Assembly (NCBI GenBank): GCA_965649825.1 | Contig: OZ287694.1 | Span: forward strand, 1,053,197-1,117,196 | Source of the DNA: Penicillus capitatus | Lineage: Eukaryota > Plantae > Chlorophyta | Reading direction: 5' to 3' | Length of the DNA: 64,000 bases | In this document: positions 1 to 64,000 of the stretch, piece after piece | Position numbering within the stretch: position 1 is the stretch's first letter | Layout: the number at the start of each line of letters is the position of its first letter | Position numbers and translations under genes: made by a program | The notes under the pieces: model-generated | What the model saw: the letters and a program-made list of their open reading frames with translations, nothing else | The model's database searches: none | What the model was told of the DNA's origin: nothing

Positions 1-380
1 CCGAAGTTGAAAATGCCCCTCAACTGCGCCAGCTCCACCAGTTAAGCACCATCAATGGTCCTGCACCAGAATCGTCTGAAGTTACGCCAGCCGAAGCCCA
101 ACCTTTTGCTCCGGAGTCCTTTAGAAGGTTTGTCACTCCAATGCCCCAATACCGACGAAGCCATATACTGACCTTTAGGTGCCCTGATTCTACACCAGAA
201 TCGTCCGAAGCCATGCCAACCGAAGCCACTATGGTCACTCCAGAGCATCACAAGACTCCATCGAGCCCCATCGATGATCCCCTGGCGCCAGAATGATTGA
301 CGGAGCTAGGCAGACCGAAGCGGATGCCAATCACCTCATGTGCACGAAGAAATCGAGCCAGATCCCATCGATGGATCTGT

Positions 381-660
381 GAAGAGATCACCTGCCTGCC
401 AGCTCGCATCTCCTATCGAAGACCCGACACCTACGACGCACGAAGACCATCAGAGCATCTTTGGCAAGAGGCCTGTACATGAGTCTGTCGATGATCTGCC
501 GTTTGATGCAGATCATCGCAGACCTTGTACATAGCTACACCCGTGTGCATGAGTCTGTCGATGATCTGCCTTTGATGCAGATCATCGCAGACCTGCACAT
601 GGAGGCTGCTCAACGAGATATAGCTACGCCAATGTGCATGAGTCTTCCGAAGCTCTGCCA
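381..660 (+). repeat. Copy 1 of a ~280-300 bp direct repeat with internal ~70-90 bp subunits (HESVDDLPLMQIIADL-coding)
   Basis: agatcacctgcctgcca...catgagtctgtcgatgatctgcc...gcagacctgcacatggaggct recurs at ~2004-2312. Subunit starts (catgagtct) at 478, 548, 637. Confidence 0.85.
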
Positions 661-689
661 GTCGAAGCAGTGCAACGAGGTCCTGCACT

Positions 690-2022
690 TGAAGACAACT
701 CGACTGTTTTCATGCATCAATGCAGCATTGGATCGAACATGGCGAGCAATGGAGCAGGACTGAGTGTCTACTAAAGAGCAAACGTTGTGTTCGAGAACTC
801 CACAGTCTTATCCAACCGTGCAGGCAACCTCGGTGGATGCATTTACAGTCATGGCTCCACATTCAGTACAAGAAAGGTCACTTTTCGGAATAACTCCGCG
901 GGTGAACAAGGGCGAGCGTTGTTTGGAGACCAGATGAGTGTCTTGACAATCGCAGAATCGATCATTAACGGCAATAGATCCAGATACGGAGCTGGCATCT
1001 TTGGCCGTGTGAACAGCAGTGTGACGATCCGTCTCAGCGAAATGCAACACAATCTGGCGACTGAAGCTGGAGGTGGAGTCCATTCGGAGAATTCGGTCGT
1101 GAACGTCAGTCAGAGCAGCTTCTCGAGAAACAAAGCATCCATTGGTGGTTCGTTGTCGCTCGCACATTCAAATCTGCAAGTGGACAACGCCAGCTTTTTG
1201 CACGACGAGGCCACACAATCTGGAGGGTCGATGGCCTTGATGCAGAACAGTTCAGCAGCGGTGATCGATGTGTTCGTCAAGAGCTGTACGGCGAGGACGG
1301 GAGGCGGAATAACACTTTCTGGATCGAATATGACATCATCTGAACTGTGGATCTCCGCGTGCCGCGCTGAAGTTAAAGGCGGCGGCGTCTTCGCAAACTG
1401 ATCATCGATTCCTGTCATCCAGCTCTTCGTTCAGCGACAATGACGCTGGAGAACATGGCGGCGGCATCGCCTTCGAATCGGACGTGCCGCAGAATCTGGC
1501 ACTCCAGCTGAACGAATGTGCATTCAATTACAACAGAGCTGATCTAGGAGGTGTGTTTAACCATTTGCGATCATCCATTCTGAATACCCACGTGTGCAGG
1601 TGCTGTCCATGTCTCTACTGGATGCGGACCGAGAAGCTGTTCCCGGACCAATGCTTCGTGCACATTCGTCGCCGTAACTGGCTGCGGTCTCTTGGGAAAC
1701 AGCGCCGACGTTGCAGGTGGCGCCATCTTTGTGCAAGATGCCAATATCTTGCGCCATTCATGTGGCAGCAAGAAGACAAGCGTCCCACCAGAGCTGCACT
1801 CGAACAAGACCCTCCAGAAACTCGACACCTTCTGTCCAAATCGCGAAACATGTTCCGATTGGGAATCAAACAATGCCCATCTCTACGGTCCGATTCTTGC
1901 GTCCTACGCCCAGTCCACTCGGGCATTCATCAAGAACCCAGAGAATCCAAACGAAGAGGCACGCTTCAAAGATCATCGAGTCGTTGTTCGCAATCACAGA
2001 AGTGGAGATCACCTGCCTGCCA
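690..2022 (+). pseudogene. Disrupted polymorphic-membrane-protein-like (pectin-lyase-fold beta-helix) gene fragment
   Basis: Repeated GG(A/C/G)(I/V/L) and FxxN motifs (LGGCIY, FRNNSA, AGGGVH, FSRNKA, AGGAIF) and the downstream YGPILAS...NHRSGDHLP segment. In-frame TAA at 769-771, TGA at 1399-1401 with a frame change near 1411, GT-AG intron ~1551-1599. No start or C-terminus found. Confidence 0.7.
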
Positions 2023-2312
2023 ACTCGCATCTCCTGTCGAAGAGGAGAAATTTCCGACGCACGAAGACAACCAGACCATGCTTGGCAATAGGCCTGTACA
2101 TGAGTCTGTCGATGGTCTGCCGTTGATGCAGATCATCGCAGACCTTGTACATAGCTACACCCGTGTGCATGAGTCTGCTGATGATCTGCCTTTGATGCAG
2201 ATCGACGCAGACCTGCACGTAGCTATATCCAACGAGCCATAGCTACCCATGTGCATGAGTCTGTCGATGGTCTGCCGTTGATGCAGATCATCACAGACCT
2301 GCACATGGAGGC
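2004..2312 (+). repeat. Copy 2 of the ~280-300 bp direct repeat
   Basis: Colinear with 381-660. Subunit starts at 2099, 2168, 2254. Confidence 0.85.
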
Positions 2313-2656
2313 TTTCAACAAGCCAGAGAATGACGTCCCTATCGGATTCATATTCCTCATCTCAAGCCCCTGGAATAACTGCATCCATGAATCCGTCAGG
2401 TCCTTCAGGTTCTGGAGAAAATGCATCGATCGACCAAATGGCTCGTCGGAAACACGAATCCTCTCCCCTCAAGCTGGACAGGCCACCAATCGAATCATGT
2501 CGGAGACGATGACGGCGATCTCATGCACAGTCTCATTGCCTTCGCCATGTTCCAAGATGATGGACAAATAGTTTCAGAAGATTTCGTTCGGCAGCAATCT
2601 CTTCTTCTGGATTGCTACAGAAGCGCTCGAGACCTCAAGGATCGACTGCCGCTTGA

Positions 2657-3079
2657 CAAACCTGCTGGAATGAGGCCGCCAAGATCCCTCAGCAACCCCC
2701 AGACAATGCATGGACGGGCAAGATTTTCCTCCATGACGACCAAATCGTCAATGCCACTGCAGAATGTCCTGTGGCATCACCTCCTCGACTCATGATCGAA
2801 TCAAGAGTTTCCATGGCATGCGTGTCCAGAATGGCCGAAAATCCAGACATCGAGGAGATGGAGCACTACTTCTTCCTTATCACTCCCGCTGCGCCCAATT
2901 GCCCCTTCAGCGAACTACTGAGCAATCTCAAAGAATATCGAACCGCTGGTGTTGTGCAACTCGAGGAGCTCAACATTACTCTGTATTTCGTTCCTGCTTC
3001 CCAATGGAGGTTTAGACAATTGAGTGACATAGGGGATCCAAAGAACGCCCTCGCCTGTTTTTTGACTGTGACATCATGA
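2657..3079 (+). CDS. SPOC-domain C-terminal exon; upstream low-complexity exons (1-2650) appear rearranged or frameshifted
   Basis: Extending ORF 2771-3079 upstream in frame gives AWTGKIFLHDDQIVNATAECPVASPPRLMIESRV...FSELLSNLKEYRTAGVVQLEELNITLYFVP, matching the remembered SPOC pattern (W-x-G-x-I/L ... L-x-I-x-x-R ... L...AGVV...LY-x-x-P). Confidence 0.6.
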   Translation, partial: QTCWNEAAKIPQQPPDNAWTGKIFLHDDQIVNATAECPVASPPRLMIESRVSMACVSRMAENPDIEEMEHYFFLITPAAPNCPFSELLSNLKEYRTAGVVQLEELNITLYFVPASQWRFRQLSDIGDPKNALACFLTVTS

Positions 3080-4104
3080 TATGAGATGTTGCTGCTGTGT
3101 GTTAAACATATTGTCTTTGCTGTGACAGCTGTGTATAAGAATCATCCATTGTCAATCGATTTTCAACTCGGCACGTGCGTTACGCGACATGTTGAGCGAC
3201 AGCGTTGCGGCGAGAGTTATCGCTAAAATCTTACAACAAGGAGAACAACGCAAGAGTGTAGGTGGTGCACAAAGCAGTGAACTCTGGTTCAGGTGACGGA
3301 TCTCTCGACACATGTATTGTCCTCTGGATCTAGAAGAGTTCTTTGATCGCGTCTGCGTCTGCGTCTGCGATTACGATCACACATTTTCTGCGTCGTCCGA
3401 TCAGATCTTCGTCGCAGATGGGCAGAGAGGTCTCTTGCTTGTCATCGTGTGTCTCTTGACCACACAACGCCAACACCGACCTCTATGGTCAATGGACCTA
3501 TCTCTGGTTGCCGAGATGTTGTGCAAATGTACTGAGGTCCGCAAGACCTATGCATCGTTGCGAGACATGTCATTCCTAAAGTTTGACTTTGTAATTCCAG
3601 TAAAGATCCCGCAGGAATTGAGCGTTCCGCAGAGAGTCGCGCGAAACTGTTATGATCTAGAGAAGAAAAAAGACAACATTCCGTGAATCCAATCTGCATC
3701 GTCAGGTGCTTCTGCTTAGTTGTCTGTTTCTTGAGAAAGCGTCATGCAAACCCCTTGTCTCAATGTTGCCTCGTTTTATATCAGAGTACGTTGCTAGAAA
3801 GAGAGTTCATCTCTGGCTCTGCATTGTGTCCAGTTTTGAAAGAGTCTGTTTTCAATGCTTGTGATATCTTTTCAGAGTCAATACTTCGACATCGGACTCT
3901 TGCAACTGGACAGTAACTCTTCCCTTCCTCTTAAGGAGACAGTATCTTCATGTATTTTGCGCAGAATCTACTCAAACAGCGATCACATATTCGATCTCAG
4001 TCTATTTTTCGACCCAGACCACGATGATACTAATCGATCGCGGAATTGAGAGATTGAGATGTTTGATGCTGCATCAGCGCGTCTGACGCTTTCGAATACG
4101 AGCC

Positions 4105-6004
4105 ATGAATCTCGCCGAAGAACTGACGACGGTGACGCGTTCGATCGAGCGATTGAAGAGACGGTATGCCAGGCGTCGTGCTGAGATGGCACAGCTCCAC
4201 AACAAAGGAGCACGTCAGGAGTTATCCACACCAAGTTTTCCAGAACCCGAGAGTCGCGAACCGCCGCCGGCCAAAGCGCCTTCGGATCCAAACATGACCA
4301 TTAAGCGCCTCTTAGCCTGTTGTCTTCTTGCCCCCAGCACTTCGATTCCTGTCGATACCTTGGGACTACATTCGAAGGTCTCGATGACCCATTCTGCTCC
4401 TCCGTACAGTCGGTCTCTGAATTGAGAGCGAGTTCTGCAGATTTGTCAAGGGCCGTCGGGAGGAGAATATGAGAGATGTCTAGAGGCTTTGCACCTGTCC
4501 AGCCTCGATCCTATTGTCCATGAACTGGCCGCAGCCGACCCGCCTTACATCGATGTCGAGCGCACAGAACTGAGTGGACAATCGTGTTTTATCATTTTGA
4601 CCCTGAACAAAGGGAGATTAGCAAGGTCATTGATTTCAGACGAGTCAAAGAGTGAGATGTTTGTATGTTCAGTTTGACTCAGATGATGATGCCAACAGAG
4701 GAGAGACGCCGACCATGGGGTTCTGATGGACAGAGTGATCCCAGAAGAATACCACAGCGCAGTGCAAATTGGCAACAGACGCCCCCTCCACGTCATCCCA
4801 TGGATCTGAGTACACTACTGGGACGCAAATCTGTCAAAGAGCAACAACAGCATGAACAGTAAGTACATCTCCATCACCACAGCACCGGAATGCACTCTTA
4901 TGACTCGCAGAAGCGAAGAGCTTTTGGAACTCATCCAAAAACGAACGGCGGGAGATTGGGCAACGGTTGAAAAGTTCCAAACTGGCGGAACAGCCGTTCG
5001 CGAATTTTGCGTGCACCTAACAAAAGATGAGTGTCGGAGGTGAGATGATGCACAACACTTGCACGTGTAACGCGCCTGATGGTTGTACAGGAAGAATCAT
5101 TCAATGTATGCCTGTCCCCATCTGCATTTCAGGAGATTGATCTTTCCTTGGACAGATGTCTCTATGGGCAACTGCTCCTATCTGGACACCTGTCGAAACG
5201 TCAACACATGCAAGTACGTGCACTACGAGTTGGATCCAGATCCAGACGCTTACACTCCTGAACATGTCAAAGCGCTTGAGAAATCGAGAAACAGAGTGCC
5301 TGGGTATTTACAAGCCTTGCCGGAACCGCAGTGGATTAAGTGCGATGTCCGGTCGTTCGATATGACCATTCTTGGAAAGTTCGGCGTCATCATGGCAGAT
5401 CCCCCATGGGAAATTCATCAAGATCTGCCCTATGGCACAATGGATGACGATGAAATGCGAAAGCTCAATATTGGCTGTCTGCAAGACGAAGGTGTCATCT
5501 TCCTATGGGTAACAGGCCGTGCCATGGAGCTCGGTCGAGAATGTCTCCAAATCTGGGGCTATCAGAGAGTCGATGAATTGATCTGGGTGAAGACAAATCA
5601 ATTACAAAGACTGATACGAACAGGACGGACAGGTCATTGGCTCAACCATTCCAAGGAGCACTGTCTTGTTGGCATCAAAGGTCCAGACGATCGATAACGA
5701 TCTTACTTGACCCCTTATGTCGTGATTGTCCTTTGCAGGTAATCCGGAACTGAATCGGTTTGTGGACTGTGACGTTGTGGTGGCCGAAGTCCGTGAGACG
5801 TCCCGAAAGCCGGATGAGATGTATCCATTGTTGGAACGACTGAGTCCAGGAACGCGGAAACTTGAACTCTTTGGCAGGATGCACAATCTGCGCAATGGAT
5901 GGGTGTCTCTGGGCAATCAGCTCAACAACTCCTACATCATTGATCCAGAACTCAAGGCGAGATACGAACATGTCTATGGCCCCATCAAGGAACCAGAAAA
6001 GTAG
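4105..6004 (+). CDS. METTL3: mRNA m6A methyltransferase catalytic subunit (MT-A70 family, METTL3/MTA), multi-exon
   Basis: CCCH zinc fingers (EFCVHLTKDECRR|KNHSMYACPHLHFRR; CSYLDTCRNVNTCKYVHY), catalytic DPPW motif, GRTGHWLNHSKEHCL, RETSRKPDEMY. GT-AG introns at 4378-4440, ~5040-5090 and ~5680-5738. Confidence 0.95.
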
Positions 6005-6199
6005 ACAACGATGCATCTCGTCTGGTAAAGATGAGGAGACACGCCAACTGTGTCCCCAATGACGAAGCGCCGCACGAATCAGAGATCCAGCCGAAGAAAT
6101 CCACGACGGACACAAACGACATGATAACATTACAGTATTCGGCCGAGACTGAATGTAAAGCCAGGGAAAGCAAAAAATGGATTGTGCGTTGTTCTGTAT

Positions 6200-7026
6200 T
6201 TACGACTCTTCCAGCAATATCTTCACCAGTTCTTCCAGATCAAAGTGATCTGCCGTTGCTTGATCGACGTGTTTGAAGATGCGCTTTGGACCGTCGAAGA
6301 TCAGGATGCCTCCTTGTTGGAGTGCTTGGTTGGACTTTGGCGGTATCCAGGGTTTCCATTTGAGGGTAGCTTCGACCAGGTCTGCCCCTCTGTCTTGTTT
6401 AAAGGCACGGCCGAAGATGCGCAACGGCGTTCGAATATCGAAGAATGTTTGCTGCACGTTGCGAACGAGACCCACTGCATCGTACAATGCATTTTCTGGA
6501 TCAGCCAGAAGTTGAGTTTTGGGAAATCCCGTTAGCTCCGAGAACTCTATGCCTCGTTCAGGTGGCCCGATAGAAATCAGAAACAAGCGAATTCCAGTGC
6601 CTTCAAGTCGAGGAAGAACATCTCTCTTCAGCTGCCGAGCATACTCCTGTGATGTGACAGGTCACACTTAGAAAGAGTAAACAAAGAAAGAACCTGACAG
6701 AAACAGCAGCCCATTGAACGTGCGAAAACGAGGACGCACTTTTCTGTTGCCTGCCATAAAGACGTCACCGCCACCTTGGTTTGCGATGAGACTAGCCAGG
6801 CTTCTAGACTCTGCAGGGCTGCGTAGTCTGCGTCCTGCACTGCGATCGGTTCTTCTGCGGTTTCTTCCTGCGTCGTCGCAGCATAAAGACGTCTTACGTC
6901 GCGTTCGCGAATGTGCACCACCCCCGAACGGCGTTTCTCGTTTATGCGCGGGGCTGCAGTGTGAAGTGGACGTGTAAAAAGGGCTGGAGACAGAACGCGG
7001 CAGTAAGGTGCACAACGCGATGCCAT
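6200..7026 (-). CDS. Peroxiredoxin-like 2 / AhpC-TSA-2 family protein with N-terminal transit peptide, 2 exons
   Basis: CVLVFARSMGCCFCQ|EYARQLKRDVLP...LFLISIG...LLADPENALYDAVGL...QQGGILIFDG: CxxC thioredoxin-like pattern of the PRXL2/FAM213 family. Confidence 0.85.
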
Positions 7027-7034
7027 CGTCGCAA

Positions 7035-7535
7035 TTAAGATTGTGCATTCGGGTCTCCAGTCTTCATGAATCGTTTGGCCTGAAGGGCCACCTTTTCTTC
7101 CATCAGCGCCTCGAGAACAATGTCAGATCCATATTGCGGTTTGTTCCCCGATTTCTTCTTCTCCATCATCCCGGTCTCCTTAGCTGACACCGGTAATGGC
7201 TCAGCTGCAGATGAGGACGCATGATGTTCCATGGGCTGATCTGGCTGCGCTTTGTGTCCTGTACCCCGAGGGAAGAGCTGCGTTCCTCTTCGAATCTCAT
7301 GTTGAATGCTGTGAAGCATCGACAGACTGTCCTGCACCTCTTTGTGGATTTTCGCCACGTCTGATTTACTACCCGACCGCGCAATCTCTTTTTGCATGAG
7401 GGAAATATGACCGACTGCCCACCCCACCGCCCTGCCGCAGTTTCTGCCCAGTTCGCCCAGTTGCCGAGGTTTCAATACCACTACTGCAAAAACTACTGCG
7501 CAGAGCAGTGCCGTATTGTCAAACCCCAATACCAT
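7035..7535 (-). CDS. tatB: Mitochondrial TatB-like Sec-independent translocase subunit
   Basis: N-terminal TM helix, then LKPRQLGELGRNCGRAVGWAVGHI amphipathic helix and IHKEVQDSLSMLHSIQHEIR, resembling plant mitochondrial TatB. ATG at 7535. Confidence 0.75.
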   Translation of the reverse strand: MVLGFDNTALLCAVVFAVVVLKPRQLGELGRNCGRAVGWAVGHISLMQKEIARSGSKSDVAKIHKEVQDSLSMLHSIQHEIRRGTQLFPRGTGHKAQPDQPMEHHASSSAAEPLPVSAKETGMMEKKKSGNKPQYGSDIVLEALMEEKVALQAKRFMKTGDPNAQS

Positions 7536-7545
7536 AGCACCCCGT

Positions 7546-7816
7546 TTACCCTTTTCTCTCACTTTGGTTCAGCACTTTGAGACGTGCAAGTTCGCGAGCG
7601 GCCTACAGAATTCGTCGTTTGTCGGTTGCGGAGAGATCGAAGAGGCATTACGCGAAGCTCCGCTTTCTCCTTCTGCGATGGACGCACCCAAAGCCAGTAA
7701 GCAGCCACAAAAGCGATACTCCACGAAGCAAGGTCGCGGGGATTACGAGCACCAAGGTTTTCAACAATGACGCGGCGCAGAGTCTTCAAACGTTGACGCC
7801 AGAACGGATCAAACAT
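7546..7816 (-). CDS. Small single-TM protein (73 aa), 2 exons (7816-7652, 7602-7546)
   Basis: MFDPFWRQRLK...RDLASWSIAFVAAYWLWVRPSQKEKAELR|AARELARLKVLNQSERKG*. 49-nt GT-AG intron in phase. The W-x-[VI]A...AY-x-LWV[KR]PSQ motif resembles a small uncharacterised green-lineage protein as remembered. Confidence 0.7.
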
Positions 7817-7882
7817 CAGAGGCGTGATGCACGTGACGCCTCTCGTTGCTTGAGTCAACAGGAGGCGACGACTCTTAGCAAA

Positions 7883-10013
7883 ATGTCCTTGACTCGCTAC
7901 GAAGCCGAAAAACAGAGAAACGCGCCGAGCAGAGATTCATGCAGCTCACAGACCGTGGTGAAAAAGTCGCCGTCCAGGCCATCGCCTGCTCGACTACGGA
8001 ACACACTGCCCAGGAAGATGTTGTCATCGGACACGACACAGGCAACCCAATTGAATGTCTGACTAAGAGGAATGGCTTAAGGGTGTATGCGGTGCTTAGT
8101 TTGCACAGAAAGAGGTCTCTGGATCTTCGACAAGCTCAGGAGGATTTCTTCGCGAGAGGCGATACAGAACACCGAGCACTCAGCCGCCTGATCCAGAGTG
8201 CAAGGGTCATTTGATGAGACAGGTGTGATTGGACCGTTGTGGCTTGCAGTCGAGGACGTGTGGAGCAGTACAGTCCGCGTGTGCGCAATCTCCAGACAGA
8301 AATGGATCTTCTGCGGACAGAGATCCAGAGACTCAAAGCTATCGACATCTATGCCGATCCAACGAAAATGAATTGCCAGCAGCCGTCTGTCTGTCAAGAC
8401 CATCGCACTTTTCTGCATTCGAAGAAGCAGATGGCGCATTTCTCTAGAGAGCAAGTCCAGAAAAAGCTGATGCAGTTGGGATTGGCTTCGCATAAGGACC
8501 TCTCGGACTCAGACACGTCAGAAGAAGAGGATTTGGAGGGAGATCCTTCAGGAGACATGGGCATAGAATGCAGAAGTGACATGCCAGAGAAGGTGTTGCG
8601 TCATTCGGAGCATCTCACGTTGTTGGCTGCCAGAAATGCAGCAAGGGAAGGCTCAGAGAGCGATGGATGGGGCACAAGCAATGTTCTTTACATTTCCACA
8701 GGGACGGATCCAATACCGATGGAATGTTTGGACTGTGCTGTCCTTCATGAAGAGAAACGGCAGCTGCTTCAGCACATGCAGCAAATGGAGGAGGTTTTGC
8801 ATCAACAGAATCAACGCGTCATGGAAGCTGAGAAGAAAGCTCAACGGTAGGTCTATACTCTGCATCCGCCGTCTCGGCAATACACTCACGCGTTGGCATG
8901 CGTTTAGCTACTGTTCTGAAATGGAAGAAATCGAGCGAAGGCGATTAGATGTCTCGCACGTGGGCGTGATGACAGATGCGATGTTCTGCCGGCCACGAGA
9001 TTCGACAGCGACGGCCGAGGAAAGCACTCAATGCGACATCCAAAGATCTCAGATCGAGGCAAAACAAACGAGATGTCTAACGTGTCCACCTATCCGAGCA
9101 TTTGTGCTATAGAGCATGGAGGGAGAGCTTGAAAGACATCAGGCATTGATCAATGAGTTGAACGCACAAAATGCAACTCTTTCAGAAGAGAATGACGTTC
9201 TGAGAGCTTTTCGATTAAGCGAAGAGAGGAGACTGCTGACAGAGCAACGATGTAGAGAGATTTTGGAAGCAGAAGGAGAGGCTTTAGAAGTCGAGGATTT
9301 TCAACATCGACTGACGTCACTTCTCTCTTCTGTCGGTGTTCGACCGGAATGGATTCCTTCCCTGCAAACAGAACTGCAGAAACTCTTTACCGTCCGTCAT
9401 ACATCTACTCTTGTCAACGCGTTGCCCGATCTCTTCTGTGTAGCAGACCAACGTGACCGCATCCGCATCAATGGAGCAACCGATTCTCGATCGATCTTCC
9501 CTCGAAGATGAAGAGCTGGAGAAGATGCGACAGGAGCTGCGGCTGTTGCAGGAAGAGAAAGACACCGAAGTCTACAATCTCAGTGCAGAGAAAGATGTTC
9601 TTGCACACAAGGTTATTTCCCATGTGCTGCACATTTCTCAGGTCCATTCAGGTGATGGAGTTGAGAAGGACGATCAAGAAAGAGATCTCCGATAGAGAAG
9701 CAGCAGAAAGCGAGGCAAACAAACTGCAGCAGAACATACAGGTGGCGGCGCATTGAATCTCTTGATTCGCCACACAGATCTGCTCTCTTTTCACCAGGAA
9801 CAGTATTCTGAAATGGAACAATGCCGAACAGTGGCTCAACAAAAGAGAAAGCAGGTCAATGATCTGGAAGATTCTCTCGCCGCTGTGCAGCACGAGAATG
9901 AGAAATGGGAGCGCGACTACGATATCCTCCTGCGCAAGAAAAAACAGCTTGAGCGGGAACTGCGCATTGCACAGAATATTGAAAGCACATTGGACGAGAG
10001 ATCGTATAGCTAA
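7883..10013 (+). CDS. Multi-exon coiled-coil protein, function unknown
   Basis: Successive E/Q/K/L-rich heptad ORF segments (8239-8850, 9116-, 9453-, 9753-10013) separated by short GT-AG introns. Confidence 0.6.
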
Positions 10014-10110
10014 CAGCTGATTGGACATGATTGTGACATCAACCAGAACCCGTTTTACATACTCCGTTGAGCCACCGAAGATCGTGTTCTAGTTGTAAAG
10101 TCTCTATTCC

Positions 10111-11901
10111 TCATTGAGACTGGAATTTCTGCCAGCCTTCTTTGAGCACATTGAATACCATATCTGCCACAACCACTTGCTCGGCTGTTCCGCCCTTTTG
10201 TTTCACTTTGTCTGGGTGAATGATGAGATTGGCCTTCATGTAAGCTTTCTTGACCTGAGATACCTCCAGCACATCTGCCACGGTCAAAGGCTTCCATCCA
10301 GAATCTTCCCAGAGAACAGACTGGAGTGTTGTCAGCAAACCACGCATGTTCTGTGCGTGCTGTTCCCTCCAGGCGACAATTTTTTGAAGGTGCTTCTCTT
10401 TGAGAGCATGGTGCAATTCTTGCGTTTCTTCCACCTCGCGTTCGCGTTCCATTTTGGCTTGGAGTGCGGCTGCCATCTTGTTTTGTTTTTCTTCGTGGCG
10501 CATGCTTTTGAGAATGGCACGGATTTCTTCTTCACTGTGTTGTCCCCCTTCTTTGAGTTGACGATACATGGCAGAGAAATCTGATTTCCCTTGTGAAGCA
10601 GAGCCACCCTCGAATTCCATCAAATCATCGGAATGAGGAAACATGACCGGAACTGTCACTGAAGCAGTGGCACTAGAAACCTCAGGATCTTGTTGTGCAG
10701 CTCCTCCTGTAAAGAAGGCATCCAAATCGTCCGGCGAGGCCAAGGTCTCTTCTGGATCGGGTTGGGGCGCCACAGTTTCGGGTTTATTATTCGAAAGCCC
10801 TAACAAATCAAACTCCTTCTCCTCGGTCTCTTGTACCACTTCTTCTACAGATTCCTCTCCGGTCGTCTCCACATATCCGCCTTGGGAATCTGTGCCCGTT
10901 ACTTCCAGGTACTCCTCCTCTCTGTCGCTCGCATTCTTATTCGACTGCTGTCCCGCAAGATGATCTTCGGTGTGAGGATCTGGTTCTGTCAGTTGGGCCT
11001 CTTCTTCTGGCTGAGACGTAATGAACAGATGTTCAATAGCGAGGCCTTTGGCAGCTGCATAGTCCATGACTTTCTGAAAAAAATCTGGGGAGATCTCGCT
11101 CATCAACTGCTCTCTTCTGTAGTGCGAGAGCTGTTCCAATTCTGCCAAGAATCGTTCGATCTGCCGGACATCTTCTTTCTTTTGACTCGTTGTGAGTTGA
11201 TTCTGTTTGCGGTCCTCTACATATCGATCCATCCATTCCTGGGCAGCTCCCAATCCTTGTTTCACAGCACGGAGTCCCTTCTTCTTCAAACTCCCTGCCT
11301 TCTTATTCAACGTTGTCTTGTATTTCTCGAACTTCTGTTTCAAATCGGTTGGCTTTGTCGCTGACTCGTCCATCACTGGCGCAGCCGGTGGTGCGGAAGG
11401 CACCTCTTCTTCAAGCCGAGGCTCTACTGGTAAAGGCGCCTCGTTTTCGATCCGTGTTGCAGAAGCAACGGATGGAGACCTCTCAGTTTCAATGGGTCCC
11501 ACATTTTCAACGTCCTCCTCTGAGGAATCCGATTCTGGCTCCGGTTTGGTGACGGGTTCGTCTTCTACTGTTGTCTGGTGCTCCGTCGCTTCAAGCACAG
11601 CTTCGGCGCACCCAGGTATGTTTTCAAACAAATCTTCAAACTGTGCAGCACATTGCGTTGACGCTGGAGGCGTGTTCGGTTTTCCGAGTGTGTCCAAATC
11701 GCACGATGCAAAAGGAATGTGCGACTGCGGTTGCTGGACGGGTTCCTGCGGAACAGCAGGGGGCGTTTCACAAGGCTCCGGTCTTTTGACACTCTCGTCC
11801 TTAGGCTTCAAGTCATTCAGCGTTCGCTTCACAAAACACGAGGTATCGACGCCAGGCACGTCAGAAATTAGACTCGAGAAGGCGTCAGTGGCGCGACTCA
11901 T
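10111..11901 (-). CDS. Auxilin-like J-domain protein (clathrin uncoating co-chaperone)
   Basis: C-terminal NMRGLLTTLQSVLWEDSGWKPL...VKKAYMKANLIIHPDK J domain with HPD motif; acidic low-complexity middle; probable ATG 11901 (MSRATDAF). Confidence 0.9.
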   Translation of the reverse strand: MSRATDAFSSLISDVPGVDTSCFVKRTLNDLKPKDESVKRPEPCETPPAVPQEPVQQPQSHIPFASCDLDTLGKPNTPPASTQCAAQFEDLFENIPGCAEAVLEATEHQTTVEDEPVTKPEPESDSSEEDVENVGPIETERSPSVASATRIENEAPLPVEPRLEEEVPSAPPAAPVMDESATKPTDLKQKFEKYKTTLNKKAGSLKKKGLRAVKQGLGAAQEWMDRYVEDRKQNQLTTSQKKEDVRQIERFLAELEQLSHYRREQLMSEISPDFFQKVMDYAAAKGLAIEHLFITSQPEEEAQLTEPDPHTEDHLAGQQSNKNASDREEEYLEVTGTDSQGGYVETTGEESVEEVVQETEEKEFDLLGLSNNKPETVAPQPDPEETLASPDDLDAFFTGGAAQQDPEVSSATASVTVPVMFPHSDDLMEFEGGSASQGKSDFSAMYRQLKEGGQHSEEEIRAILKSMRHEEKQNKMAAALQAKMEREREVEETQELHHALKEKHLQKIVAWREQHAQNMRGLLTTLQSVLWEDSGWKPLTVADVLEVSQVKKAYMKANLIIHPDKVKQKGGTAEQVVVADMVFNVLKEGWQKFQSQ

Positions 11902-12049
11902 TTTCCTGTCAATAACAATAGCAGAGAGACAAATCTCCACGACACGACAGATGAGATGAGGCATCTCAGTAAGGCGCGTCACATCAGAAGCTAGCACGGA
12001 TCGTAACTCGACCCTGCGTTTTTACAAGACAGCCAAATATAACGCTTCG

Positions 12050-13172
12050 ATGGAGAAGAGTAGCGTTCGAGCACAGTCGCCTAATGGCTCTTTTTTGGAG
12101 AGTGAAAACAACGTAGCCATTGTTTCGCGCCGCTCGTCGCTGAGTCATCATTCCGCATCTGTGAGGAACTGGGAACTCGTGCGACAGGCGTTTTTGGACG
12201 ATAAACTTCCCGTGCCCATACTCATGGTCGAGAACGCGTTTATGGTGAACGAAACTTCGTCATCTTGGGGGCTGAACCGTGACGTCGGTGAGCTGTCGTA
12301 CAGTTGTGCTAAACGTTGAATGCACCGTTCGTTCGTTTGTGCATTAGATTCAAGTGTGTTGCCCATGGAATCCACGCGACGTGAAGTTCAAATGCAAGTA
12401 GCATCAGGACCGTCGCGAGGAGTACCGTCTTCTTCAACTGAGCGTCCGAACGTACTAACAAACACTGAGACGTCGCGAAGATGGGGCAGCTCAAAAGAAA
12501 TCGATGAGTTGAACCGCGATATCATAGAGTGTCTGAAAATCGAAGGAGTAACATCACCTGAAGTCTACTTTAATGAGTGGGTCACTCTGAGTCTTCAATC
12601 TCTCTGGATAGACGCTTCTCTTTGTGTCTAGGCCAATCGAGAATTTTCGAACGGTGGCTCATTACTATGTTCATTTGACTAAGAGATTGGACATCGTGGA
12701 TATTGATCTGTACGAGAGTTTGTCATCACATCTCGGCAGCGACCATCCATTGGTCAAAGACATGACCAAAATTCTGGAACAGGAACCGCAACGCACTTAT
12801 CTCTCAAGGGAACCGACGAACGTTCAGTCGGAAATGTTGGAGGAAGGATCGAGGGTGGGTGTTCCTGGAATGCAGGCATTCTCCGAGGAATGTCGAGCGT
12901 TGAGCTGGGTGATCCGAACTGGACCTCGCATTGGGAACCGTCGAGCGGAATCCTTTGCGGGGGATCAGGCAGCGTCACCCATCATCGTGAATTCGTCAAC
13001 GGACCAAGGGGGTCGAAAGCCAGAGCAGGGCCACATCGTGTGTCCAGGAGTACCTATGAATATGGATACTTATGAGGCACAACAACCACGAGCGAGACCG
13101 TCACCATACAGTCATCCGAAAAAAAGAACATTGTGGTCACGTCTGGGGAGCTGTTTTTGCTTTTCTGCCTAG
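12050..13172 (+). CDS. Hypothetical protein, 3 exons
   Basis: ORFs 12050-, 12320- and 12624-13172 join in phase through GT-AG introns (NRDV|DSSVLPMEST; YFNE|...PIENFRT). Confidence 0.55.
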
Positions 13173-15456
13173 TATAAGTGCGGACAAGACTGGAGTGTCG
13201 GGGGTTTGACAGGTTCACTACACACCCTTCCTTCATCACGTCTCCAATATACCTCGGGGGTCGATTGCATTGCATCATTGGCCTTACCTCAGAAAAGTTA
13301 TCGAGTTTTATATCAAGTTTGCGCGAAAGGGATGTGGATTCGAAATCATAAGACAGATCGCGATTGTGGTCTGTGTATGACGCATAATTTTGAACATCGA
13401 ATCCTGCCTGACTTGATGACACTGTATCGCATCGCGTTTCAAACTACCGTACAGAATGAGCTTTCTTCTAGGCTCCTGTATCTTTTAGTCTATCTGTTCC
13501 AATGTATATCTGTCTGGGTGATCTGGATGAGGGTGGCTACAGATTCTTCTAACAATTCGAGCCTTCGCTGCGCTAAAATGACGTTACGTTGCATGTTCTT
13601 TCATCTGCGAATGGTTTCCTCCAATAGGGTTTCTTAATAACTGTAAGCCCGATATCTCGTAGCCGAAAGCGCTGCCAATAATGTTTTCATTCAAACGCTA
13701 TCGCTTCAAACACGGTCCACGAACATTCCCGCATTCAATACTCACAGATTCTGATGGTCGTACGAACCTCGATGATCTACTTCATTATGGGCAGTCAACA
13801 ATCACACGTTCGTTGTGAGAGAAAGCTGTGCACGCCAGTGAAACGACAGGCGTAACACTGTGAGTGTTCCTGCAGGACGTCTGTAGTATTTGTTGCTGTC
13901 ACATCAATCATCTCGTTGTTTGTGCTCATCCTGATTGAACGCAGGTGAAGTGGGAGCAAGAAAGATGGTAGCGAAAGGCCCGAAACGACGTTTTAAAGAA
14001 CGCGTCTCGAAAACACCATCATGAAGCATCGCAATTTTTGTCATCGCACACGTCATCCAACACTACAAGCTTCCATCGTCGCCTTCGTACCATCCAGATA
14101 TATACGCACCTACAAACGTCGTTTCAGACATTCTGTTGGTGTTTACTCTGTTTCGAGGTAGAACTGGTAAACTGGTATGTGCTGAACGGACAATGGATGA
14201 GCGTTAGCCTTTAAAGTCGCATTGGTTGGATGTCCATCTGGTCGAACCAACAACACCGTGCTGCACCAAGCACAAGAATTGCGATTTCAAGGTTGACACA
14301 TCTCAACTACTGATATCATCTTCTCGGAAAATTTCGGCAGAGGCGAAAAGGGCAACGATGTCATTCCATTCTTTACAACGTCATGTGTCAAGAAGCTCTG
14401 TCCGAAGTTCTTTCTACCGATCGGTACTCGATGGCGTTTTTCTTTCCAGAACAAAAGACATGACTCCGTGCGATCTGTCTTGCGTTGGCCCTGGTAATCT
14501 CCATTCTCTGTTTGCCTGCTGGACGATTTTTATCTGATATCAAAGTGTGCACCTCGGCGCTCTCTTCACGACGCACAGTTTGATGTGTTAGCTACACGGT
14601 ACAGGTTTGATGCAGTCGTTGTGCGTCTGTTTGATCTTCTTTGTATAAGGGCCGGGTTTCTCACTGTTCGATGGTTTCGAAGGATTGAGGATTCCGGAAT
14701 GATGGGGAGTCTCCATTCACGTGCCAAACCGAGTAAGACAAGGCGAGAACAAACCCTTAGCTCGAATCCATTCTCAAAAGCAAACGCGATACGAATCGTT
14801 TATGGAAGATACTGCTATCAGGGTCCATGGGAGTTGACTACCGAAACAGATGTTGCCCTTTCGATGTTCTGCCATTCGAAGAAGCTGCTTTCTATCTACA
14901 CAGTAAAGACACGGATGAAAAATTCTGAAACCATTCGTTTCGCGAAGTCTTTCTCAACGGAGGCGACTCTGCATGAAGGCCTGCTGTAATGGAACCACCC
15001 CAATACGTTAGTCATGGTGTCAAACATCCGCAACGGACGGACATGTTGAAGAAGGTCGAATCTTCGTTCATCGTCGACGTCAGATCTTATCGACAAAACT
15101 ATATGAACGTCGATGGCCATTCATTATCCTTGCAGATAGTGGTCGGGTGCGACAGCATGTTCTTCTGAGCGTTGATTCTATTGAGGATGGTCAGTGAAGC
15201 ACACCGTCCGCTAAATCCCACGCGGCTTGCCTCCGATGCCGCAGAGAGTCACCAATCGCTGACGCCTCAGCGGTCCAGAGTCGTAGCGGTTGTATATAGG
15301 CTCGTCCGACGTGGCCTGTCGCCATCACGGATGCCATTAATCTTCCTATTCGGTCGAATCTAGGTTTCATCGTTCACGAATTCTCAGCTGCGCATCGCTC
15401 AGCACTTTAACCTTACTCACGCTCGCGCCTCTCTTTTTCGTTCATCGAGGTCCACG

Positions 15457-16920
15457 ATGCAAGCGCGTGTTGAGGCAAGGCCACAATGGCTTGCTGACTT
15501 TGGTTTGGCTCGAAGAGTAGTGAAGGCAAGGGCGTCTCGACCTTTGCCTCTCACGCGATATGTGTGTCATTGTTCAAAGCCTCTCTCCGTTACGGGGCGT
15601 CGTCCATCCCGAGGACTCAAGCTGAGCCACGCTGCCTTTCGATTGAGGGCCAACCCTATCGTCGCGTCGGTCAGCGACGTGGTCGTACCCGTCTCGGACA
15701 GAAACGGCGAGACAGGGGAATTGCGGGACTTGGGTTGGGCGCGCTCCTTTTCAGAGAGGTTTGAACTCAAAGAGGAGGTCCTCGGTGAAGGAAGCTTTGG
15801 CGTCGTCAAACCCGCTGTTCTCAAGGAAACAGGGAAAACATATGCTGTTAAACTACTACCCAAACATGTTCCTGGAGAATGGGAGCGCTATTCGGCGCTG
15901 CTGCAAAGGGAGGTCACCCATTGGAAACAGCTGCAAGATTGTCAACAAGTTGTTCATTTGGAAGGCGTCTATGAAGTGAAGACTCCACTCCAACGCCTTT
16001 CTTCCTTGCTAACAACCAGATGTCTTCTGTCGTAGGATGATGATTATCTATACATAGTCCAAGAATTCTGCAAGGGTGGAGATGTGCAGCATTTTATGAA
16101 AGTAAGGAATGTCGTTTAAGAAGAAGGTTTGGAGATGGACTGGTGTTGTTGTTGTTATTAGGAACACGGCCGCCTTTCCGAATCCGAAGCGGCTCAAATC
16201 ATCACACCGATTCTGAAAATGCTTTCTGCCTGTCACGAAAAGAACATCTGCTTTGGAGATGTCAAGCCTGCGAATTTTATGCTTAAGAAACGATTTCCCT
16301 GCATGAGACACATGGAAGATCCCTCAGCTCCGAAAGGAGACCTCATCGTCAAAGGCATCGATTTTGGTTGTAGTCAAAAGGTGATGTCGACCCGAAACTG
16401 CACCTGCGATTTCACTCTATGCTATTGACTGTAGATTACTGACGAAGAAAAGCTGAAGAAACGTACAGGAACTCCACTGTACATGGCTCCTGAGATTTTC
16501 TTCGGATGGTACAGTGTAGAGGTGGATATCTGGGCCGTGGGTATGATGCTGTATCAACTCATTGCTGGCAAACTTCCTTTCTTTGGCGAACACGCTGAAC
16601 AGCTGAAGAAAGGGCCGACATTCATGATTGTCCAAGCAGTGATGGAATCTGATCTGGACTTCTCTGGTGCTGAGTGGGACGGCATATCGACAGAACTGAA
16701 AGACCTCATTCGGGCGTTACTCGATGTGGACTACAACACACGACTGAAGGCTAAAGCGGCCTTACATCATCCATGGATCAAGAGATACTCCAGAGACAAT
16801 GTCATCGTTAAAGGACCCCTTGGAAACATCATCAAATTCCCCGGATCATCCGGAACACCTGCTCTTCGGGCGGGAGGCAATGGAGATTCAGAAGATGGCA
16901 GAGGTGGCCTGGAAAACTGA
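15457..16920 (+). CDS. CAMK/CDPK-like Ser/Thr kinase without EF hands, probable plastid transit peptide, 4 exons
   Basis: LGEGSFGVV, YAVK, FGDVKPANF (HRD variant), DFG, GTPLYMAPE, DIWAVG. GT-AG introns join the ORF segments in phase. Confidence 0.9.
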
Positions 16921-17007
16921 GAACCTGCTGTACACACAGGTGCAGACGGGAATCAATGACGAACATTTCGCATCTAGTTTGCAAACTGCTGTCTGTACAT
17001 TACTTCA

Positions 17008-18800
17008 TTAGGCCCTTTGAGCAGTTTTTCGAAGAGGTTTCTGAGTTGCTGCGGTTTGAAAGAGGGACCTGTGGGTTTGTTTCATTTGGTTTGAGGGTAG
17101 ATGCCGGAACAACCGGGCGACTTCTTTATGACCTAATCTGACGTACCTGGCCGACTGACGGACGGACTCACACACATCGATCATTAACATAACCGCATTC
17201 TGTGACCTCTTTTTTGAAGTAGCCGTCGTTGAAGTTGAGCACAGTTTTCCTGTCCAAGCGGTTCAGGGAGCTTTTTTTGCACAATTATCCATTCTCCTGT
17301 CTCTGAGCCTCATCCAAGCAGAACGCTGTCTCGAATAGAACAGACGTCTGTTGGCTTTGCCATTTCTTAAGTGCCTGGTTGTCGTATCGCATCTGAAATA
17401 ACTATCCGAGATCCGACTCCTGATGAAGTGTTGATCTATGACAAAGCTGTCCTAGCTCGTGATTGTACATTAAGCCTGCAACAAAAATGATTCTGGTCGG
17501 CAAGACTGAATCTCTTCCGGAGCCTTTTCGCCGTAACGAAAAACAAAGGCAAAGCAATCTGTAGACGCTCCAATCTGAAGGATGCTGACCTAATGCGCAG
17601 CTGTTGACATTATTGTGTCGAGTGTTTAAACCAGCGCGGCAAATCTCTAATCGATCGTCGTCGCGGAGAGATATCAGGCGAGTTCGCGTTGACGCGTCGT
17701 GGCTCTCCGTCAGAAACTCGCGATGCTGACACGACGTCGAAACCGAATCCATTTTGACAGAATTCTTCCGCTATAACAAAATGAGCAAGCTCATGCAAAA
17801 CGCCCTTCACTAGCACAAGACATGATTGATTATGACAGAGGCATTACGCCGAAGATATCAGCACTGCCCTCTGCTGAGCATTCCATGAATGATTCCCCTG
17901 ATGCCAAGTTCCCAGACTTCATGAGAGATGCGCTGACGATATCGCAGATGGGCGGATGTTCCCGCTTCACCGTCACAGGTTGTTCCTGAAACGAAGACTA
18001 TCAAAGAATCTCAAGAGTGAAGAAAGAGTGACTGCGATGTGAATGCATTTTAGCTCGGCGAGGTTTGGACATTGCAGCTTGAGATGACGAATTCGATCAG
18101 AACCTGAACTCAGCTGTTAGGAATCAGACAGAGGCTTACTGTGTCTCCCGCCTGTAAAATCGATCCTCTCAATTTCAGCACTCCATATAACTGCACTCTC
18201 AAGCGATTCACAGTGCAAAGTGCCAAGGCATTCGAGACTGGGGCACTGGAGGATGGCCTAATGGCAAAGAGAACAGGCTTATATAACCAGTGAAGGATGT
18301 GGGTTCAATCTCGCTTTCTTCAGGGTTTTGCAGTTTGAGATATCCAGATCCGTCAAACTTCTTGACTGAATAAAAAGATATTCGAGGTTTTCGCATTCAC
18401 TGACGTCGATGCGTTTCAGTCCTGGACACGAACCCATAGGAGACATGACGAATCTCTTAAGACAGCGCGATCCTCTTATCTACACGTTGTCTCGAGGCAG
18501 ATCATCTTTTTAAAAGCAATGAAAGCGTTGTCCACCTCGAGTTCGGCTAAAGCCTCGGGTGAGAGTTTGACAATCTCTTCGATAAAGGCGTCACGGAGAG
18601 TGGGCGTGTGTGTGATTGATATCTGAGGGATAGACAGCATGTCTCGTGAGGGCGGATGCGTCATTACGGCAGTACTTTGCGACATGCTGTTAAGACGCGT
18701 TCGCGCAGGGCACCCCAAGTCGGCCACTCGCGTGCATCTAGCGCAAAGAGGATACGCAACATTTCATTCGCCTTTCTGCACTCTTACCAGGTAGAGCCAT
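17008..18800 (-). CDS. Leucine-rich-repeat protein (FBXL/AMN1-type repeats), multi-exon; 3' end uncertain
   Basis: Exons assembled by eye: LKRIDVSECENLEYLFIQSRSLTDLDISNCKTLKK|AILQCPSLECLGTLHCESLESAVIWSAEIERIDFTG|SDRIRHLKLQCPNL (Cys-containing LRRs). ATG 18800 (MALP|DAREWPTW). Confidence 0.6.
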
Positions 18801-21800
18801 TACTGTGCGATCCCAGATACCACTCATGACCGTCTGCGATGCGACAATGATAAGATCGGGCGAGAGGTCAGAAGCAACACACGCGTTCCCATGAAGGATC
18901 GTAGTCCGGCTCAGTCGGTTCCGATGTTTTCTTTTTCGCTTTTCCTTTCGGCATTTCCCTCACTTCTCAATTCTGTCATCTACATGAGATGAGAGACATA
19001 TCATTATCGTACGCAAGGCTCTCTTAAAGCGTAAAAATCCGTCCCTGGCTTCTAATCGATTTGGGCTACAAAAAAGGAGAACATGGTAGATGAGATTTAA
19101 CCTTTTCGATTGTTCAATCCTAGAACGGGTTTCGATTACGCACGAATAGTGCTTTTCGATACAGGCCAAAAGGAAGGCGAGATCGAATCGTTCTGGCGAT
19201 GACTTCAGGCGAGCTTTCTCAAGGAGTTAGTGTTTTCTTCTTCAGCGTGAGTTCCTGTTGAGCGTAACGTGCGTCTTGCAAAGAGAATAAAACGTAGTAG
19301 TCTTTGCCATGTCGCATCGTACACTAAAACATTCGGCTCGGATGATGACAGTCTGAGTCTCTCCACCTGCTGTCGATTTCATCTAAATTGGGCCGTAATC
19401 TTTCGGTGAAGAGAAGCTCGCGTGTCGCTTTCTCGCATGAAGAATCGTCGTTGATAAGGAAACAGATGGTCGGGATTTCGTCATCGCAGGGACATCAATA
19501 TTTACCGATATCCTATCGCGAATGCTCAACGTAATCGTGATTCGCAAATAGACAGTCGAAGGAGCTTCGATGATTGCTCGTTGCCTTCGCGCTTAAGGTC
19601 TATTTACTGTCTGCCAAGGCGGACAAAAATGTCGACAAAGACACACATGGTAGTCGTGTCATACATTAGTGCCCACCGAAACCAGAAACAATTACGAACT
19701 GAAAATCAAATGATAGAGCGGTCCTTTTTAAGACTGGTGTCTGACGCGAGTTATTACCCATGAAAGCAACAATGAGTCCCGTGCACGGCGAGTCAACGAT
19801 TTGTGCGTAGTCGACAAGAATATGTAAATACCAGATGACAAGCGACGATCACGTTTTCTGACGCTGAAACATCGACGTTGATTCACTTCGAATTTCGATT
19901 GGATAGATAGTCGCCAATCGAGATCGAGAACGAAATCGACATCGATATCGAATCGATCGATGGGCGTGAATCGACATCGATATCGAATCGATATCACGCT
20001 TGTCACTATTGCTCAATTCTAGATGTCTCCGACTCTCTAATTCTTACGCAAGTCGATCGATCGATTCCTGACCGGTGTCTGTTTCGCTTGGACGAATAAC
20101 GCGACTGGTCGAACGATATGCAAATTATCGGAGACAGATTGGCCGATAAAATACTACTATCACGCTCCTGTCGAAACATTATTTAGTATCCAGCGTGATC
20201 GGGTGCGCGTTCCGGCCAAAGATCGAGCTCGATCGCGTCGACGAACGGCGATGTAGTCGATCTACACTTTAAACGGCCTGGTGTGCTGTTTATTCATGGT
20301 TTTATGTGACCGAAAAGCAAAGTTAATAATTTTTAGTTTCGACGTTTGTCGACTTTGTCTTTAGAGGCAATGCAGTCAGTCTTCGTGTATCACTTTCTGC
20401 TTTCCCTTTCACGTTACTGATAATCGCGGCTTGTCGACACACTTCAGTGTTTGTTTGGCATCTGTACGCTTATGCTTCCCGTATTCTGATTCTCTGGCTT
20501 TTATCATGCAAATACCCGTGCAGTTTGGATGCCTGATACAGCGTCAATAATATACTCTGTTGCGCGAATGTCTGTTCCTGTAATACTTATATCCGTTGCA
20601 GTCGAAGATGCGCTTGCTCTATGCAATTTCCTTTGCGAAAGATCTTGATCGATTCCCATAACTAATCACAACGCCATAGATTTTGATCCGAAGATACGTT
20701 TAGTTTTGTACCGAGTATCGTCCAAACGATCGACGTCAACTGAATCGTATATGGAGTTAGCGATATGATCGACGCTACGCGATCGGTCATACAGAACATC
20801 AGTTTTCGAGATTTTGTTGCTATGAGGTTCGATGACACGCATCACGTGCATCTAAGAAATCGATGCTTTGTTTTCGATTGTTCACTGATCAAAAGAAAAG
20901 GTTTCGTAGAAATCTCTTTCTGGTTAATCGCGTTTGTCGATCTCGCGGCTTCGTCCGAAAAAGGTAAACTATTACTGCACCAGAACTATAAACATCGATC
21001 GATATGTTGCAATCGAGCAGATTAAACCGATCACTGACAATTAGGTAGATCGAGCGCCACAGCGTTTCAGCCACTAATGTCGACGTTTCTTCATTGGTCC
21101 TTGGCTTTTCGAATCGACAGTACTGGCTGTGCTCTGCTGCTTTTTTCTATCGATCAATTAAGAAGCAGGAAGAATTAATGTGTGATCAATCTCTACTTGA
21201 CTGAGGCGACCGTTGCTCGAGTCATTGCCGAAGACGACGAGTTTCCACACTCAATTGTTATAAATGAAGCAACCGACGTCCGGTTTGCACATAGGTTGAC
21301 AAAGAGCATCTGTAAAGCCAACTAGACCCAACTATGCCGCCTCCTGGGTGCAGTTAAAAGAGAGTCGAAGTGTCTCAATGAGTGAACGTTGTTCACTGAC
21401 TCGGACGATTCTTTATCGCAGCGGATTTGCGATTCTCTTCTTACCTTCTTCAATATCTCTCCCATAGCAGCATTCGTGTCATGTTTACTTTGGGAAACGT
21501 CTTGACACCTATTTTCTCGATCATCAAACGTGATGTCATTTAAGATCTTCTTTTACTTCGTGGCTCCCTCCAAAGGTGTATCACGTACATGGCGAATTCG
21601 AATGCAGGCCACTTTCAAATGTCTCCCGCCTAAGAAATTTACGAAACAGAGTGTGGAGATCAAGTAGCACAAGCGTCTATGTGACAAGTACAGATTCAGG
21701 TATTGCCATCCCGGTAGTCGATCGATGATCATGAGGCAATTCCGCGGATGGCTGTTACTAAGCACTTGTACGCCGCTGTCCGGAAAACTACAATAGACAA

Positions 21801-22643
21801 GAGCTAAACTCAGCACGGACGTACTTTAGAAAGTGAAACGTTTCCCACTTTGCCTGATCGGCTGTTCTGTTTACACCACTTCGTTCACGAGGCGATTTAT
21901 TTCTCCGGATAAATTCATAGCCCGGAGACCGCACTATGATCGCCCATAGCGATCGAATTCCTCACGATATCGTTTAAGATGATCTTGTTAATTGTGAAAT
22001 GGCCATGTGACTATCTCAATTAGTAACACAGCATTTAAAGAGAACTCGAACAATGCATTCAATCTCTATGTGGCAACTAACTCTGTGTCTTTGCTTGTGA
22101 CAAGGATGTTTGAAGTTATGTGGCTGCCACGTGCAGCCAGAAAACATGTATGAATCAAGCAGGCTACTGTAGGAACGCTGTGTTCGATTGGACTCGTTGC
22201 AGAATATGTACTGTATAAAGTTCATAATGCGTCAAGGATCGACGAGAGTCCAGAGAGCAATTTTTCAGATCCGCGCATTCATATCATCTTTTTGCCGCAG
22301 TTGATCATTTCCGCGTTGCTGTCGATATCGATGTATTGTCGCATTAAACGGCGTTTCGCGCGAAAACTCCCACAAGATAAATATTCCAGATATTTCAAAA
22401 GTAAGACGTTCTAGCAAATGTGCTAGTATTATTACTTTAGGCAAGAAGCGAGAATTTACTAAAGAATGCAAAAGCTGCAAAAAATCCACTTGGTCCATCC
22501 TGCAAGCGATCGCAACAATATTACTGAATTACAATATGTCGAAAAACTCAGGGAAAACAAACAGTAAACCGGCCGACCTTTGTTGGCATCACTGCTGCTT
22601 TAATCATAGAGTGCTTTTTGGATACGGTTCGGGAAGTAAGGCG

Positions 22644-23829
22644 TTAGCTACCCAGAAGAGGTCTCTCCACATCGTTTTGTGCGTGCTGCGAAGCCCACCT
22701 CGAAACAATAACGGCGTCAATGAAGAGCTGGCTGATGTGGCCAACGATGCACGGGATCGTGATCAGGCCCAGGTCTCCGATCTCGTCTTCGTTGAGGTAC
22801 GAGATCACGGTGACCGAGACGGGGAGCGTCTTCTGGCTGCTCATGAGGAGGACGGCCTTCATCTCGCGCTCATCGAGTCGGAGGAGGCGAACGGCGACGT
22901 AGTTCATCGACAGAAAGACGAGGTGCATCGACACGCCGGCGACGACGACGCGGGCAACGTTGCCGGCCGACTGGTCCAGCAGGGTGTCCCTCGATGTGCT
23001 CAGGTTCTGCCAGACGATGCAGATGAGGTTGGCGTTGCTGATCAGACCCAGCGCCACCTTGTGCGCTTTCACGAACTCCTGTATTCTCTGGCTGCTCTCC
23101 CGGATGGCCTTGCCGACGATCAGCGGCACGAGGACCGTCAGCGCCATCTTCATCAGCAGGTTGGCGGCGTCGATCTCGACGCTGGTGCCCGATGCCACGA
23201 TCCACTGGACGAAGAAGGGGACGGTGAGGATGCCGATGAGGTTCGTGGCGACCGTCAGCATCAGCGCCAGCGTGCCGTTCCCGTACGCCTGCGTGACCAG
23301 CGTGACGCCGGACGTCAGCGTGGTCGGAACGATGGCGAAGATGGCCAGGCCGATCGAGAACTCTTCCGGTCCCAGCGGAATGTTGATGAGTCCGAAACCG
23401 AAACATGGCGTGACCAGGAGAATTGCGATCAGACCGTACACGAGTCCACGATGAGCTCTGAGTGTGGCTAAGATGTCTTCTGTCTTCAATGTAAGTCCAG
23501 AGATGACGAAGATCACGAAAACGCACGTAACATCCATCACTCCCTGTCCGCGAATCTAAACAGAAGCCCAATTATGGTACTTAGTTCTGAACAAAAGTTC
23601 GCAGCACAACTTTGACGGCCTTGCTCTTTTTACCGGGAAGCGGCCAGATGAGCGCCAAAACGAGTACGAGTAGAAAACCAAGCGGCAGAAAATTCTTGAC
23701 GACAAACTCTCTTAGTCGTCCACACATAGTGGACTTCGGTTTGTGGCGTGGGTTGCTTGTCGGTGCAGCATGCGTTATCTCTGGCTCTGCGAAGCATTGG
23801 TGTGAAGTCAATGACTGTTCTGTTTGCAT
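22644..23829 (-). CDS. Sodium/metabolite (bile acid:Na+ symporter-like, BASS4/SLC10A7-type) transporter, copy 1
   Basis: NFLPLGF, PTTLTSGVTL, NLIGILTVPF, SQKTLPV, IPCIVGHISQL; many TM segments. Confidence 0.9.
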
Positions 23830-25300
23830 GTTGACAGACGCCTGGCGACCAGCTGGCCTTGCCGTACGTAACAACCCTTAGGGTTTTTGCCCCTGACAAT
23901 CTTCAACAAGGCGACAGCGAATGCTGTACTTTTTTACGACCCTGTCGCATCATCGACAAACAAGTACTGCCGGTGACTGTCACAGTTCGGTTATCGGTAC
24001 TTCTTCGGTCGTGTCAGCGGCGCTCGCTGTTTTGATCGAATGGAACTCTTTTGTCATACGTCGACGTTTCTCCTGCTTTATTATATAACGCTATCAATCG
24101 GCACACGGCAGTTGATTACGCACCGAAGCCGGCTGTTAAATCGTAATCGCCGGAAGCTTTCGATGATTGCCGTTTTGTAGTCGTCCGCTGATGACCGACA
24201 CGAGCTCTGTGATTGACGACTGAAGAGACACGATTGTCTCGATGTCACACCATTAGTTGCTTTTTTGCGCTAACGTCTTCCTTAGATGATCGACAGATGC
24301 GAACTTCGAGGTGCAGTACAAACAACAATATCTTATTCAGAAATTTTGCTACGAACTTAATCGTCGATGTGCCGAATGCATCTGCAGTCGGCTGCTCACC
24401 GTAGGCAATGAATCGATAAGCTCTTTTGGTAGGTGTCTGAAGAAGTGCGTTTTGCCATAGCAAGAGTGAGTTATGCTTTCAGTTTGAATCATGAAAGGCA
24501 TTTTGCAGATCTCTGGTGTCTGTCCATCTTTACATAAAGAGCTTGTCACAGTAATACATCTCTCATCGAAAGCAATCGACTGTTTAGACTCTTGAAGCCT
24601 CCATCATTTCTCATTGAGTGCGGTCCTCGAGAATACTCTGTCGACTCAACAGCTCCTCCCTGTCGATTGAACGCGTCAAAAAGTTCGATCGAGCAGCATT
24701 CTATCTCCCATCTCACACACGCACTTGGCGTTCGAAATCGTAATTATTGTGGTGCGTCAGGCGAAGAAAACATCGAGTTTCTGATGATCAAACAAAAAGC
24801 GAGGTCGACATGCAGTGAAGCTGGACGGTAAATGTACTTTTCCGTTATTCTTACAGGGCTGGCATTCGAAAGGAGCAAGGTAGCAAAAAAGACGAGAGTT
24901 TATCGCAAATTTCTTCGAGATCGCGTAAGACATTCATTTCTGCATCGGTCCGTATGTAATAAGTAAACACATGATTATGAATTATTGTCTCGGACGCGAA
25001 AGTCGGCGAATCGCAGCGATGAGGACTACTCTGCTGCTGTGATGCATCGAAGGATACGCAATCAAGAACGTGATGATTAAAGTGAGGAAAACGCATATCT
25101 GTTTACACATATGTCAACCGAAGTCTAATAGTCAATCAACATCGACTTCATGGATAACGAAATGTATGAAACTCGGCGTTCCTCCAAGACAGGTCAAACA
25201 ATCAGCAACATAGACAGATGAAGTGAACGTCAAGAATAGGCAGAAAAAAAGTAAACAAATTGAGTCAACTCCGAATACTAGTCTAACCTTCAACTTGAAT

Positions 25301-26548
25301 CTACACGGTCGGGTTTTCCTTAAGATACTGTGAAGCCCACCTCGAAACAATAACGGCGTCAATGAAGAGCTGGCTGATGTGGCCAACGATGCAAGGGATC
25401 GTGATCAGGCCCAGGTCTCCGATCTCGTCTTCGTTTAGGTACGAGATCACGGTGACCGAAACGGGGAGCGTCTTCTGGCTGCTCATGAGGAGGACGGCCT
25501 TCATCTCGCGCTCATCGAGTCGGAGGAGGCGAACGGCGACGTAGTTCATCGACAGAAAGACGAGGTGCATCGACACGCCGGCGACGACGACGCGGGCGAC
25601 GTTGCCGGCCGACTGGTCCAGCAGGGTGTCCCTCGATGTGCTCAGGTTCTGCCAGACGATGCAGATGAGGTTGGCGTTGCTGATCAGACCCAGCGCCACC
25701 TTGTGCGCTTTCACGAACTCCTGTATTCTCTGGCTGCTCTCCCGGATGGCCTTGCCGACGATCAGCGGCACGAGGACCGTCAGCGCCATCTTCATCAGCA
25801 GGTCGGCGGCGTCGATCTCGACGCTGGTGCCCGATGCCACGATCCACTGCACGAAGAAGGGGACGGTGAGGATGCCGATGAGGTTCGTGGCGACCGTCAG
25901 CATCAGCGCCAGCGTGCCGTTCCCGTACGCCTGCGTGACCAGCGTGACGCCGGACGTCAGCGTGGTCGGAACGATGGCGAAGATGGCCAGGCCGATCGAG
26001 AACTCTTCCGGTCCCAGCGGAATGTTGATGAGTCCGAAACCGAAACATGGCGTGACCAGGAGAATTGCGATCAGACCAGCAACTAATCCTTGCCAAGCTT
26101 TGAGTGCTGCCCACACATCTTCTGTTTTTAGTGTCGCTCCAGATATTACGAAGATGATAAAAACATTAAATGTGCTAATCACACCGTAATCTTCAACCTA
26201 CATCAAAGAGGAATTGATTTCCCTTCTCTACATCGTCTACAGGAATTCCGACCTCCCATTCTTTTACTTTTTCTCCTGGAGTCGGATAAATCAGCGCCAC
26301 AACTAAGACGAATAAGAATCCTAATGGTAGAAAGTGCTTAATGAGCTTTTCTTTAAGCCAGGGCCTAAAGCAGACACTTCTGCATTCGAGTTCCCAAATG
26401 TGCTTTTCAACCACGTCATACGCCACGAGAGTGTCTCATCTTTCACATTTTTTAACAACGAAACATCTTTTTCGACAGGAACTTCGATTTCCAGTCCCTC
26501 GTACGTTACACTTGCGGCGTTTTTATCCATTGACTCTGAAGTCATCAT
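25301..26548 (-). CDS. Sodium/metabolite (BASS4/SLC10A7-type) transporter, tandem copy 2
   Basis: Same motifs as copy 1; upstream exons HFLPLGFLFVLVVALIYP; probable ATG 26548. Confidence 0.9.
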
Positions 26549-26795
26549 TTTGCACAAATCTGATCCCGCATCAAATACGAACACCGCAGATTTTAAGGAG
26601 CAAACGTTCCATCGTGCGGTTAGTATCCTGCCGCGTGGATTTCTGCATCGGCAGTTCGTCGAGGATTCCTAACGTTCGTTGTTTTATTCGCCAACGTCGA
26701 GCTTTCTGTTTTATTAGCCGCACCAAGTTGTTCGAGGAAAGAAGCGTTGCGTGGGGGCTCTCTTCTTTTCTCCGGTCTGCACTTCATACAGAAAC

Positions 26796-29175
26796 ATGCG
26801 ACGTTCATACAACGCCAAGGCTTCTGTCAAGAGACATTCCATTATTCGAGACGCTTATGGATTCGAAGTCCGTGTCATCTTCCAGAATCTATGTCGGGAA
26901 CAGACGATGCCTCTCAGGTGCCCCAGAATCTGGCGAGCCTATACTCGGAGCACACTTCAACTTGGGTCGCTGAAGAAAAGCGCCGCACTGATAAGTGGCT
27001 ACAATTCCTCAAAGACATCTGTCCACCAGAGCACCAACAAAAGAGTCCGTAAGGCACGCAGCCAGCCTCTGTTCTTCATCTGTCGTGCTGTAGATGTTAT
27101 CTTTGCTGGTTTCTGGGATGACGTTTTGGAAGCGAGTCTGAAACGCGTCGTCAAGGAACAGAAAACGCGTCCGGGTGACAACGATTTGGGAGATCGCCTC
27201 GATAGCCTAGTTCGCATGGGCATACCATCCTTTTTACGCAGTTACGCATGGGGACTCTTTTTGGGCTACGATTCCGAAAAGACACCTGGCTTATTCAAGC
27301 TACTGTCGAGCCAGACGCAATCGACTTCGCCGTCAACACTGCGCCCTTCTCGAACAGTGGATGATGATACATGTGGACACCGGCATCTGCTGAGAAGGTA
27401 CAGCTCAGTAGACAGCAAAGAACTGGAGAGCCTAGATGAAAACGACACCTACCAGGACGAATCACTATTCCACTGGTCCGGTCATCGCATCCGAAATGCC
27501 CACCTCTCTATGTATGCCTGTGTTTCTGCAGTGAGCAGACCGTTGAGCAAATCAACAAAGATCTAGATCGGACATTTCCTGGCCATCCTCTGATGGACGC
27601 GAGCGGAAAAGAAGCCCTTCGTCAGATCCTGGTCGCCTTCTCGCACTATCGGCCAGACATCGGTTACTGTCAGGTATGGATGGATGGCTCAATGGCTTTC
27701 TCGGCTGAACCTCTGATCTGCATCACAGGGAATGAATTTCATCTCAGGTCTACTGCTTTTGTTTCATCAGCCCGAAGATGCTTTCTGGAATCTGTCATCC
27801 ATCATTGAGCATCTCTTACCGAATCAGTTCGATAGGGATATGTTACCTGCAGTAGTCGACAAACTTGTCTTCAGTCACCTCGTTCAACAGTACTTTCCGG
27901 ACCTGGCACTTCATCTAGAGGAGCTAGCCGTCGATGTCTCTTACCTCTGCCCGCATTGGTTCCTGTGCTGTTTTGTCAACGCTCTGCCAATGGAGACCTG
28001 TCTGCGAGTGTGGGACGTTCTCTTCTGGGAAAGAAAACCTAATGTCCTGTTCAAAGTACGCCGCCACCACCTATCCTTCAGTCATGCATCGGAGGAAAAC
28101 GGCTCTTTTAGGTTGCTCTCGCGCTTGTTGATTTCTATTCCGAAGTGGGAGTGTCTTCTTTGGTGGGCAGAGATCTCATAGAGTGTGCCGTGTGTTGTAG
28201 GATTTGATGAATATTCGAAATGCGGCACAGGCGTGGGAGCAGTTGCAAAACATGGCGGCCTCATTCTTCGACAGCAGCCGACTGATAGAAACGGCATGTC
28301 TAAAATTTGACGATGTCGATGAATTTCGCGTCGGCGAACTTCGTCGCAGTTATCTCGATCGAATCAAAGAACAAAGCATCAAAGGTTTTCTGTCAAGGGC
28401 TTCGGCAGAGAAGGACGTGCACTGCCGTGTAGATCTCTTGGGCAAAGGAAGCAATTTCGGAAACGATGACGTTTCGGCGACGACGACGCCGACGAAGATC
28501 CTGGCAGCCTCCGCGAGTCTCGTGCGCAACAGCTCGGCCTTTTCTTCGACGAGCAGCACCATCGGAACTCGGGGGCAGGGGGATGTGCATAGCAGTCTAC
28601 GGGGAGATGAGAATCGACGCCTTGTCCGTGATCTCTTGACGCAGCTACAAGAAACGGGCAGCGCTGTGCCCGATGGTAAGCATCCGATGGGCTCTTCCTC
28701 CTTGCGCCAAACAAGGCCTGCCTCCCTAGATGTCTGTTCGAAAATTCACGAACTGATCGATCGCCTAGCTGAAACCGAAACTGAATGCCGAGATGCTCAA
28801 CTGCAATTGAATGCCACGTGCAAAGAAATTACAAAAGCGAACGAAGCAAACCGTTCCTTGAAAGGCCGTCTCGGCGCCGTCTACACCGAACTTGACAAAA
28901 AGAACGAATGCCTAGACCGGATGATTGCCAAATGCCAAGTCCTTACTGAAAAAGTGGCAGCACAGGAAGAAGTACAACATCACAGATGCACCATCCCTCC
29001 ATACCTAACACCATGTGTCCTGTATCACCAAGGTGATCTGCAAACAGAGGCGTATGATGTCTTACAGGGAAGGCGCAACGCCAACCAACAACAGTGCGTA
29101 TTCAGAAGGATTGTTCATGTGACGAGAGAGTGCTGTGCTGATCAGGTCATGCGTCATCGACGGCTGCAAGGGTGA
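26796..29175 (+). CDS. TBC-domain Rab GTPase-activating protein with C-terminal coiled coil, multi-exon
   Basis: RDAYGF, GIPSFLRSYAWGLF, EQINKDLDRTFPGHP, DIGYCQ|GMNF, WFLCCFVNALP, LRVWD. Confidence 0.9.
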
Positions 29176-29639
29176 CGAGCAGCAGAGACAGAGGCACGCA
29201 GAGTCTCAAGAACTTGTTTGCGTTCCGTAGATGAGAAGTCGCAACGTCACATCGCACACCGTCTGTTTGTCTGTCGATCTGTCTGTCGATTTATTTAAAC
29301 GGGGAATCCAGCTATTCTTTCTAATAACATTTGGTCAAGCAGTGTTACTGTGGGAATCTTGGTTTCCCCTGACTAGATTTTTGGGGTGACGCCAGAGTCA
29401 CATCTATTCCTGTATACTTTTGCCGAATGTTGCGGATCTTACAGATACATTGCGGCTTGATGGGACGTTTCATTAGCTTATCTTTCACTGGATTAAATGG
29501 CGCTCTGTTCTCAGAAAGTTCAAATTTATAGCATCGTTGCTATGCAATGGGATGCATGCATGCTATCATGTGACGTCTGGTCTGCTTTGAGAATGAAATG
29601 GCGAATCCAGAGTCGCGTTAAAACAGAAAGATAGATGCC

Positions 29640-31114
29640 TTATTCCTTCGTCTTGGTAACGTCAACTTCCTTCTCTTCTTTATCTGCCGAAGAAGGCTCG
29701 TCTGTTTCGGATCGCATTTCATCAAAGTAGGAATGCTCTAAGGTCGCCACGATCTAAAAGACATAACAGCCATACCTCAGTCCATCATTTTCCAGATGGC
29801 GACCCCCTACGCTGATGCGCTTGGCCGGGTCATAGGTCAGAAGCTGCTCCAGGAGATCAAAGGCCTTATCATCGATGCCATCTTCGAACCTCTCTCTCAA
29901 CTTGTACTGTTTAAAGCATGGGTATTCGCTAGGCACGACACACAGGCGCTGCAAATAGGGTGCACAAGTATGATGTGTTCAGACTGGTAGTCGGTGAGTG
30001 TATGAAATTGCGACCATGTTTCCAAGGTGGGCGTGCCCATTGTCTCAAATATCTTCACCAGCTGGTGGAATTCGCCACTTCCACAAAACAGTGCCTTCTA
30101 AGCTCTCTGTTTTCCCACAGGTGCTGCATCGACGCAGTGGACTTACTCTTAGAAAAAACTCAGCAAAGATGCATCCGACACTCCACATATCGACAGCGTG
30201 GCTGTAGTACTCTGCGCCCAGCAGCACCTCGGGAGCGCGATAGTAGAGGGATCCGATTTCGTGTGTCAGCTGCGGAACTGGCAACGCGTGTGTTCTGCCC
30301 AGTCCAAAATCTGCGATCTTCAGGGATGGTTCGTCCTCCTGCGTTGTGTCGATCAAAATGTTCTGCGGTTTCAGATCACGATGAAACATTCCTCTGCCAT
30401 GCATCGAACGCAATCCCGTACACAACTGAAACATCAGACTCTGCATTCACCAAAGCCAGTCACTCTATACAAGGCCATACGTTCGGGCACTACTTTGATA
30501 ATACTATCTGGAATGGGCGATGATCGGCGATGGATATACTTGCGCAAATCACAGGACATACAGTCGAACACCTGCATCGCCTTGGCTTGGTTGCATAATC
30601 ATTGAGCACCACGGCGTTACCAAATTGAGTTCGCAGTCGAACATTCCTCGATCGAAATCGTAGAACACATCTCGAAGTCTGCCACCAACATCGCGGCAGA
30701 ACGAAACCTCTTCCGCTGCTCAGGCGACGGACGTACTGGATGACGTGGGGATTGTCGGCCAGGAGTCTCAGAATCGTTATCTCGCGCATCGTCGTTGCCG
30801 GAATACCGGCGTCTATATCCTGCGAGAGCACACAGTCGTGATGACGCCACCGTGGGCATAGCAGACGGCACGGCCTTCGCCGTTTTGCCGCCCCACGATG
30901 CGCCCCATCCGCAGCGTCCTATCTATGGCGTTACCTCGATCACAATCTTCTTGATGGCGACTGTGTCGCCCGTTTCCTCGTCCTTGGCACGCCATACCGA
31001 TCCATATCGTCCCTCTCCAAGTCGCGTCCCTTTCTTCTCGATGCGATAGCGTTTCCAAAACTCTCTGCTCTTCTCCGTACGGATGCAACTCTCCGTCGAC
31101 GACGACATCGGCAA
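29640..31114 (-). CDS. Divergent cyclin-dependent kinase (CDKB/CDKA-like), multi-exon
   Basis: LGEGRYGSV, VAIKK, GIPATTMREI (PSTAIRE-equivalent), HRDLKPQNIL, KIADFGLGR, YRAPEVLLG, DMWSVGCIFAE, LLTYDPAKRIS. Confidence 0.9.
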
Positions 31115-31208
31115 AGAAGTCGCCCGTCACGCCAGAAAAGAACACGCGCAAAATGCAATGCTCTGTTTGGAAAATGCATTTCATTGAAGCGGGCTGCGTT
31201 CGAATAGC

Positions 31209-33279
31209 ATGATATTATCCAGCAGGTGTCGCTTTGCTGTTTCGACACTCGTCGCGCTAACGATCGTCGTTTTCGCGTTCGCCCTGCATCAAGCGGATGA
31301 AAAGTTTCGCGCTCTGTCGCACTTGTTCGAAGAGATGGACGATAATCACGACGGACAGGTCGATGAAATGGAGGCGAAGAAATACATAGGCGAACAGATA
31401 GGCGGACATGAGTTCGATAGCCCCGTCGAACTGACAGTGGCATTTCATCACATGGTCACGAATATTGACAAGGACATCGAAACACCAAGCCACACAATAT
31501 CGCAAGAGGAGGTCAAACAACACTTGGTCGATTTACAACACGTTCCTTTCCAACAGACAACGCTGCAGCAGAGAACAGCTCTGTCGTTTAGGCGGTTTCG
31601 GTCATGGAATGGGTGCAGCATGGACTGGGACTGCCGCAGTACGCTGAGACTTTTCGCGAGAATGTCATCACAGCTGCCGATTTTCCGCTGCTTGTCAACG
31701 ATGAAGGCAGCATCCTTGAAGAGGAGCTTCTTGTTGTCTCCCTCATTAACAGCAATGCCATCTCATGATCCCATCCCTTGTAGATTTCTAAGCGACTGCA
31801 CCGAAATCAGATCGTGCGGGGGATGAAACGATTAATTTTGGGATTGGGCGAATTGCCTTCACCCCCACAAGTACGCAACCGTCCATCCTATGGGATTTGA
31901 AGAATCGCATGGGGGCTGAACAGATCGTTGGATGTTGGAGTGAAGCAATGACACAGACGATGTTGCAATGGAAGGCGCCATCGAAACAGACACAGCCTCC
32001 TGTGCACAAATACGTGATCGAGAGTCGGCAGGACACGTCATGGACATTGATGTCAGAGGTGGAGGCTGTTTCTCAGAAACAGTATGTGCAACGCGTGGAT
32101 CATGGCTCTGGCAAATTTATCTTCAGAATCGTGGCATGGACAGTTTATGGCCGCAGTCCCTATGCCTTCTTCTCCGACTGTCTTCCATCACCACAGCCAT
32201 CTTATCAACGCATGCTGTCTGCTCGTGCTTCCCCTTCAACAGCCAAGACTACGGCATCGAAGAGCATTTCTGTCGAAGAAGCAACGGCACACGGAATGAA
32301 AAACGAGAAAGAGATGGCGAGGGCTGGATATTGGAGTGTTTTTGTGATTTTTGTGACGATTGCCTTGCGTATACTCACAACAAGGAACATTGCGATTCTC
32401 AAATGCTGTTTGCTTTCTGAACTGGAGAAGATGGCCTCCAATCTCAGATTGCATTTCCTTGAACAGCGTTTGAGACGCATTGAGCGACGAGAATGCGAAT
32501 ACTGCAAGACACACTGTCGTCGTCACAAAACGGAAGATCGTCCTCAAGAATCGCCTCCAGCTCTGGTGCGACAGAAGGCGATCAGTCATAAGATCAACAA
32601 ACCCACTCAGCACTTTGGTCTGGATGAGGCGTCCATGGTCGTTTCTAAATCCAGTCCATCACTCGGCGATCGCAAGACCGACTATCAATTGACAGAATGG
32701 AATGTCGATGAGGCGACGGCATCTATCGAGAAGCTGCCTCTTCCGGAGTACACGACCAGCGTTTGGGATGACAGTGAAGGGGGTCCATTGCAGTCTCGGG
32801 CATCATCCACCTTCTCCGACGTTCAAGTCGAGCTTGTTGAAGGGCAATGTGCTTTCGAAGGGTAAGCCCGTTTTGCCTCTGCTCAGAAGCAGCTTTGATT
32901 TGACAGGTGTTCGCGGCAGTGGAAAGGACTGGCTCGATTTCGCAATCGATGGTCTCGCCATTTCTGCTCGGTTTGTCTAAGAACCTACTGCTACGAACAC
33001 ACGCATTACTCATCTCATGGCTCTTTTGGATACTGTGGACAGCAGTCGAGCTGTGTCTGCGAAAACTGCTTCTACAAACTCTCTCCTGCCACCCAGATGC
33101 AGCTGGAGGCGATAAATAAACTGGACAAGAGTCTTTCAAAGAAAGCAGACTTGGAGCGAGGATGCAGTCGACGCGAACAACGTTTGAGTATGCGCTCCCT
33201 TTTCCGATCTGCTCCGAAGTTTGGAAGCAACAAGAGCGTAAAAATACAGAAAGAAAGACAAGAGACTGACAAGACTTAA
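31209..33279 (+). CDS. STIM-like type I membrane protein: signal peptide - EF hand - SAM - FN3 - TM - Cys/His zinc finger (5 exons, 623 aa)
   Basis: Exons 31209-31541, 31592-31732, 31784-31870, 31924-32861, 32907-33279 join in phase with GT-AG introns. Canonical EF loop DDNHDGQVDEME; SAM EWVQHGLGLPQYAETFREN; FN3 LQWKAP...YVIE...FIFRIVAWTVYGRSP; TM YWSVFVIFVTIALRIL; CAFEGC...RHFCSVCLRTYCYEH...VCENC. Confidence 0.8.
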
Positions 33280-33446
33280 GCATTTCGCTGTATAATATGC
33301 CACAGACATGATTGTCGTACGGATACGTCCGTGAAAACACGCCTGCTACTCCAGCAGACAGTGATGTCGAATTTAGGCATCGCACGCATTGTGACCGCGG
33401 AATTTGCTCAAACGCGTTTCTCGCAGTGTTTGTTTGTCCAGCAGAT

Positions 33447-34215
33447 ATGAGGGTGTGCGTTTTTTGCGGCTCCTCGTACCTAGCCAACAAAGTACACGTC
33501 GAGGCCGCAAAGCATGTTGCCAATGCCATCGTTGCACGACGTGCACAACTTGTCTACGGAGGTCGACGTCCAATCCCTAACCGCATCGACGTTCCTGTGT
33601 CCAGGCGGCTCATTGGGTCTCATGGGCATCGTTGCCCAGATCGTGCGTGCTTCCAACCCTCGTCCTGTTTCCACGTCCAAGTCATGTCTCAGGTTTCGCA
33701 GGATTTAGGTAAAGATGCTGTCCTCGGGTTCATTCCAGAGAAATTTATCGAGGTCACGCCTCAAAGTAAGGTGGGTGTATCGTCGTTAAGGTGTGTGTGG
33801 ACGTCAGGGAATGGGCGAACACATTGGAGTGACCGTTGTTGTCAAGAGTATCGAAGAGCGTAAGCAGAAAATGTTTGAGAACAGTGATATCTTTCTCGCT
33901 CTTGCTGGGAGCTATGGTACAATGGAAGAGATCTGTGCCGCAATGACGCAGTATACGGTGTGTCAGAGCAAAAAGCCAGTCGGACTGCTCAACACGAATC
34001 ACTTCTATGACAAACTCATCGAACAGTTCGACGTCGCTGTTCAAGAAGTCTCTCTTCTGAGCGTTTCATGAGACACCACACCCGAACGACCGTCGTTTCA
34101 GGGATTCATGAAAAAAGAGTACCGAGAAGCATTGATTGTATCGGAACAGCCAGAGGATCTCCTTGCAGCTCTGAAGGATCGTTGGGAGCAAGATCGCCAG
34201 GACACACAGAATTGA
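33447..34215 (+). CDS. LOG: LONELY GUY family cytokinin riboside 5'-monophosphate phosphoribohydrolase-like protein, multi-exon
   Basis: RVCVFCGSS, LVYGG|GSLGLMG, ERKQKM, FLALAGSYGTMEE (PGGxGTxEE variant), KPVGLLNTNHFYD. Confidence 0.9.
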
Positions 34216-34258
34216 TGTGACAGACAGAAGAGTGAGAATCCACTGCATCACGTTCAAA

Positions 34259-34795
34259 TCAAAACCTCGCCGTGATATGCAGTTCATTTGTGCCGGTCTC
34301 GTAGAATCGAGCCAGCATTTCAGTGAACATCATGGCGGAGATGGCATGGGTCTTCATTGTCATCTCCACGCCATATGTCGTAAAGAAGAACTGCTCTCTG
34401 GCTTTCTTGTCAATATGTGGACCCTTGAGCACGGTAAAGAGCCTCTTCCTTCGCGGCAGATGTCTCACAGTCACCGGTTCCAAACACTCCTGCGACTGCC
34501 GCATAGCGAACAGCCCGAGGGCGCGCCGCAGCGTTTCTTTTGCTTCGGGTGAGATCTCCTGAGGCGTTTCGCTGTCGATGTGACGCAGCTTCGCTCTCCA
34601 GTAACGCAGGACGGCTGGGAGGAAGATAGCGCGTCTGAGATGACGGTCACGGAGATCGGAGAGCAGGCGGAATCCACTGTCGTCCGTGCCGTAGATGCGG
34701 CAGGTCATTCCACGAGACAAGAGGCGCTGCATCTGGATGCATCTATCGTCGCCGTACAGACCACTCGTCAATGCCGCCCGATTCAGACGAGCCAT
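34259..34795 (-). CDS. rps10: Mitochondrial ribosomal protein uS10m
   Basis: VRHLPRRKRLFTVLKGPHIDKKAREQF S10 signature; basic N-terminal presequence. Confidence 0.85.
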   Translation of the reverse strand: MARLNRAALTSGLYGDDRCIQMQRLLSRGMTCRIYGTDDSGFRLLSDLRDRHLRRAIFLPAVLRYWRAKLRHIDSETPQEISPEAKETLRRALGLFAMRQSQECLEPVTVRHLPRRKRLFTVLKGPHIDKKAREQFFFTTYGVEMTMKTHAISAMMFTEMLARFYETGTNELHITARF

Positions 34796-34962
34796 CGCCA
34801 CCGAGCAGTCGGTTGGCAAATCGCATTACTCAAGCCGCTGAACATGGACAGCGTGTTTTCTGCGATATTGGAAGGACAATAGGACGCACGGCTGCTTCGG
34901 CACAAGAGCTGCTGTCAGACCCAGAACTGCGACGGTCTGTCCGTTGAGAAAATTCGCCCGAT

Positions 34963-36789
34963 ATGAACCGCCTGGCCCTGCCGTGCAGGAAAGGACGCAT
35001 TCTGTTGGTGCACGAAGCATCCCGTGGGATTCGAGAGATTCAACAGAAGGTTGGAAACGCAGCTGGCAGTCTGGGACGGAGTCTGCAGCAAGGAGCCGGA
35101 ACGATACAGCGGGGAATCGCGTCTGGCCCGCGCCAGCTTCAAGTGCGTTGCTTACCCTGTCGAGTGAGAATGCGAGCGTTGCACCAGGGAGCCCTGGAGA
35201 GAGTTCGGCAACGCGTGAATGAAGCGCGTTATGCAAATCTGTTAGAGATTCACAGTAGTCTTGAAGTGGATGTTCAGATAGCAGGAAAGCTCTATGAAGA
35301 TACGCCTCAAGAGATAAGATCGCGACTGTGGGCCGCATTGGTGCAGAATCCAATGCTGGGGCCTATTTCGACGGAGCCTATTCCAGATGTAAGCACTCTT
35401 TTTGGCAAGACATAGATGTTTAAGGCCAGCAAGAATGCAGGAAAATAATCATCGGTGTCGGTCCGCCGTGTCTGACGCTGTACGTGTCAACGAAGAAGCA
35501 GAGGTTAGAGTGAGAAGTGTGAGAATGGCTGAGATATGGTGGTGTGTTGACAGGGAAGCGGTGTGGCAGACCACGTTGACGAAGAGGGATGGGAATTGGT
35601 AGACAGTCCGTTTGCGAGGCGTGTCGCCAGTACCCAAGAAATCGCGTCACCGGCTTTCGTTTCTATGGAGTATCTTCTGGAGGCGATGTCCAAAGTGGAG
35701 TGGCCCCTGGATGACTCCATTTCTGAAGACTCCAATTACAACACTCTGATCCAAATCACGATCGGCCAGGACGAAATCGACGAGATCATTCGACGAGACA
35801 TCCATCGAACATTTCCGGAACTCCCCCATTTCAATCTGCCAGAAAAGAGAACAGCATTGTTTAACATCCTAAAAGCCTATTCTCTGCATGACTTGGAGGT
35901 TGGATACTGTCAAGGAATGGGATTTGTTGCGGGTATCTTGCTACTGTACTTGCCAGACGAATGGGCTTTCCGAATGCTCTGTCAACTCATGAGCGAGCAA
36001 CATGTCAATCTCCGGCGTTTCTACCTTCCAGGCAGGACATCGAGATCCGTAGGTCCGTAGGTCCTCCTGCTGAACGATCTTTTGCCGCAGGGCTGGAGCC
36101 TTTGAAGATGGAGTTGTGGAATCTGGAGTGGCTTCTGGAGAAGCATCTGCCTATTCTGTGGAATCATCTCAAAGAACACTGTGTCAGTGCTGTGCTGTAT
36201 GCATCGCAGTGGTTCTTAACCTCATTCTCCTGTCCCTTCACCGAGAACTTTGCTGCTCGAGTCCTGGATCTGATGATGCAAGAGAAATCCTACATCCCAC
36301 TTCTGCGCATCGCTTTTGCTGTTTTGGTTCAGTTAGGAGAAGAGATTCTTCAGCTGGATAACTTTGAAGATATTCTCACACACATCAAGGCATCCATCAA
36401 CCCATTTCACTGAAATCTAATTACTGAGGAAGACATGTGCGTATGCTCTGCTGTAGGTCAAGCCATTGTCGTGGGATCTCCCGACGATCCGAAGCGTGTT
36501 CGCTGCCTCTCTTACCTCACCGATCACGCAAGAAGATGTGCAATCTGCCAAAGAATCTTACCGCCTACTGCAGCCGTCTGAATCCTTATCTGCCAGCCAA
36601 AGAGATTCCACCACTGCCACTTCACAGACAGATGATCTGCCATCGACGGACGCACACGAAGAGGAAGAAGTGATGCAGATGGAACCCAGTCAAGCCGATC
36701 TGCAGATGATGATGTCGATGGACATGCTGCTCGATGTTGAGGTGCCCGAACAGGACCCCATCGTTGGCGGAAAACAAAAAACAGACTGA
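34963..36789 (+). CDS. TBC-domain Rab-GAP (EVI5-like), multi-exon
   Basis: IRRDIHRTFP, LFNILKAYSLHDLEVGYCQGMGF, YASQWFLTSF, ARVLDL. Confidence 0.9.
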
Positions 36790-36893
36790 AGATGTGCGCT
36801 TAAATGATGAGAACCGTCTCAAATATGTATTCTAGTTCGTTACAGTTTCCTCCACTGTTCTGGTTTATGTACGTTTTTAAATGACACTGTTGG

Positions 36894-39883
36894 TTATACG
36901 TCTCTGTTTTGCCTCCTGCTCCTCTCTGCCAACTTATTTGCAATACGAAAGATTCTGCTATGGAACTCCTTCATCGTGGGACGCTCGTTGGGATCCTCTT
37001 TCCAGGCGTCTTTAATGAGAGAGACCACTTCGGAGTATTCGGGAATGGATGCCTCATTTGGGGGAGGAATGGCCAATCGATCGCCGTTCGGGACATCCAT
37101 GATCACACGATATGGCACGACTCCTTCCCATGGCACGTCTAATGTCAAAATCTCCCAGAGAACGACGGCAGCTGAAAACACATCGGCCTGTGTCGAGTAA
37201 TCGCCATTTTTCAGAACCTCGGGTGAGGCCCAGGCACAGGAGTTGGCTGTCTTGTCGCTCCTCGGAATCGTGGTCCCCCGAGGGACGTGTCGAGAGCGTT
37301 CAAAGTCACAGATCTTGGCCACCCAGAAATTCCCTTGGCCACTGCAAGAGAGCACCACATTGTAACTCGTCAGATCTCGGTGGACAATGTCCCGACTTTG
37401 CAAGAATTCCATGCCGGCAGCAATATCACACCCCAGTTTGATTCTGAGTCTCCAGTCTTTGAGGAAGATATACGGACAGGATTTGGCATACCGCTCCATG
37501 TCCATACCCCTGGACTCGAACGCTTGTAGGCGACGAGCATCACGGATGATACCAAACAGGCTTCCAATCGAACAGAGCTCCATGATTAAACCGACCTTCT
37601 CATTCTCACCGTTGACCCCAATACATTGTCCAAAGAACTGTACAATGTTTGGATGACATGCCAATAGACGGTGCATCTCGCATTCGTGTACTAGACGTTC
37701 CTGCGAGTCTGGACGTTGTGGACAATTCATGATCTTCACAGCAACAGGGACGTTACGGTAGGACATCTTGAAGACCTGTCCAGTACTGCCGCTTCCCAGT
37801 TTTTGAGCTCCTGTCAACTCGTTTTTACTAACAGTGTAAAAATGCTCTGCTCCAGGGCAGGTGCTATTGTTTGGGGTGAGTTCATGGGTATACTGGTCGG
37901 ATAGATTCAATAGAGGATGATTCGGTAGCCCCCCTTTGTGACTTCCGCTTTCACTGCTCAGTGGATTCGAAAATCCCCGTGGCAGTTCGTTGGATTCTTC
38001 AGCTGACCAGATAATACCACCGGGCAACGGAACGCCGCTCTTCATTTGGGCATCCCGAAAAGGATTTGGCATAGTTAGACTCGAGCCTTCAGAGACGACG
38101 CCAGATGATCCCTGTTGCTCTTCTGCAGATCCGACACCGATGCAGCTGCTCTTCGCTGAGTCTTCAGAAAAGATATGCGGGCCACAGAGGCTCCCAGACG
38201 GCTCTCTGTCCTGAAGAGAACCAAATTCGCTGCTCGATGAGATTGACACCTGATGCACAACGACATGGCGCCCGGCAATGTCATTGCTTTGCAGTTCGGT
38301 TTGATACTGTAGAACATTGTTGAGCAACCGATTCGTTAGTTTTTCAAACATATCATACTGGGACGTGTCCTACATAAACAGCCACCCCAGCCCCAATAAT
38401 CTCCTGCATCATAACAGTTGACGCACTTCCGAGTTTACACACAGACGACTTCTGTCGTATCTTGACAGAAGCAGCATCATTTTGAATCCATCGTTTTTAC
38501 GTCTCTTAACTTGGTCCAGATCAAATGGTCTATAAGGTTGCGTCAAACGTATCATTCTCACAACGCTTATGTGAATGAGTTCCATAAAAGCGGAACGTAA
38601 AGGCTGCAATGGATCCGCATCTTCAAACGTCTTGAATGAACGGCTCTTGCATATCTGTTTGGCCACGTTGTCCGAAAAAGAACGCAGTGCCTTGAGGCAT
38701 GGCAGAATCCATGCCTGATCTTCGACTTCTTTGTTTGTCAAGAGACTAGGCGGATCGTACAGTACTGTCCGCATCTGTTCAAGAACCTCCAGATCTAGAA
38801 ACAGCACTTTCAGTTCAGCTTCTCCATCAGAGGTCTACACGACGCACTCTCTGTTGTGCTCTGGACATTCTTGAGAGAGTGTACAGCAGAAGTCAGAGTA
38901 TCGATGAGATAGGTATAGAGAGTGCATTTGAGTGATGGATGGCAGGATGCCACACGATGTGTCACTTCTTTCACGCTTTCCCAGCACTTCTGCAGCATAT
39001 CTGCTCGGTGTCCCCTCTCTGCCGTGCTCATGTCTGCCCTCTCTGCACTGATTCCGTCAAGGGTCGTTGCTTGAATACAACAAACGCGACGATTCACAGC
39101 ATCGAATGTCGCGATGAGTTGTGTTTCTTTCTTATCGTTGATCGAATCTTGAGCAAGCACTTTGACAGGACCCACTCCTTCGCCACACATGACGCATTCG
39201 AATTCCACAATCTCGCGCAAAATGGTGGCGAGTTTCAAGGCCAGCCGAAAACCGGGATCGACAATTCGATAGTGATCCTTCTCTTGACGAAACCAGTTGT
39301 CGATCAACTCAGTCAATAGCAACGTCGACGCTGCGACCTCGTCATACAAATCCTGCAGTATTCTGAGCAATAGGAGGAGAGCATGATCTTTTTGATCACA
39401 GAGTGAGCCGCCACTCGAAGCACTAGACCAGCTTGAGTTGCTTCGGCATTCGTGGCAGTTCTCACGCATCTCACTGACGATCTTGCGCATGACAGACAGA
39501 GCATTCTCCACAGCAACCGTCAAAGATCTGCTCCATCTCTCCTTCGGTGTCTCTTTGCGCATCGTGACCACCTTGTTATGCGATTCCTCTCCCATTCGGA
39601 CTAAATCGGTGATATGTGGTGGGACTTCCAGCCTATCCATATTCTGCAGCTCACGATTCTGTCTTAGGACCTCTTCGAGTGTCAATTTTACTCTCTGGTC
39701 CCATTGACTACCCTCATCTCCATCTTCATACTCCACTACAACATCGGCATCTTCACTCTCCAGTTCTGCCCATGCAGATGCTGGCGTTTCATCCATGGAG
39801 TCATGAAACGGTTCGGTTCTCTCGGTGGCTGTGTCGTCCATGCTGCAGAGCAATGGGTCGGTCATTTCATTCGCACCTTCCAT
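36894..39883 (-). CDS. Raf-like / tyrosine-kinase-like protein kinase with long N-terminal region, multi-exon
   Basis: LGSGSTGQV, VAVKIM, IVHRDLTSYNV, KICDFERSR, WASPE, DVFSAAVVLWEILT, RPTM. Upstream ORFs 38409-38807 and 38810-39898 lie in tandem with short gaps consistent with introns. Confidence 0.85.
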
Positions 39884-40453
39884 CTCACTGGGTGGCACGC
39901 CTAAATCCAGTACTTGAAAGACTGTGCCGAGCTCCTGTCAGATCAGAATGTGTGAGATGTCGATAACCTCAGAAAAAAGAACTTTAAAAACGCGTTGAGC
40001 GTTTCTATGCCTTCTCGTCTGGTCGGAGCGACCATGTCTTCCACTTGAGTCTCTGCGAGACCCTGAACTTCCGGAATTCTGGGTACATACACGATGAACA
40101 TGCGACGAAAATGTCACACGTGTGACATGTTTACCTGCATAATTCTGTAAGAACGTCGTGGGACAGTTGCTTCGCGAGCTCGCAGTTTCTCTATAAAACG
40201 TATGGGTCAGCCAGTCCAGAAGTGTGTCCGCGGGCGCGGCCAGTGAGTCTCACTTTTCGTCGACCCGCGTTTTCGTGACTCTGTTCGACTTAGACACTCA
40301 TTTGTCAGACGATCATAGTCTATATCGTCAAACTCAATGACTTCCTCGTTACTTTCGCTGTGGCACGATGCCATTGTATGTATTTTCAGACAGCAGGTGT
40401 GCTTCTGTTTGGTAGATGGTGAGAATCGGCTGTCGTGTCAAGTGCATTCTCGA

Positions 40454-42647
40454 ATGACGATGTTGCGTGCCGCGGCTCGACGACAAGGGCGATGTGTCAT
40501 TGGATGTCTCCAGTCCTGGTGGCAGGCGAGATACCAAGCATCACAGAGTGAACGGGAAGCCGTGCATTACGATGTCTGTATCGTCGGTGCTGGTCCTGCT
40601 GGTCTCTCAGCTGCGATTCGAACCAAGCAGGTCTGCCATTTCCAAGACAGGCCACAGAACGACATGCTGTCACTCAGATAGCTCAGGAAAAAGAGAGAGA
40701 TGTCAACGTGTGTGTTCTGGACAAGGGAGCTGAAATCGGTAACAGATGACAGCCGAGAAAAGGCAGACATCCATCCATACTGCACTAGGGGCACATGTTT
40801 TGTCTGGATGTGTGATGGATCCTCGTGCCTTGAACGAATTGATGCCTGACTGGAAAAGTGAAGTTGAGGGGAAGCCATGGATTACGGCAGCAACGAAGGA
40901 TCGGCTATGTTTCCTAACCGAACAGTACAATGTACGATTGCCTGTGATGCCCCAGCTCAGCAACAAGGGATGCTATGTGCTCAGTCTCAGGTGCGGCTCG
41001 AAATCTGGCATTGATGAAAGGGAAAGGGGAATGCTTGGTTTCAGTGCGCTGTGTCGATGGATGGCATCCAAGGCTGAGGAACTGGGAGTGGATATCTTTC
41101 CTGGCTTTGCAGCTGCTCATGTGCTGCACAACAGCGACGGATCCGTCGGCGGCGTTCAGATTCGGGACAGAGGTGACAGCATCGAAACCTCTTCTCAGAA
41201 ACAGACTGTTTGGAAGGAGTGGATAAGGAGGGGAGACCCAAGTCCAATTTTGAGCCAGGCATTGAAGTCAAAGCAAAAGTGACCCTCTTGGCAGAAGGAT
41301 GCCGAGGATCTGTTTCCCAAGTAATCTACAGATGGTCCTTTCCGTTTGATCCATCGACGGGACAAGTGCCGCAGGATGTCATGAAACAGTATCGACTGAG
41401 AGAAGATGCGGAGCATCAAACGTACGGTTTGGGAATTAAAGAAGTGTGGGAAGTGTGACTATCTCCTGTCCTGGTAGGATTTCTGTGATCTCTTTGCGTT
41501 TCAGGTACCGGCGTCGCAGCACTCGGAAGGAACTGTGCTGCATACGATTGGCTATCCCCTGTCTGCTTCGTGCTACGGCGGCGGATTCTTGTATCACATG
41601 CCTGAGAACAAGGTTGCCGTTGGATTGGTGGTGGGACTGGACTATGCAGATCCGCATCTCTCCATCTTTCATGAGTTCCAGAAACTGAAGAAACACAAAA
41701 TCGTCAGCAGTGTGTTGAAAGGAGGCACATGTCTACAGTACGGTGCGAGAACGCTGAACGAAGGTTTGGCTCAACAGGTGCCTGCTTCAAAAGACGACGG
41801 GTGATTGTGCTCAGGTGGCATTCAGTGCATTCCTCAACTGCATTTCCCAGGAGGCGCTCTCATTGGCTGCAGTGCTGGTTTCATGAACAGCCTGAGATTG
41901 AAAGGCACACATGGGGCCATGAAATCAGGAATGTTGGCAGCTCAGGCACTGATGACGGAACTCGGACAGGAATCGACGACGGTGAACATGTCTCCTGTGC
42001 CTGATCCATTTTCATCAAGGTGTTCTCAAGGGAATGGTGGTGTCCATGGCGGATTATCCAAGGCTTTTTCGCAACAGCTGGCTCTATGATGAGCTCACCT
42101 CCGTCCGCAACGTCCGGCCACTATTTCGTCACGGACTCTACGTCGGACTCTGTTCAGCCTTTCTCCACGGGACACTTCTGCGTGGACAGGAGCCATGGAC
42201 TTTTAAATTCAGGTCCGTTTCAGGCCAAAACAGTTATCGTCTAGAACTCTCTGCACTAGCAGACAAGAAGATCATGAGCATTTGAGGCCTGCTAAAAACA
42301 TGCAGCCGATTCTGTATGAGAAGCCGGATAAGGAGTTGACGTTTGATGTGACAGCTTCTCTCTTTAACAGCGGGACCAACCATGATCATGATCAGCCAGT
42401 TCATCTCCGATTGCACAATCCTCATGTTGTCGATCTCATGAACCGTGCAGTTTTTGACAAACCAGAGACGCGATACTGTCCAGCATCTGTCTATGAATAT
42501 GTCGAAGATGAGGAAGGGAATGAGAAGCTGCAGATCAATTCACAGAACTGTCTACACTGTAAAGCGTGTGACATCAAGGATCCGATGAACAACATCCAGT
42601 GGACAGTGCCCGAAGGCGGAGGCGGTCCTAACTACACTCTCATGTGA
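40454..42647 (+). CDS. ETFDH: Electron transfer flavoprotein-ubiquinone oxidoreductase, mitochondrial, multi-exon
   Basis: [81 protein letters not shown]. Confidence 0.97.
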
Positions 42648-43044
42648 TCTCCATGCAACAATGAAGAGCTTAGTCATGTCTGGCACCCAGCTCTGCGCTC
42701 AGAAATATGATGGAGACGGTTTCAGTAGACAAAGAAGGTCCCCAACCACCTACAGGCAGTGTCGCGGGAGCTATGATTGAGGTCTTTGGGGCAAATGTCG
42801 TCCATTTCTCTATCGAACAGTTTTCTCTGCCTCGTCTGACGTACGGCACCCTTTTGAAGCTAGAGCCTCGAGGTATTTCTAACATACATTGTGGATAAAG
42901 TGGACTATCTCTCTGGAAGAAGATTGAGGAAGATATCGAGATATGTCTATCTGGACCATGCGACAATGAGTGAGATCGAGCATTGACAAATGGCTATTGT
43001 GTTTACATCATCCAATCGAACAAACGAGATGATTGTTGTCTTAA

Positions 43045-44616
43045 TCAACGACTTCCTTCCTCTGATGGTCCACCTTTCTCAGCATCACCTCCGCGATTCT
43101 TCTGATACGACGACGGGCCACCTGTCTCAGCAGCAGCTCCTCGATTCTTCTGATACGACGACCGTCCAGTTGTCTTAGCAGCACCTTGATTTCCTTGCCT
43201 AAGGGGTGGTCCCCACTTCTTAGCTCCACCTCCTCGATCTCTTTGCTTAGATGGCCCTCCTCCTGTTTTGGAGGCATCTCTTCGATCTGTGCGCCTAAAT
43301 GGTCCGCCGTTCTTGGCAGCAACGCCTCGTTCTCTTCGCTCAGATGGTCTGCTTGTCTTGGCTGCATTTTTTCCATTTACTCGATTGGATGATCTCTCTT
43401 TCTTCGCATCGTCTTCTTTGTTTGAAGAGTGACTCTTGCCTTCCATCTCTTCAAACATATTCATCATTTCGAGTCCAGGTTCTGACCAAACGTCTAAAAA
43501 CAAACAAGGATCATCATACGACCAGATTGTTGTTGGCCGCCACCCTCTGCTCCGTCCTCCAAGTTGAAAACCATATCTGCCGAATCACTACCATCATCAT
43601 CCGTTTCCCCTGCCGATGAGGCCACAAATAAATGACTCCATGATTCCGATGACTCTTGTTCCGCTGCATCAGATCCTGTTCGAGGCATTCCCAGGGGCAG
43701 AGGATGAACAAACCTGATACTGTCGTGTCCTCATCGTTCTCTCCGAATTGCTGTTCTTCCTCAGTCAATTCCACTTCCTCCTCTCCCTCTTTTGCCAAGT
43801 CTTCGTAGTCCTCATTATTCTTCAATAGACTCTTCTTAATCTTTGTCAAGTATTCTGTTTCGTCCACGTCTGGCACTGCTGGAAGAGACTCTCCTGTCAC
43901 TTCATAGTACTCAGGAGCCTTGACATTTGGCATGTACCTAAAGATCAGCAACACGAGCATTACTATAGCACTCTACCCATCCACCCTGCCTGTCACATCA
44001 TACCGTTCATACGGCATCGCCCTTGATCCCCATTTGAAGATCTTTCCCTCTTCTAACAGTGGCTTAATCATCGCCGTTTTGACCTTTTACCATCACAGGA
44101 ATCTATTGATGTGACAGGGAAGAGCCATCCATCACTTCACCGTTGAAGGCCGTGTGCCAATCCTTGCTGCAATTTCTTGACGCGACAGAGATTCTGGATA
44201 CGCTTCGAGGAGCCATTTGAACACGATATCCTGGAATGCCTGTTTGTTTTCTGCGGCAATGCACATGCAAGAACGGATGCATGTTGTTGTTTATGGGGGA
44301 GCAAAATCGCTACGTCTCATGGGCTTCGACAGTGGTCGTGTTTGAACCTTCTCTTTCCTCTGTCTAAATCTCATCAGGACATTGGGAATCTCATCCCGTT
44401 TCCTCAGTTTTTTGGGAAACTTGGGTTTCGGACCTGCACAGGAGACCGCGTTTTCAGCACAAGGGTCTATCCAGATCGGCGCATTCCCACCAAAACGGCT
44501 GCGAAAACCTTCAAAGGGAAGAAAGGCAGTAGTTGGATGCCGTTGGTGCGGCACAGAGATCGCAGCCGCCGTCGATCGCAGCTGTTTCTAAGAAGCGCCG
44601 CAGTTCTCAGCGCCAT
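43045..44616 (-). CDS. Hypothetical organelle-targeted protein with winged-helix-like segment, acidic linker and G/R/K-rich repeats, multi-exon
   Basis: Exons assembled by eye: MALRTAALLRNSCDRRRLRS..., FQDIVFKWLLEAYPESLSRQEIAARIGTRPST|VKTAMIKPLLEEGKIFKWG, E/D-rich 43514-43960, repeats such as SSYQKNRG in 43045-43200. Confidence 0.5.
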
Positions 44617-45292
44617 GAGGAATTTTTAAAAGAATCTCCACCGTCGCGTTGGTCACAGTGCGTCCAGTGAGCATTGTTCTAACGACGTTGTTCGCCGAAA
44701 GCGTTTATTTTTAGGGCCGAGGAACTTGAAGATCGTGATATGCACAAAACACAACGATAACTATCGACAACAACAACAACACATAAAGCCAAACAGACTC
44801 TTGTCGGACCTGTCACATCAGTTTTCATGAGAATGAAGTTGTCTCCGGTGATGGGCGAGATTTGCAAGAAAGGAATTGAGGGAGACCTGAATTAAAAAAA
44901 GAGTGATAGGAATGTGTGACAGTCACTCAGTCCATCCGTCATTTAGATAAGAAAAGTCCATCGTACATTTATTCCGCATGCGTAGGGCAGGCATTCCTTC
45001 CGATCGTTCCTGACCTGAAGACAAGGATTGGAGAAATGTTGATAGAGGTAAACAGGAACAGATCAATAGCAACAACAACAACATCAAGGACAATGACAGT
45101 GACAAGTTAAAGACAACAAACAAACAAACAAACAACGAAATAAATAACAACCAAAACAGAAATGTCCCTGTCTTTGGTAAGGGGAGAAAGAATGTCATGT
45201 CATCCGGATGTCGACAACCATGACGAGAGCGATATTCGCCGTTCGCTCGCTCATGGGGCCTGTCTTAGGGCTCAAAAGGAAAGCAGCCATGC

Positions 45293-48200
45293 TCATTCCT
45301 GCAATCGCCTGGAGGAATTCTTCCAGGCGTCAATCTTTGCTCGCAATCTGTGGTTGTGGCGAAGCGTAGTGCTGCTGAATTTGAGATTGCTGACCGGAGA
45401 GGTGTCCTTTTCCTTCATCCATTCAGAAATTGCAGTCAGCTCGTAGGTATGGCCATCAGATGCAACGACTGGGGTTTTCATGATTTGCTAAACGCACACA
45501 GCAGAACGATCATGTCCATGACTCTCTTCGTGAGATGGACGCATACTTTGGTGATGGGACATTTGAAGGCTTCAATATTATACACGACTCCGCTATCCTC
45601 TTCTGGATCGTCATGCCTAGACTGCCCCTCATGCTACCATAGCAATAGACTTTAAAAAAGAGTGAGAAAAGTGTGAATGTATGGCACCTGGTTCGGGCCG
45701 ATCCGATTGAGCAGAAGGATGACCAGGCGTTCTCGCTCACGTTTGTCGTATCCCTCTCCAATAGCATCCCCAATCACCTCATTACACTGAAATCCTGTCA
45801 CATCAATAATCTCACTCTTATGGAAAAGTGAGAGAGAAGAGTGATGACTGACCTTTCTTGTTCTTTGAATCCAAACTTATCGCTGGAGACTCTAGAAGAC
45901 TCTCGACAGCCTCTATCTGGCCATACATGCAAGCAATGTGTAATGCCGAATTTCCTGCAGCGATACAGCAGAGATGAAGACAGGCAGACAGCACTCTCTA
46001 CCTTCACTGTCTTGTGCATCGAGGGAGACTTCATGATGCATGAGACGATGCACGACCTTGCTAAAGCCATTCTTTGCAGCTAAGAACAATGGTGTTTGTT
46101 TCTTTGCATTCCTGGCGTTGGGATCACAGCGACTGCACAACAACAAGTGCACCTAGATAGCAAAGAGTGGCTGGTGTAAAGATGGTATGACATGGGCTGT
46201 GGAGAAACGACCGTTTCAACTCCTCCGATCTCGGCAGCTGCATGCAGAGGTGTGTTACCATCTGCAGCAGCACAGGAGGGATAGGCTTGATTTCTTAACA
46301 ACAAGGAAGCAGCTTCATAGCTATTGGAGGCAGCTGCCATATGGAGGGGGGTCTTGCCATGCTTATCATTTGCATGTACATCTGCTCGATATGCCAACAA
46401 AAGAGATACAGCCATAGAAAAACCGTTGTGGCAGGCGTAATGCAAAGGCATTTGACCTGCTTCATCTTTCGCTTTTACATCCGCTCCTAAACACACAAGC
46501 GCTCTCATACGTATACCCACAGAGTCATGCATTCCTTCGTACCATTACTTAACAAGAACTCCACCATTTGTGGAGAACTGCCAAGTACAGCATAATGCAA
46601 GGCAGATATTGATCCAGGACAGCTGGCAAGATTAATACGGGCTTGTCGCAGAACAAGGAAATGGACTGTGGTAGTGTGACCATTTCGCACGGCATAGAGT
46701 AACGGTGTCAGTCCTTCATCTCCAAAGACGTTCATATCTGCACCATCATCCAACAGGTTCTTCACCTGTGTCGTATCTCCACGTGCAGCCGCTTCTACAA
46801 GCATCTGCACAACACGATCCATCATAAGCAGAATGATGATGTGACGTCTGGAGTGTGAGATACATACGTAGGATGTTTCGGTGGGCGGACGTTCAATGAT
46901 TTCGCGGATGCGTTGCGTTCGTCCTCCATCAGCTGTGACCCATTCACAGATCACATCCGATGGCGTCATATCCATGTTTGTCTTGCGATCTGGATCTGCA
47001 CCCGAACGTAACAGCAAACGCACCATTTCTAGATCACCTCTGCAACAGAGACACATATATGGACACTGTTATGGAAAGTGAGATGCAGACCGTGCACAGG
47101 CAACATGGAGGGCTGTCCAGTTTTCAACCGTTTGTATGTTAACGTCGAATGGTACCGTTGAATTCAGAATCATCTGTGCAATACTCTTATTTCCATGAAT
47201 CGATGCCAAGTAGAGCGGTGTTATTCCATCTGCTTTGGCAATGCCTGGATTGGCTTCCCAATCGATCAATTCCTTTACAGCTCCGGCCCATTGCTTCTCG
47301 ACTGCTAAGTGCAATGCTGTGGAACCATCGCTGATTCTCTTTCGGTCGATGACAGATCTGTCCGTGGCCAGCAGGAGAGCGACCACGTGCATGTAGCCGT
47401 TTCTGGCCGCTGTATGGAGCGGCAGTTCGCCGTTCTTCGTCGTGGCATTTGTTCTGGCACCACAATCGATCAGGACCTGGGCAACATGCACTTGTCCAAA
47501 GGCACAGGCTCCATGCAGAGCTGTTGCGTTGGAATTGATTGTTTCGTTCACTCGTGCTCCGTGCTGCAGCAGTTTCCTGGCAACTTCTACATATCCGTGG
47601 CGAGATGCGGCATAGAGTGGAGTCCATCCATGCTCTTCCACGCGGACATTCGGATCTACTCCTGATTCTAAGAGCCGATTCACGAGACCAGCATTTCCGC
47701 TATTAGCAGCAACAAAGAGATTGGGGCGTCCCTTTGCATCTACGTCGATAGATCCTTGCCGTCTGGAAGGAATATTTGTGGCGTCTGTCTGGGATCCAGA
47801 ATCTTGGCTTCCAGTACGCTTCGCTTTAGGGAGTCTCTTAAAGACACTGGAGTGTTTTCCGTCCACTGGGTTGTGATAATGATGATGATGATGATGCACC
47901 TCACTATCAACGCTTCCCACATGATCACGTGCAGATGAAGGGCCTTGGGACATTTTGTGACGTTCGGCGGACGGAGACGCGTTCAATTTGGTCACTGTGG
48001 ATGATTTGTTCATCGATAGGGATACTTGAGGGATAGACATGCTGCCACTTCTTGACAGGCGCTTGCTCTCTGATCTCACCACAGACGCTCGTTTCGGACT
48101 CTCTGTCACCGAATGGCGATAATCTCCGCGGACAGATCCTGGATGACGCTGAAGTCGACTCCAGTTAAAGGATGTCTGTCGTGGCGTACGAGCCGTCTGC

Positions 48201-50618
48201 GGTTTCTTCTTGTATTCCTGTGCCGTGTGGATTCTGGCAGCATCTTGACTTGGATGCGACATGAATTCTTTAATGTCATACAAACGAAAACCTTCGGCAG
48301 CACGCCGAGCAGTAATCTGATCTATAATCGAAGGTCGTGGTCTGGCAGTGTCGGATGATGCAGTATCTGGCGGCAGTGATTCTCGATAATCGCCTAACGG
48401 AGATGAAGGTTCCTGGACACTGCTCATTTCTTCTTCTTCTTCATTTCCAGGATCCTCACCCGTTTCGGGCTCTATTTCAATGCATTGTAGTTTCATTGGA
48501 GATGCACTCTTGGGCTCCACTGTTTCTTCGAAGTGCCGTGGAGAAACTGTTTTTCGTTCTCTCGGAGAAACATTGCGCGGCGAAGCGGTCTTCACACTCT
48601 TCTTCTCTTGGATCTTCTTTTTCTTGTAGCGGCTGAAAGTCGATTCGATCAGGCCTCTCTCTACGACGCTCAGAGATTTCTTTGAGCCGATGACATCCTC
48701 CGGTCGTTGATGAGACATATTCGTCGCCTGAACATATGCTCCTGCTGTCAACAGCGTCTCAATGACGGCCAGATGACCCATGCTAGATGCAATATGCAGT
48801 GGCATGTTGCCTTCCTCTGTGCATGGATGATCGACTTTGGCTCCTCTCTTTAGCAAAAACCGAACCATGTAGACTTGTCCACGTTCGGCACTGGTATAGA
48901 GTGGTGTTCCAATGTCGAACTGACAGGCCTGTATATCAGCTCCAGCGTTTAATAGGAGACGGGCCAAGGGAATGTCTCCACGTGCCGCAGCAAAATGCAG
49001 GGCGGTATGCCCTTTCTTTCTCTTTCGATGCACATCGGCACTGTGTCTCAAGAGATAGTCTGCCACATCAACGTGACCGGATTTGGCAGCCAGATGCAGC
49101 GGCGTCTCTCCTGCTAGATTGTGAACATCCACTTCAACACCGTTCTTCACCAAGTATTGCACCACATTCATTTTGCCCTTGAGTGTTGCCTCGTGCAGGG
49201 CATTCATGGATCGCTCCCCACACATCAAAGGATCTGCTCCAAACTGCACGAGCAGCTGGACAATGGAGAGATGACCAAAGGCTGCAGCTATGTTTAGCAG
49301 AGGCTTTGGTTCTTTACTGACAATGCGTTCCAATCCCAGATGCTGAACGAGGAGTTCCACAATCTGAGGATCGAGTTTGAATGAGATGATGGTGAATGAA
49401 GAGTGAGAGAGAACCTTGGTGAATCCTCTCTGTGTGGCAACAAGCAATGGTGAAGGCTTCGATGTGCTTGTCTCGTAGACAGCTGCGTTTCTCTTAACTA
49501 AGATTTCGACAGTTTCGATGTGGCCTCCGTTGGTTGCCATTAGCAATGGTGTAGAGCCACTATCCGTCTGGACAGCAGAGAAGTTTGATGGACAGTTGTT
49601 TGATGTGACATCTCCATACCTTGGCGTTTTTATTGGCGCCATGGTCGAGCAATTCGCTCAAAACAGCGGCATGTCCTCCCAAGGCAGCGACATGAGCAGC
49701 AGTTCTCAGATTGGAACCCACGGCTTCGGGCTCTGCTCCCCTTTTTAAGAGCATCTGGACGAGTGGTAGAATTCCGCCATTGCATGCCAGCATCAATGGA
49801 GTGAAGTTGTCTGCTTGTCGTGCATCCAAACAGGCACCGCCCATATCTAACAGCACACACCCTATTCAACAAAACACCGTCCCGTTTCAAAAGACCCATA
49901 ACCAATAAGCATTTCTGCCGCCTCGACGTTTCCGTTCATGGCAGCAACGTGCAATGGAGTTGAGCAAGTGCCTGTTGTGATGCACTCGATATCTGTACCG
50001 TACTGCAGCAGCACTTTAATGGCATCAGGATTGCCGGATTGACAGGCAGCATGGAGGGGCGTCCAGCCTCGATGATTTTGCTGGTCAATGGATGCACCAG
50101 CTTGACAAAGTGTTTTCACAAGGTTGGCATGTCCGCCAGCAGAAGCCACGAACAATGATGTCGTTGATCCCGATGTCACTGCATCTAACTCAGCTCCGTG
50201 TCTACATTACGGTCTCACTCATCAAAAAGAGTGAGATATTATAAAGTGCTGTGACACCCACCGTATGAGCAATTCGAGGACGGGAAGGCGACCAGAGGCA
50301 GCAGCGATGTGCAGCGGCGTCGTTCCATTCATTTTTCTGAAATTGACATTTGCCCCTTTCTCAACAAGACGAGTCACGATTTCGAGGCTGCCCACTTCAC
50401 ATGCGACAAGCAGGGGACTGACACCAGTCCCATCCACAGCATTGATATCAGCACCTACATATCATGAACCATCTCCACTTCAGCATCACTCCCTCTTCTA
50501 TATCCTTTGTACCATTTTCAATCAGGGAACGGCACTTGGTGGCATCCCGTTGCCGGATCGCAAAATGAAGTTCAGAATTCTGTTTCCCTGGAGCATCGGC
50601 CTTGATTGAGCTCTCCAT
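45293..50618 (-). CDS. Large ankyrin-repeat protein with C-terminal U-box (putative E3 ubiquitin ligase), multi-exon
   Basis: More than 20 TPLH/TALH/G-A-D/N ankyrin repeats across ORFs 50448-45913 in two blocks around an S/R-rich linker; FKCPITK|QIMKTPVVASDGHTYELTAISEW...SPVSN U-box. Confidence 0.85.
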
Positions 50619-51543
50619 ACGCGGAGAGAAGCTTTTGTGAGATGTCCCTAAAAGCAGAGATTCCACAGAGATTACTCAGAAGAACAAGACTTCGTCGCGA
50701 AGAGCGTGGAAATGCCGATTCAAGGGATTCCGTGCACTAGACGTAAAAATTCCCATGGGGTGGGTGGCATTGCCGGGTAGGGGTGGGAAAAGTACGTGGG
50801 ATTTGTTATCAAAACTGTTGAAGGAGACAGGGGTGGCGTGTTCCCTAATTGATTGCGACATGGACGAGGTCGTCAGAAAGTGCGAAGGCAAACATAACAC
50901 AGACTGACTCATGGGCAGCCGTCACCGCAACCGAAGACGAACAGGCTACGAGCAAGAAGCGGCCCATTAGCCAACCAAGGGCGACTAACCGTCGGTTACG
51001 TGATTGGCGAATCGATTGGATAGCGTCCTGCCTCTGCACGAACAAACATATACGTGGTACGTACATACGCGATATGGGAAAACTTCAAACGCAGGGCAGA
51101 AGCTTACAGATGACTGTCTGAAAACGCGAGAGATATGCCGTCATCGTGGTGGAATGGGGAATGCGTTTGTCGCGTGACGTACCGTCAGAACAGGCGTCAA
51201 AGATTCAAAATGTCTTGAAGTCTTGATTCGTCGTTTGTATCACGAAAAGCAGCGTCCCGTCAGCTGTCGACTTCGTTCTCGTTGGTAGCCCGATTCCGTC
51301 ACTCGTCAAGATCTCAGGTGACTTCAAGAGAACGCGCGCGGATCGAGCAGACCTGCAAACATGATGCGACTTCGAACAGGAGGGTGACTCACCATTCGCG
51401 TTCAAGAACAGACATGTTGGTCGATGAAGGACAGAATCGTGCATCGCAGCGATCGATCGATCGATATCGAAGACATCGATCGCTATCGAACAGATCGAGG
51501 CGGTTCCTATCGCGTAACGATCGAAACGATCGAAGGCTATCGA

Positions 51544-52497
51544 TCAGTCACAGCTGTGTTCGATATGACGCAATCTCGATGACCAGTAGTTCGATCGAAT
51601 CGGATCGATCGTTGCACACTGTCGCAAGATCTTTGCGCACGACGCCAAGCACTGTCGACATATTCCTGCTGTCACATTCACCTGACTCGAAGCGATGGCG
51701 AAATACGCATCGGCCAGAAATTCGAGGCAGGGCAAGCAGACGGGCTGCTCTCTAAGAATCTCGTGACAAAACTTCACGACATCTGTCATTTTCTCGCCGA
51801 CACTTGTGTTGCGGACAATTGATTGGCAGAAGTTCCAGCCGGCCTCAGAGTGAGGTGCTTTGCGCAGAAGCACTTTTGTCTTTTCATACTCCGCGAGATG
51901 ACGTGCAGGAGTGGGGAGATATTGCAGCAGATAGTACTTTTGATTCCAGGCTGAGTTGTTGAACACATCCTCCTCCAGCATGTTATCGACGTAATCTATC
52001 TCCTGTTCTATCAACTCCGTCCGTTTCGCTTCTTCGACATGATTCAGAACGGCCTGACGATGTGACCAAGCATGGTAGTTCTTGCTGTCTTGCTGCAATG
52101 CGATGTCGGCATGGCCGAGTTCTTCCTCGGCTGTCGTTCGGCCATCGAGATAGACCTGACGCCTGAAATTCCATAATTGATAATTCTTAGGCGTTTCTTC
52201 TAGAATACCCCCGATGAGTGTCTCTCCATCGGTGTCTGAACCGCCTGTTATTCACGACATCACCAAACAGTGTCAGAATCGACGAGAACGATGACCTGCA
52301 CCGCGCAGACCGGTCAGATATCGCTGCCAGGCGGTGTAACTGGTTGGAACCTGCTGAATGGCGCGTCTGCTAACATCGCGCAATGCTGTAGACGATTCCA
52401 CTTCGTGGAATGTCGCATAGAGTTCCTCGAGAACATCCCGCGTTTCCTGTGTGTATGCTATACTGATTGCCTTCCTGGTTTCGTGCGAGCTGGTCAT
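51544..52497 (-). CDS. FNTA: Protein farnesyltransferase/geranylgeranyltransferase-I alpha subunit
   Basis: PPTA repeats PTSYTAWQ, PKNYQLWNFRR, SKNYHAWSHRQ, VFNNSAWNQK, PHSEAGWNF; C-terminal IDPIRSNYW. Confidence 0.9.
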
Positions 52498-52536
52498 CGG
52501 CAGAGCGCAGAGATCATTTACGATTTTATCAGCACG

Positions 52537-53928
52537 ATGCCGCTCAACATTCGCGTGAAATCGGACCGGCAGGACAGTCGACCGGGAGAGACTTACCGTG
52601 CCACGATCGAGCTTGCGAATACAGATGACTTTGAAGTCGTCTACGTCGTCGAGGGCGTCGCCGTGACCTGTCATGGCGTCGAGGTCCTCGACCCGGGGTG
52701 GGTGTCACCCAAGTACTACAGCAGTAGAAATGACCCACCCTACCGAAAAGACAAGCGACGCATCGTTCGGTCTCTGTTCTCGGCCCATGCGAACCAAATC
52801 CTGGAGAGATTGCTATTCCTGGCTCCAGAACAGGAGAAACAATTTAGTGTGGCATGCTGTCTTCCCGAAAAGCTCCCACCCAGTTTCAAAGGCACAAGTG
52901 TGCGCTATGTCTACGAGTTATGTGTCCATGTCAAGTACCGGAAAGGAGCTTACGGTGCCAGAGATACCCTCAGGAAGTCTGTGGAGAAACAAGAACCACA
53001 TCGAATATCATTCAGACAGCCATTCTGTGTCTATCCAGATTACGTCAATTCTATGCTGAAAAGCAGCAAGAGCACGGAAGAGCTGTCTCGAGATGACATT
53101 CCTATGATGGACGTGTGTTTCCGTTCCGAAGATGAAGTGATGCTTCAATGGTCCGAGGCATCTGACGATGACAAGACAAGTTCGACAGATGAGTCCAATC
53201 TCTCAAGAGTGATCAGCGAAAGCGGCGAGAGTTCATCCACGGCAAATATGGCTCTGCGTTTGGGTATGGCTGGATCCGCTGCAGATTCACGAAGCCTCTC
53301 ACGTTTCAGTGTGTCTCGATCGAGTCTGCCGGAAACAGAGATGAGTTATCAACCGCCGCTTCGACACAGAACCTCAAGTATCACGCATGCCGAAGCGCAG
53401 TTATTGGTTAGCCTGTGTGTCCATCCTCAGACGTTTAATCTTCGTTTTGGCAACGAGTCTGTTGTCCTCTTTTCCTTTAATCCTTCAATGTCATGTCCAC
53501 TACGTCCGGGATCGATGCTGGGTGGCGTTCTGCGTCTGTCGGGGATGGTGGAGAAGAATGGTCACCATCAGCAGCAGCAGCAGAACTGGAGATGTCAGTC
53601 CTATACAGTCATGTTAGAAACGGAAGAAGAAGTCGTGGAGACGTGGCAACGCGATACTGCTCAAGACAAGAGAGTGATCCGTCGTCTGCACTGTGAGCAC
53701 ACAGAGTTTACAGGAGATGTGCTCATGACCAATTTCATGTTTACTATTCCTTCCAATGCACCTCCATCTTTCAAAACACCCCTTTTATCTCTCAGATGGG
53801 TGCTAAAATTCGAGTTTGAAGTGGGTCGCTGTCAGGACTGGATGGAGATGGGGGATGTGCAACCGACATCGAATGATACAGAGCCTCTCTTATGGCAGCT
53901 GCCTTTGACAGTGTATCCTCGTTACTAA
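52537..53928 (+). CDS. RGP1: RGP1 (RAB6A-GEF complex partner protein 2)
   Basis: LPPSFKGTSVRYVYEL, LETEEEV, APPSFKTPLLSLRWVLKFEF, LLWQLPLTV: arrestin-like Rgp1 motifs. Confidence 0.85.
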   Translation: MPLNIRVKSDRQDSRPGETYRATIELANTDDFEVVYVVEGVAVTCHGVEVLDPGWVSPKYYSSRNDPPYRKDKRRIVRSLFSAHANQILERLLFLAPEQEKQFSVACCLPEKLPPSFKGTSVRYVYELCVHVKYRKGAYGARDTLRKSVEKQEPHRISFRQPFCVYPDYVNSMLKSSKSTEELSRDDIPMMDVCFRSEDEVMLQWSEASDDDKTSSTDESNLSRVISESGESSSTANMALRLGMAGSAADSRSLSRFSVSRSSLPETEMSYQPPLRHRTSSITHAEAQLLVSLCVHPQTFNLRFGNESVVLFSFNPSMSCPLRPGSMLGGVLRLSGMVEKNGHHQQQQQNWRCQSYTVMLETEEEVVETWQRDTAQDKRVIRRLHCEHTEFTGDVLMTNFMFTIPSNAPPSFKTPLLSLRWVLKFEFEVGRCQDWMEMGDVQPTSNDTEPLLWQLPLTVYPRY

Positions 53929-53984
53929 AATTTCATAACATTGATTGATGGACATGTCGATGCCATTCCTAGTGTGAAATGAGA

Positions 53985-55250
53985 CTAGCTAAGCGCCAGT
54001 GTCAGAATGAGAGCCAACGGCATCAGGAGTATCACACCTGATATCCACACTGCCAACTTCACATTTTCATCCAAACCTTCGTCTTCGGCATTGTCTTTGT
54101 TCAAGTAAGTGGTGTTCCACTCCTGAGGGATTTTGGCGAAATATGGCTCGTATTCCTTCGACAAGGACACGCTCTTCATCTTAGCCACTTTGAGATGCTC
54201 CATCGCTGTGAAACCGAACAGCATACGCCTTGCCTGTGTTCGAACATCCGACTGTGGATGCCTAGAAAGGACGGTAGATCAGATAGATGCTGTTCCGTCT
54301 CGGAAAAGGACGTACTTGGTGAGTTGTTCATAGATCGCCTTGGCATATTTGCCGTTTCCCATCGAATCGAGGCAGAGGGCATGTTTGAACAGTGCTTCTC
54401 CTCCGTATTTGGTAACGAAATCCACCACTTTGCTGGCCTCCAAAAATTTCTGCGCCGCCATGGCGAGATTTCCCTTCTTCATGAACGCCTCTCCCTCGTT
54501 GTACAGTGCAGAGTACACCACTTCGTCATCTGGATCAATGTACAGACCCTTTCTCTTTTTGTAGTCCAGCAGAGCCGATGCAAGTTCGGCGTCTCTTCTC
54601 TTCTTGTCTTCTGCGGATTCCAATGGCTCCGATGGATCGATCTTGCGTCCGCCTCCATAAGCCTCGGAGATGTTGGCTGGACGAGGATACATTCCCCAGG
54701 TCGAGACCTTTGGTCGATAGCTCTTGTCCACCGAAATCACTTCGACCGCACGAGGTATCGGGCGTCCTTCTTCGGTCATTGTGAAATCTTCAGGGCGTTC
54801 ACCCGGATTGATCATGTTGACATTTTCGTCGGAAAGAAAAAAAGCTGGCCGATCGGCCGATCCGGCAAAACCTGACGGCTCTTCGATCGGCCCGTCTACT
54901 TCCACGGCACGACGGAATCCTGGACCTTCGGTTTCTGTCGTCCCTCTGTTGAACTGCGCACGAAACGCGCTTTCCGAGAGACGACGGTCGCTGTCTTCAG
55001 GTCGTTCCAGTTCGTCCCCAAATGCACTCGGACCCGCCGGCATGACGACGTCCTCTTCCTTCTTGCCTTTCATCGCTTTGTACGCTTTTGCTTTGGCCAA
55101 TCGTTCGAGGATATCGTTCTTGGCAGGTGGCGGCGTCTCCTTATCGTCGGCCTCGTGTACACGGACGCGGCGCCAGTGCCGATGTCTCCGTCCCCGGCTC
55201 GGAGGGGCATCATGCCTCACCGCCCACGATGCCTGGTGCAGTTGCATCAT
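53985..55250 (-). CDS. Conserved plastid-type TPR-containing protein with C-terminal TM, 2 exons
   Basis: YRPKVSTWGMYPRPANISEAYGGGR, TPR-like ALYNEGEAFMKKG...YGGEALFKHALCLDSMG, intron then HPQSDVRTQARRMLFGFTAME, C-terminal hydrophobic helix. Confidence 0.75.
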
Positions 55251-55349
55251 CGTCGACGCAAAAATGACGCCGTGATGTCATCCATTCATCATCGCACGGT
55301 CTAGAGACAGCACCTGACTCCACCAAAGTGGACGACTCCTGAGGTCTGA

Positions 55350-56099
55350 TTGATGGCTTCAAATGGCGAGCCATCCTCGAATCCTGCTCCATTCGACGAA
55401 GAAGAGGCGCGAGTGGGTGACACTCCAAAGCGCCCTGACAGTAAAGAAACACACGACGTGGCCAGCGACGCACCTTCCGAAACGCAAACGACAACGAAGA
55501 CGGCGTATGAAAGCCGACGCTTTGCTACGTGGACATTGGGAGAGCCATTTAGCGACCAAGCAAAAGTGTCCGCCGCTCTCGATCGATTGGTGCGTCCTTC
55601 AGAAGGCAGACAAGCGATTCAACGACTTTATCAGGGCCCGTTTTTCTTGGAGAGCGATACATGTCCCCTTCCTCTGATGGATCCACGTCGCGGACCTTTT
55701 GACGAATCTGACGAGACGGAAGAGGAGACAAGGATCGCGGTGGCGACGACGACGACGACGACGGAGACGGACGTCCGTGGACTTCAGGAGCTGCAACTGA
55801 ACGACGTCGTCGAAGATGCGTCGCCATTGAAAACGGCAACAGACGAGGAGTCGATTGAAGAGATCTCCGATCGCCTCCTTCAAGAGCGGGATGTCGAAGA
55901 AGATGCTGTCCGAATTGACCAGCATCTGTCGAAGCGCAAGAGAAAGGAGTTCGTTTCGCGTGAGCGGTGCAATTTCGTGAAACACAATTTGAAGAACAAG
56001 AGGCGAAAAATGCGAAACAAACCGCGCGCGACGAAGAAGAGTCGAGCAACGGCTCCTCCTCCTCCTCCAAAACCTGTCGGACAAGAGAGCATATGTTGA
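55350..56099 (+). CDS. Hypothetical acidic/basic protein
   Basis: 249-aa ATG ORF lying head-to-head with the preceding gene; C-terminal K/R-rich NLS-like tract. Confidence 0.55.
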   Translation: MMASNGEPSSNPAPFDEEEARVGDTPKRPDSKETHDVASDAPSETQTTTKTAYESRRFATWTLGEPFSDQAKVSAALDRLVRPSEGRQAIQRLYQGPFFLESDTCPLPLMDPRRGPFDESDETEEETRIAVATTTTTTETDVRGLQELQLNDVVEDASPLKTATDEESIEEISDRLLQERDVEEDAVRIDQHLSKRKRKEFVSRERCNFVKHNLKNKRRKMRNKPRATKKSRATAPPPPPKPVGQESIC

Positions 56100-56901
56100 A
56101 AAGGTGCACCATACGGTGTTTTCGTGTGTGAACAGACGAAACCGCGACAGTGCGTGATATGGAAGGCCTGTGGAAAGGAGATAGATGTCTTCCTCAAACG
56201 GACGAAGTGCCGTCCGTTCATGCAGTGGCGCAGCGAAGAAGAGTCTTTGTGAGTTTTGGCGAATGTCACATGAGCCGTGTTGGGATCTCTTCCACTGCTC
56301 TGTCAGGTTATCCGTTCATCGAAACTCAATCGTCTGTGTGATCGACAAATTCGGACAGAGTTAAGACAGGACGATTCAGTTAAGAGACATAGATTTCGGT
56401 CTATTCGTCTGACAGCAGATATTCTCGCCGAACACGTGCACGATTGCGACGGCAGATTTCGAAACCTTGTTGACAAGATTGCGGCGTCCAGCACGATGAC
56501 TCGAATATCGACCGTCCTCGACGGAACAGAATAGCGCGGAAGCGCGATGAAATAGACAAAAGGCAAATCAGTAGTCCAGTAGATGGTTTCTACTCTCCGT
56601 CGATATGCGCCTACCCAAAACATGAAACGCCGTTTCGATTAGCCAATCGCAAACTCACAGCTATCCTGCCTTTAGGTAAGGACGATCACCGACTCGATAC
56701 TCATGCTTCCTTTCGCATCCGCATTCGAGGCTCTTACCTGTCGTATTGTCTCAGCACTTTCTTCTCTGTGGATTTGCCGATGCCATCGGGCCGATGAGTC
56801 GTAAAATGGCCAATCATCGTCAACGGCGTCGCTCTTTGGCACATTCTCTCTCCTGACGAACGGGCAGATCGTCGCACTGAAGAGAAAAAGCAGCATTGTC
56901 G

Positions 56902-58670
56902 ATGGCTATGGCCACAGGAGACATCGAAGGCAACTTGCATCGACTGCTTCAGGAACTTCGGTTCATGAAGTATCCTGTCGACGTTGACGAGGTCGGGTAA
57001 GAGAGAAACGAGAACTTGCAAGACCTCTGATCGACTCATACAACGTCATGTCAGATTGCGCCTCGGCGACCCTGTCTGTTGTCTGCACATCCTGCATTAC
57101 ACCTTGCTCGATTTCTCATCTGCTGTGGCGCAAGTTTTACTCGGACATGGGTGCGAGGTCGTTTATTCTTCGACCTTATCACGAAACGTCCGAGATCGTC
57201 GATACAGTTGCGTGGAAAAACGGACAAGAAATTCGCAGAAATCGCATTTCGAGTGTTCAGAGATGTTCTTGGAATAAAACCCGTTTTGACATGCACTCAG
57301 CTACTACAGCAGGTAGGCTCTCCGATCGGCTTAAGTACAGGAAAGCCAGAACTTTCGTTTGTTAGGGATTCGCCGAACGCAAGCTCATGTTACTGAGTGA
57401 AGTGATCGTGAAATGCAGAGAACTGCACACGAGTGAAAACAAACGCAAGAAGATTCACAACCTCAAATTCCACCACGTTAGCAAAAGGCTCACAGAGAAT
57501 CTGTATGCACAAATAGTATTCATGTAGCGCCTTCCACGTGCATCAAAGCTTCCGTCGGCGCCAAGAATCGAGAGAGGTCGTGTACTACACATCACATCAC
57601 CCTGATCCGTCATGTGTGCTGATGTTAGTAGCCGGGCGAGAGGACCAGCCTTTACGGATTGCCACGAGCAAGTGGGTCAATCAGGAAAACGCGGATGAAG
57701 TCGACAACAAGCGAGCATTGGCACAGAGGGGAAGACACGTGATTCTCAGTCCTGATAGTGAAGAGACAAATGCCACCAAATCTGTCTTCGTTTCTGACGA
57801 TCTTGTCTGTGCATTCGATGCGGTCGAGGGCAGCAGATGTAGAGCTGTCGATTGCAGATCGTCCGATCGCAGCGATTCGACGAGTCCATCGGGGCATGAC
57901 GGGCACGAAGCTGATGAGTCGGAAGATTACCAGCGTACTACAGACGCTCTGAGAGTGGAATCGTCGCAGCTGTCTACGGATGATTGGCCGAGATCTTTTC
58001 CCGTCGATCTTGCTGCGCGAGATTCCAGATACATTCGCCCACAGACAAAAACGACATCTAACATTGAGCAGCAGACGACGTCCATTTCTATCGAAAGTGT
58101 TCTTTTTCTCGACGATTCTCTCGTCCGACGGATCCGTTTTTAGATCTCGTCAAGAGAATGGACGAGATGGCCTGCCTGATTGTCGAATTACAGACTCAAA
58201 TTTCCTCCCAACGAATGGAACTGGAGATCCTTAGCGAACGCGTCTCGGACGCTCCGTTGTCTTATCGCGACACCAGACGCAGTTTGAAGAAAGGCTTTGG
58301 TTTTAGGGGCGATGGACGCGGGATAGACGATCTTCGAAAGAAAATCGGACAAATGGAAACGCGAATGAAGTTCTATGAAGCCGAGAAAGTAATGTCGCCA
58401 TTATCTGAAGCGTCGATTCAGAAAACGAAGGAGAAGGGTACGTCCTTGCAACGATCGGGCAAATCGCGATCGCCGGAGACTTCTGCCGCTTTGAATTCGA
58501 GCGAGAGGACAATAACAACGACGCTACCCTCGCGTTGCGTCGAGGACATCGTTGCAGCACTGTCCGAAAGACAGAACACTGCTGAAAGCTTTCTTAAAGA
58601 GCACAAATACGGAAAGAGTCGTCACGGCTGTGCACTAGATATATCGACAGACACTAAGTCGAGCGATTAG
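56902..58670 (+). CDS. CEP44: Centrosomal protein of 44 kDa, multi-exon
   Basis: MATGDIEGNLHRLLQELRFMKYPVDVDEVG|LRLGDP...ILHYTLLDFS...GCE|LRGKTDKKFAE...KPVLTCTQLLQQ|GFAERKLMLL matches the CEP44 N-terminal domain. Confidence 0.85.
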
Positions 58671-59544
58671 ATCGATTAACTTTGTCCTTCGCGCGTTTTT
58701 CATCGATAACGCATGGTGTTTCTAGAATGATTATGTTTGACTGACGACATTTTTCACCGATAACCATGTATTGGTGTCGCCAATTCTTTATGTATGGCAC
58801 AGGACAATCGGCCTTCAAACATTCGACACAAAGAGTTTTCGATCTGATTTACGCACCGTTTCGATAATGATGAAGATTAGACGATCGAATTATCGAGGAT
58901 ATTGTAACGTTTGCAAAAAGCCTGGCATGCATGATGCAAAAACGACATGAGGCGTGATGAGAAGAATATCACGACGCTGTTCAGTTATTGGTTACATCAG
59001 CAGAGATATGCAAACGTGCCCTTTCCATGAACTCTATATCGAAGTAATCAACAGCTGTTGTTTGTATTTGTAGACCTTGGAATGTGGCATGTGTGGAGAA
59101 TGGCCTTAGGCTGTTCGTCCTTCCCAGAGCCAGCGCTTGGGGTCCTGTGATGGATTATTCGTCAATCAGCTATTTTTCTTGGTGTCCAAGTCTTTTTCCC
59201 GGGGTGAGAACTAGGGGCGATGAAACCGGTTCGGAGTGCTCGTCAAAATGAGCCTGGGAAAGTTCGCGGAAATCGAGTTACAGCTGAAGTTCCGTTGCAG
59301 AACCTGCGCACGGAAGTCAACGAACAGAATGTGGAACGCCAAGCAAGTTTAATAGGCAAACGAACCACTCAGAGAACAGTTAAACACCCGATGCTACGTC
59401 AAAAACCAAGAGTTCTTCTAGAGCTTCGAATGGAACTTCTGTACTAGCTTTTGGTATTCCAAAAAGCTCAAGCGGCTTTGCATCATCTATCACGTCAATG
59501 ACCCTCGTACAGAAACCCAGCAACGCCCCTTCCTTTGTAGGGAT

Positions 59545-59945
59545 AGCGATTGAAAGATGGCATCATGCGTCAGCTTCAGTCCGTTGTGCTTAACGGTGCC
59601 GAAGATATCACACATCGTTATCCCGTCAACATTAATCTCTCCTTCGCCTGCGTGGAAGGAGAGAGCTTGATCATGGGATTGAAGGACATTGCTATTTCGA
59701 GTGGCAGCGCCTGTACAAGTGCCAGTTTGGAACCATCATACGTTCTGCGTGCTCTGGGAGTGGATGAGGAGATGGCCCATACGTCGCTGAGATTTGGAAT
59801 TGGTCGTTTTACGACAGAGGCCGAGATCGATCGAGCAATTGAGTTGACCTGTCGTCAGGTGAACAAACTGCGGGAGATCAGTCCGCTGTGGGAGTTCACG
59901 CAAGAAGGTGTGGATCTGAAGACGATTCAGTGGACACAGCACTAG
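59545..59945 (+). pseudogene. NFS1: Orphan 3' fragment of mitochondrial cysteine desulfurase
   Basis: [49 protein letters not shown]. No PLP-binding N-terminal two-thirds upstream; substitutions at normally conserved sites (RYPVN, FACVEG, REISP). Confidence 0.8.
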
Positions 59946-60330
59946 TCAGATTGTTTTTTGCGAACCGTGTACAACTTCTGTCCTCTTTCGTTTCTGCGTC
60001 TCTCACTGCAGCGACGAACCGCTAGCAACTTGATCGCAACGACAGCGTGTCACTGTCCAATGCTGCCCTCCGTCCATGAAACTGCCGCCTGTTTCTTTTA
60101 ACCGAGGTCTATCGTTGGCTGTCGTTCGAAAGACAAAGAAAGGTTGTATGGATGTGTATTGGGCAATCCGTGTGTGAATCGCGCGCAAGGACACACGATG
60201 AAGACGGATGATGTGTCACACCTCGACCACTACCTTGATTGTTTGACAGGAAGGCAATTAAAAACAAGGAGCCCCCGTCTCCATCAACATTAGTTTGCAT
60301 TCAGAAAATCTTGACTCTTTTGGATAGAAT

Positions 60331-60522
60331 GCCGTCGATCGGCATCGCTCGCTCCCCGCCGTCGATCGGCATCGCTCGCTCCCCGCCGTCGATCGGCATC
60401 GCTCGCTCCCCGCCGTCGATCGGCATCGCTCGCTCCCCGCCGTCGATCGGCATCGCTCGCTCCCCGCCGTCGATCGGCATCGCTCGCTCCCCGCCGTCGA
60501 TCGGCATCGCTCGCTCCCCGCC
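60331..60522. repeat. Tandem minisatellite, 27-bp unit, ~7 copies
   Basis: gccgtcgatcggcatcgctcgctcccc repeated without spacers. Confidence 0.97.
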
Positions 60523-60583
60523 GGTGATTAAGAACATTATGAGTTAATGACACTATTTTTGGACAGCCGCGGATTTTGTTGTC

Positions 60584-60985
60584 GTACACCACATACCTTC
60601 CTTTTCCTTGCATAACTTCCGGGACGGGCCAATCGGAGCGCGGTATGGGCAAGTGTCACGTCGTCCGTGCACCACATACCTTCCTTTTCCTTGCAAAACG
60701 TCCCTTTTCCTTGCAAGACTTCCCGGACGGACGATCGGAGGGGCAAGTGTCACGTCATCCGTACATCACCTACCTTCCTTTTCCTTGCAAAAAACTTCCC
60801 GTTTCCTTGCAAAACTTCCCAAACGGACCAATCGGAGCGCGGGATGGGCAAGTGTCACGTCGTCCGTACACCACATAGCTTCCTTTTCCTTGCAAAACGT
60901 CCCGTTTCCTTGCAAGACTTCCCGGACGGACCAATCGGAGCGCGGGATGGGCAAGTGTCGCGTCTTCCGTACATCACCTACCTTG
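60584..60985 (+). repeat. Four diverged ~83-105 bp tandem units plus a partial fifth (enhancer/U3-like array)
   Basis: Units start near 60584, 60667, 60761, 60866, 60969; each has ccttccttttccttgca, most have ccaatcggagcgcgg and gggcaagtgtcacgtc. Confidence 0.9.
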
Positions 60986-60991
60986 CGCGGG

Positions 60992-61016
60992 TATATAAGC
61001 CGCACGCAGATCAGTT
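60992..61016 (+). promoter_or_regulatory. TATA box (TATATAAG) with Inr-like TCAGTT
   Basis: Directly follows the repeat array and precedes a pyrimidine-rich leader and the ATG at 61118. TATA-Inr spacing (~21 nt) is shorter than typical. Confidence 0.55.
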
Positions 61017-61117
61017 TTTCGACTTATTGTCTTTCGCGCTGTTGTGTTCTCTGTGCTCTTTCTCTCGGTTTTCTCTCTGCCTTCTGCAAAAACTAGAATA
61101 GAAGCAAAAAACCAAGA

Positions 61118-62293
61118 ATGAATGCCTCCAACGCTGGTTCGCATCATTCCTCAAGCCCGGCAGCATCCCGTCGCGGTTCTGCCGTCCATTGGTATAGTTC
61201 TATGTCGGAGCAAAGTGCGCGCTCCGGATCCGATAGTTCTGTTCCCTCCGGGTACACCGGTCTTACAGGGCTGCGCGCACACTCCGGATCCCACATCAGT
61301 TCCGTCCCGTCAGGCTACACCGGTCTGACGGCGATGCGCAGCGCGTCTGCGCACAACTACGAGCAAGGCGCGTCAGAACGCCACCAGGGCGTCTTCGCTC
61401 GAGCCTACCGCTCTCCTGCCGTTTCGTCGAACCACTCGGTTCCCTCGACTCCCCAAGCTCAAACGGCGCCCGTGTCAGCCCCTGGCTCGCACGTTTCGGG
61501 CGGGAACGCAGCGGCGCCGTACTCACCATGGCAGGCCTCTGACGGCCAGCCAGCACCCGTCTATTCCCCCCACACCCATGCGTGCAGACACGTCTACGGG
61601 TTGGAGGCGTATCTAGACGGACTGGATCAAACAGCCGGTGGCCAAGAGCCGCATCCAGCTGATGCCATTGAGATTGATGAGCAAGAGCAGTACGTATACT
61701 CGCCCCCATCCGGGCTTCGCACTCCTGGTTCATCCGCTCCGTTGCCGCCTGTTCGCGGTTTTTTCAACGTGCAAGCGCGCGACTGGCCGCCAACCCTGCC
61801 CGTCCCAACGGCCGCGGACGAAGCATCAATCCGCACTGACGACGACGTCCGCAGCCAGAGTCGCGTTCGGGTCCGGTCCGGGTGGGCTGAGTACATGCGC
61901 GCATTCGACTTGAGGTACGACGAGCCGTACGACGAGCCAGCGGACCAAAGGGCAGACACCGGCGTTCGCCCCACCGAACAGATCGTGGCGAACTTCGACC
62001 GCGAGCACGCAAGGGGGATGGGACCCATCCGTCAGTTGATGCAAGAGATCCGGGAAGACATGAACCGATATGATCGCCGCAGAGAAGAATGGATCCGACA
62101 GGGCTTGATAGAGGGCCCTTCTAAAAGGTCTCGGCAGGACCCCGAAGGGAGTTCTTCTAAAAGGCCCCGGCGGGACTCGGAAGGGGGCCCTTCTAAAAGG
62201 TCTCGGCAGGACTCCGAAGGGAGTTCTTCTAAAAGGTCGCGACGGGACTCGGAAGGGGGATCTTCTAAAAGATCCCGTCGTCGACTGAACTGA
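61118..62293 (+). CDS. Intronless orphan protein (391 aa) with five ~12-aa SKR(S/P)R(Q/R)DSEG repeats
   Basis: Open ATG ORF; duplicated SSVPSGYTGLT near the N-terminus; helical W/Y-containing core; 36-bp C-terminal repeat units. No family recognised. Confidence 0.65.
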   Translation: MNASNAGSHHSSSPAASRRGSAVHWYSSMSEQSARSGSDSSVPSGYTGLTGLRAHSGSHISSVPSGYTGLTAMRSASAHNYEQGASERHQGVFARAYRSPAVSSNHSVPSTPQAQTAPVSAPGSHVSGGNAAAPYSPWQASDGQPAPVYSPHTHACRHVYGLEAYLDGLDQTAGGQEPHPADAIEIDEQEQYVYSPPSGLRTPGSSAPLPPVRGFFNVQARDWPPTLPVPTAADEASIRTDDDVRSQSRVRVRSGWAEYMRAFDLRYDEPYDEPADQRADTGVRPTEQIVANFDREHARGMGPIRQLMQEIREDMNRYDRRREEWIRQGLIEGPSKRSRQDPEGSSSKRPRRDSEGGPSKRSRQDSEGSSSKRSRRDSEGGSSKRSRRRLN

Positions 62294-62814
62294 CTCGCCC
62301 CGCCTGTTGCGGGTTAGGTTGAGAAAAGGTCAGGCCCAGGTTCGGCCGTCTGTTCGGACAGTCACGACTGCACGGTGGTTGCTGAGCGCGTTGTTGACTG
62401 GTTCACCTCGCGCTTCTGCAAAAGGGCTAGTGGCGTCGTCGTGCTGGCGACGGGTTCCCAAGCACGCGGCGCCAATCCCGGTTTTGCCGTTCGTTAACCA
62501 GTCGAAGGCGGGTCCTCGATTGGTGACGCCGTTCCTGGGCCTCCGCACGTTACACACGCGGAGTGATGATCTGACAATCACACTAGCATCCCGAAGCTTT
62601 TTCGAGTTCACTTTCTACTGTTTCAGATTGCGCAAGAGCAGAATAATAGGCAAGGCTAGGGTTGGGAGCCTTTTGGCGAAAACGTCTCGGTGATGGATGT
62701 GACTTGTCTCGGTGCTCGGCGACGGGTTCACCTTGCACCGATGGACGGACGTTCTGACGCTGCTGCCTCGGAGACTGGTTTCTCCTACGCGTGGTGTCAT
62801 TGGCTGTATCCGTT

Positions 62815-63056
62815 CTAGCCACACTCGAAGGCGGGTCCTCGAGTGAACGGCACCCCTTCCCCGCGCCTCGGGTGTACATCTGGAATCTAGGTTCGCAAAA
62901 GCATCAAGTTCTGAGTTAGAAGTGCATGGTTGTCATCGGCTGTGTTCGCTCTAGCCACACTCGAAGGCGGGTCCTCGAGTGAACGGCACCGCTTCGCTGC
63001 GCCTCGGGTGTACATCTGGTATCCAGGTTTGAAAATGCATCAAGTTCTGAGTTAGA
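62815..63056. repeat. Two diverged direct copies with a 136-bp period; partial third copy near 62502
   Basis: ctagccacactcgaaggcgggtcctcgagtgaacggcacc...cctcgggtgtacatctgg...gcatcaagttctgagttaga starts at 62815 and 62951. Confidence 0.9.
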
Positions 63057-63071
63057 CTGTTAACGCAGATA

Positions 63072-63658
63072 TCAATCAATCATATGAATCGAGACTCGTT
63101 TTTCCTGTCTGACTGCAATACTTACTCCTTTGTCTGTTGCGTTACCGTTTCCGTAGGGGAACGCAATGTCAATTACGGTTCTCCTTGTAACGCCTGTTCC
63201 AGTCTCCATTGTTTGTATATAGCGTCGCATGTCGAAAGCCCGAATCCGTTCCCGACTTGTTAGAAATACGAACCACGGTCCGAAATCCTCGGACTCGAGC
63301 GCCGCACGTAACCAACAACTACCACGGACAAGAATCAACTTTTACGTTTGCGCGAAACCTTAGCAGCTTCTGTATTTCCGTCACTTTATCGACGTGATGC
63401 TGAATCTTATCCTTTGAGTTTTCACATATCGCCTCCGATACGGTCGATTGCGTTCGATCGCCTCCGATACGGTCGATTGCGTTCGATCGCCTCCGATACG
63501 GTCGATTGCGTTCGATCGCCTCCGCTTACATGCTTGGCGTGGGAGAAGTCGTCTTGAGGCTGTTCTTCTTTTCCATACCACGAATTTGGACTTCCTTCGA
63601 GAATTTCTTGCAGGTTAGCCATTTTACTTGTCACAGCGAATGTCTCCGTGTTTGCCAT
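63072..63658 (-). CDS. Hypothetical spliced gene (at least 3 exons: 63658-63530, 63411-63359, 63318-)
   Basis: CAT|GTAAGC donor; GT-AG introns 63412-63529 and 63319-63358 join in phase to LLSCWLRAALESEDFGPWFVFLTSRERIRAFD. A further GTAAGT donor near 63128 makes the 3' end uncertain. Confidence 0.45.
63431..63524. repeat. Tandem minisatellite, 29-bp unit, ~3.2 copies, inside the predicted intron
   Basis: gcctccgatacggtcgattgcgttcgatc at 63431, 63460, 63489, partial at 63518. Confidence 0.95.
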
Positions 63659-64000
63659 TTTTTCGTGGCGAGAACTGAAGCTGGTGAGAACTAACTGCTC
63701 ATATCGATCAGAACTGAATCGATAGTTCGAATTTTTTTGAGAAAAAAGCAACGTTGCCCATTAAGAAGACACTCCGACACGTGCCTTCCACGAGAGCCCT
63801 TAGTACGTATGCACAGAACCAGACAATGTTTTCTGCGGAGGCGGGTTCCCTTTAAATGCGTCGTCAAAATGTCGTCGTCGATGAGAAAGGGACAGTGCAA
63901 TGCATGCGTTTACTATTCCAATTTGTAGAATCACGCGACTTCACGTCGTCCAAAGACGTAGATCGAAGGCAATGGCCCGAGAAATTGACGCTGAGATTCG

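What the first reader, a model, noticed from the sequence alone, without database searches (positions are those of the whole stretch)
6200..7816. Candidate tricistronic nuclear locus: small TM protein -> mtTatB -> PRXL2-like, with 10-nt and 8-nt gaps
Seen: on the minus strand the small gene stops at 7548-7546 and TatB starts at 7535 (10 nt between); TatB stops at 7037-7035 and the PRXL2-like ATG is at 7026 (8 nt between). There is no room for a 3' UTR, poly(A) site or promoter. The spliced first ORF contains no ATG in any frame between its start and the TatB ATG. Established: bicistronic nuclear mRNAs translated by leaky scanning are known in chlorophytes. Inference: cistrons 1-2 fit leaky scanning; TatB has many internal ATGs, so cistron 3 would need termination-reinitiation or an internal TSS. 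All three products look organelle-associated.
Basis: partly seen in the sequence, partly recalled or inferred. Interest (0 to 1): 0.7.

Follow-up and report, generated by a model that had tools for sequence, protein, structure and literature searches.

The report
Conserved three-gene algal nuclear locus
A green alga related to Bryopsis and Caulerpa packs three unrelated protein genes (a tiny membrane protein, a mitochondrial TatB-like subunit and a thioredoxin-fold redox protein) almost end to end on one strand; the first pair carries the known sequence marks of two proteins read from one mRNA, but how the third is made is unresolved.

Summary
On the minus strand, c1 (73 aa, one 49-nt intron), c2 (166 aa) and c3 (259 aa, one 47-nt intron) are separated by 10 and 8 nt.

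All three are real genes.
- c2 belongs to the green-lineage nuclear "mitochondrial TatB-like" family.
- c3 is an AhpC-TSA_2/PRXL2-type protein with a CxxC motif.
- c1 is an orphan single-pass protein under purifying selection (dN/dS about 0.17).

The source is a nuclear contig of an uncultured green alga near Bryopsidales.

c1→c2 is conserved in seven loci, including Bryopsis and a Caulerpa-like contig. In every one:
- the spliced stretch from the c1 AUG to the c2 AUG has no AUG;
- c1 has a weak start context and c2 a strong one.

This is the published green-algal leaky-scanning signature.

c3 joined later. It lies −1 to 11 nt after c2 in the five loci of the window's own clade that reach the junction, but elsewhere in Bryopsis. 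c2 has 4–11 internal AUGs, so leaky scanning cannot reach c3. Termination-reinitiation and a nested transcript both remain open. In four of those five loci the only UGUAA poly(A) signal lies 65–77 nt after c3.

No transcript data were available. This is a new member of a known kind.

The parts
7853..7859 (-). Conserved upstream heptamer GTTGACT, starting 43 nt before the c1 ATG. Candidate promoter or 5'-leader element.
   Evidence: The same heptamer starts 43, 43, 24 and 39 nt before the c1 start position in the window, L002, L003 and L008. It is not enriched in the window overall and has no copy inside c1-c3. Its function is inferred.
7652..7816 (-). c1 exon 1 (55 codons). It holds the start ATG at 7816 in a weak context (C at -3, T at +4) and a single predicted transmembrane segment, ASWSIAFVAAYWLWV.
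   Evidence: Orthologues are 59-84% identical, 42% to Bryopsis. dN/dS is 0.16-0.18.
7603..7651 (-). c1 intron, 49 nt, GTAATG...CTGTAG. It contains the only ATG between the c1 and c2 starts.
   Evidence: The intron position is conserved in L002, L003, L008 and Bryopsis L011, and the intron is absent in L009.
7546..7602 (-). c1 exon 2 (18 codons plus TAA at 7548-7546).
7536..7545 (-). Spacer 1, 10 nt, between the c1 stop and the c2 ATG.
   Evidence: Orthologous gaps are 8, 8, -1 (UGAUG), 5, 5 and 100 nt.
7035..7535 (-). c2, 166 aa, single exon. Member of the green-lineage nuclear mitochondrial TatB-like family. Strong start context (G at -3, G at +4). 11 internal ATGs.
7027..7034 (-). Spacer 2, 8 nt, between the c2 stop and the c3 ATG.
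   Evidence: Orthologous gaps are 7, 7, 11 and -1 (UAAUG). No significant RNA structure.
6694..7026 (-). c3 exon 1 (111 codons). It holds a poorly conserved N-terminal extension of about 55 aa that looks like a transit peptide, the start of the thioredoxin-fold domain, and the CxxC motif (GCCFCQ).
6647..6693 (-). c3 intron, 47 nt, GTTCTT...TCACAG.
   Evidence: An intron lies at the same point of the protein in L002, L010 and L008, and approximately so in Bryopsis.
6200..6646 (-). c3 exon 2 (148 codons plus stop). AhpC-TSA_2 / PRXL2-type domain.
   Evidence: Pfam PF13911, E = 5.9e-16, 59.3 bits against a cut-off of 27. Relatives.
6130..6134 (-). TGTAA, the candidate shared poly(A) signal, 65 nt after the c3 stop. 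It is the only TGTAA from 300 nt upstream of c1 to 400 nt past c3.
   Evidence: same position (+72 to +77) in L002, L010 and L008. TGTAA lies within 200 nt after 6 of 11 ORF ends, against 17.5% for random positions. UGUAA is the chlorophyte poly(A) signal (PMC7896298).

Best explanation
This is a conserved nuclear polycistronic locus of a siphonous (Bryopsidales-like) green alga.

Inferred transcript: one RNA starts in the roughly 420-bp divergent intergenic region upstream of c1. It runs through c1, c2 and c3 to the single UGUAA signal 65 nt after c3.

c1 and c2: scanning 40S subunits meet the c1 AUG in a poor context (pyrimidine at -3, no G at +4). Some initiate there and make the 73-aa membrane protein. 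The rest scan on through about 230 AUG-free nucleotides to the c2 AUG, which has a strong context (purine at -3, G at +4), and make the mitochondrial TatB-like protein. This c1->c2 bicistron predates the split between Bryopsis, a Caulerpa-like alga and the window's clade.

c3: the PRXL2-type redox protein was placed directly behind c2 later, in the window's own clade. It cannot be reached by leaky scanning. It is made in one of two ways:
(a) ribosomes finish c2 and restart at an AUG lying -1 to +11 nt from the stop (post-termination reinitiation); or
(b) a shorter nested transcript starts inside c1 or c2.

My estimates:
- c1->c2 bicistron read by leaky scanning: 0.8.
- The c1-c2 RNA physically extends through c3: 0.7.
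- c3 translated from that RNA by reinitiation: 0.35.
- c3 made mainly from a nested transcript: 0.45.

Shown here: gene identities, conservation of order and spacing, AUG depletion, start contexts, and placement of the poly(A) signal. Inferred: every statement about RNA and translation.
For: Gene reality:
- c1 has dN/dS of 0.16-0.18 with synonymous sites saturated between lineages.
- The c2 profile finds 134 family representatives. Sources name them TatB in land plants, Chara and Coccomyxa.
- A family profile hits solved TatA/TatB chains: 7b7o at 2.5e-6, 2l16 at 1.7e-3, 9e03_B at 2.7e-3.
- c3 hits PF13911 at 5.9e-16.

Synteny:
- c1->c2 is found in the window, L002, L010, L003, L008, L009 and Bryopsis L011.
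- c2->c3 is found in the window, L002, L010, L003 and L008, with gaps of 8, 7, 7, 11 and -1 nt.

Leaky-scanning marks:
- No ATG in the mature c1-AUG to c2-AUG stretch (215-331 nt) in 7 of 7 loci.
- The Bryopsis intron inside that stretch has 7 ATGs in 164 nt.
- Dinucleotide-shuffle P(0 ATG) is 0.001-0.01 in the three most divergent loci.
- None of the c1 proteins has an internal Met.
- c1 has a pyrimidine at -3 and a non-G at +4 in 7 of 7 loci. c2 has a purine at -3 and a G at +4 in 7 of 7.
- These are the criteria of Duenas et al. 2025 (PMC11892635).

One 3' end:
- The only TGTAA lies 65-77 nt after c3 in four of the five c3-bearing loci.
- Gene-end enrichment of TGTAA is shown.
- Upstream cistrons lacking UGUAA is a criterion of Gallaher et al. 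2021 (PMC7896298).

Plausibility of reinitiation:
- A 6-10 nt unstructured linker after a long ORF is enough for downstream expression in Chlamydomonas in vivo (PMC5144980).
- One relative has UAAUG at c2/c3 and another has UGAUG at c1/c2.
- The junctions are unstructured, with z-scores from -1.75 to +1.9.
Against: - No transcript, cap, poly(A), ribosome or peptide evidence could be obtained. The window comes from a metagenome assembly, and two scans of JGI metagenome contigs found no relatives.
- c2 is 166 codons long with 4-11 internal AUGs, some in strong context. Reinitiation after ORFs of that length is normally inefficient. Duenas et al. 2025 argue that leaky scanning, not reinitiation, is the main mechanism in green algae.
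- Short spacers may only reflect deletion bias. The c1-c2 spacer, which needs no tight coupling, is also short in this clade (5-10 nt) but 100 nt in Bryopsis.
- In L003 a TGTAA overlaps the c2 stop. That could end a c1-c2 RNA before c3 in that species.
- c3 stands alone in Bryopsis, Ostreobium and Symbiochloris.
- The single-locus AUG-depletion probabilities are modest for the window itself: 0.10 by shuffle and about 0.11 by codon resampling combined with Met frequency. The case rests on repetition across lineages.
Confidence: 0.6

Rival explanations
1. c1-c2 is a true bicistron, but c3 is expressed mainly from its own shorter mRNA. Its transcription start lies inside c1 or c2. The long RNA carries c3 only as an untranslated 3' region.
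For: c2 is rich in AUGs, so scanning cannot reach c3. c3 is an independent gene in Bryopsis, Ostreobium and Symbiochloris. The AUGs in the last ~35 nt of c2 are all in weak contexts, so a start site late in c2 would still favour the c3 AUG; the window has one intermediate-context AUG (G at +4) ~70 nt upstream of the c2 stop. In L003 a TGTAA overlaps the c2 stop.
Against: No promoter-like conserved element was seen inside c1 or c2, and the conserved GTTGACT occurs only upstream of c1. The stop-to-start distance stays between -1 and 11 nt across lineages with saturated synonymous sites, which a nested promoter does not require. No room is left for a promoter that travelled with c3.
Confidence: 0.45
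2. c1 is not a free-standing protein. It is a conserved-peptide upstream ORF whose only role is to tune translation of TatB.
For: c1 is short (71-78 aa) and always lies directly upstream of TatB. It has no relatives outside this algal group and no family or structure match.
Against: The whole length is conserved, most strongly a hydrophobic membrane-type segment (AAYWLWVRP is invariant), with dN/dS of about 0.17. It carries its own conserved intron. Its size is typical of ORF 1 in proven algal bicistrons, whose medians are 291-357 nt. AUG depletion and a weak start favour bypass, not stalling.
Confidence: 0.15
3. These are three ordinary monocistronic genes squeezed together by genome compaction, with overlapping untranslated regions and no translational coupling at all.
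For: Convergent neighbours here do overlap at their 3' ends: the c3 TGTAA is at 6134-6130 and the MT-A70 TGTAA is at 6154-6158 on the other strand.
Against: Intergenic distances around the locus are ordinary: about 420 bp upstream and 196 bp downstream. c1 and c2 lack any TGTAA in four of five loci. AUG depletion and the opposite start contexts in 7 of 7 loci have no explanation under this model.
Confidence: 0.08
4. The locus is an assembly artefact, or organellar or bacterial DNA with an operon.
For: Near-abutting genes resemble a prokaryotic operon.
Against: Six independent assemblies from different samples show the same order. GT..AG introns of 47-52 nt sit at conserved positions. The contig is 1.84 Mb with eukaryotic kinase, ankyrin and MT-A70 genes. 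There are no Rfam hits and no organellar signature.
Confidence: 0.01

Closest known systems
Exclusively bicistronic nuclear loci of green algae read by leaky scanning (Gallaher et al. 2021, PMC7896298; Duenas et al. 2025, PMC11892635)
   Same: ORF 1 is small (222 nt) with a weak start context. No AUG occurs before ORF 2. The inter-ORF is short. The upstream cistrons lack UGUAA and the last one has it. The pairing is conserved across deep divergence. One partner is mitochondrial, as is frequent in those datasets.
   Different: This pair is not in their datasets: no TatB or translocase entry other than Tom22 was found. The lineage (Bryopsidales-like Ulvophyceae) was not sampled by them, and my search found only chloroplast polycistrons reported for it. 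Here a third full-size cistron follows an AUG-rich ORF, which their mechanism does not explain.
Synthetic Chlamydomonas bicistrons with a 6-10 nt linker (Onishi and Pringle 2016, PMC5144980)
   Same: A long upstream ORF, a short unstructured junction and a downstream AUG a few nucleotides after the stop. The downstream protein is made in vivo. The c2-c3 junction has the same geometry (7-11 nt or overlapping, unstructured).
   Different: Those constructs are artificial and selected for low marker expression. Their mechanism is itself disputed between reinitiation and leaky scanning. Here nothing is measured.
Plant mitochondrial TatB-like protein (Carrie et al. 2016; Schafer et al. 2020, as cited in PMC6251230 and bioRxiv 10.1101/2020.04.06.026997)
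   Same: c2 aligns end to end with the green-lineage family. The shared blocks are the N-terminal membrane helix, hinge and long helix, the HKE(V/L)Q...IR.EIR block, and the C-terminal LPVSA...GSDI.LEA block. None of the members has an N-terminal presequence. A Bryopsidales mitochondrial genome encodes the partner tatC (PMC6944098).
   Different: c2 is a short form (166 aa against about 230-320 aa) that lacks the variable middle region. The conserved membrane Glu is Ala and the hinge Gly is Lys, changes shared with Caulerpa. It is embedded in a polycistron.
Viral termination-reinitiation junctions (UAAUG/AUGA type: caliciviruses, influenza B segment 7, victoriviruses). From my own knowledge.
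   Same: Overlapping or nearly abutting stop and start after a long ORF. UAAUG occurs at c2/c3 in L008 and UGAUG at c1/c2 in L003.
   Different: No upstream structured element was detected. Complementarity to 18S rRNA could not be tested. The overlap is not fixed across species.

Membership tests
Green-algal polycistronic nuclear locus (leaky-scanning type) | Two or more conserved protein-coding ORFs, colinear on one strand, with a short inter-ORF | tested here: met
   Gaps are 10 and 8 nt. The order is conserved in 7 loci for c1-c2 and 5 loci for c2-c3. Each ORF is under purifying selection.
Green-algal polycistronic nuclear locus (leaky-scanning type) | Weak start context at ORF 1 | tested here: met
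   c1 has a pyrimidine at -3 and a non-G at +4 in 7 of 7 loci. c2 has a purine at -3 and a G at +4 in 7 of 7.
Green-algal polycistronic nuclear locus (leaky-scanning type) | Depletion of AUG between the ORF 1 start and the downstream ORF start | tested here: met
   For c1->c2: 0 ATG in 215-331 nt of mature RNA in 7 of 7 loci, while introns carry ATGs.
Green-algal polycistronic nuclear locus (leaky-scanning type) | The same AUG depletion ahead of the third ORF | tested here: not met
   c2 carries 4-11 internal ATGs, several with a purine at -3 and a G at +4.
Green-algal polycistronic nuclear locus (leaky-scanning type) | Upstream ORFs lack the UGUAA poly(A) signal and the last ORF has it | tested here: met
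   The single TGTAA lies 65-77 nt after c3 in the window, L002, L010 and L008. L003 is the exception: TGTAA overlaps the c2 stop.
Green-algal polycistronic nuclear locus (leaky-scanning type) | All ORFs on one mature, capped, polyadenylated mRNA, and each translated | not testable with these tools
   No transcriptome, Ribo-seq or proteome is available for this uncultured organism. Metagenome scans found no cDNA-like contigs.
TatA/TatB family; plant mitochondrial TatB-like subfamily | Sequence homology to the named family | tested here: met
   The c2 profile finds 134 representatives at E <= 1e-3, 46 of them at <= 1e-10. These include proteins named TatB in Apostasia, Chara, Carnegiea, Citrullus and Coccomyxa. 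The family profile hits solved TatA/TatB chains.
TatA/TatB family; plant mitochondrial TatB-like subfamily | Direct match of c2 itself to the curated TatA_B_E or TatB models above their cut-offs | tested here: not met
   c2 has no PF02416 hit. TIGR01410 gives E = 0.013 and 16 bits against a cut-off of 56.5. Relatives hit PF02416 weakly, and one is above the cut-off. Membership is therefore transitive.
TatA/TatB family; plant mitochondrial TatB-like subfamily | N-terminal membrane helix, hinge, then a long amphipathic helix | tested here: inconclusive
   The AlphaFold2 model shows helix 7-20, a break at 21-22 and helix 23-53, but mean pLDDT is only 51. No fold search was run on so poor a model.
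TatA/TatB family; plant mitochondrial TatB-like subfamily | Conserved polar Glu in the membrane helix and a Gly-Pro hinge | tested here: not met
   The consensus SYGEL...GPKDLP reads DNTAL...LKPRQLG in c2. The same loss is seen in Caulerpa but not in Bryopsis.
TatA/TatB family; plant mitochondrial TatB-like subfamily | Mitochondrial location and partnership with mitochondrially encoded TatC | not testable with these tools
   The only support is indirect: tatC is present in the Ostreobium mitochondrial genome (PMC6944098).
AhpC-TSA_2 / PRXL2-type thioredoxin-fold proteins | Match to PF13911 above its cut-off, and a CxxC motif | tested here: met
   59.3 bits against a cut-off of 27, E = 5.9e-16. 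The motif is C-C-F-C in the window, C-F-F-C in L002 and C-V-F-C in L008.
Termination-reinitiation junctions | Stop and restart codons overlapping or within a few nucleotides | tested here: met
   The c2/c3 distance is 8, 7, 7, 11 and -1 nt.
Termination-reinitiation junctions | An upstream RNA element that tethers the 40S subunit (structure or 18S complementarity) | tested here: inconclusive
   Folding is no more stable than in shuffles (z from -1.75 to +1.9). 18S complementarity was not tested because no rRNA of this organism is in hand.

The most novel reading that the evidence does not exclude
The c2-c3 junction is a natural, conserved case of post-termination reinitiation after a full-length, AUG-rich cellular ORF in a green alga. 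One nuclear mRNA would then use two different mechanisms in series: leaky scanning for c1->c2 and reinitiation for c2->c3.

In addition, c1 would be a so far unrecognised partner of the mitochondrial Tat / complex III assembly pathway, kept in fixed stoichiometric coupling with TatB.
Probability: 0.25. Interest if true: 0.8.

Novelty: new member of a known kind. Interest (0 to 1): 0.55.

Why it matters
Polycistronic nuclear genes in green algae are established, and the current view is that leaky scanning explains them.

- **Lineage.** This locus extends the phenomenon to the siphonous Bryopsidales lineage.
- **TatB partner.** It shows that the mitochondrial TatB-like gene is the second ORF of an old bicistron. 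Standard annotation misses the first ORF: in the Bryopsis locus returned here the only gene call in that stretch is TatB. The unknown 73-aa membrane protein always encoded with TatB is a concrete candidate for a missing factor in the poorly understood mitochondrial Tat pathway.
- **Third cistron.** The arrangement of c3 cannot be explained by leaky scanning. It is therefore a ready-made natural test case for whether green algae also use termination-reinitiation. That question was left open by the Onishi-Pringle constructs and by Duenas et al. It also matters for multi-gene expression design in algae.

Tried and rejected
- **Rfam** scan of the whole window: no hits.
- **c1 identity:** Pfam, NCBIfam, a PDB profile search and a profile-profile comparison against the TatB family were all negative. 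The idea that c1 is a diverged TatA/TatB paralogue is not supported (hhalign probability 0.3%).
- **c2 structure:** the model was too poor (pLDDT 51) for a meaningful fold search, so none was run.
- **More relatives or cDNA-like contigs:** both JGI metagenome scans found nothing. Searching papers for the sample accessions found nothing.
- **Deeper synteny:** no c1 was found upstream of TatB in Coccomyxa or Trebouxia. No TatB was found upstream of c3 in Bryopsis, Ostreobium or Symbiochloris.
- **IRES or pseudoknot at the junctions:** folding energies are no different from shuffles.
- **Read-through or frameshift fusion of c2 and c3:** rejected, because the frame offset differs between species (gaps 8, 7, 11, -1) and both the stop and the ATG are conserved.
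- **Alternative splicing bringing c3 close to the cap:** no conserved acceptor lies near the c3 ATG.
- **Other tight ORF pairs in the window** as further polycistrons: those inspected are intron-split exons of ankyrin or coiled-coil genes. The reversed-sequence null used there is weak.
- **GTTGACT as a general promoter motif:** it is not enriched in the window.
Full report
**1. The observation**

- c1 starts at ATG 7816. It has a 49-nt GT..AG intron at 7651-7603 and stops at TAA 7548-7546.
- Ten nucleotides later, c2 starts at 7535. It stops at TAA 7037-7035.
- Eight nucleotides later, c3 starts at 7026. It has a 47-nt intron at 6693-6647 and ends at 6200.

After splicing, no ATG occurs in any frame between the c1 ATG and the c2 ATG (232 nt). 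The only ATG in that span lies in the intron. c2 has 11 further ATGs.

**2. Source of the window**

The window is part of a 1.84-Mb contig of an ENA metagenome assembly. G+C is about 50%. Neighbouring genes are eukaryotic: protein kinases, ankyrin-repeat proteins, an auxilin-like J-domain protein and MT-A70. Introns are short and spliceosomal.

The best named relatives of c2 and c3 are Caulerpa lentillifera, Bryopsis sp. KO-2023 and Ostreobium quekettii. c2 shares derived residues with Caulerpa. The organism is therefore an uncultured green alga in or near Bryopsidales.

**3. The three genes**

*c3.* It matches Pfam AhpC-TSA_2 (PF13911) at E = 5.9e-16, well above the curated cut-off. It keeps a CxxC motif in all orthologues. 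An N-terminal extension of about 55 residues is Arg/Ser/Ala-rich and poorly conserved, which looks like an organellar transit peptide. This last point is inference.

*c2.* It has no direct Pfam hit and only sub-threshold NCBIfam hits to TatB and TatA/E. Membership is instead shown transitively:
- A profile of c2 and its two closest orthologues, scored against 1.84 billion representatives, finds 134 proteins at E <= 1e-3.
- The named ones are green-lineage proteins of 170-320 aa that sources call TatB. They come from Apostasia, Carnegiea, Citrullus, Chara and Coccomyxa. Unnamed relatives come from Selaginella, Diphasiastrum, Mesostigma, Pyramimonas and Trebouxia.
- These relatives hit Pfam TatA_B_E weakly at their N-termini, one above the cut-off.
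- c2 aligns with them end to end.
- The family profile hits solved TatA/TatB chains: chloroplast TatA 7b7o at 2.5e-6, TatAd 2l16 at 1.7e-3, and TatB 9e03_B at 2.7e-3.

This is the nuclear "mitochondrial TatB-like" family of plants. Per the literature it forms a complex with mitochondrially encoded TatC and is needed for Rieske protein topogenesis (PMC6251230; bioRxiv 10.1101/2020.04.06.026997). A Bryopsidales mitochondrial genome does encode tatC (PMC6944098).

c2 is an atypical member. It is short, it lacks the variable middle region, and the conserved membrane Glu and hinge Gly are replaced. The structure model has the expected helix-hinge-helix order but low confidence.

*c1.* This is a 73-aa protein with one hydrophobic segment. 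It has no match to any family, solved structure or the Tat profile. It is nevertheless a real gene. Orthologues are 42-84% identical, with an invariant AAYWLWVRP core. The intron position is conserved. dN/dS is 0.16-0.18, while synonymous sites are saturated between lineages.

**4. Related loci**

Exact-protein look-ups and profile searches brought in six further loci.

*c1->c2* is present in seven loci in all:

| Locus | c1-c2 gap |
|---|---|
| Window | 10 nt |
| L002 | 8 nt |
| L010 | 8 nt |
| L003 | -1 nt (UGAUG) |
| L008 | 5 nt |
| L009 (Caulerpa-like) | 5 nt |
| L011 (Bryopsis) | 100 nt, with a 164-nt intron in c1 |

In the Bryopsis locus the gene table returned here lists only TatB in that stretch, so the c1 ORF is unannotated there. 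No c1 was found upstream of TatB in Coccomyxa or Trebouxia.

*c2->c3* is present in the window, L002, L010, L003 and L008, with gaps of 8, 7, 7, 11 and -1 nt (UAAUG). L009 ends too early to tell. In Bryopsis the two genes lie 5.4 Mb apart on one contig. In Ostreobium and Symbiochloris no TatB lies upstream of c3.

The history is therefore an old c1-TatB bicistron, to which c3 was added, with its ancestral intron, in the window's own clade.

**5. How c1 and c2 are read**

Duenas et al. 2025 (PMC11892635) define the green-algal leaky-scanning signature: a small ORF 1, a weak ORF 1 start context, few or no AUGs before ORF 2, a short 5' leader and a short inter-ORF.

All seven loci show it:
- No ATG occurs in the mature stretch of 215-331 nt, whereas the Bryopsis intron within it has 7 ATGs.
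- At the c1 start, -3 is a pyrimidine and +4 is not G.
- At the c2 start, -3 is a purine and +4 is G.

Shuffle tests give P(no ATG) of 0.001-0.01 for the three most divergent loci and 0.1-0.3 for the others. No c1 protein has an internal Met, and codon resampling adds a further factor. No single locus is decisive. The repetition across lineages with saturated silent sites is.

The nearest upstream ATG is about 124 nt before c1 in the window and 84 nt before it in L003, which allows a short AUG-free leader.

**6. The 3' end**

UGUAA is the chlorophyte poly(A) signal, and its absence after upstream cistrons is a criterion of Gallaher et al. 2021 (PMC7896298).

In this window TGTAA is under-represented overall (64 found against 125 expected). 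Yet it lies within 200 nt after 6 of 11 ORF ends, against 17.5% for random positions.

Across the locus, the only TGTAA lies 65 nt after c3. The same holds at +72 to +77 nt in L002, L010 and L008. So the RNA that carries c1 and c2 most likely runs through c3.

L003 is an exception, because there a TGTAA overlaps the c2 stop.

**7. How c3 is read**

Leaky scanning is excluded by the 4-11 AUGs in c2, some in strong context and some conserved. Read-through or frameshift fusion is excluded by the varying frame offsets. No conserved acceptor site near the c3 AUG suggests alternative splicing. No RNA structure stands out at the junction.

Two options remain.

- *Post-termination reinitiation.* It fits the conserved -1 to 11 nt geometry. 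It also resembles constructs that work in Chlamydomonas with 6-10 nt linkers (PMC5144980). But it is generally inefficient after long ORFs, and Duenas et al. do not favour it as the main algal mechanism.
- *A nested c3-only transcript.* It needs a start site inside coding sequence, for which I found no mark. It cannot be excluded, and short spacers may only reflect deletion bias in this clade.

I cannot decide between the two without RNA data.

**8. Comparison with what is known, and novelty**

The c1-TatB pair is a new member of the known class of green-algal bicistrons. It is absent from the published datasets. For Bryopsidales, my literature search found only chloroplast polycistrons reported.

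Three points go beyond the ordinary:
- TatB is the second ORF of a conserved bicistron.
- It has a constant orphan membrane-protein partner.
- A third cistron is placed in a way that the accepted mechanism cannot serve.

None of these is yet backed by expression data.

**9. Verdict**

Interest is moderate, at 0.55.

Noticed in passing
L010:3099-3378 (second contig of sample ERZ26696514): In this near-identical second copy (a haplotype or recent duplicate of L002), the acceptor of the c1 intron reads TG instead of AG. If the change is real, c1 would read into the intron and stop after about 60 aa. The retained intron has no ATG, so scanning to c2 would still be possible.
   Followed up: partly
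L008:1300-1400: At the position of the c1 start codon this relative has ACG followed by CTG. The first in-frame ATG is 23 codons upstream, ahead of the conserved GTTGACT element. c1 may start at a near-cognate codon there, or carry an N-terminal extension.
   Followed up: partly
L003:4185-4195: A TGTAA overlaps the c2 stop codon, 11 nt before the c3 ATG. It is the only locus where a candidate poly(A) signal lies between the cistrons.
   Followed up: no
window 7853-7859 (-), and 7830-7835: The heptamer GTTGACT starts 24-43 nt upstream of the c1 start in four divergent relatives, although the flanking non-coding sequence is otherwise not alignable. A CACGTG palindrome next to it is shared only with the closest relative, L002.
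   Followed up: partly
window 6130-6158: The convergent neighbours overlap at their 3' ends. The candidate poly(A) signal of c3 (minus strand, 6134-6130) lies beyond that of the MT-A70 gene on the plus strand (6154-6158).
   Followed up: no
window 22644-23540 and 25301-26182 (-): Two tandem copies of a roughly 295-aa multi-pass membrane protein gene. They are almost identical over about 270 residues and differ at both ends, which suggests a recent tandem duplication.
   Followed up: no
whole window: TGTAA/TTACA is about half as frequent as composition predicts (64 against 125 expected). This is consistent with selection against stray poly(A) signals.
   Followed up: partly
L011:3500-4000 (Bryopsis sp. 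KO-2023, BSYQ01000008.1): A c1 orthologue (76 aa, E = 5e-28 to the c1 profile) lies upstream of the annotated TatB gene BSKO_09746. It does not appear among the gene calls returned for that locus.
   Followed up: yes
window 47056-47069 and 46070-46080 (-): Tight stop-to-ATG ORF pairs here are exons of ankyrin-repeat genes split by short introns, not separate cistrons.
   Followed up: yes

Follow-up and report, generated by a model that had tools for sequence, protein, structure and literature searches.

A predicted type I membrane protein of algae combining a STIM-type EF-SAM module with a FYVE-derived zinc finger

The window considered here, i.e., the whole stretch of DNA that was analysed (64,000 nucleotides), contains on its + strand, at positions 31209-33279, a five-exon gene encoding a protein of 623 aa. 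Its spliced ORF of 1872 nt is interrupted by four introns, all of the GT-AG type, and specifies an N-terminal signal sequence followed by EF-hand, SAM, FN3, transmembrane and zinc-finger segments (Table 1). This order of domains, which was already recognized in the preliminary description, is conserved across the homologues.

Table 1. Features of the five-exon gene and its product; positions are those of the window, and residues those of the 623-aa protein
Feature	Position	Strand	Residues	Remarks
Exon 1	31209..31541	+	1-111	start codon, signal peptide/anchor, canonical EF-hand, second non-canonical EF-hand
Intron 1	31542..31591	+		50 nt, GT-AG, phase 0
Exon 2	31592..31732	+	112-158	bulk of SAM domain, including LGLPQYAETFR
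Intron 2	31733..31783	+		51 nt, GT-AG, phase 0
Exon 3	31784..31870	+	159-187	final SAM helix (LHRNQIVRGMKRLILGLG) and PSPPQ linker
Intron 3	31871..31923	+		53 nt, GT-AG, phase 0
Exon 4	31924..32861	+	188-500	FN3, TM helix, juxtamembrane helix, weakly conserved linker, first Cys of the finger
Intron 4	32862..32906	+		45 nt, GT-AG, phase 2
Exon 5	32907..33279	+	500-623	also stop codon; remaining zinc finger, conserved helix, basic tail
N-terminal signal peptide or signal anchor	31209..31289	+	1-27	hydrophobic core FAVSTLVALTIVVFAFAL
STIM-type EF-SAM module	31296..31849	+	30-180	across introns 1 and 2
Canonical EF loop DDNHDGQVDEME	31338..31373	+	44-55	predicted Ca2+-binding
FN3 domain	31859..32187	+	184-275	across intron 3
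Predicted single TM helix	32323..32385	+	about 321-341	followed by net +5 juxtamembrane segment
FYVE-derived zinc finger	32848..33072	+	496-555	across intron 4
C-terminal helix and basic tail	33073..33276	+	556-623	

The five-exon model, first proposed from the letters of the window, is upheld by comparison with a syntenic orthologous locus (L002) on a second metagenome contig. All four introns are found there at the same positions and with GT..AG borders, the start ATG and the reading frame of exon 1 are kept, and the spliced ORF is unbroken (626 aa). Between the two loci, introns 1-3 are 71-79% identical and intron 4 is 89% identical, compared with 84-91% for the exons; for example, intron 1 shows 72% identity between flanking exons of 88-91%, and intron 2 shows 71%. 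The exon indels (12+3+3+3 nt) are without exception multiples of three; intron 4 carries a 1-nt indel, which would shift the frame were that stretch coding. Differences fall mostly at third codon positions (63, 47, and 159 at positions 1, 2, and 3, respectively). In addition, protein alignments with the closest homologues, those of Caulerpa lentillifera (46% identity) and Bryopsis (36%), continue through each of the four junctions with no gap. When genes are called in prokaryote style, the source contig yields two separate ORFs (205 and 305 aa), as might be expected if the exons were a gene-prediction artefact drawn from separate genes or the remains of a pseudogene, but this reading, which we regard as extremely improbable, is refuted by the colinear full-length homologues of Caulerpa and Bryopsis and by the conserved junctions, intact spliced ORF and third-position bias of L002. 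Judged by these sequence comparisons, the locus is a real spliced gene, namely an expressed-type nuclear gene encoding a predicted type I membrane protein.

The part of the protein predicted to be luminal was initially described as a STIM-like Ca2+ sensor with a canonical EF loop, a degenerate second EF-like loop and a SAM domain containing LPQYAETFR, and each of these elements was recovered. The loop DDNHDGQVDEME fits the STIM pattern D-x-D/N-x-D/N-G-x-I/V-x-x-x-E, and its ligand positions are kept in 24 to 26 of 26 family members (D1 25/26, D/N3 26/26, D5 24/26, G6 26/26, and E12 25/26). A second, non-canonical EF-like loop is present, and the SAM domain exceeds the Pfam cut-offs for both SAM_1 (30.9 bits, cut-off 23) and SAM_2 (22.8 bits, cut-off 20.5). 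Pfam EF-hand_STIM1 (PF25578) gives 23.0 bits (E 8.9e-5), which is under its gathering score of 32.2; relatives score 13-23 bits. With the single protein as a query, phmmer matches the EF-SAM of STIM2 (E 6e-5) and STIM1 (3e-4), colinear across residues 30-169. A profile of five family sequences matches the same STIM2 and STIM1 modules at E 5e-9 and 1.7e-8, and a profile of 26 sequences finds the EF-SAM of STIM2, STIM1, and C. elegans STIM at E 1.7e-13, 9.7e-12, and 2.2e-11, respectively. Among the 60 chains listed for the latter profile, only STIM chains match both the EF and the SAM part in colinear order; in a word-indexed homologue search, the same profile returns mostly small generic EF-hand proteins. 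Profile-profile comparison (hhalign) of the family with STIM1/2 yields a probability of 98.4% and an E-value of 6.5e-15 over 123 columns.

Structure prediction points in the same direction. The AlphaFold (AF2) model of the EF-SAM region (pLDDT 89, pTM 0.85) places three STIM structures at the head of the Foldseek list (TM 0.74 for C. elegans STIM, 0.61 for STIM1, and 0.68 for STIM2), with the rest below 0.45. Thus profile, profile-profile and fold comparisons all rank STIM first. The grouping with STIM, as opposed to unrelated SAM families, holds for the whole module; the SAM domain searched alone also finds STIM2 first, though barely above the SAM domains of Shank and liprin. On the strength of these alignments and models, the predicted luminal module shares ancestry with the EF-SAM of STIM and is of the same type; as modelled, a canonical EF-hand pairs with a non-canonical one and the SAM domain packs on both. 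Some relatives are tandem variants with two EF-SAM modules.

The FN3 domain named in the preliminary description stands as well. It scores 12.5 bits on Pfam fn3, which is under the cut-off, and the corresponding segments of relatives score 27-61 bits and lie above it; titin FN3 chains match at E 9e-10 (whole chain), and a receptor phosphatase matches as well. W203, P206, W259, Y262, G263, and S265 are invariant, and one conserved cysteine lies at each end of the domain (Cys191 and Cys273), a pair that may form a disulfide. Hydropathy analysis detects only two hydrophobic segments, at residues 6-29 (Kyte-Doolittle 19-residue mean 2.26) and 321-346, and the homologues have the same transmembrane feature, in agreement with the single helix proposed at the outset. 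At the level of hydropathy, a signal sequence and a single-pass type I topology are therefore predicted. No ER-retention signal is evident by sequence reading, the C-terminus (...ETDKT) being without KKXX.

On the predicted cytosolic side, a short basic helix and a weakly conserved linker of ~115 residues separate the membrane from the finger, and this part of the protein aligns with family members only. It was originally suggested that a finger could take the place of the STIM CAD/SOAR coiled coils; consistent with this, neither SOAR nor the STIM coiled coil gives a Pfam match at E<=10 in the protein, and no long coiled coil is found. Gating of Orai in the manner known for STIM is thereby excluded. 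The K/R-rich end also noted earlier corresponds to a tail with a net charge of +9 across residues 557-623; such a basic tail occurs in most chlorophyte members, and diatom members are almost free of a tail past the finger. By contrast with these features, the cytosolic SAM-like remnant once suggested for the tail had to be abandoned: its Smith-Waterman score of 22 against the true SAM domain of the protein is no better than that of shuffled sequences (mean 21.6; 42% of shuffles >= 22), as expected of a chance resemblance.

The zinc finger was at first credited with both FYVE-like and AN1-like features, of which only the former hold. Twelve Cys/His residues are invariant in 31 diverse members (C496, C501, H518, C520, C523, C528, H531, H537, C543, C549, C551, and C554). 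Eight of them represent the FYVE-type ligands (C496/C501, C520/C523, C528/H531, and C551/C554) and align with those of Vps27, ALFY, and EEA1. A profile of the 31 finger sequences run against the PDB matches, at E<0.01, no domains other than FYVE (Vps27 1.6e-4, ALFY 5.3e-4, and EEA1 4.5e-3); an earlier five-sequence profile gave chance-level matches only, to eS31/S27a and FYVE. The finger of the window protein scores 13.8 bits on Pfam FYVE (PF01363; E 0.066), relatives score 23-27 bits, and the best of them (27.4) is still under the gathering score of 27.8. The finger model is of moderate confidence (pLDDT 74.5), and its best eight Foldseek matches are all FYVE domains, with E-values that are not significant. 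Hence, on profile and ligand comparison, the finger is a FYVE derivative. As for AN1, the zf-AN1 family has no match in the window protein and matches one of five members (E 0.026), and AN1 structures are absent from both the PDB profile matches and the Foldseek matches of the finger.

Whether the finger retains the lipid specificity of classical FYVE domains is doubtful. In the window protein it has no WxxD, SRHFCS replaces RRHHCR, and CVC replaces RVC; R(R/K)HHCR is thus without its second His and last Arg, and RVC without its Arg, so that most residues of the PI3P pocket are absent, which makes PI3P binding questionable. The PI3P-pocket residues are replaced in most chlorophyte members too, and a complete RRHHCR is found only in the relatives with tandem EF-SAM modules (P0016 and P0019). 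The four further invariant ligands (H518, H537, C543, and C549) imply a third zinc site, so that three zinc sites are predicted in total, and the third possibly lies where the PI3P pocket would be.

No Orai gene was found among the larger ORFs of the 64-kb window scanned with Pfam. The locus of the window is adjoined by a divergently oriented kinase gene, and so are its counterparts on two Mamiellophyceae-like contigs. These kinases are CDK-like in one case and MAP3K-like in the other and only 32-34% identical, and the apparent synteny is a coincidence.

The preliminary description presented the protein as that of a green alga. Such an origin is plausible, on the indirect ground that the best homologues are those of Caulerpa and Bryopsis; however, the protein is not a single oddity of the green lineage. 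The EF-SAM module occurs in at least 911 protein clusters (50% identity clusters, E<=1e-3), and the members with a named source belong to Chlorophyta, to diatoms and, in one case, to a haptophyte. The presence of members in MMETSP transcriptomes indicates that the family is transcribed. In public records, members are labelled 'Calmodulin', 'SAM domain-containing protein' or 'hypothetical protein', and no prior description of an algal EF-SAM-FN3-TM-finger family was found in the searchable literature. According to reviews up to 2024, STIM originated close to the root of the animals, and green algae, early plants and diatoms possess Orai without any STIM, so that store sensing must fall to 'a different protein'. 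The Orai-without-STIM situation that the preliminary description mentioned for green algae is therefore what these reviews state, and they state it for diatoms as well.

With regard to function, it is conceivable, at about even chances, that the protein is a type I sensor of a luminal Ca2+ store that signals by clustering its fingers, the ER being the likeliest compartment. By analogy with STIM we infer that the protein binds Ca2+ and oligomerises in a Ca2+-dependent manner, and also in which compartment it resides and on what target it acts. In the Ca2+-bound state the EF-SAM would be compact and the protein quiescent. When Ca2+ in the compartment drops, the module would loosen and self-associate, so that fingers and basic tails on the cytosolic side would come close to one another and their combined avidity for a target might increase. 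The target could be either an anionic membrane lying opposite or another protein; for the latter, a small GTPase or a channel, for example Orai, might be considered. The outcome would be the formation of a contact site or the switching on of an effector. The FN3 domain, a type usual in cell-surface ectodomains and absent from STIM, counts against the store-sensor reading, as do the lack of an evident ER-retention signal and of SOAR/CAD, the missing PI3P-pocket residues, the narrow lead of STIM2 for the SAM domain alone, the moderate confidence of the finger model and the absence of Orai among the larger window ORFs.

A more specific version would make the family the true counterpart of STIM, i.e., an ER store sensor that opens algal Orai, directly or indirectly, through its finger and tail and not through SOAR/CAD. 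The family is found in exactly those lineages (Chlorophyta, diatoms, and haptophytes, at the lineage level) for which Orai but no STIM is reported, its EF-SAM and the EF-SAM of STIM are homologues, and the basic tail of most chlorophyte members recalls the polybasic end of STIM1. However, the absence of SOAR/CAD, the near absence of a tail in diatom members and the lack of genomic linkage to Orai among the larger window ORFs leave this an unlikely reading. The same low expectation applies to the full picture of a 'missing STIM' of photosynthetic protists, in which depletion of the ER lumen would cluster the three-zinc fingers, establish ER-plasma-membrane contacts and turn on Orai or other Ca2+ entry. 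If it were true, the EF-SAM store-sensing module would predate animals and would have been wired to two unrelated cytosolic outputs.

Alternatively, the protein might reside in a non-ER compartment such as an endosome, vacuole, acidocalcisome or contractile vacuole and read the Ca2+ of that lumen, with the finger binding phosphoinositides in cis or recruiting trafficking machinery without bridging to another membrane. The FYVE ancestry of the finger, the complete RRHHCR of P0016 and P0019, the lack of a visible ER-retention motif and the large acidic Ca2+ stores of algae (discussed in PMC8318260) all speak for this location; nonetheless, the replacement of the PI3P-pocket residues in the window protein and in most chlorophyte members, as well as the STIM analogy, which favours the ER, make it a rather doubtful one.

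FN3 domains are typical of cell-surface ectodomains. The titin and receptor phosphatase matches and the conserved cysteines at both ends of FN3 could therefore belong to a cell-surface receptor or adhesion protein, in which EF-SAM and FN3 would face outwards, Ca2+ would be structural and the finger would serve endocytic sorting. STIM1 itself was originally reported as a surface molecule, and some of it does reach the plasma membrane, which lends this reading some precedent. Yet sea water (~10 mM Ca2+) would saturate a canonical EF-hand permanently, although its ligands are strictly conserved; furthermore, whole-module similarity points to a store sensor, and the tandem EF-SAM variants suggest a tuned Ca2+ response. 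A surface role thus appears quite improbable.

As regards store sensing, the findings put forward a concrete candidate for algae, a group that ranks among the major primary producers. Modules of the STIM EF-SAM type, borne on a predicted single-pass membrane protein, are widespread in lineages reported to have Orai and no STIM, with a different cytosolic output, and either the origin of the sensor module lies outside Holozoa or lateral transfer is implied. Moreover, the finger defines a new FYVE derivative with three predicted zinc sites.

In comparison with known systems, the finger resembles AN1 (ZFAND proteins) in its C-x2-C-x4-C-x2-H-x5-H spacing, as judged by sequence reading; however, with respect to the full AN1 pattern (C-x2-C-x(9-12)-C-x(1-2)-C-x4-C-x2-H-x5-H-x-C), its first pair is Cx4C, its spacer is 18 residues long, and the final H-x-C misfits, the last spacing being x5. 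With FYVE domains (EEA1, Vps27, Hrs, and ALFY/WDFY3) it shares a cross-braced core with an identical order of the eight ligands, the basic-His-x-Cys-x-x-Cys strand, FC..(C/H) (compare Vps27 FCQEH) and the terminal xVCxxCF. It differs from them in lacking WxxD, in RHFCS for R(R/K)HHCR, in an invariant Cys for the Arg of RVC, in its four extra invariant ligands and, in chlorophytes, in a Cx4C first pair. Like the algal protein, protrudin (ZFYVE27) is membrane-anchored and has an atypical FYVE domain, which (1X4U) is the second Foldseek match of the finger model (E 0.5, not significant). Protrudin resides in the ER and acts as a tether to other membranes via non-PI3P lipids. Unlike the algal protein, it has no luminal sensor domain and is equipped with a hairpin anchor and an FFAT motif, and there is no homology between the two beyond the finger. 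Finally, with STIM1/STIM2 (PDB 2K60, 2L5Y, and 6PW7 for the luminal EF-SAM), the algal family has in common an N-terminal signal sequence, a single-pass type I topology, a basic C-terminal end and a compact EF/EF/SAM module with the motifs LPQY(A/E)ETFR and HR(N/Q)(Q/K)(I/L), at a sequence identity of only 15-25%. Unlike STIM, which is found in Holozoa, the algal protein carries FN3 between SAM and the TM helix, has neither the CC1-CC3 coiled coils nor SOAR/CAD, and has as its putative cytosolic output a FYVE-derived finger with three predicted zinc sites.

The product of the five-exon STIM-like gene (the window protein) is a single-pass protein that carries a STIM-type, predicted Ca2+-binding sensor module on its non-cytosolic side; its cytosolic side bears a metal finger derived from FYVE, together with a basic tail. 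The STIM-like luminal EF-SAM proposed in the preliminary description is borne out at the level of both sequence and structure. In Pfam, SAM_1 scores above its cut-off at residues 111-175, and EF-hand_STIM1 gives a sub-threshold match at residues 30-64 (E 8.9e-5). When the single protein is compared with all PDB sequences, the EF-SAMs of STIM2 (E 6.3e-5) and STIM1 (3.3e-4) are each matched in one colinear stretch, residues 30-169; a 5-sequence family profile reaches 5.1e-9 (STIM2) and 1.7e-8 (STIM1), and a 26-sequence profile reaches 1.7e-13 (STIM2), 9.7e-12 (STIM1) and 2.2e-11 (C. elegans STIM). These three STIM matches are the only ones, of the 60 chains listed for the latter profile, that cover both EF and SAM. 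When profiles are compared with each other, the family aligns with STIM1/2 at 98.4% probability (E 6.5e-15, 123 columns). The best PDB match of the SAM part alone is still STIM2 (1.7e-8), with Shank and liprin SAMs close behind; thus, the STIM specificity comes from the whole EF-SAM module. AlphaFold2 models residues 27-184 with confidence (pLDDT 89, pTM 0.85), and the best three Foldseek PDB matches of this model are the three EF-SAM structures solved for STIM (6PW7, TM 0.74; 2K60, 0.61; 2L5Y, 0.68), the remaining ones being calmodulin-like EF pairs with TM < 0.45. As had been described, EF loop 1 (DDNHDGQVDEME) is canonical, and its liganding positions are near-invariant among 26 diverse relatives (D1 25/26, D/N3 26/26, D5 24/26, G6 26/26, E12 25/26). 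EF loop 2 of the window protein is non-canonical because of a three-residue insertion; nevertheless, in the model it pairs via a short strand, in which it resembles the 'hidden' EF-hand of STIM.

The EF-SAM is followed by an FN3 domain (residues 184-275), which is matched by titin FN3 chains (E 9e-10), scores 27-61 bits with Pfam fn3 in relatives and contains invariant W203, P206, W259, Y262, G263 and S265. C191 and C273, one at each end of this domain, are also conserved, which would fit an oxidising, non-cytosolic location. Hydropathy reveals just two hydrophobic segments, i.e., residues 6-29, a predicted signal peptide or anchor, and the TM helix at about 321-341. The 42 residues from position 334 onward, which take in the last part of the TM helix and the stretch behind it, carry a net charge of +5; therefore, the C-terminal part should be cytosolic. 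Residues 377-490 are little conserved, and the 'SAM-like remnant' once read there shows a similarity no better than chance.

Conservation returns in the finger (residues 496-555), the second such block of the protein. Across 31 aligned fingers, drawn from every branch of the family, exactly 12 columns never vary; all of them are Cys or His, and these ligands therefore predict three zinc ions. Only FYVE domains match the finger profile in PDB at E<0.01 (Vps27, 1.6e-4; ALFY, 5.3e-4; EEA1, 4.5e-3), and all three align with it end to end. Relatives reach 23-27 bits with Pfam FYVE (cut-off 27.8). For a finger model of moderate confidence (pLDDT 74.5), Foldseek likewise ranks FYVE domains in all of the first eight places, with non-significant E-values. 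Of the mixed character initially assigned to the finger, the FYVE-like part is thus retained, whereas the AN1 reading finds no support in Pfam, PDB profile search or Foldseek. Eight of the ligands match the usual FYVE cross-brace, and the sixth ligand position is His, as in Vps27. However, the residues of the FYVE PI3P pocket are mostly lost in the window protein: WxxD is absent, SRHFCS stands in place of RRHHCR, and the Arg of RVC is replaced by a Cys that is invariant in the family. Since H518 and C549 fall at positions that line this pocket in FYVE domains, we infer that H518, C549, H537 and C543 make up a putative third zinc site in this pocket or close to it. The K/R-rich tail that follows has a net charge of +9 over residues 557-623, and 39 of 56 family members have a tail of positive net charge. 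Diatom members stop just past the finger, whereas many chlorophyte members (e.g., P0003, P0022, P0025, P0036, P0038 and P0063) share a basic amphipathic tail motif with a conserved Trp (e.g., QRWRSAVTKIQAVQAF, LLWERAATKLFAITRFR). This motif, which the window protein and Caulerpa show weakly or not at all, resembles a calmodulin-binding or membrane-binding helix.

The gene model itself is phase-consistent, as originally drawn. Across window 31209-33279, read in three forward frames, the coding frame shifts at four short GT...AG intervals (introns 1-4 of 50, 51, 53 and 45 nt), and the spliced coding sequence is open over 1872 nt (623 aa). Two independent lines support the junctions. First, the homologues of Caulerpa lentillifera (46% identity, 92% coverage) and Bryopsis sp. 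KO-2023 (36% identity) are full-length and align without gaps over every junction. Second, DNA alignment with the syntenic orthologue (L002, in ENA metagenome assembly ERZ26696514) places the four introns in identical positions with GT..AG retained. Introns 1-3 are 71-79% identical vs. 84-91% for exons, and intron 4 is 89% identical; exon indels measure 12, 3, 3 and 3 nt, and a 1-nt indel lies in intron 4. The spliced L002 ORF is unbroken (626 aa), and differences at codon positions 1/2/3 number 63/47/159. By these sequence comparisons, the gene is conserved, protein-coding and under purifying selection. The protein search returned no full-length product because prokaryote-style calling on the ERZ25074695 contig containing the window divided the gene into unrelated-looking ORFs. 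This contig is eukaryotic (1.84 Mb, about 34x); calls of this kind fragment spliced genes on both ENA contigs.

Coordinates of the exons, neighbouring genes and invariant finger residues
Feature	Position	Strand	Basis
Exon 1, STIM-like gene	window 31209-31541	+	frame reading, GT...AG joins
Exon 2, STIM-like gene	window 31592-31732	+	frame reading, GT...AG joins
Exon 3, STIM-like gene	window 31784-31870	+	frame reading, GT...AG joins
Exon 4, STIM-like gene	window 31924-32861	+	frame reading, GT...AG joins
Exon 5, STIM-like gene	window 32907-33279	+	frame reading, GT...AG joins
MT-A70 (m6A methyltransferase) exon	window 5083-5697	+	
SBF-like transporter ORF	window 22644-23540	-	Pfam SBF_like, E about 1e-55
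SBF-like transporter ORF	window 25301-26182	-	Pfam SBF_like, E about 1e-55
CDK-like protein kinase	window 30800-31114	-	
LOG/lysine-decarboxylase-like spliced gene	window 33447-34100	+	Pfam PF03641, gene calls of the source contig
Large ankyrin-repeat protein	window 47069-49642	-	
Rgp1/arrestin-fold protein	window 52270-53928	+	
Invariant finger residues	C496, C501, H518, C520, C523, C528, H531, H537, C543, C549, C551, C554		31-finger alignment, window protein

The L002 contig belongs to a sister species (DNA approx. 86% identical in this region) and shares with the window (L001) the gene order TBC-kinase-STIM-like gene-LOG-S10. The LOG-like gene begins approx. 170 nt past the STIM-like stop codon, and intergenic spacing is therefore very compact. 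Directly upstream, the first coding exon of the divergent CDK-like kinase lies <100 nt from the STIM-like start codon. Homologues on two Mamiellophyceae-like contigs (L003 and L005) also lie beside a divergent kinase; however, conserved synteny is ruled out because that kinase is MAP3K-like and 32-34% identical to the CDK-like one. The two neighbouring SBF-like ORFs (sodium/bile-acid symporter family) are nearly identical and look like a recent tandem duplication, and ordinary nuclear genes account for the MT-A70, ankyrin-repeat and Rgp1/arrestin-fold neighbours. The window ORFs that were scanned included no Orai-like one.

The family is large. Exhaustive HMM searching with the EF-SAM profile recovered 911 clusters (counted at 50% identity) with E<=1e-3; of these, 315 reach <=1e-10 and 57 reach <=1e-30. 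The finger pattern is present in 62 of 162 proteins, a set composed mostly of the best-scoring EF-SAM matches. Most of the full-length proteins in this set (600-850 aa) possess an N-terminal hydrophobic segment, EF-SAM and one TM helix. Records with source names place members in Chlorophyta (Caulerpa, Bryopsis, Gonium, Edaphochlamys, Astrephomene, Picocystis, a pedinophyte and Micromonas commoda) and Haptophyta (Pavlovales sp. CCMP2436), and the diatom members of Ditylum brightwellii and Proboscia alata are expressed, since they are known as MMETSP transcripts. Seventeen proteins, including P0016, P0019, P0020, P0021 and P0024, form a sub-family in which a tandem pair of complete EF-SAM modules precedes the TM helix; one of the seventeen is the Pavlovales protein. 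In P0016 and P0019, the finger retains the complete FYVE RRHHCR motif. Members are named 'hypothetical protein', 'SAM domain-containing protein' or 'Calmodulin'. The last, an automatic UniRef name given to the 600-700-aa membrane proteins Gonium pectorale GPECTOR_61g852 and Micromonas commoda XP_002502942.1, is misleading and masks the STIM-like module.

In STIM, Ca2+ loss destabilises EF-SAM, which leads to oligomerisation and thereby activates the cytosolic part. Membrane binding by FYVE-type and polybasic modules is weak in the monomer and needs avidity; Ca2+-controlled clustering is therefore the most economical model for the window protein. By analogy, Ca2+ loss would destabilise its EF-SAM and cause oligomerisation, and once clustered, the finger and tail would engage a membrane or a partner. 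The compartment could be the ER, an acidic store or the cell surface, and the target could be a lipid, Orai, a small GTPase or another partner.

The origin of STIM has been placed near the base of Metazoa, and Orai is reported to be expanded in the haptophyte Emiliania (PMC7016017, a 2020 comparative-genomics study). STIM is considered absent from plants (PMC11506743, a 2024 review). According to a 2024 diatom study (PMC11085791), Orai occurs without a STIM1 homologue in green algae, early plants and diatoms, which 'likely possess a different protein'. Full-text literature searches yielded no prior description of an EF-SAM/FN3/finger family, although an earlier passing mention is possible. How 'STIM-less' algae sense Ca2+ stores or gate Orai is a standing question, which this gene and its family make directly testable. 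Apart from the SAM-like remnant and the AN1 reading, both minor points, the features described preliminarily are confirmed. Of the store-sensor reading first offered, the homology to STIM EF-SAM and an architecture with a finger in place of SOAR/CAD, the Orai-gating cytosolic region of animal STIM, are shown, and the function is a candidate role. Because this defining effector is absent from the window protein in Pfam searches, the protein is, strictly speaking, no STIM family member; the most fitting description is a new architecture built on the STIM sensor module.
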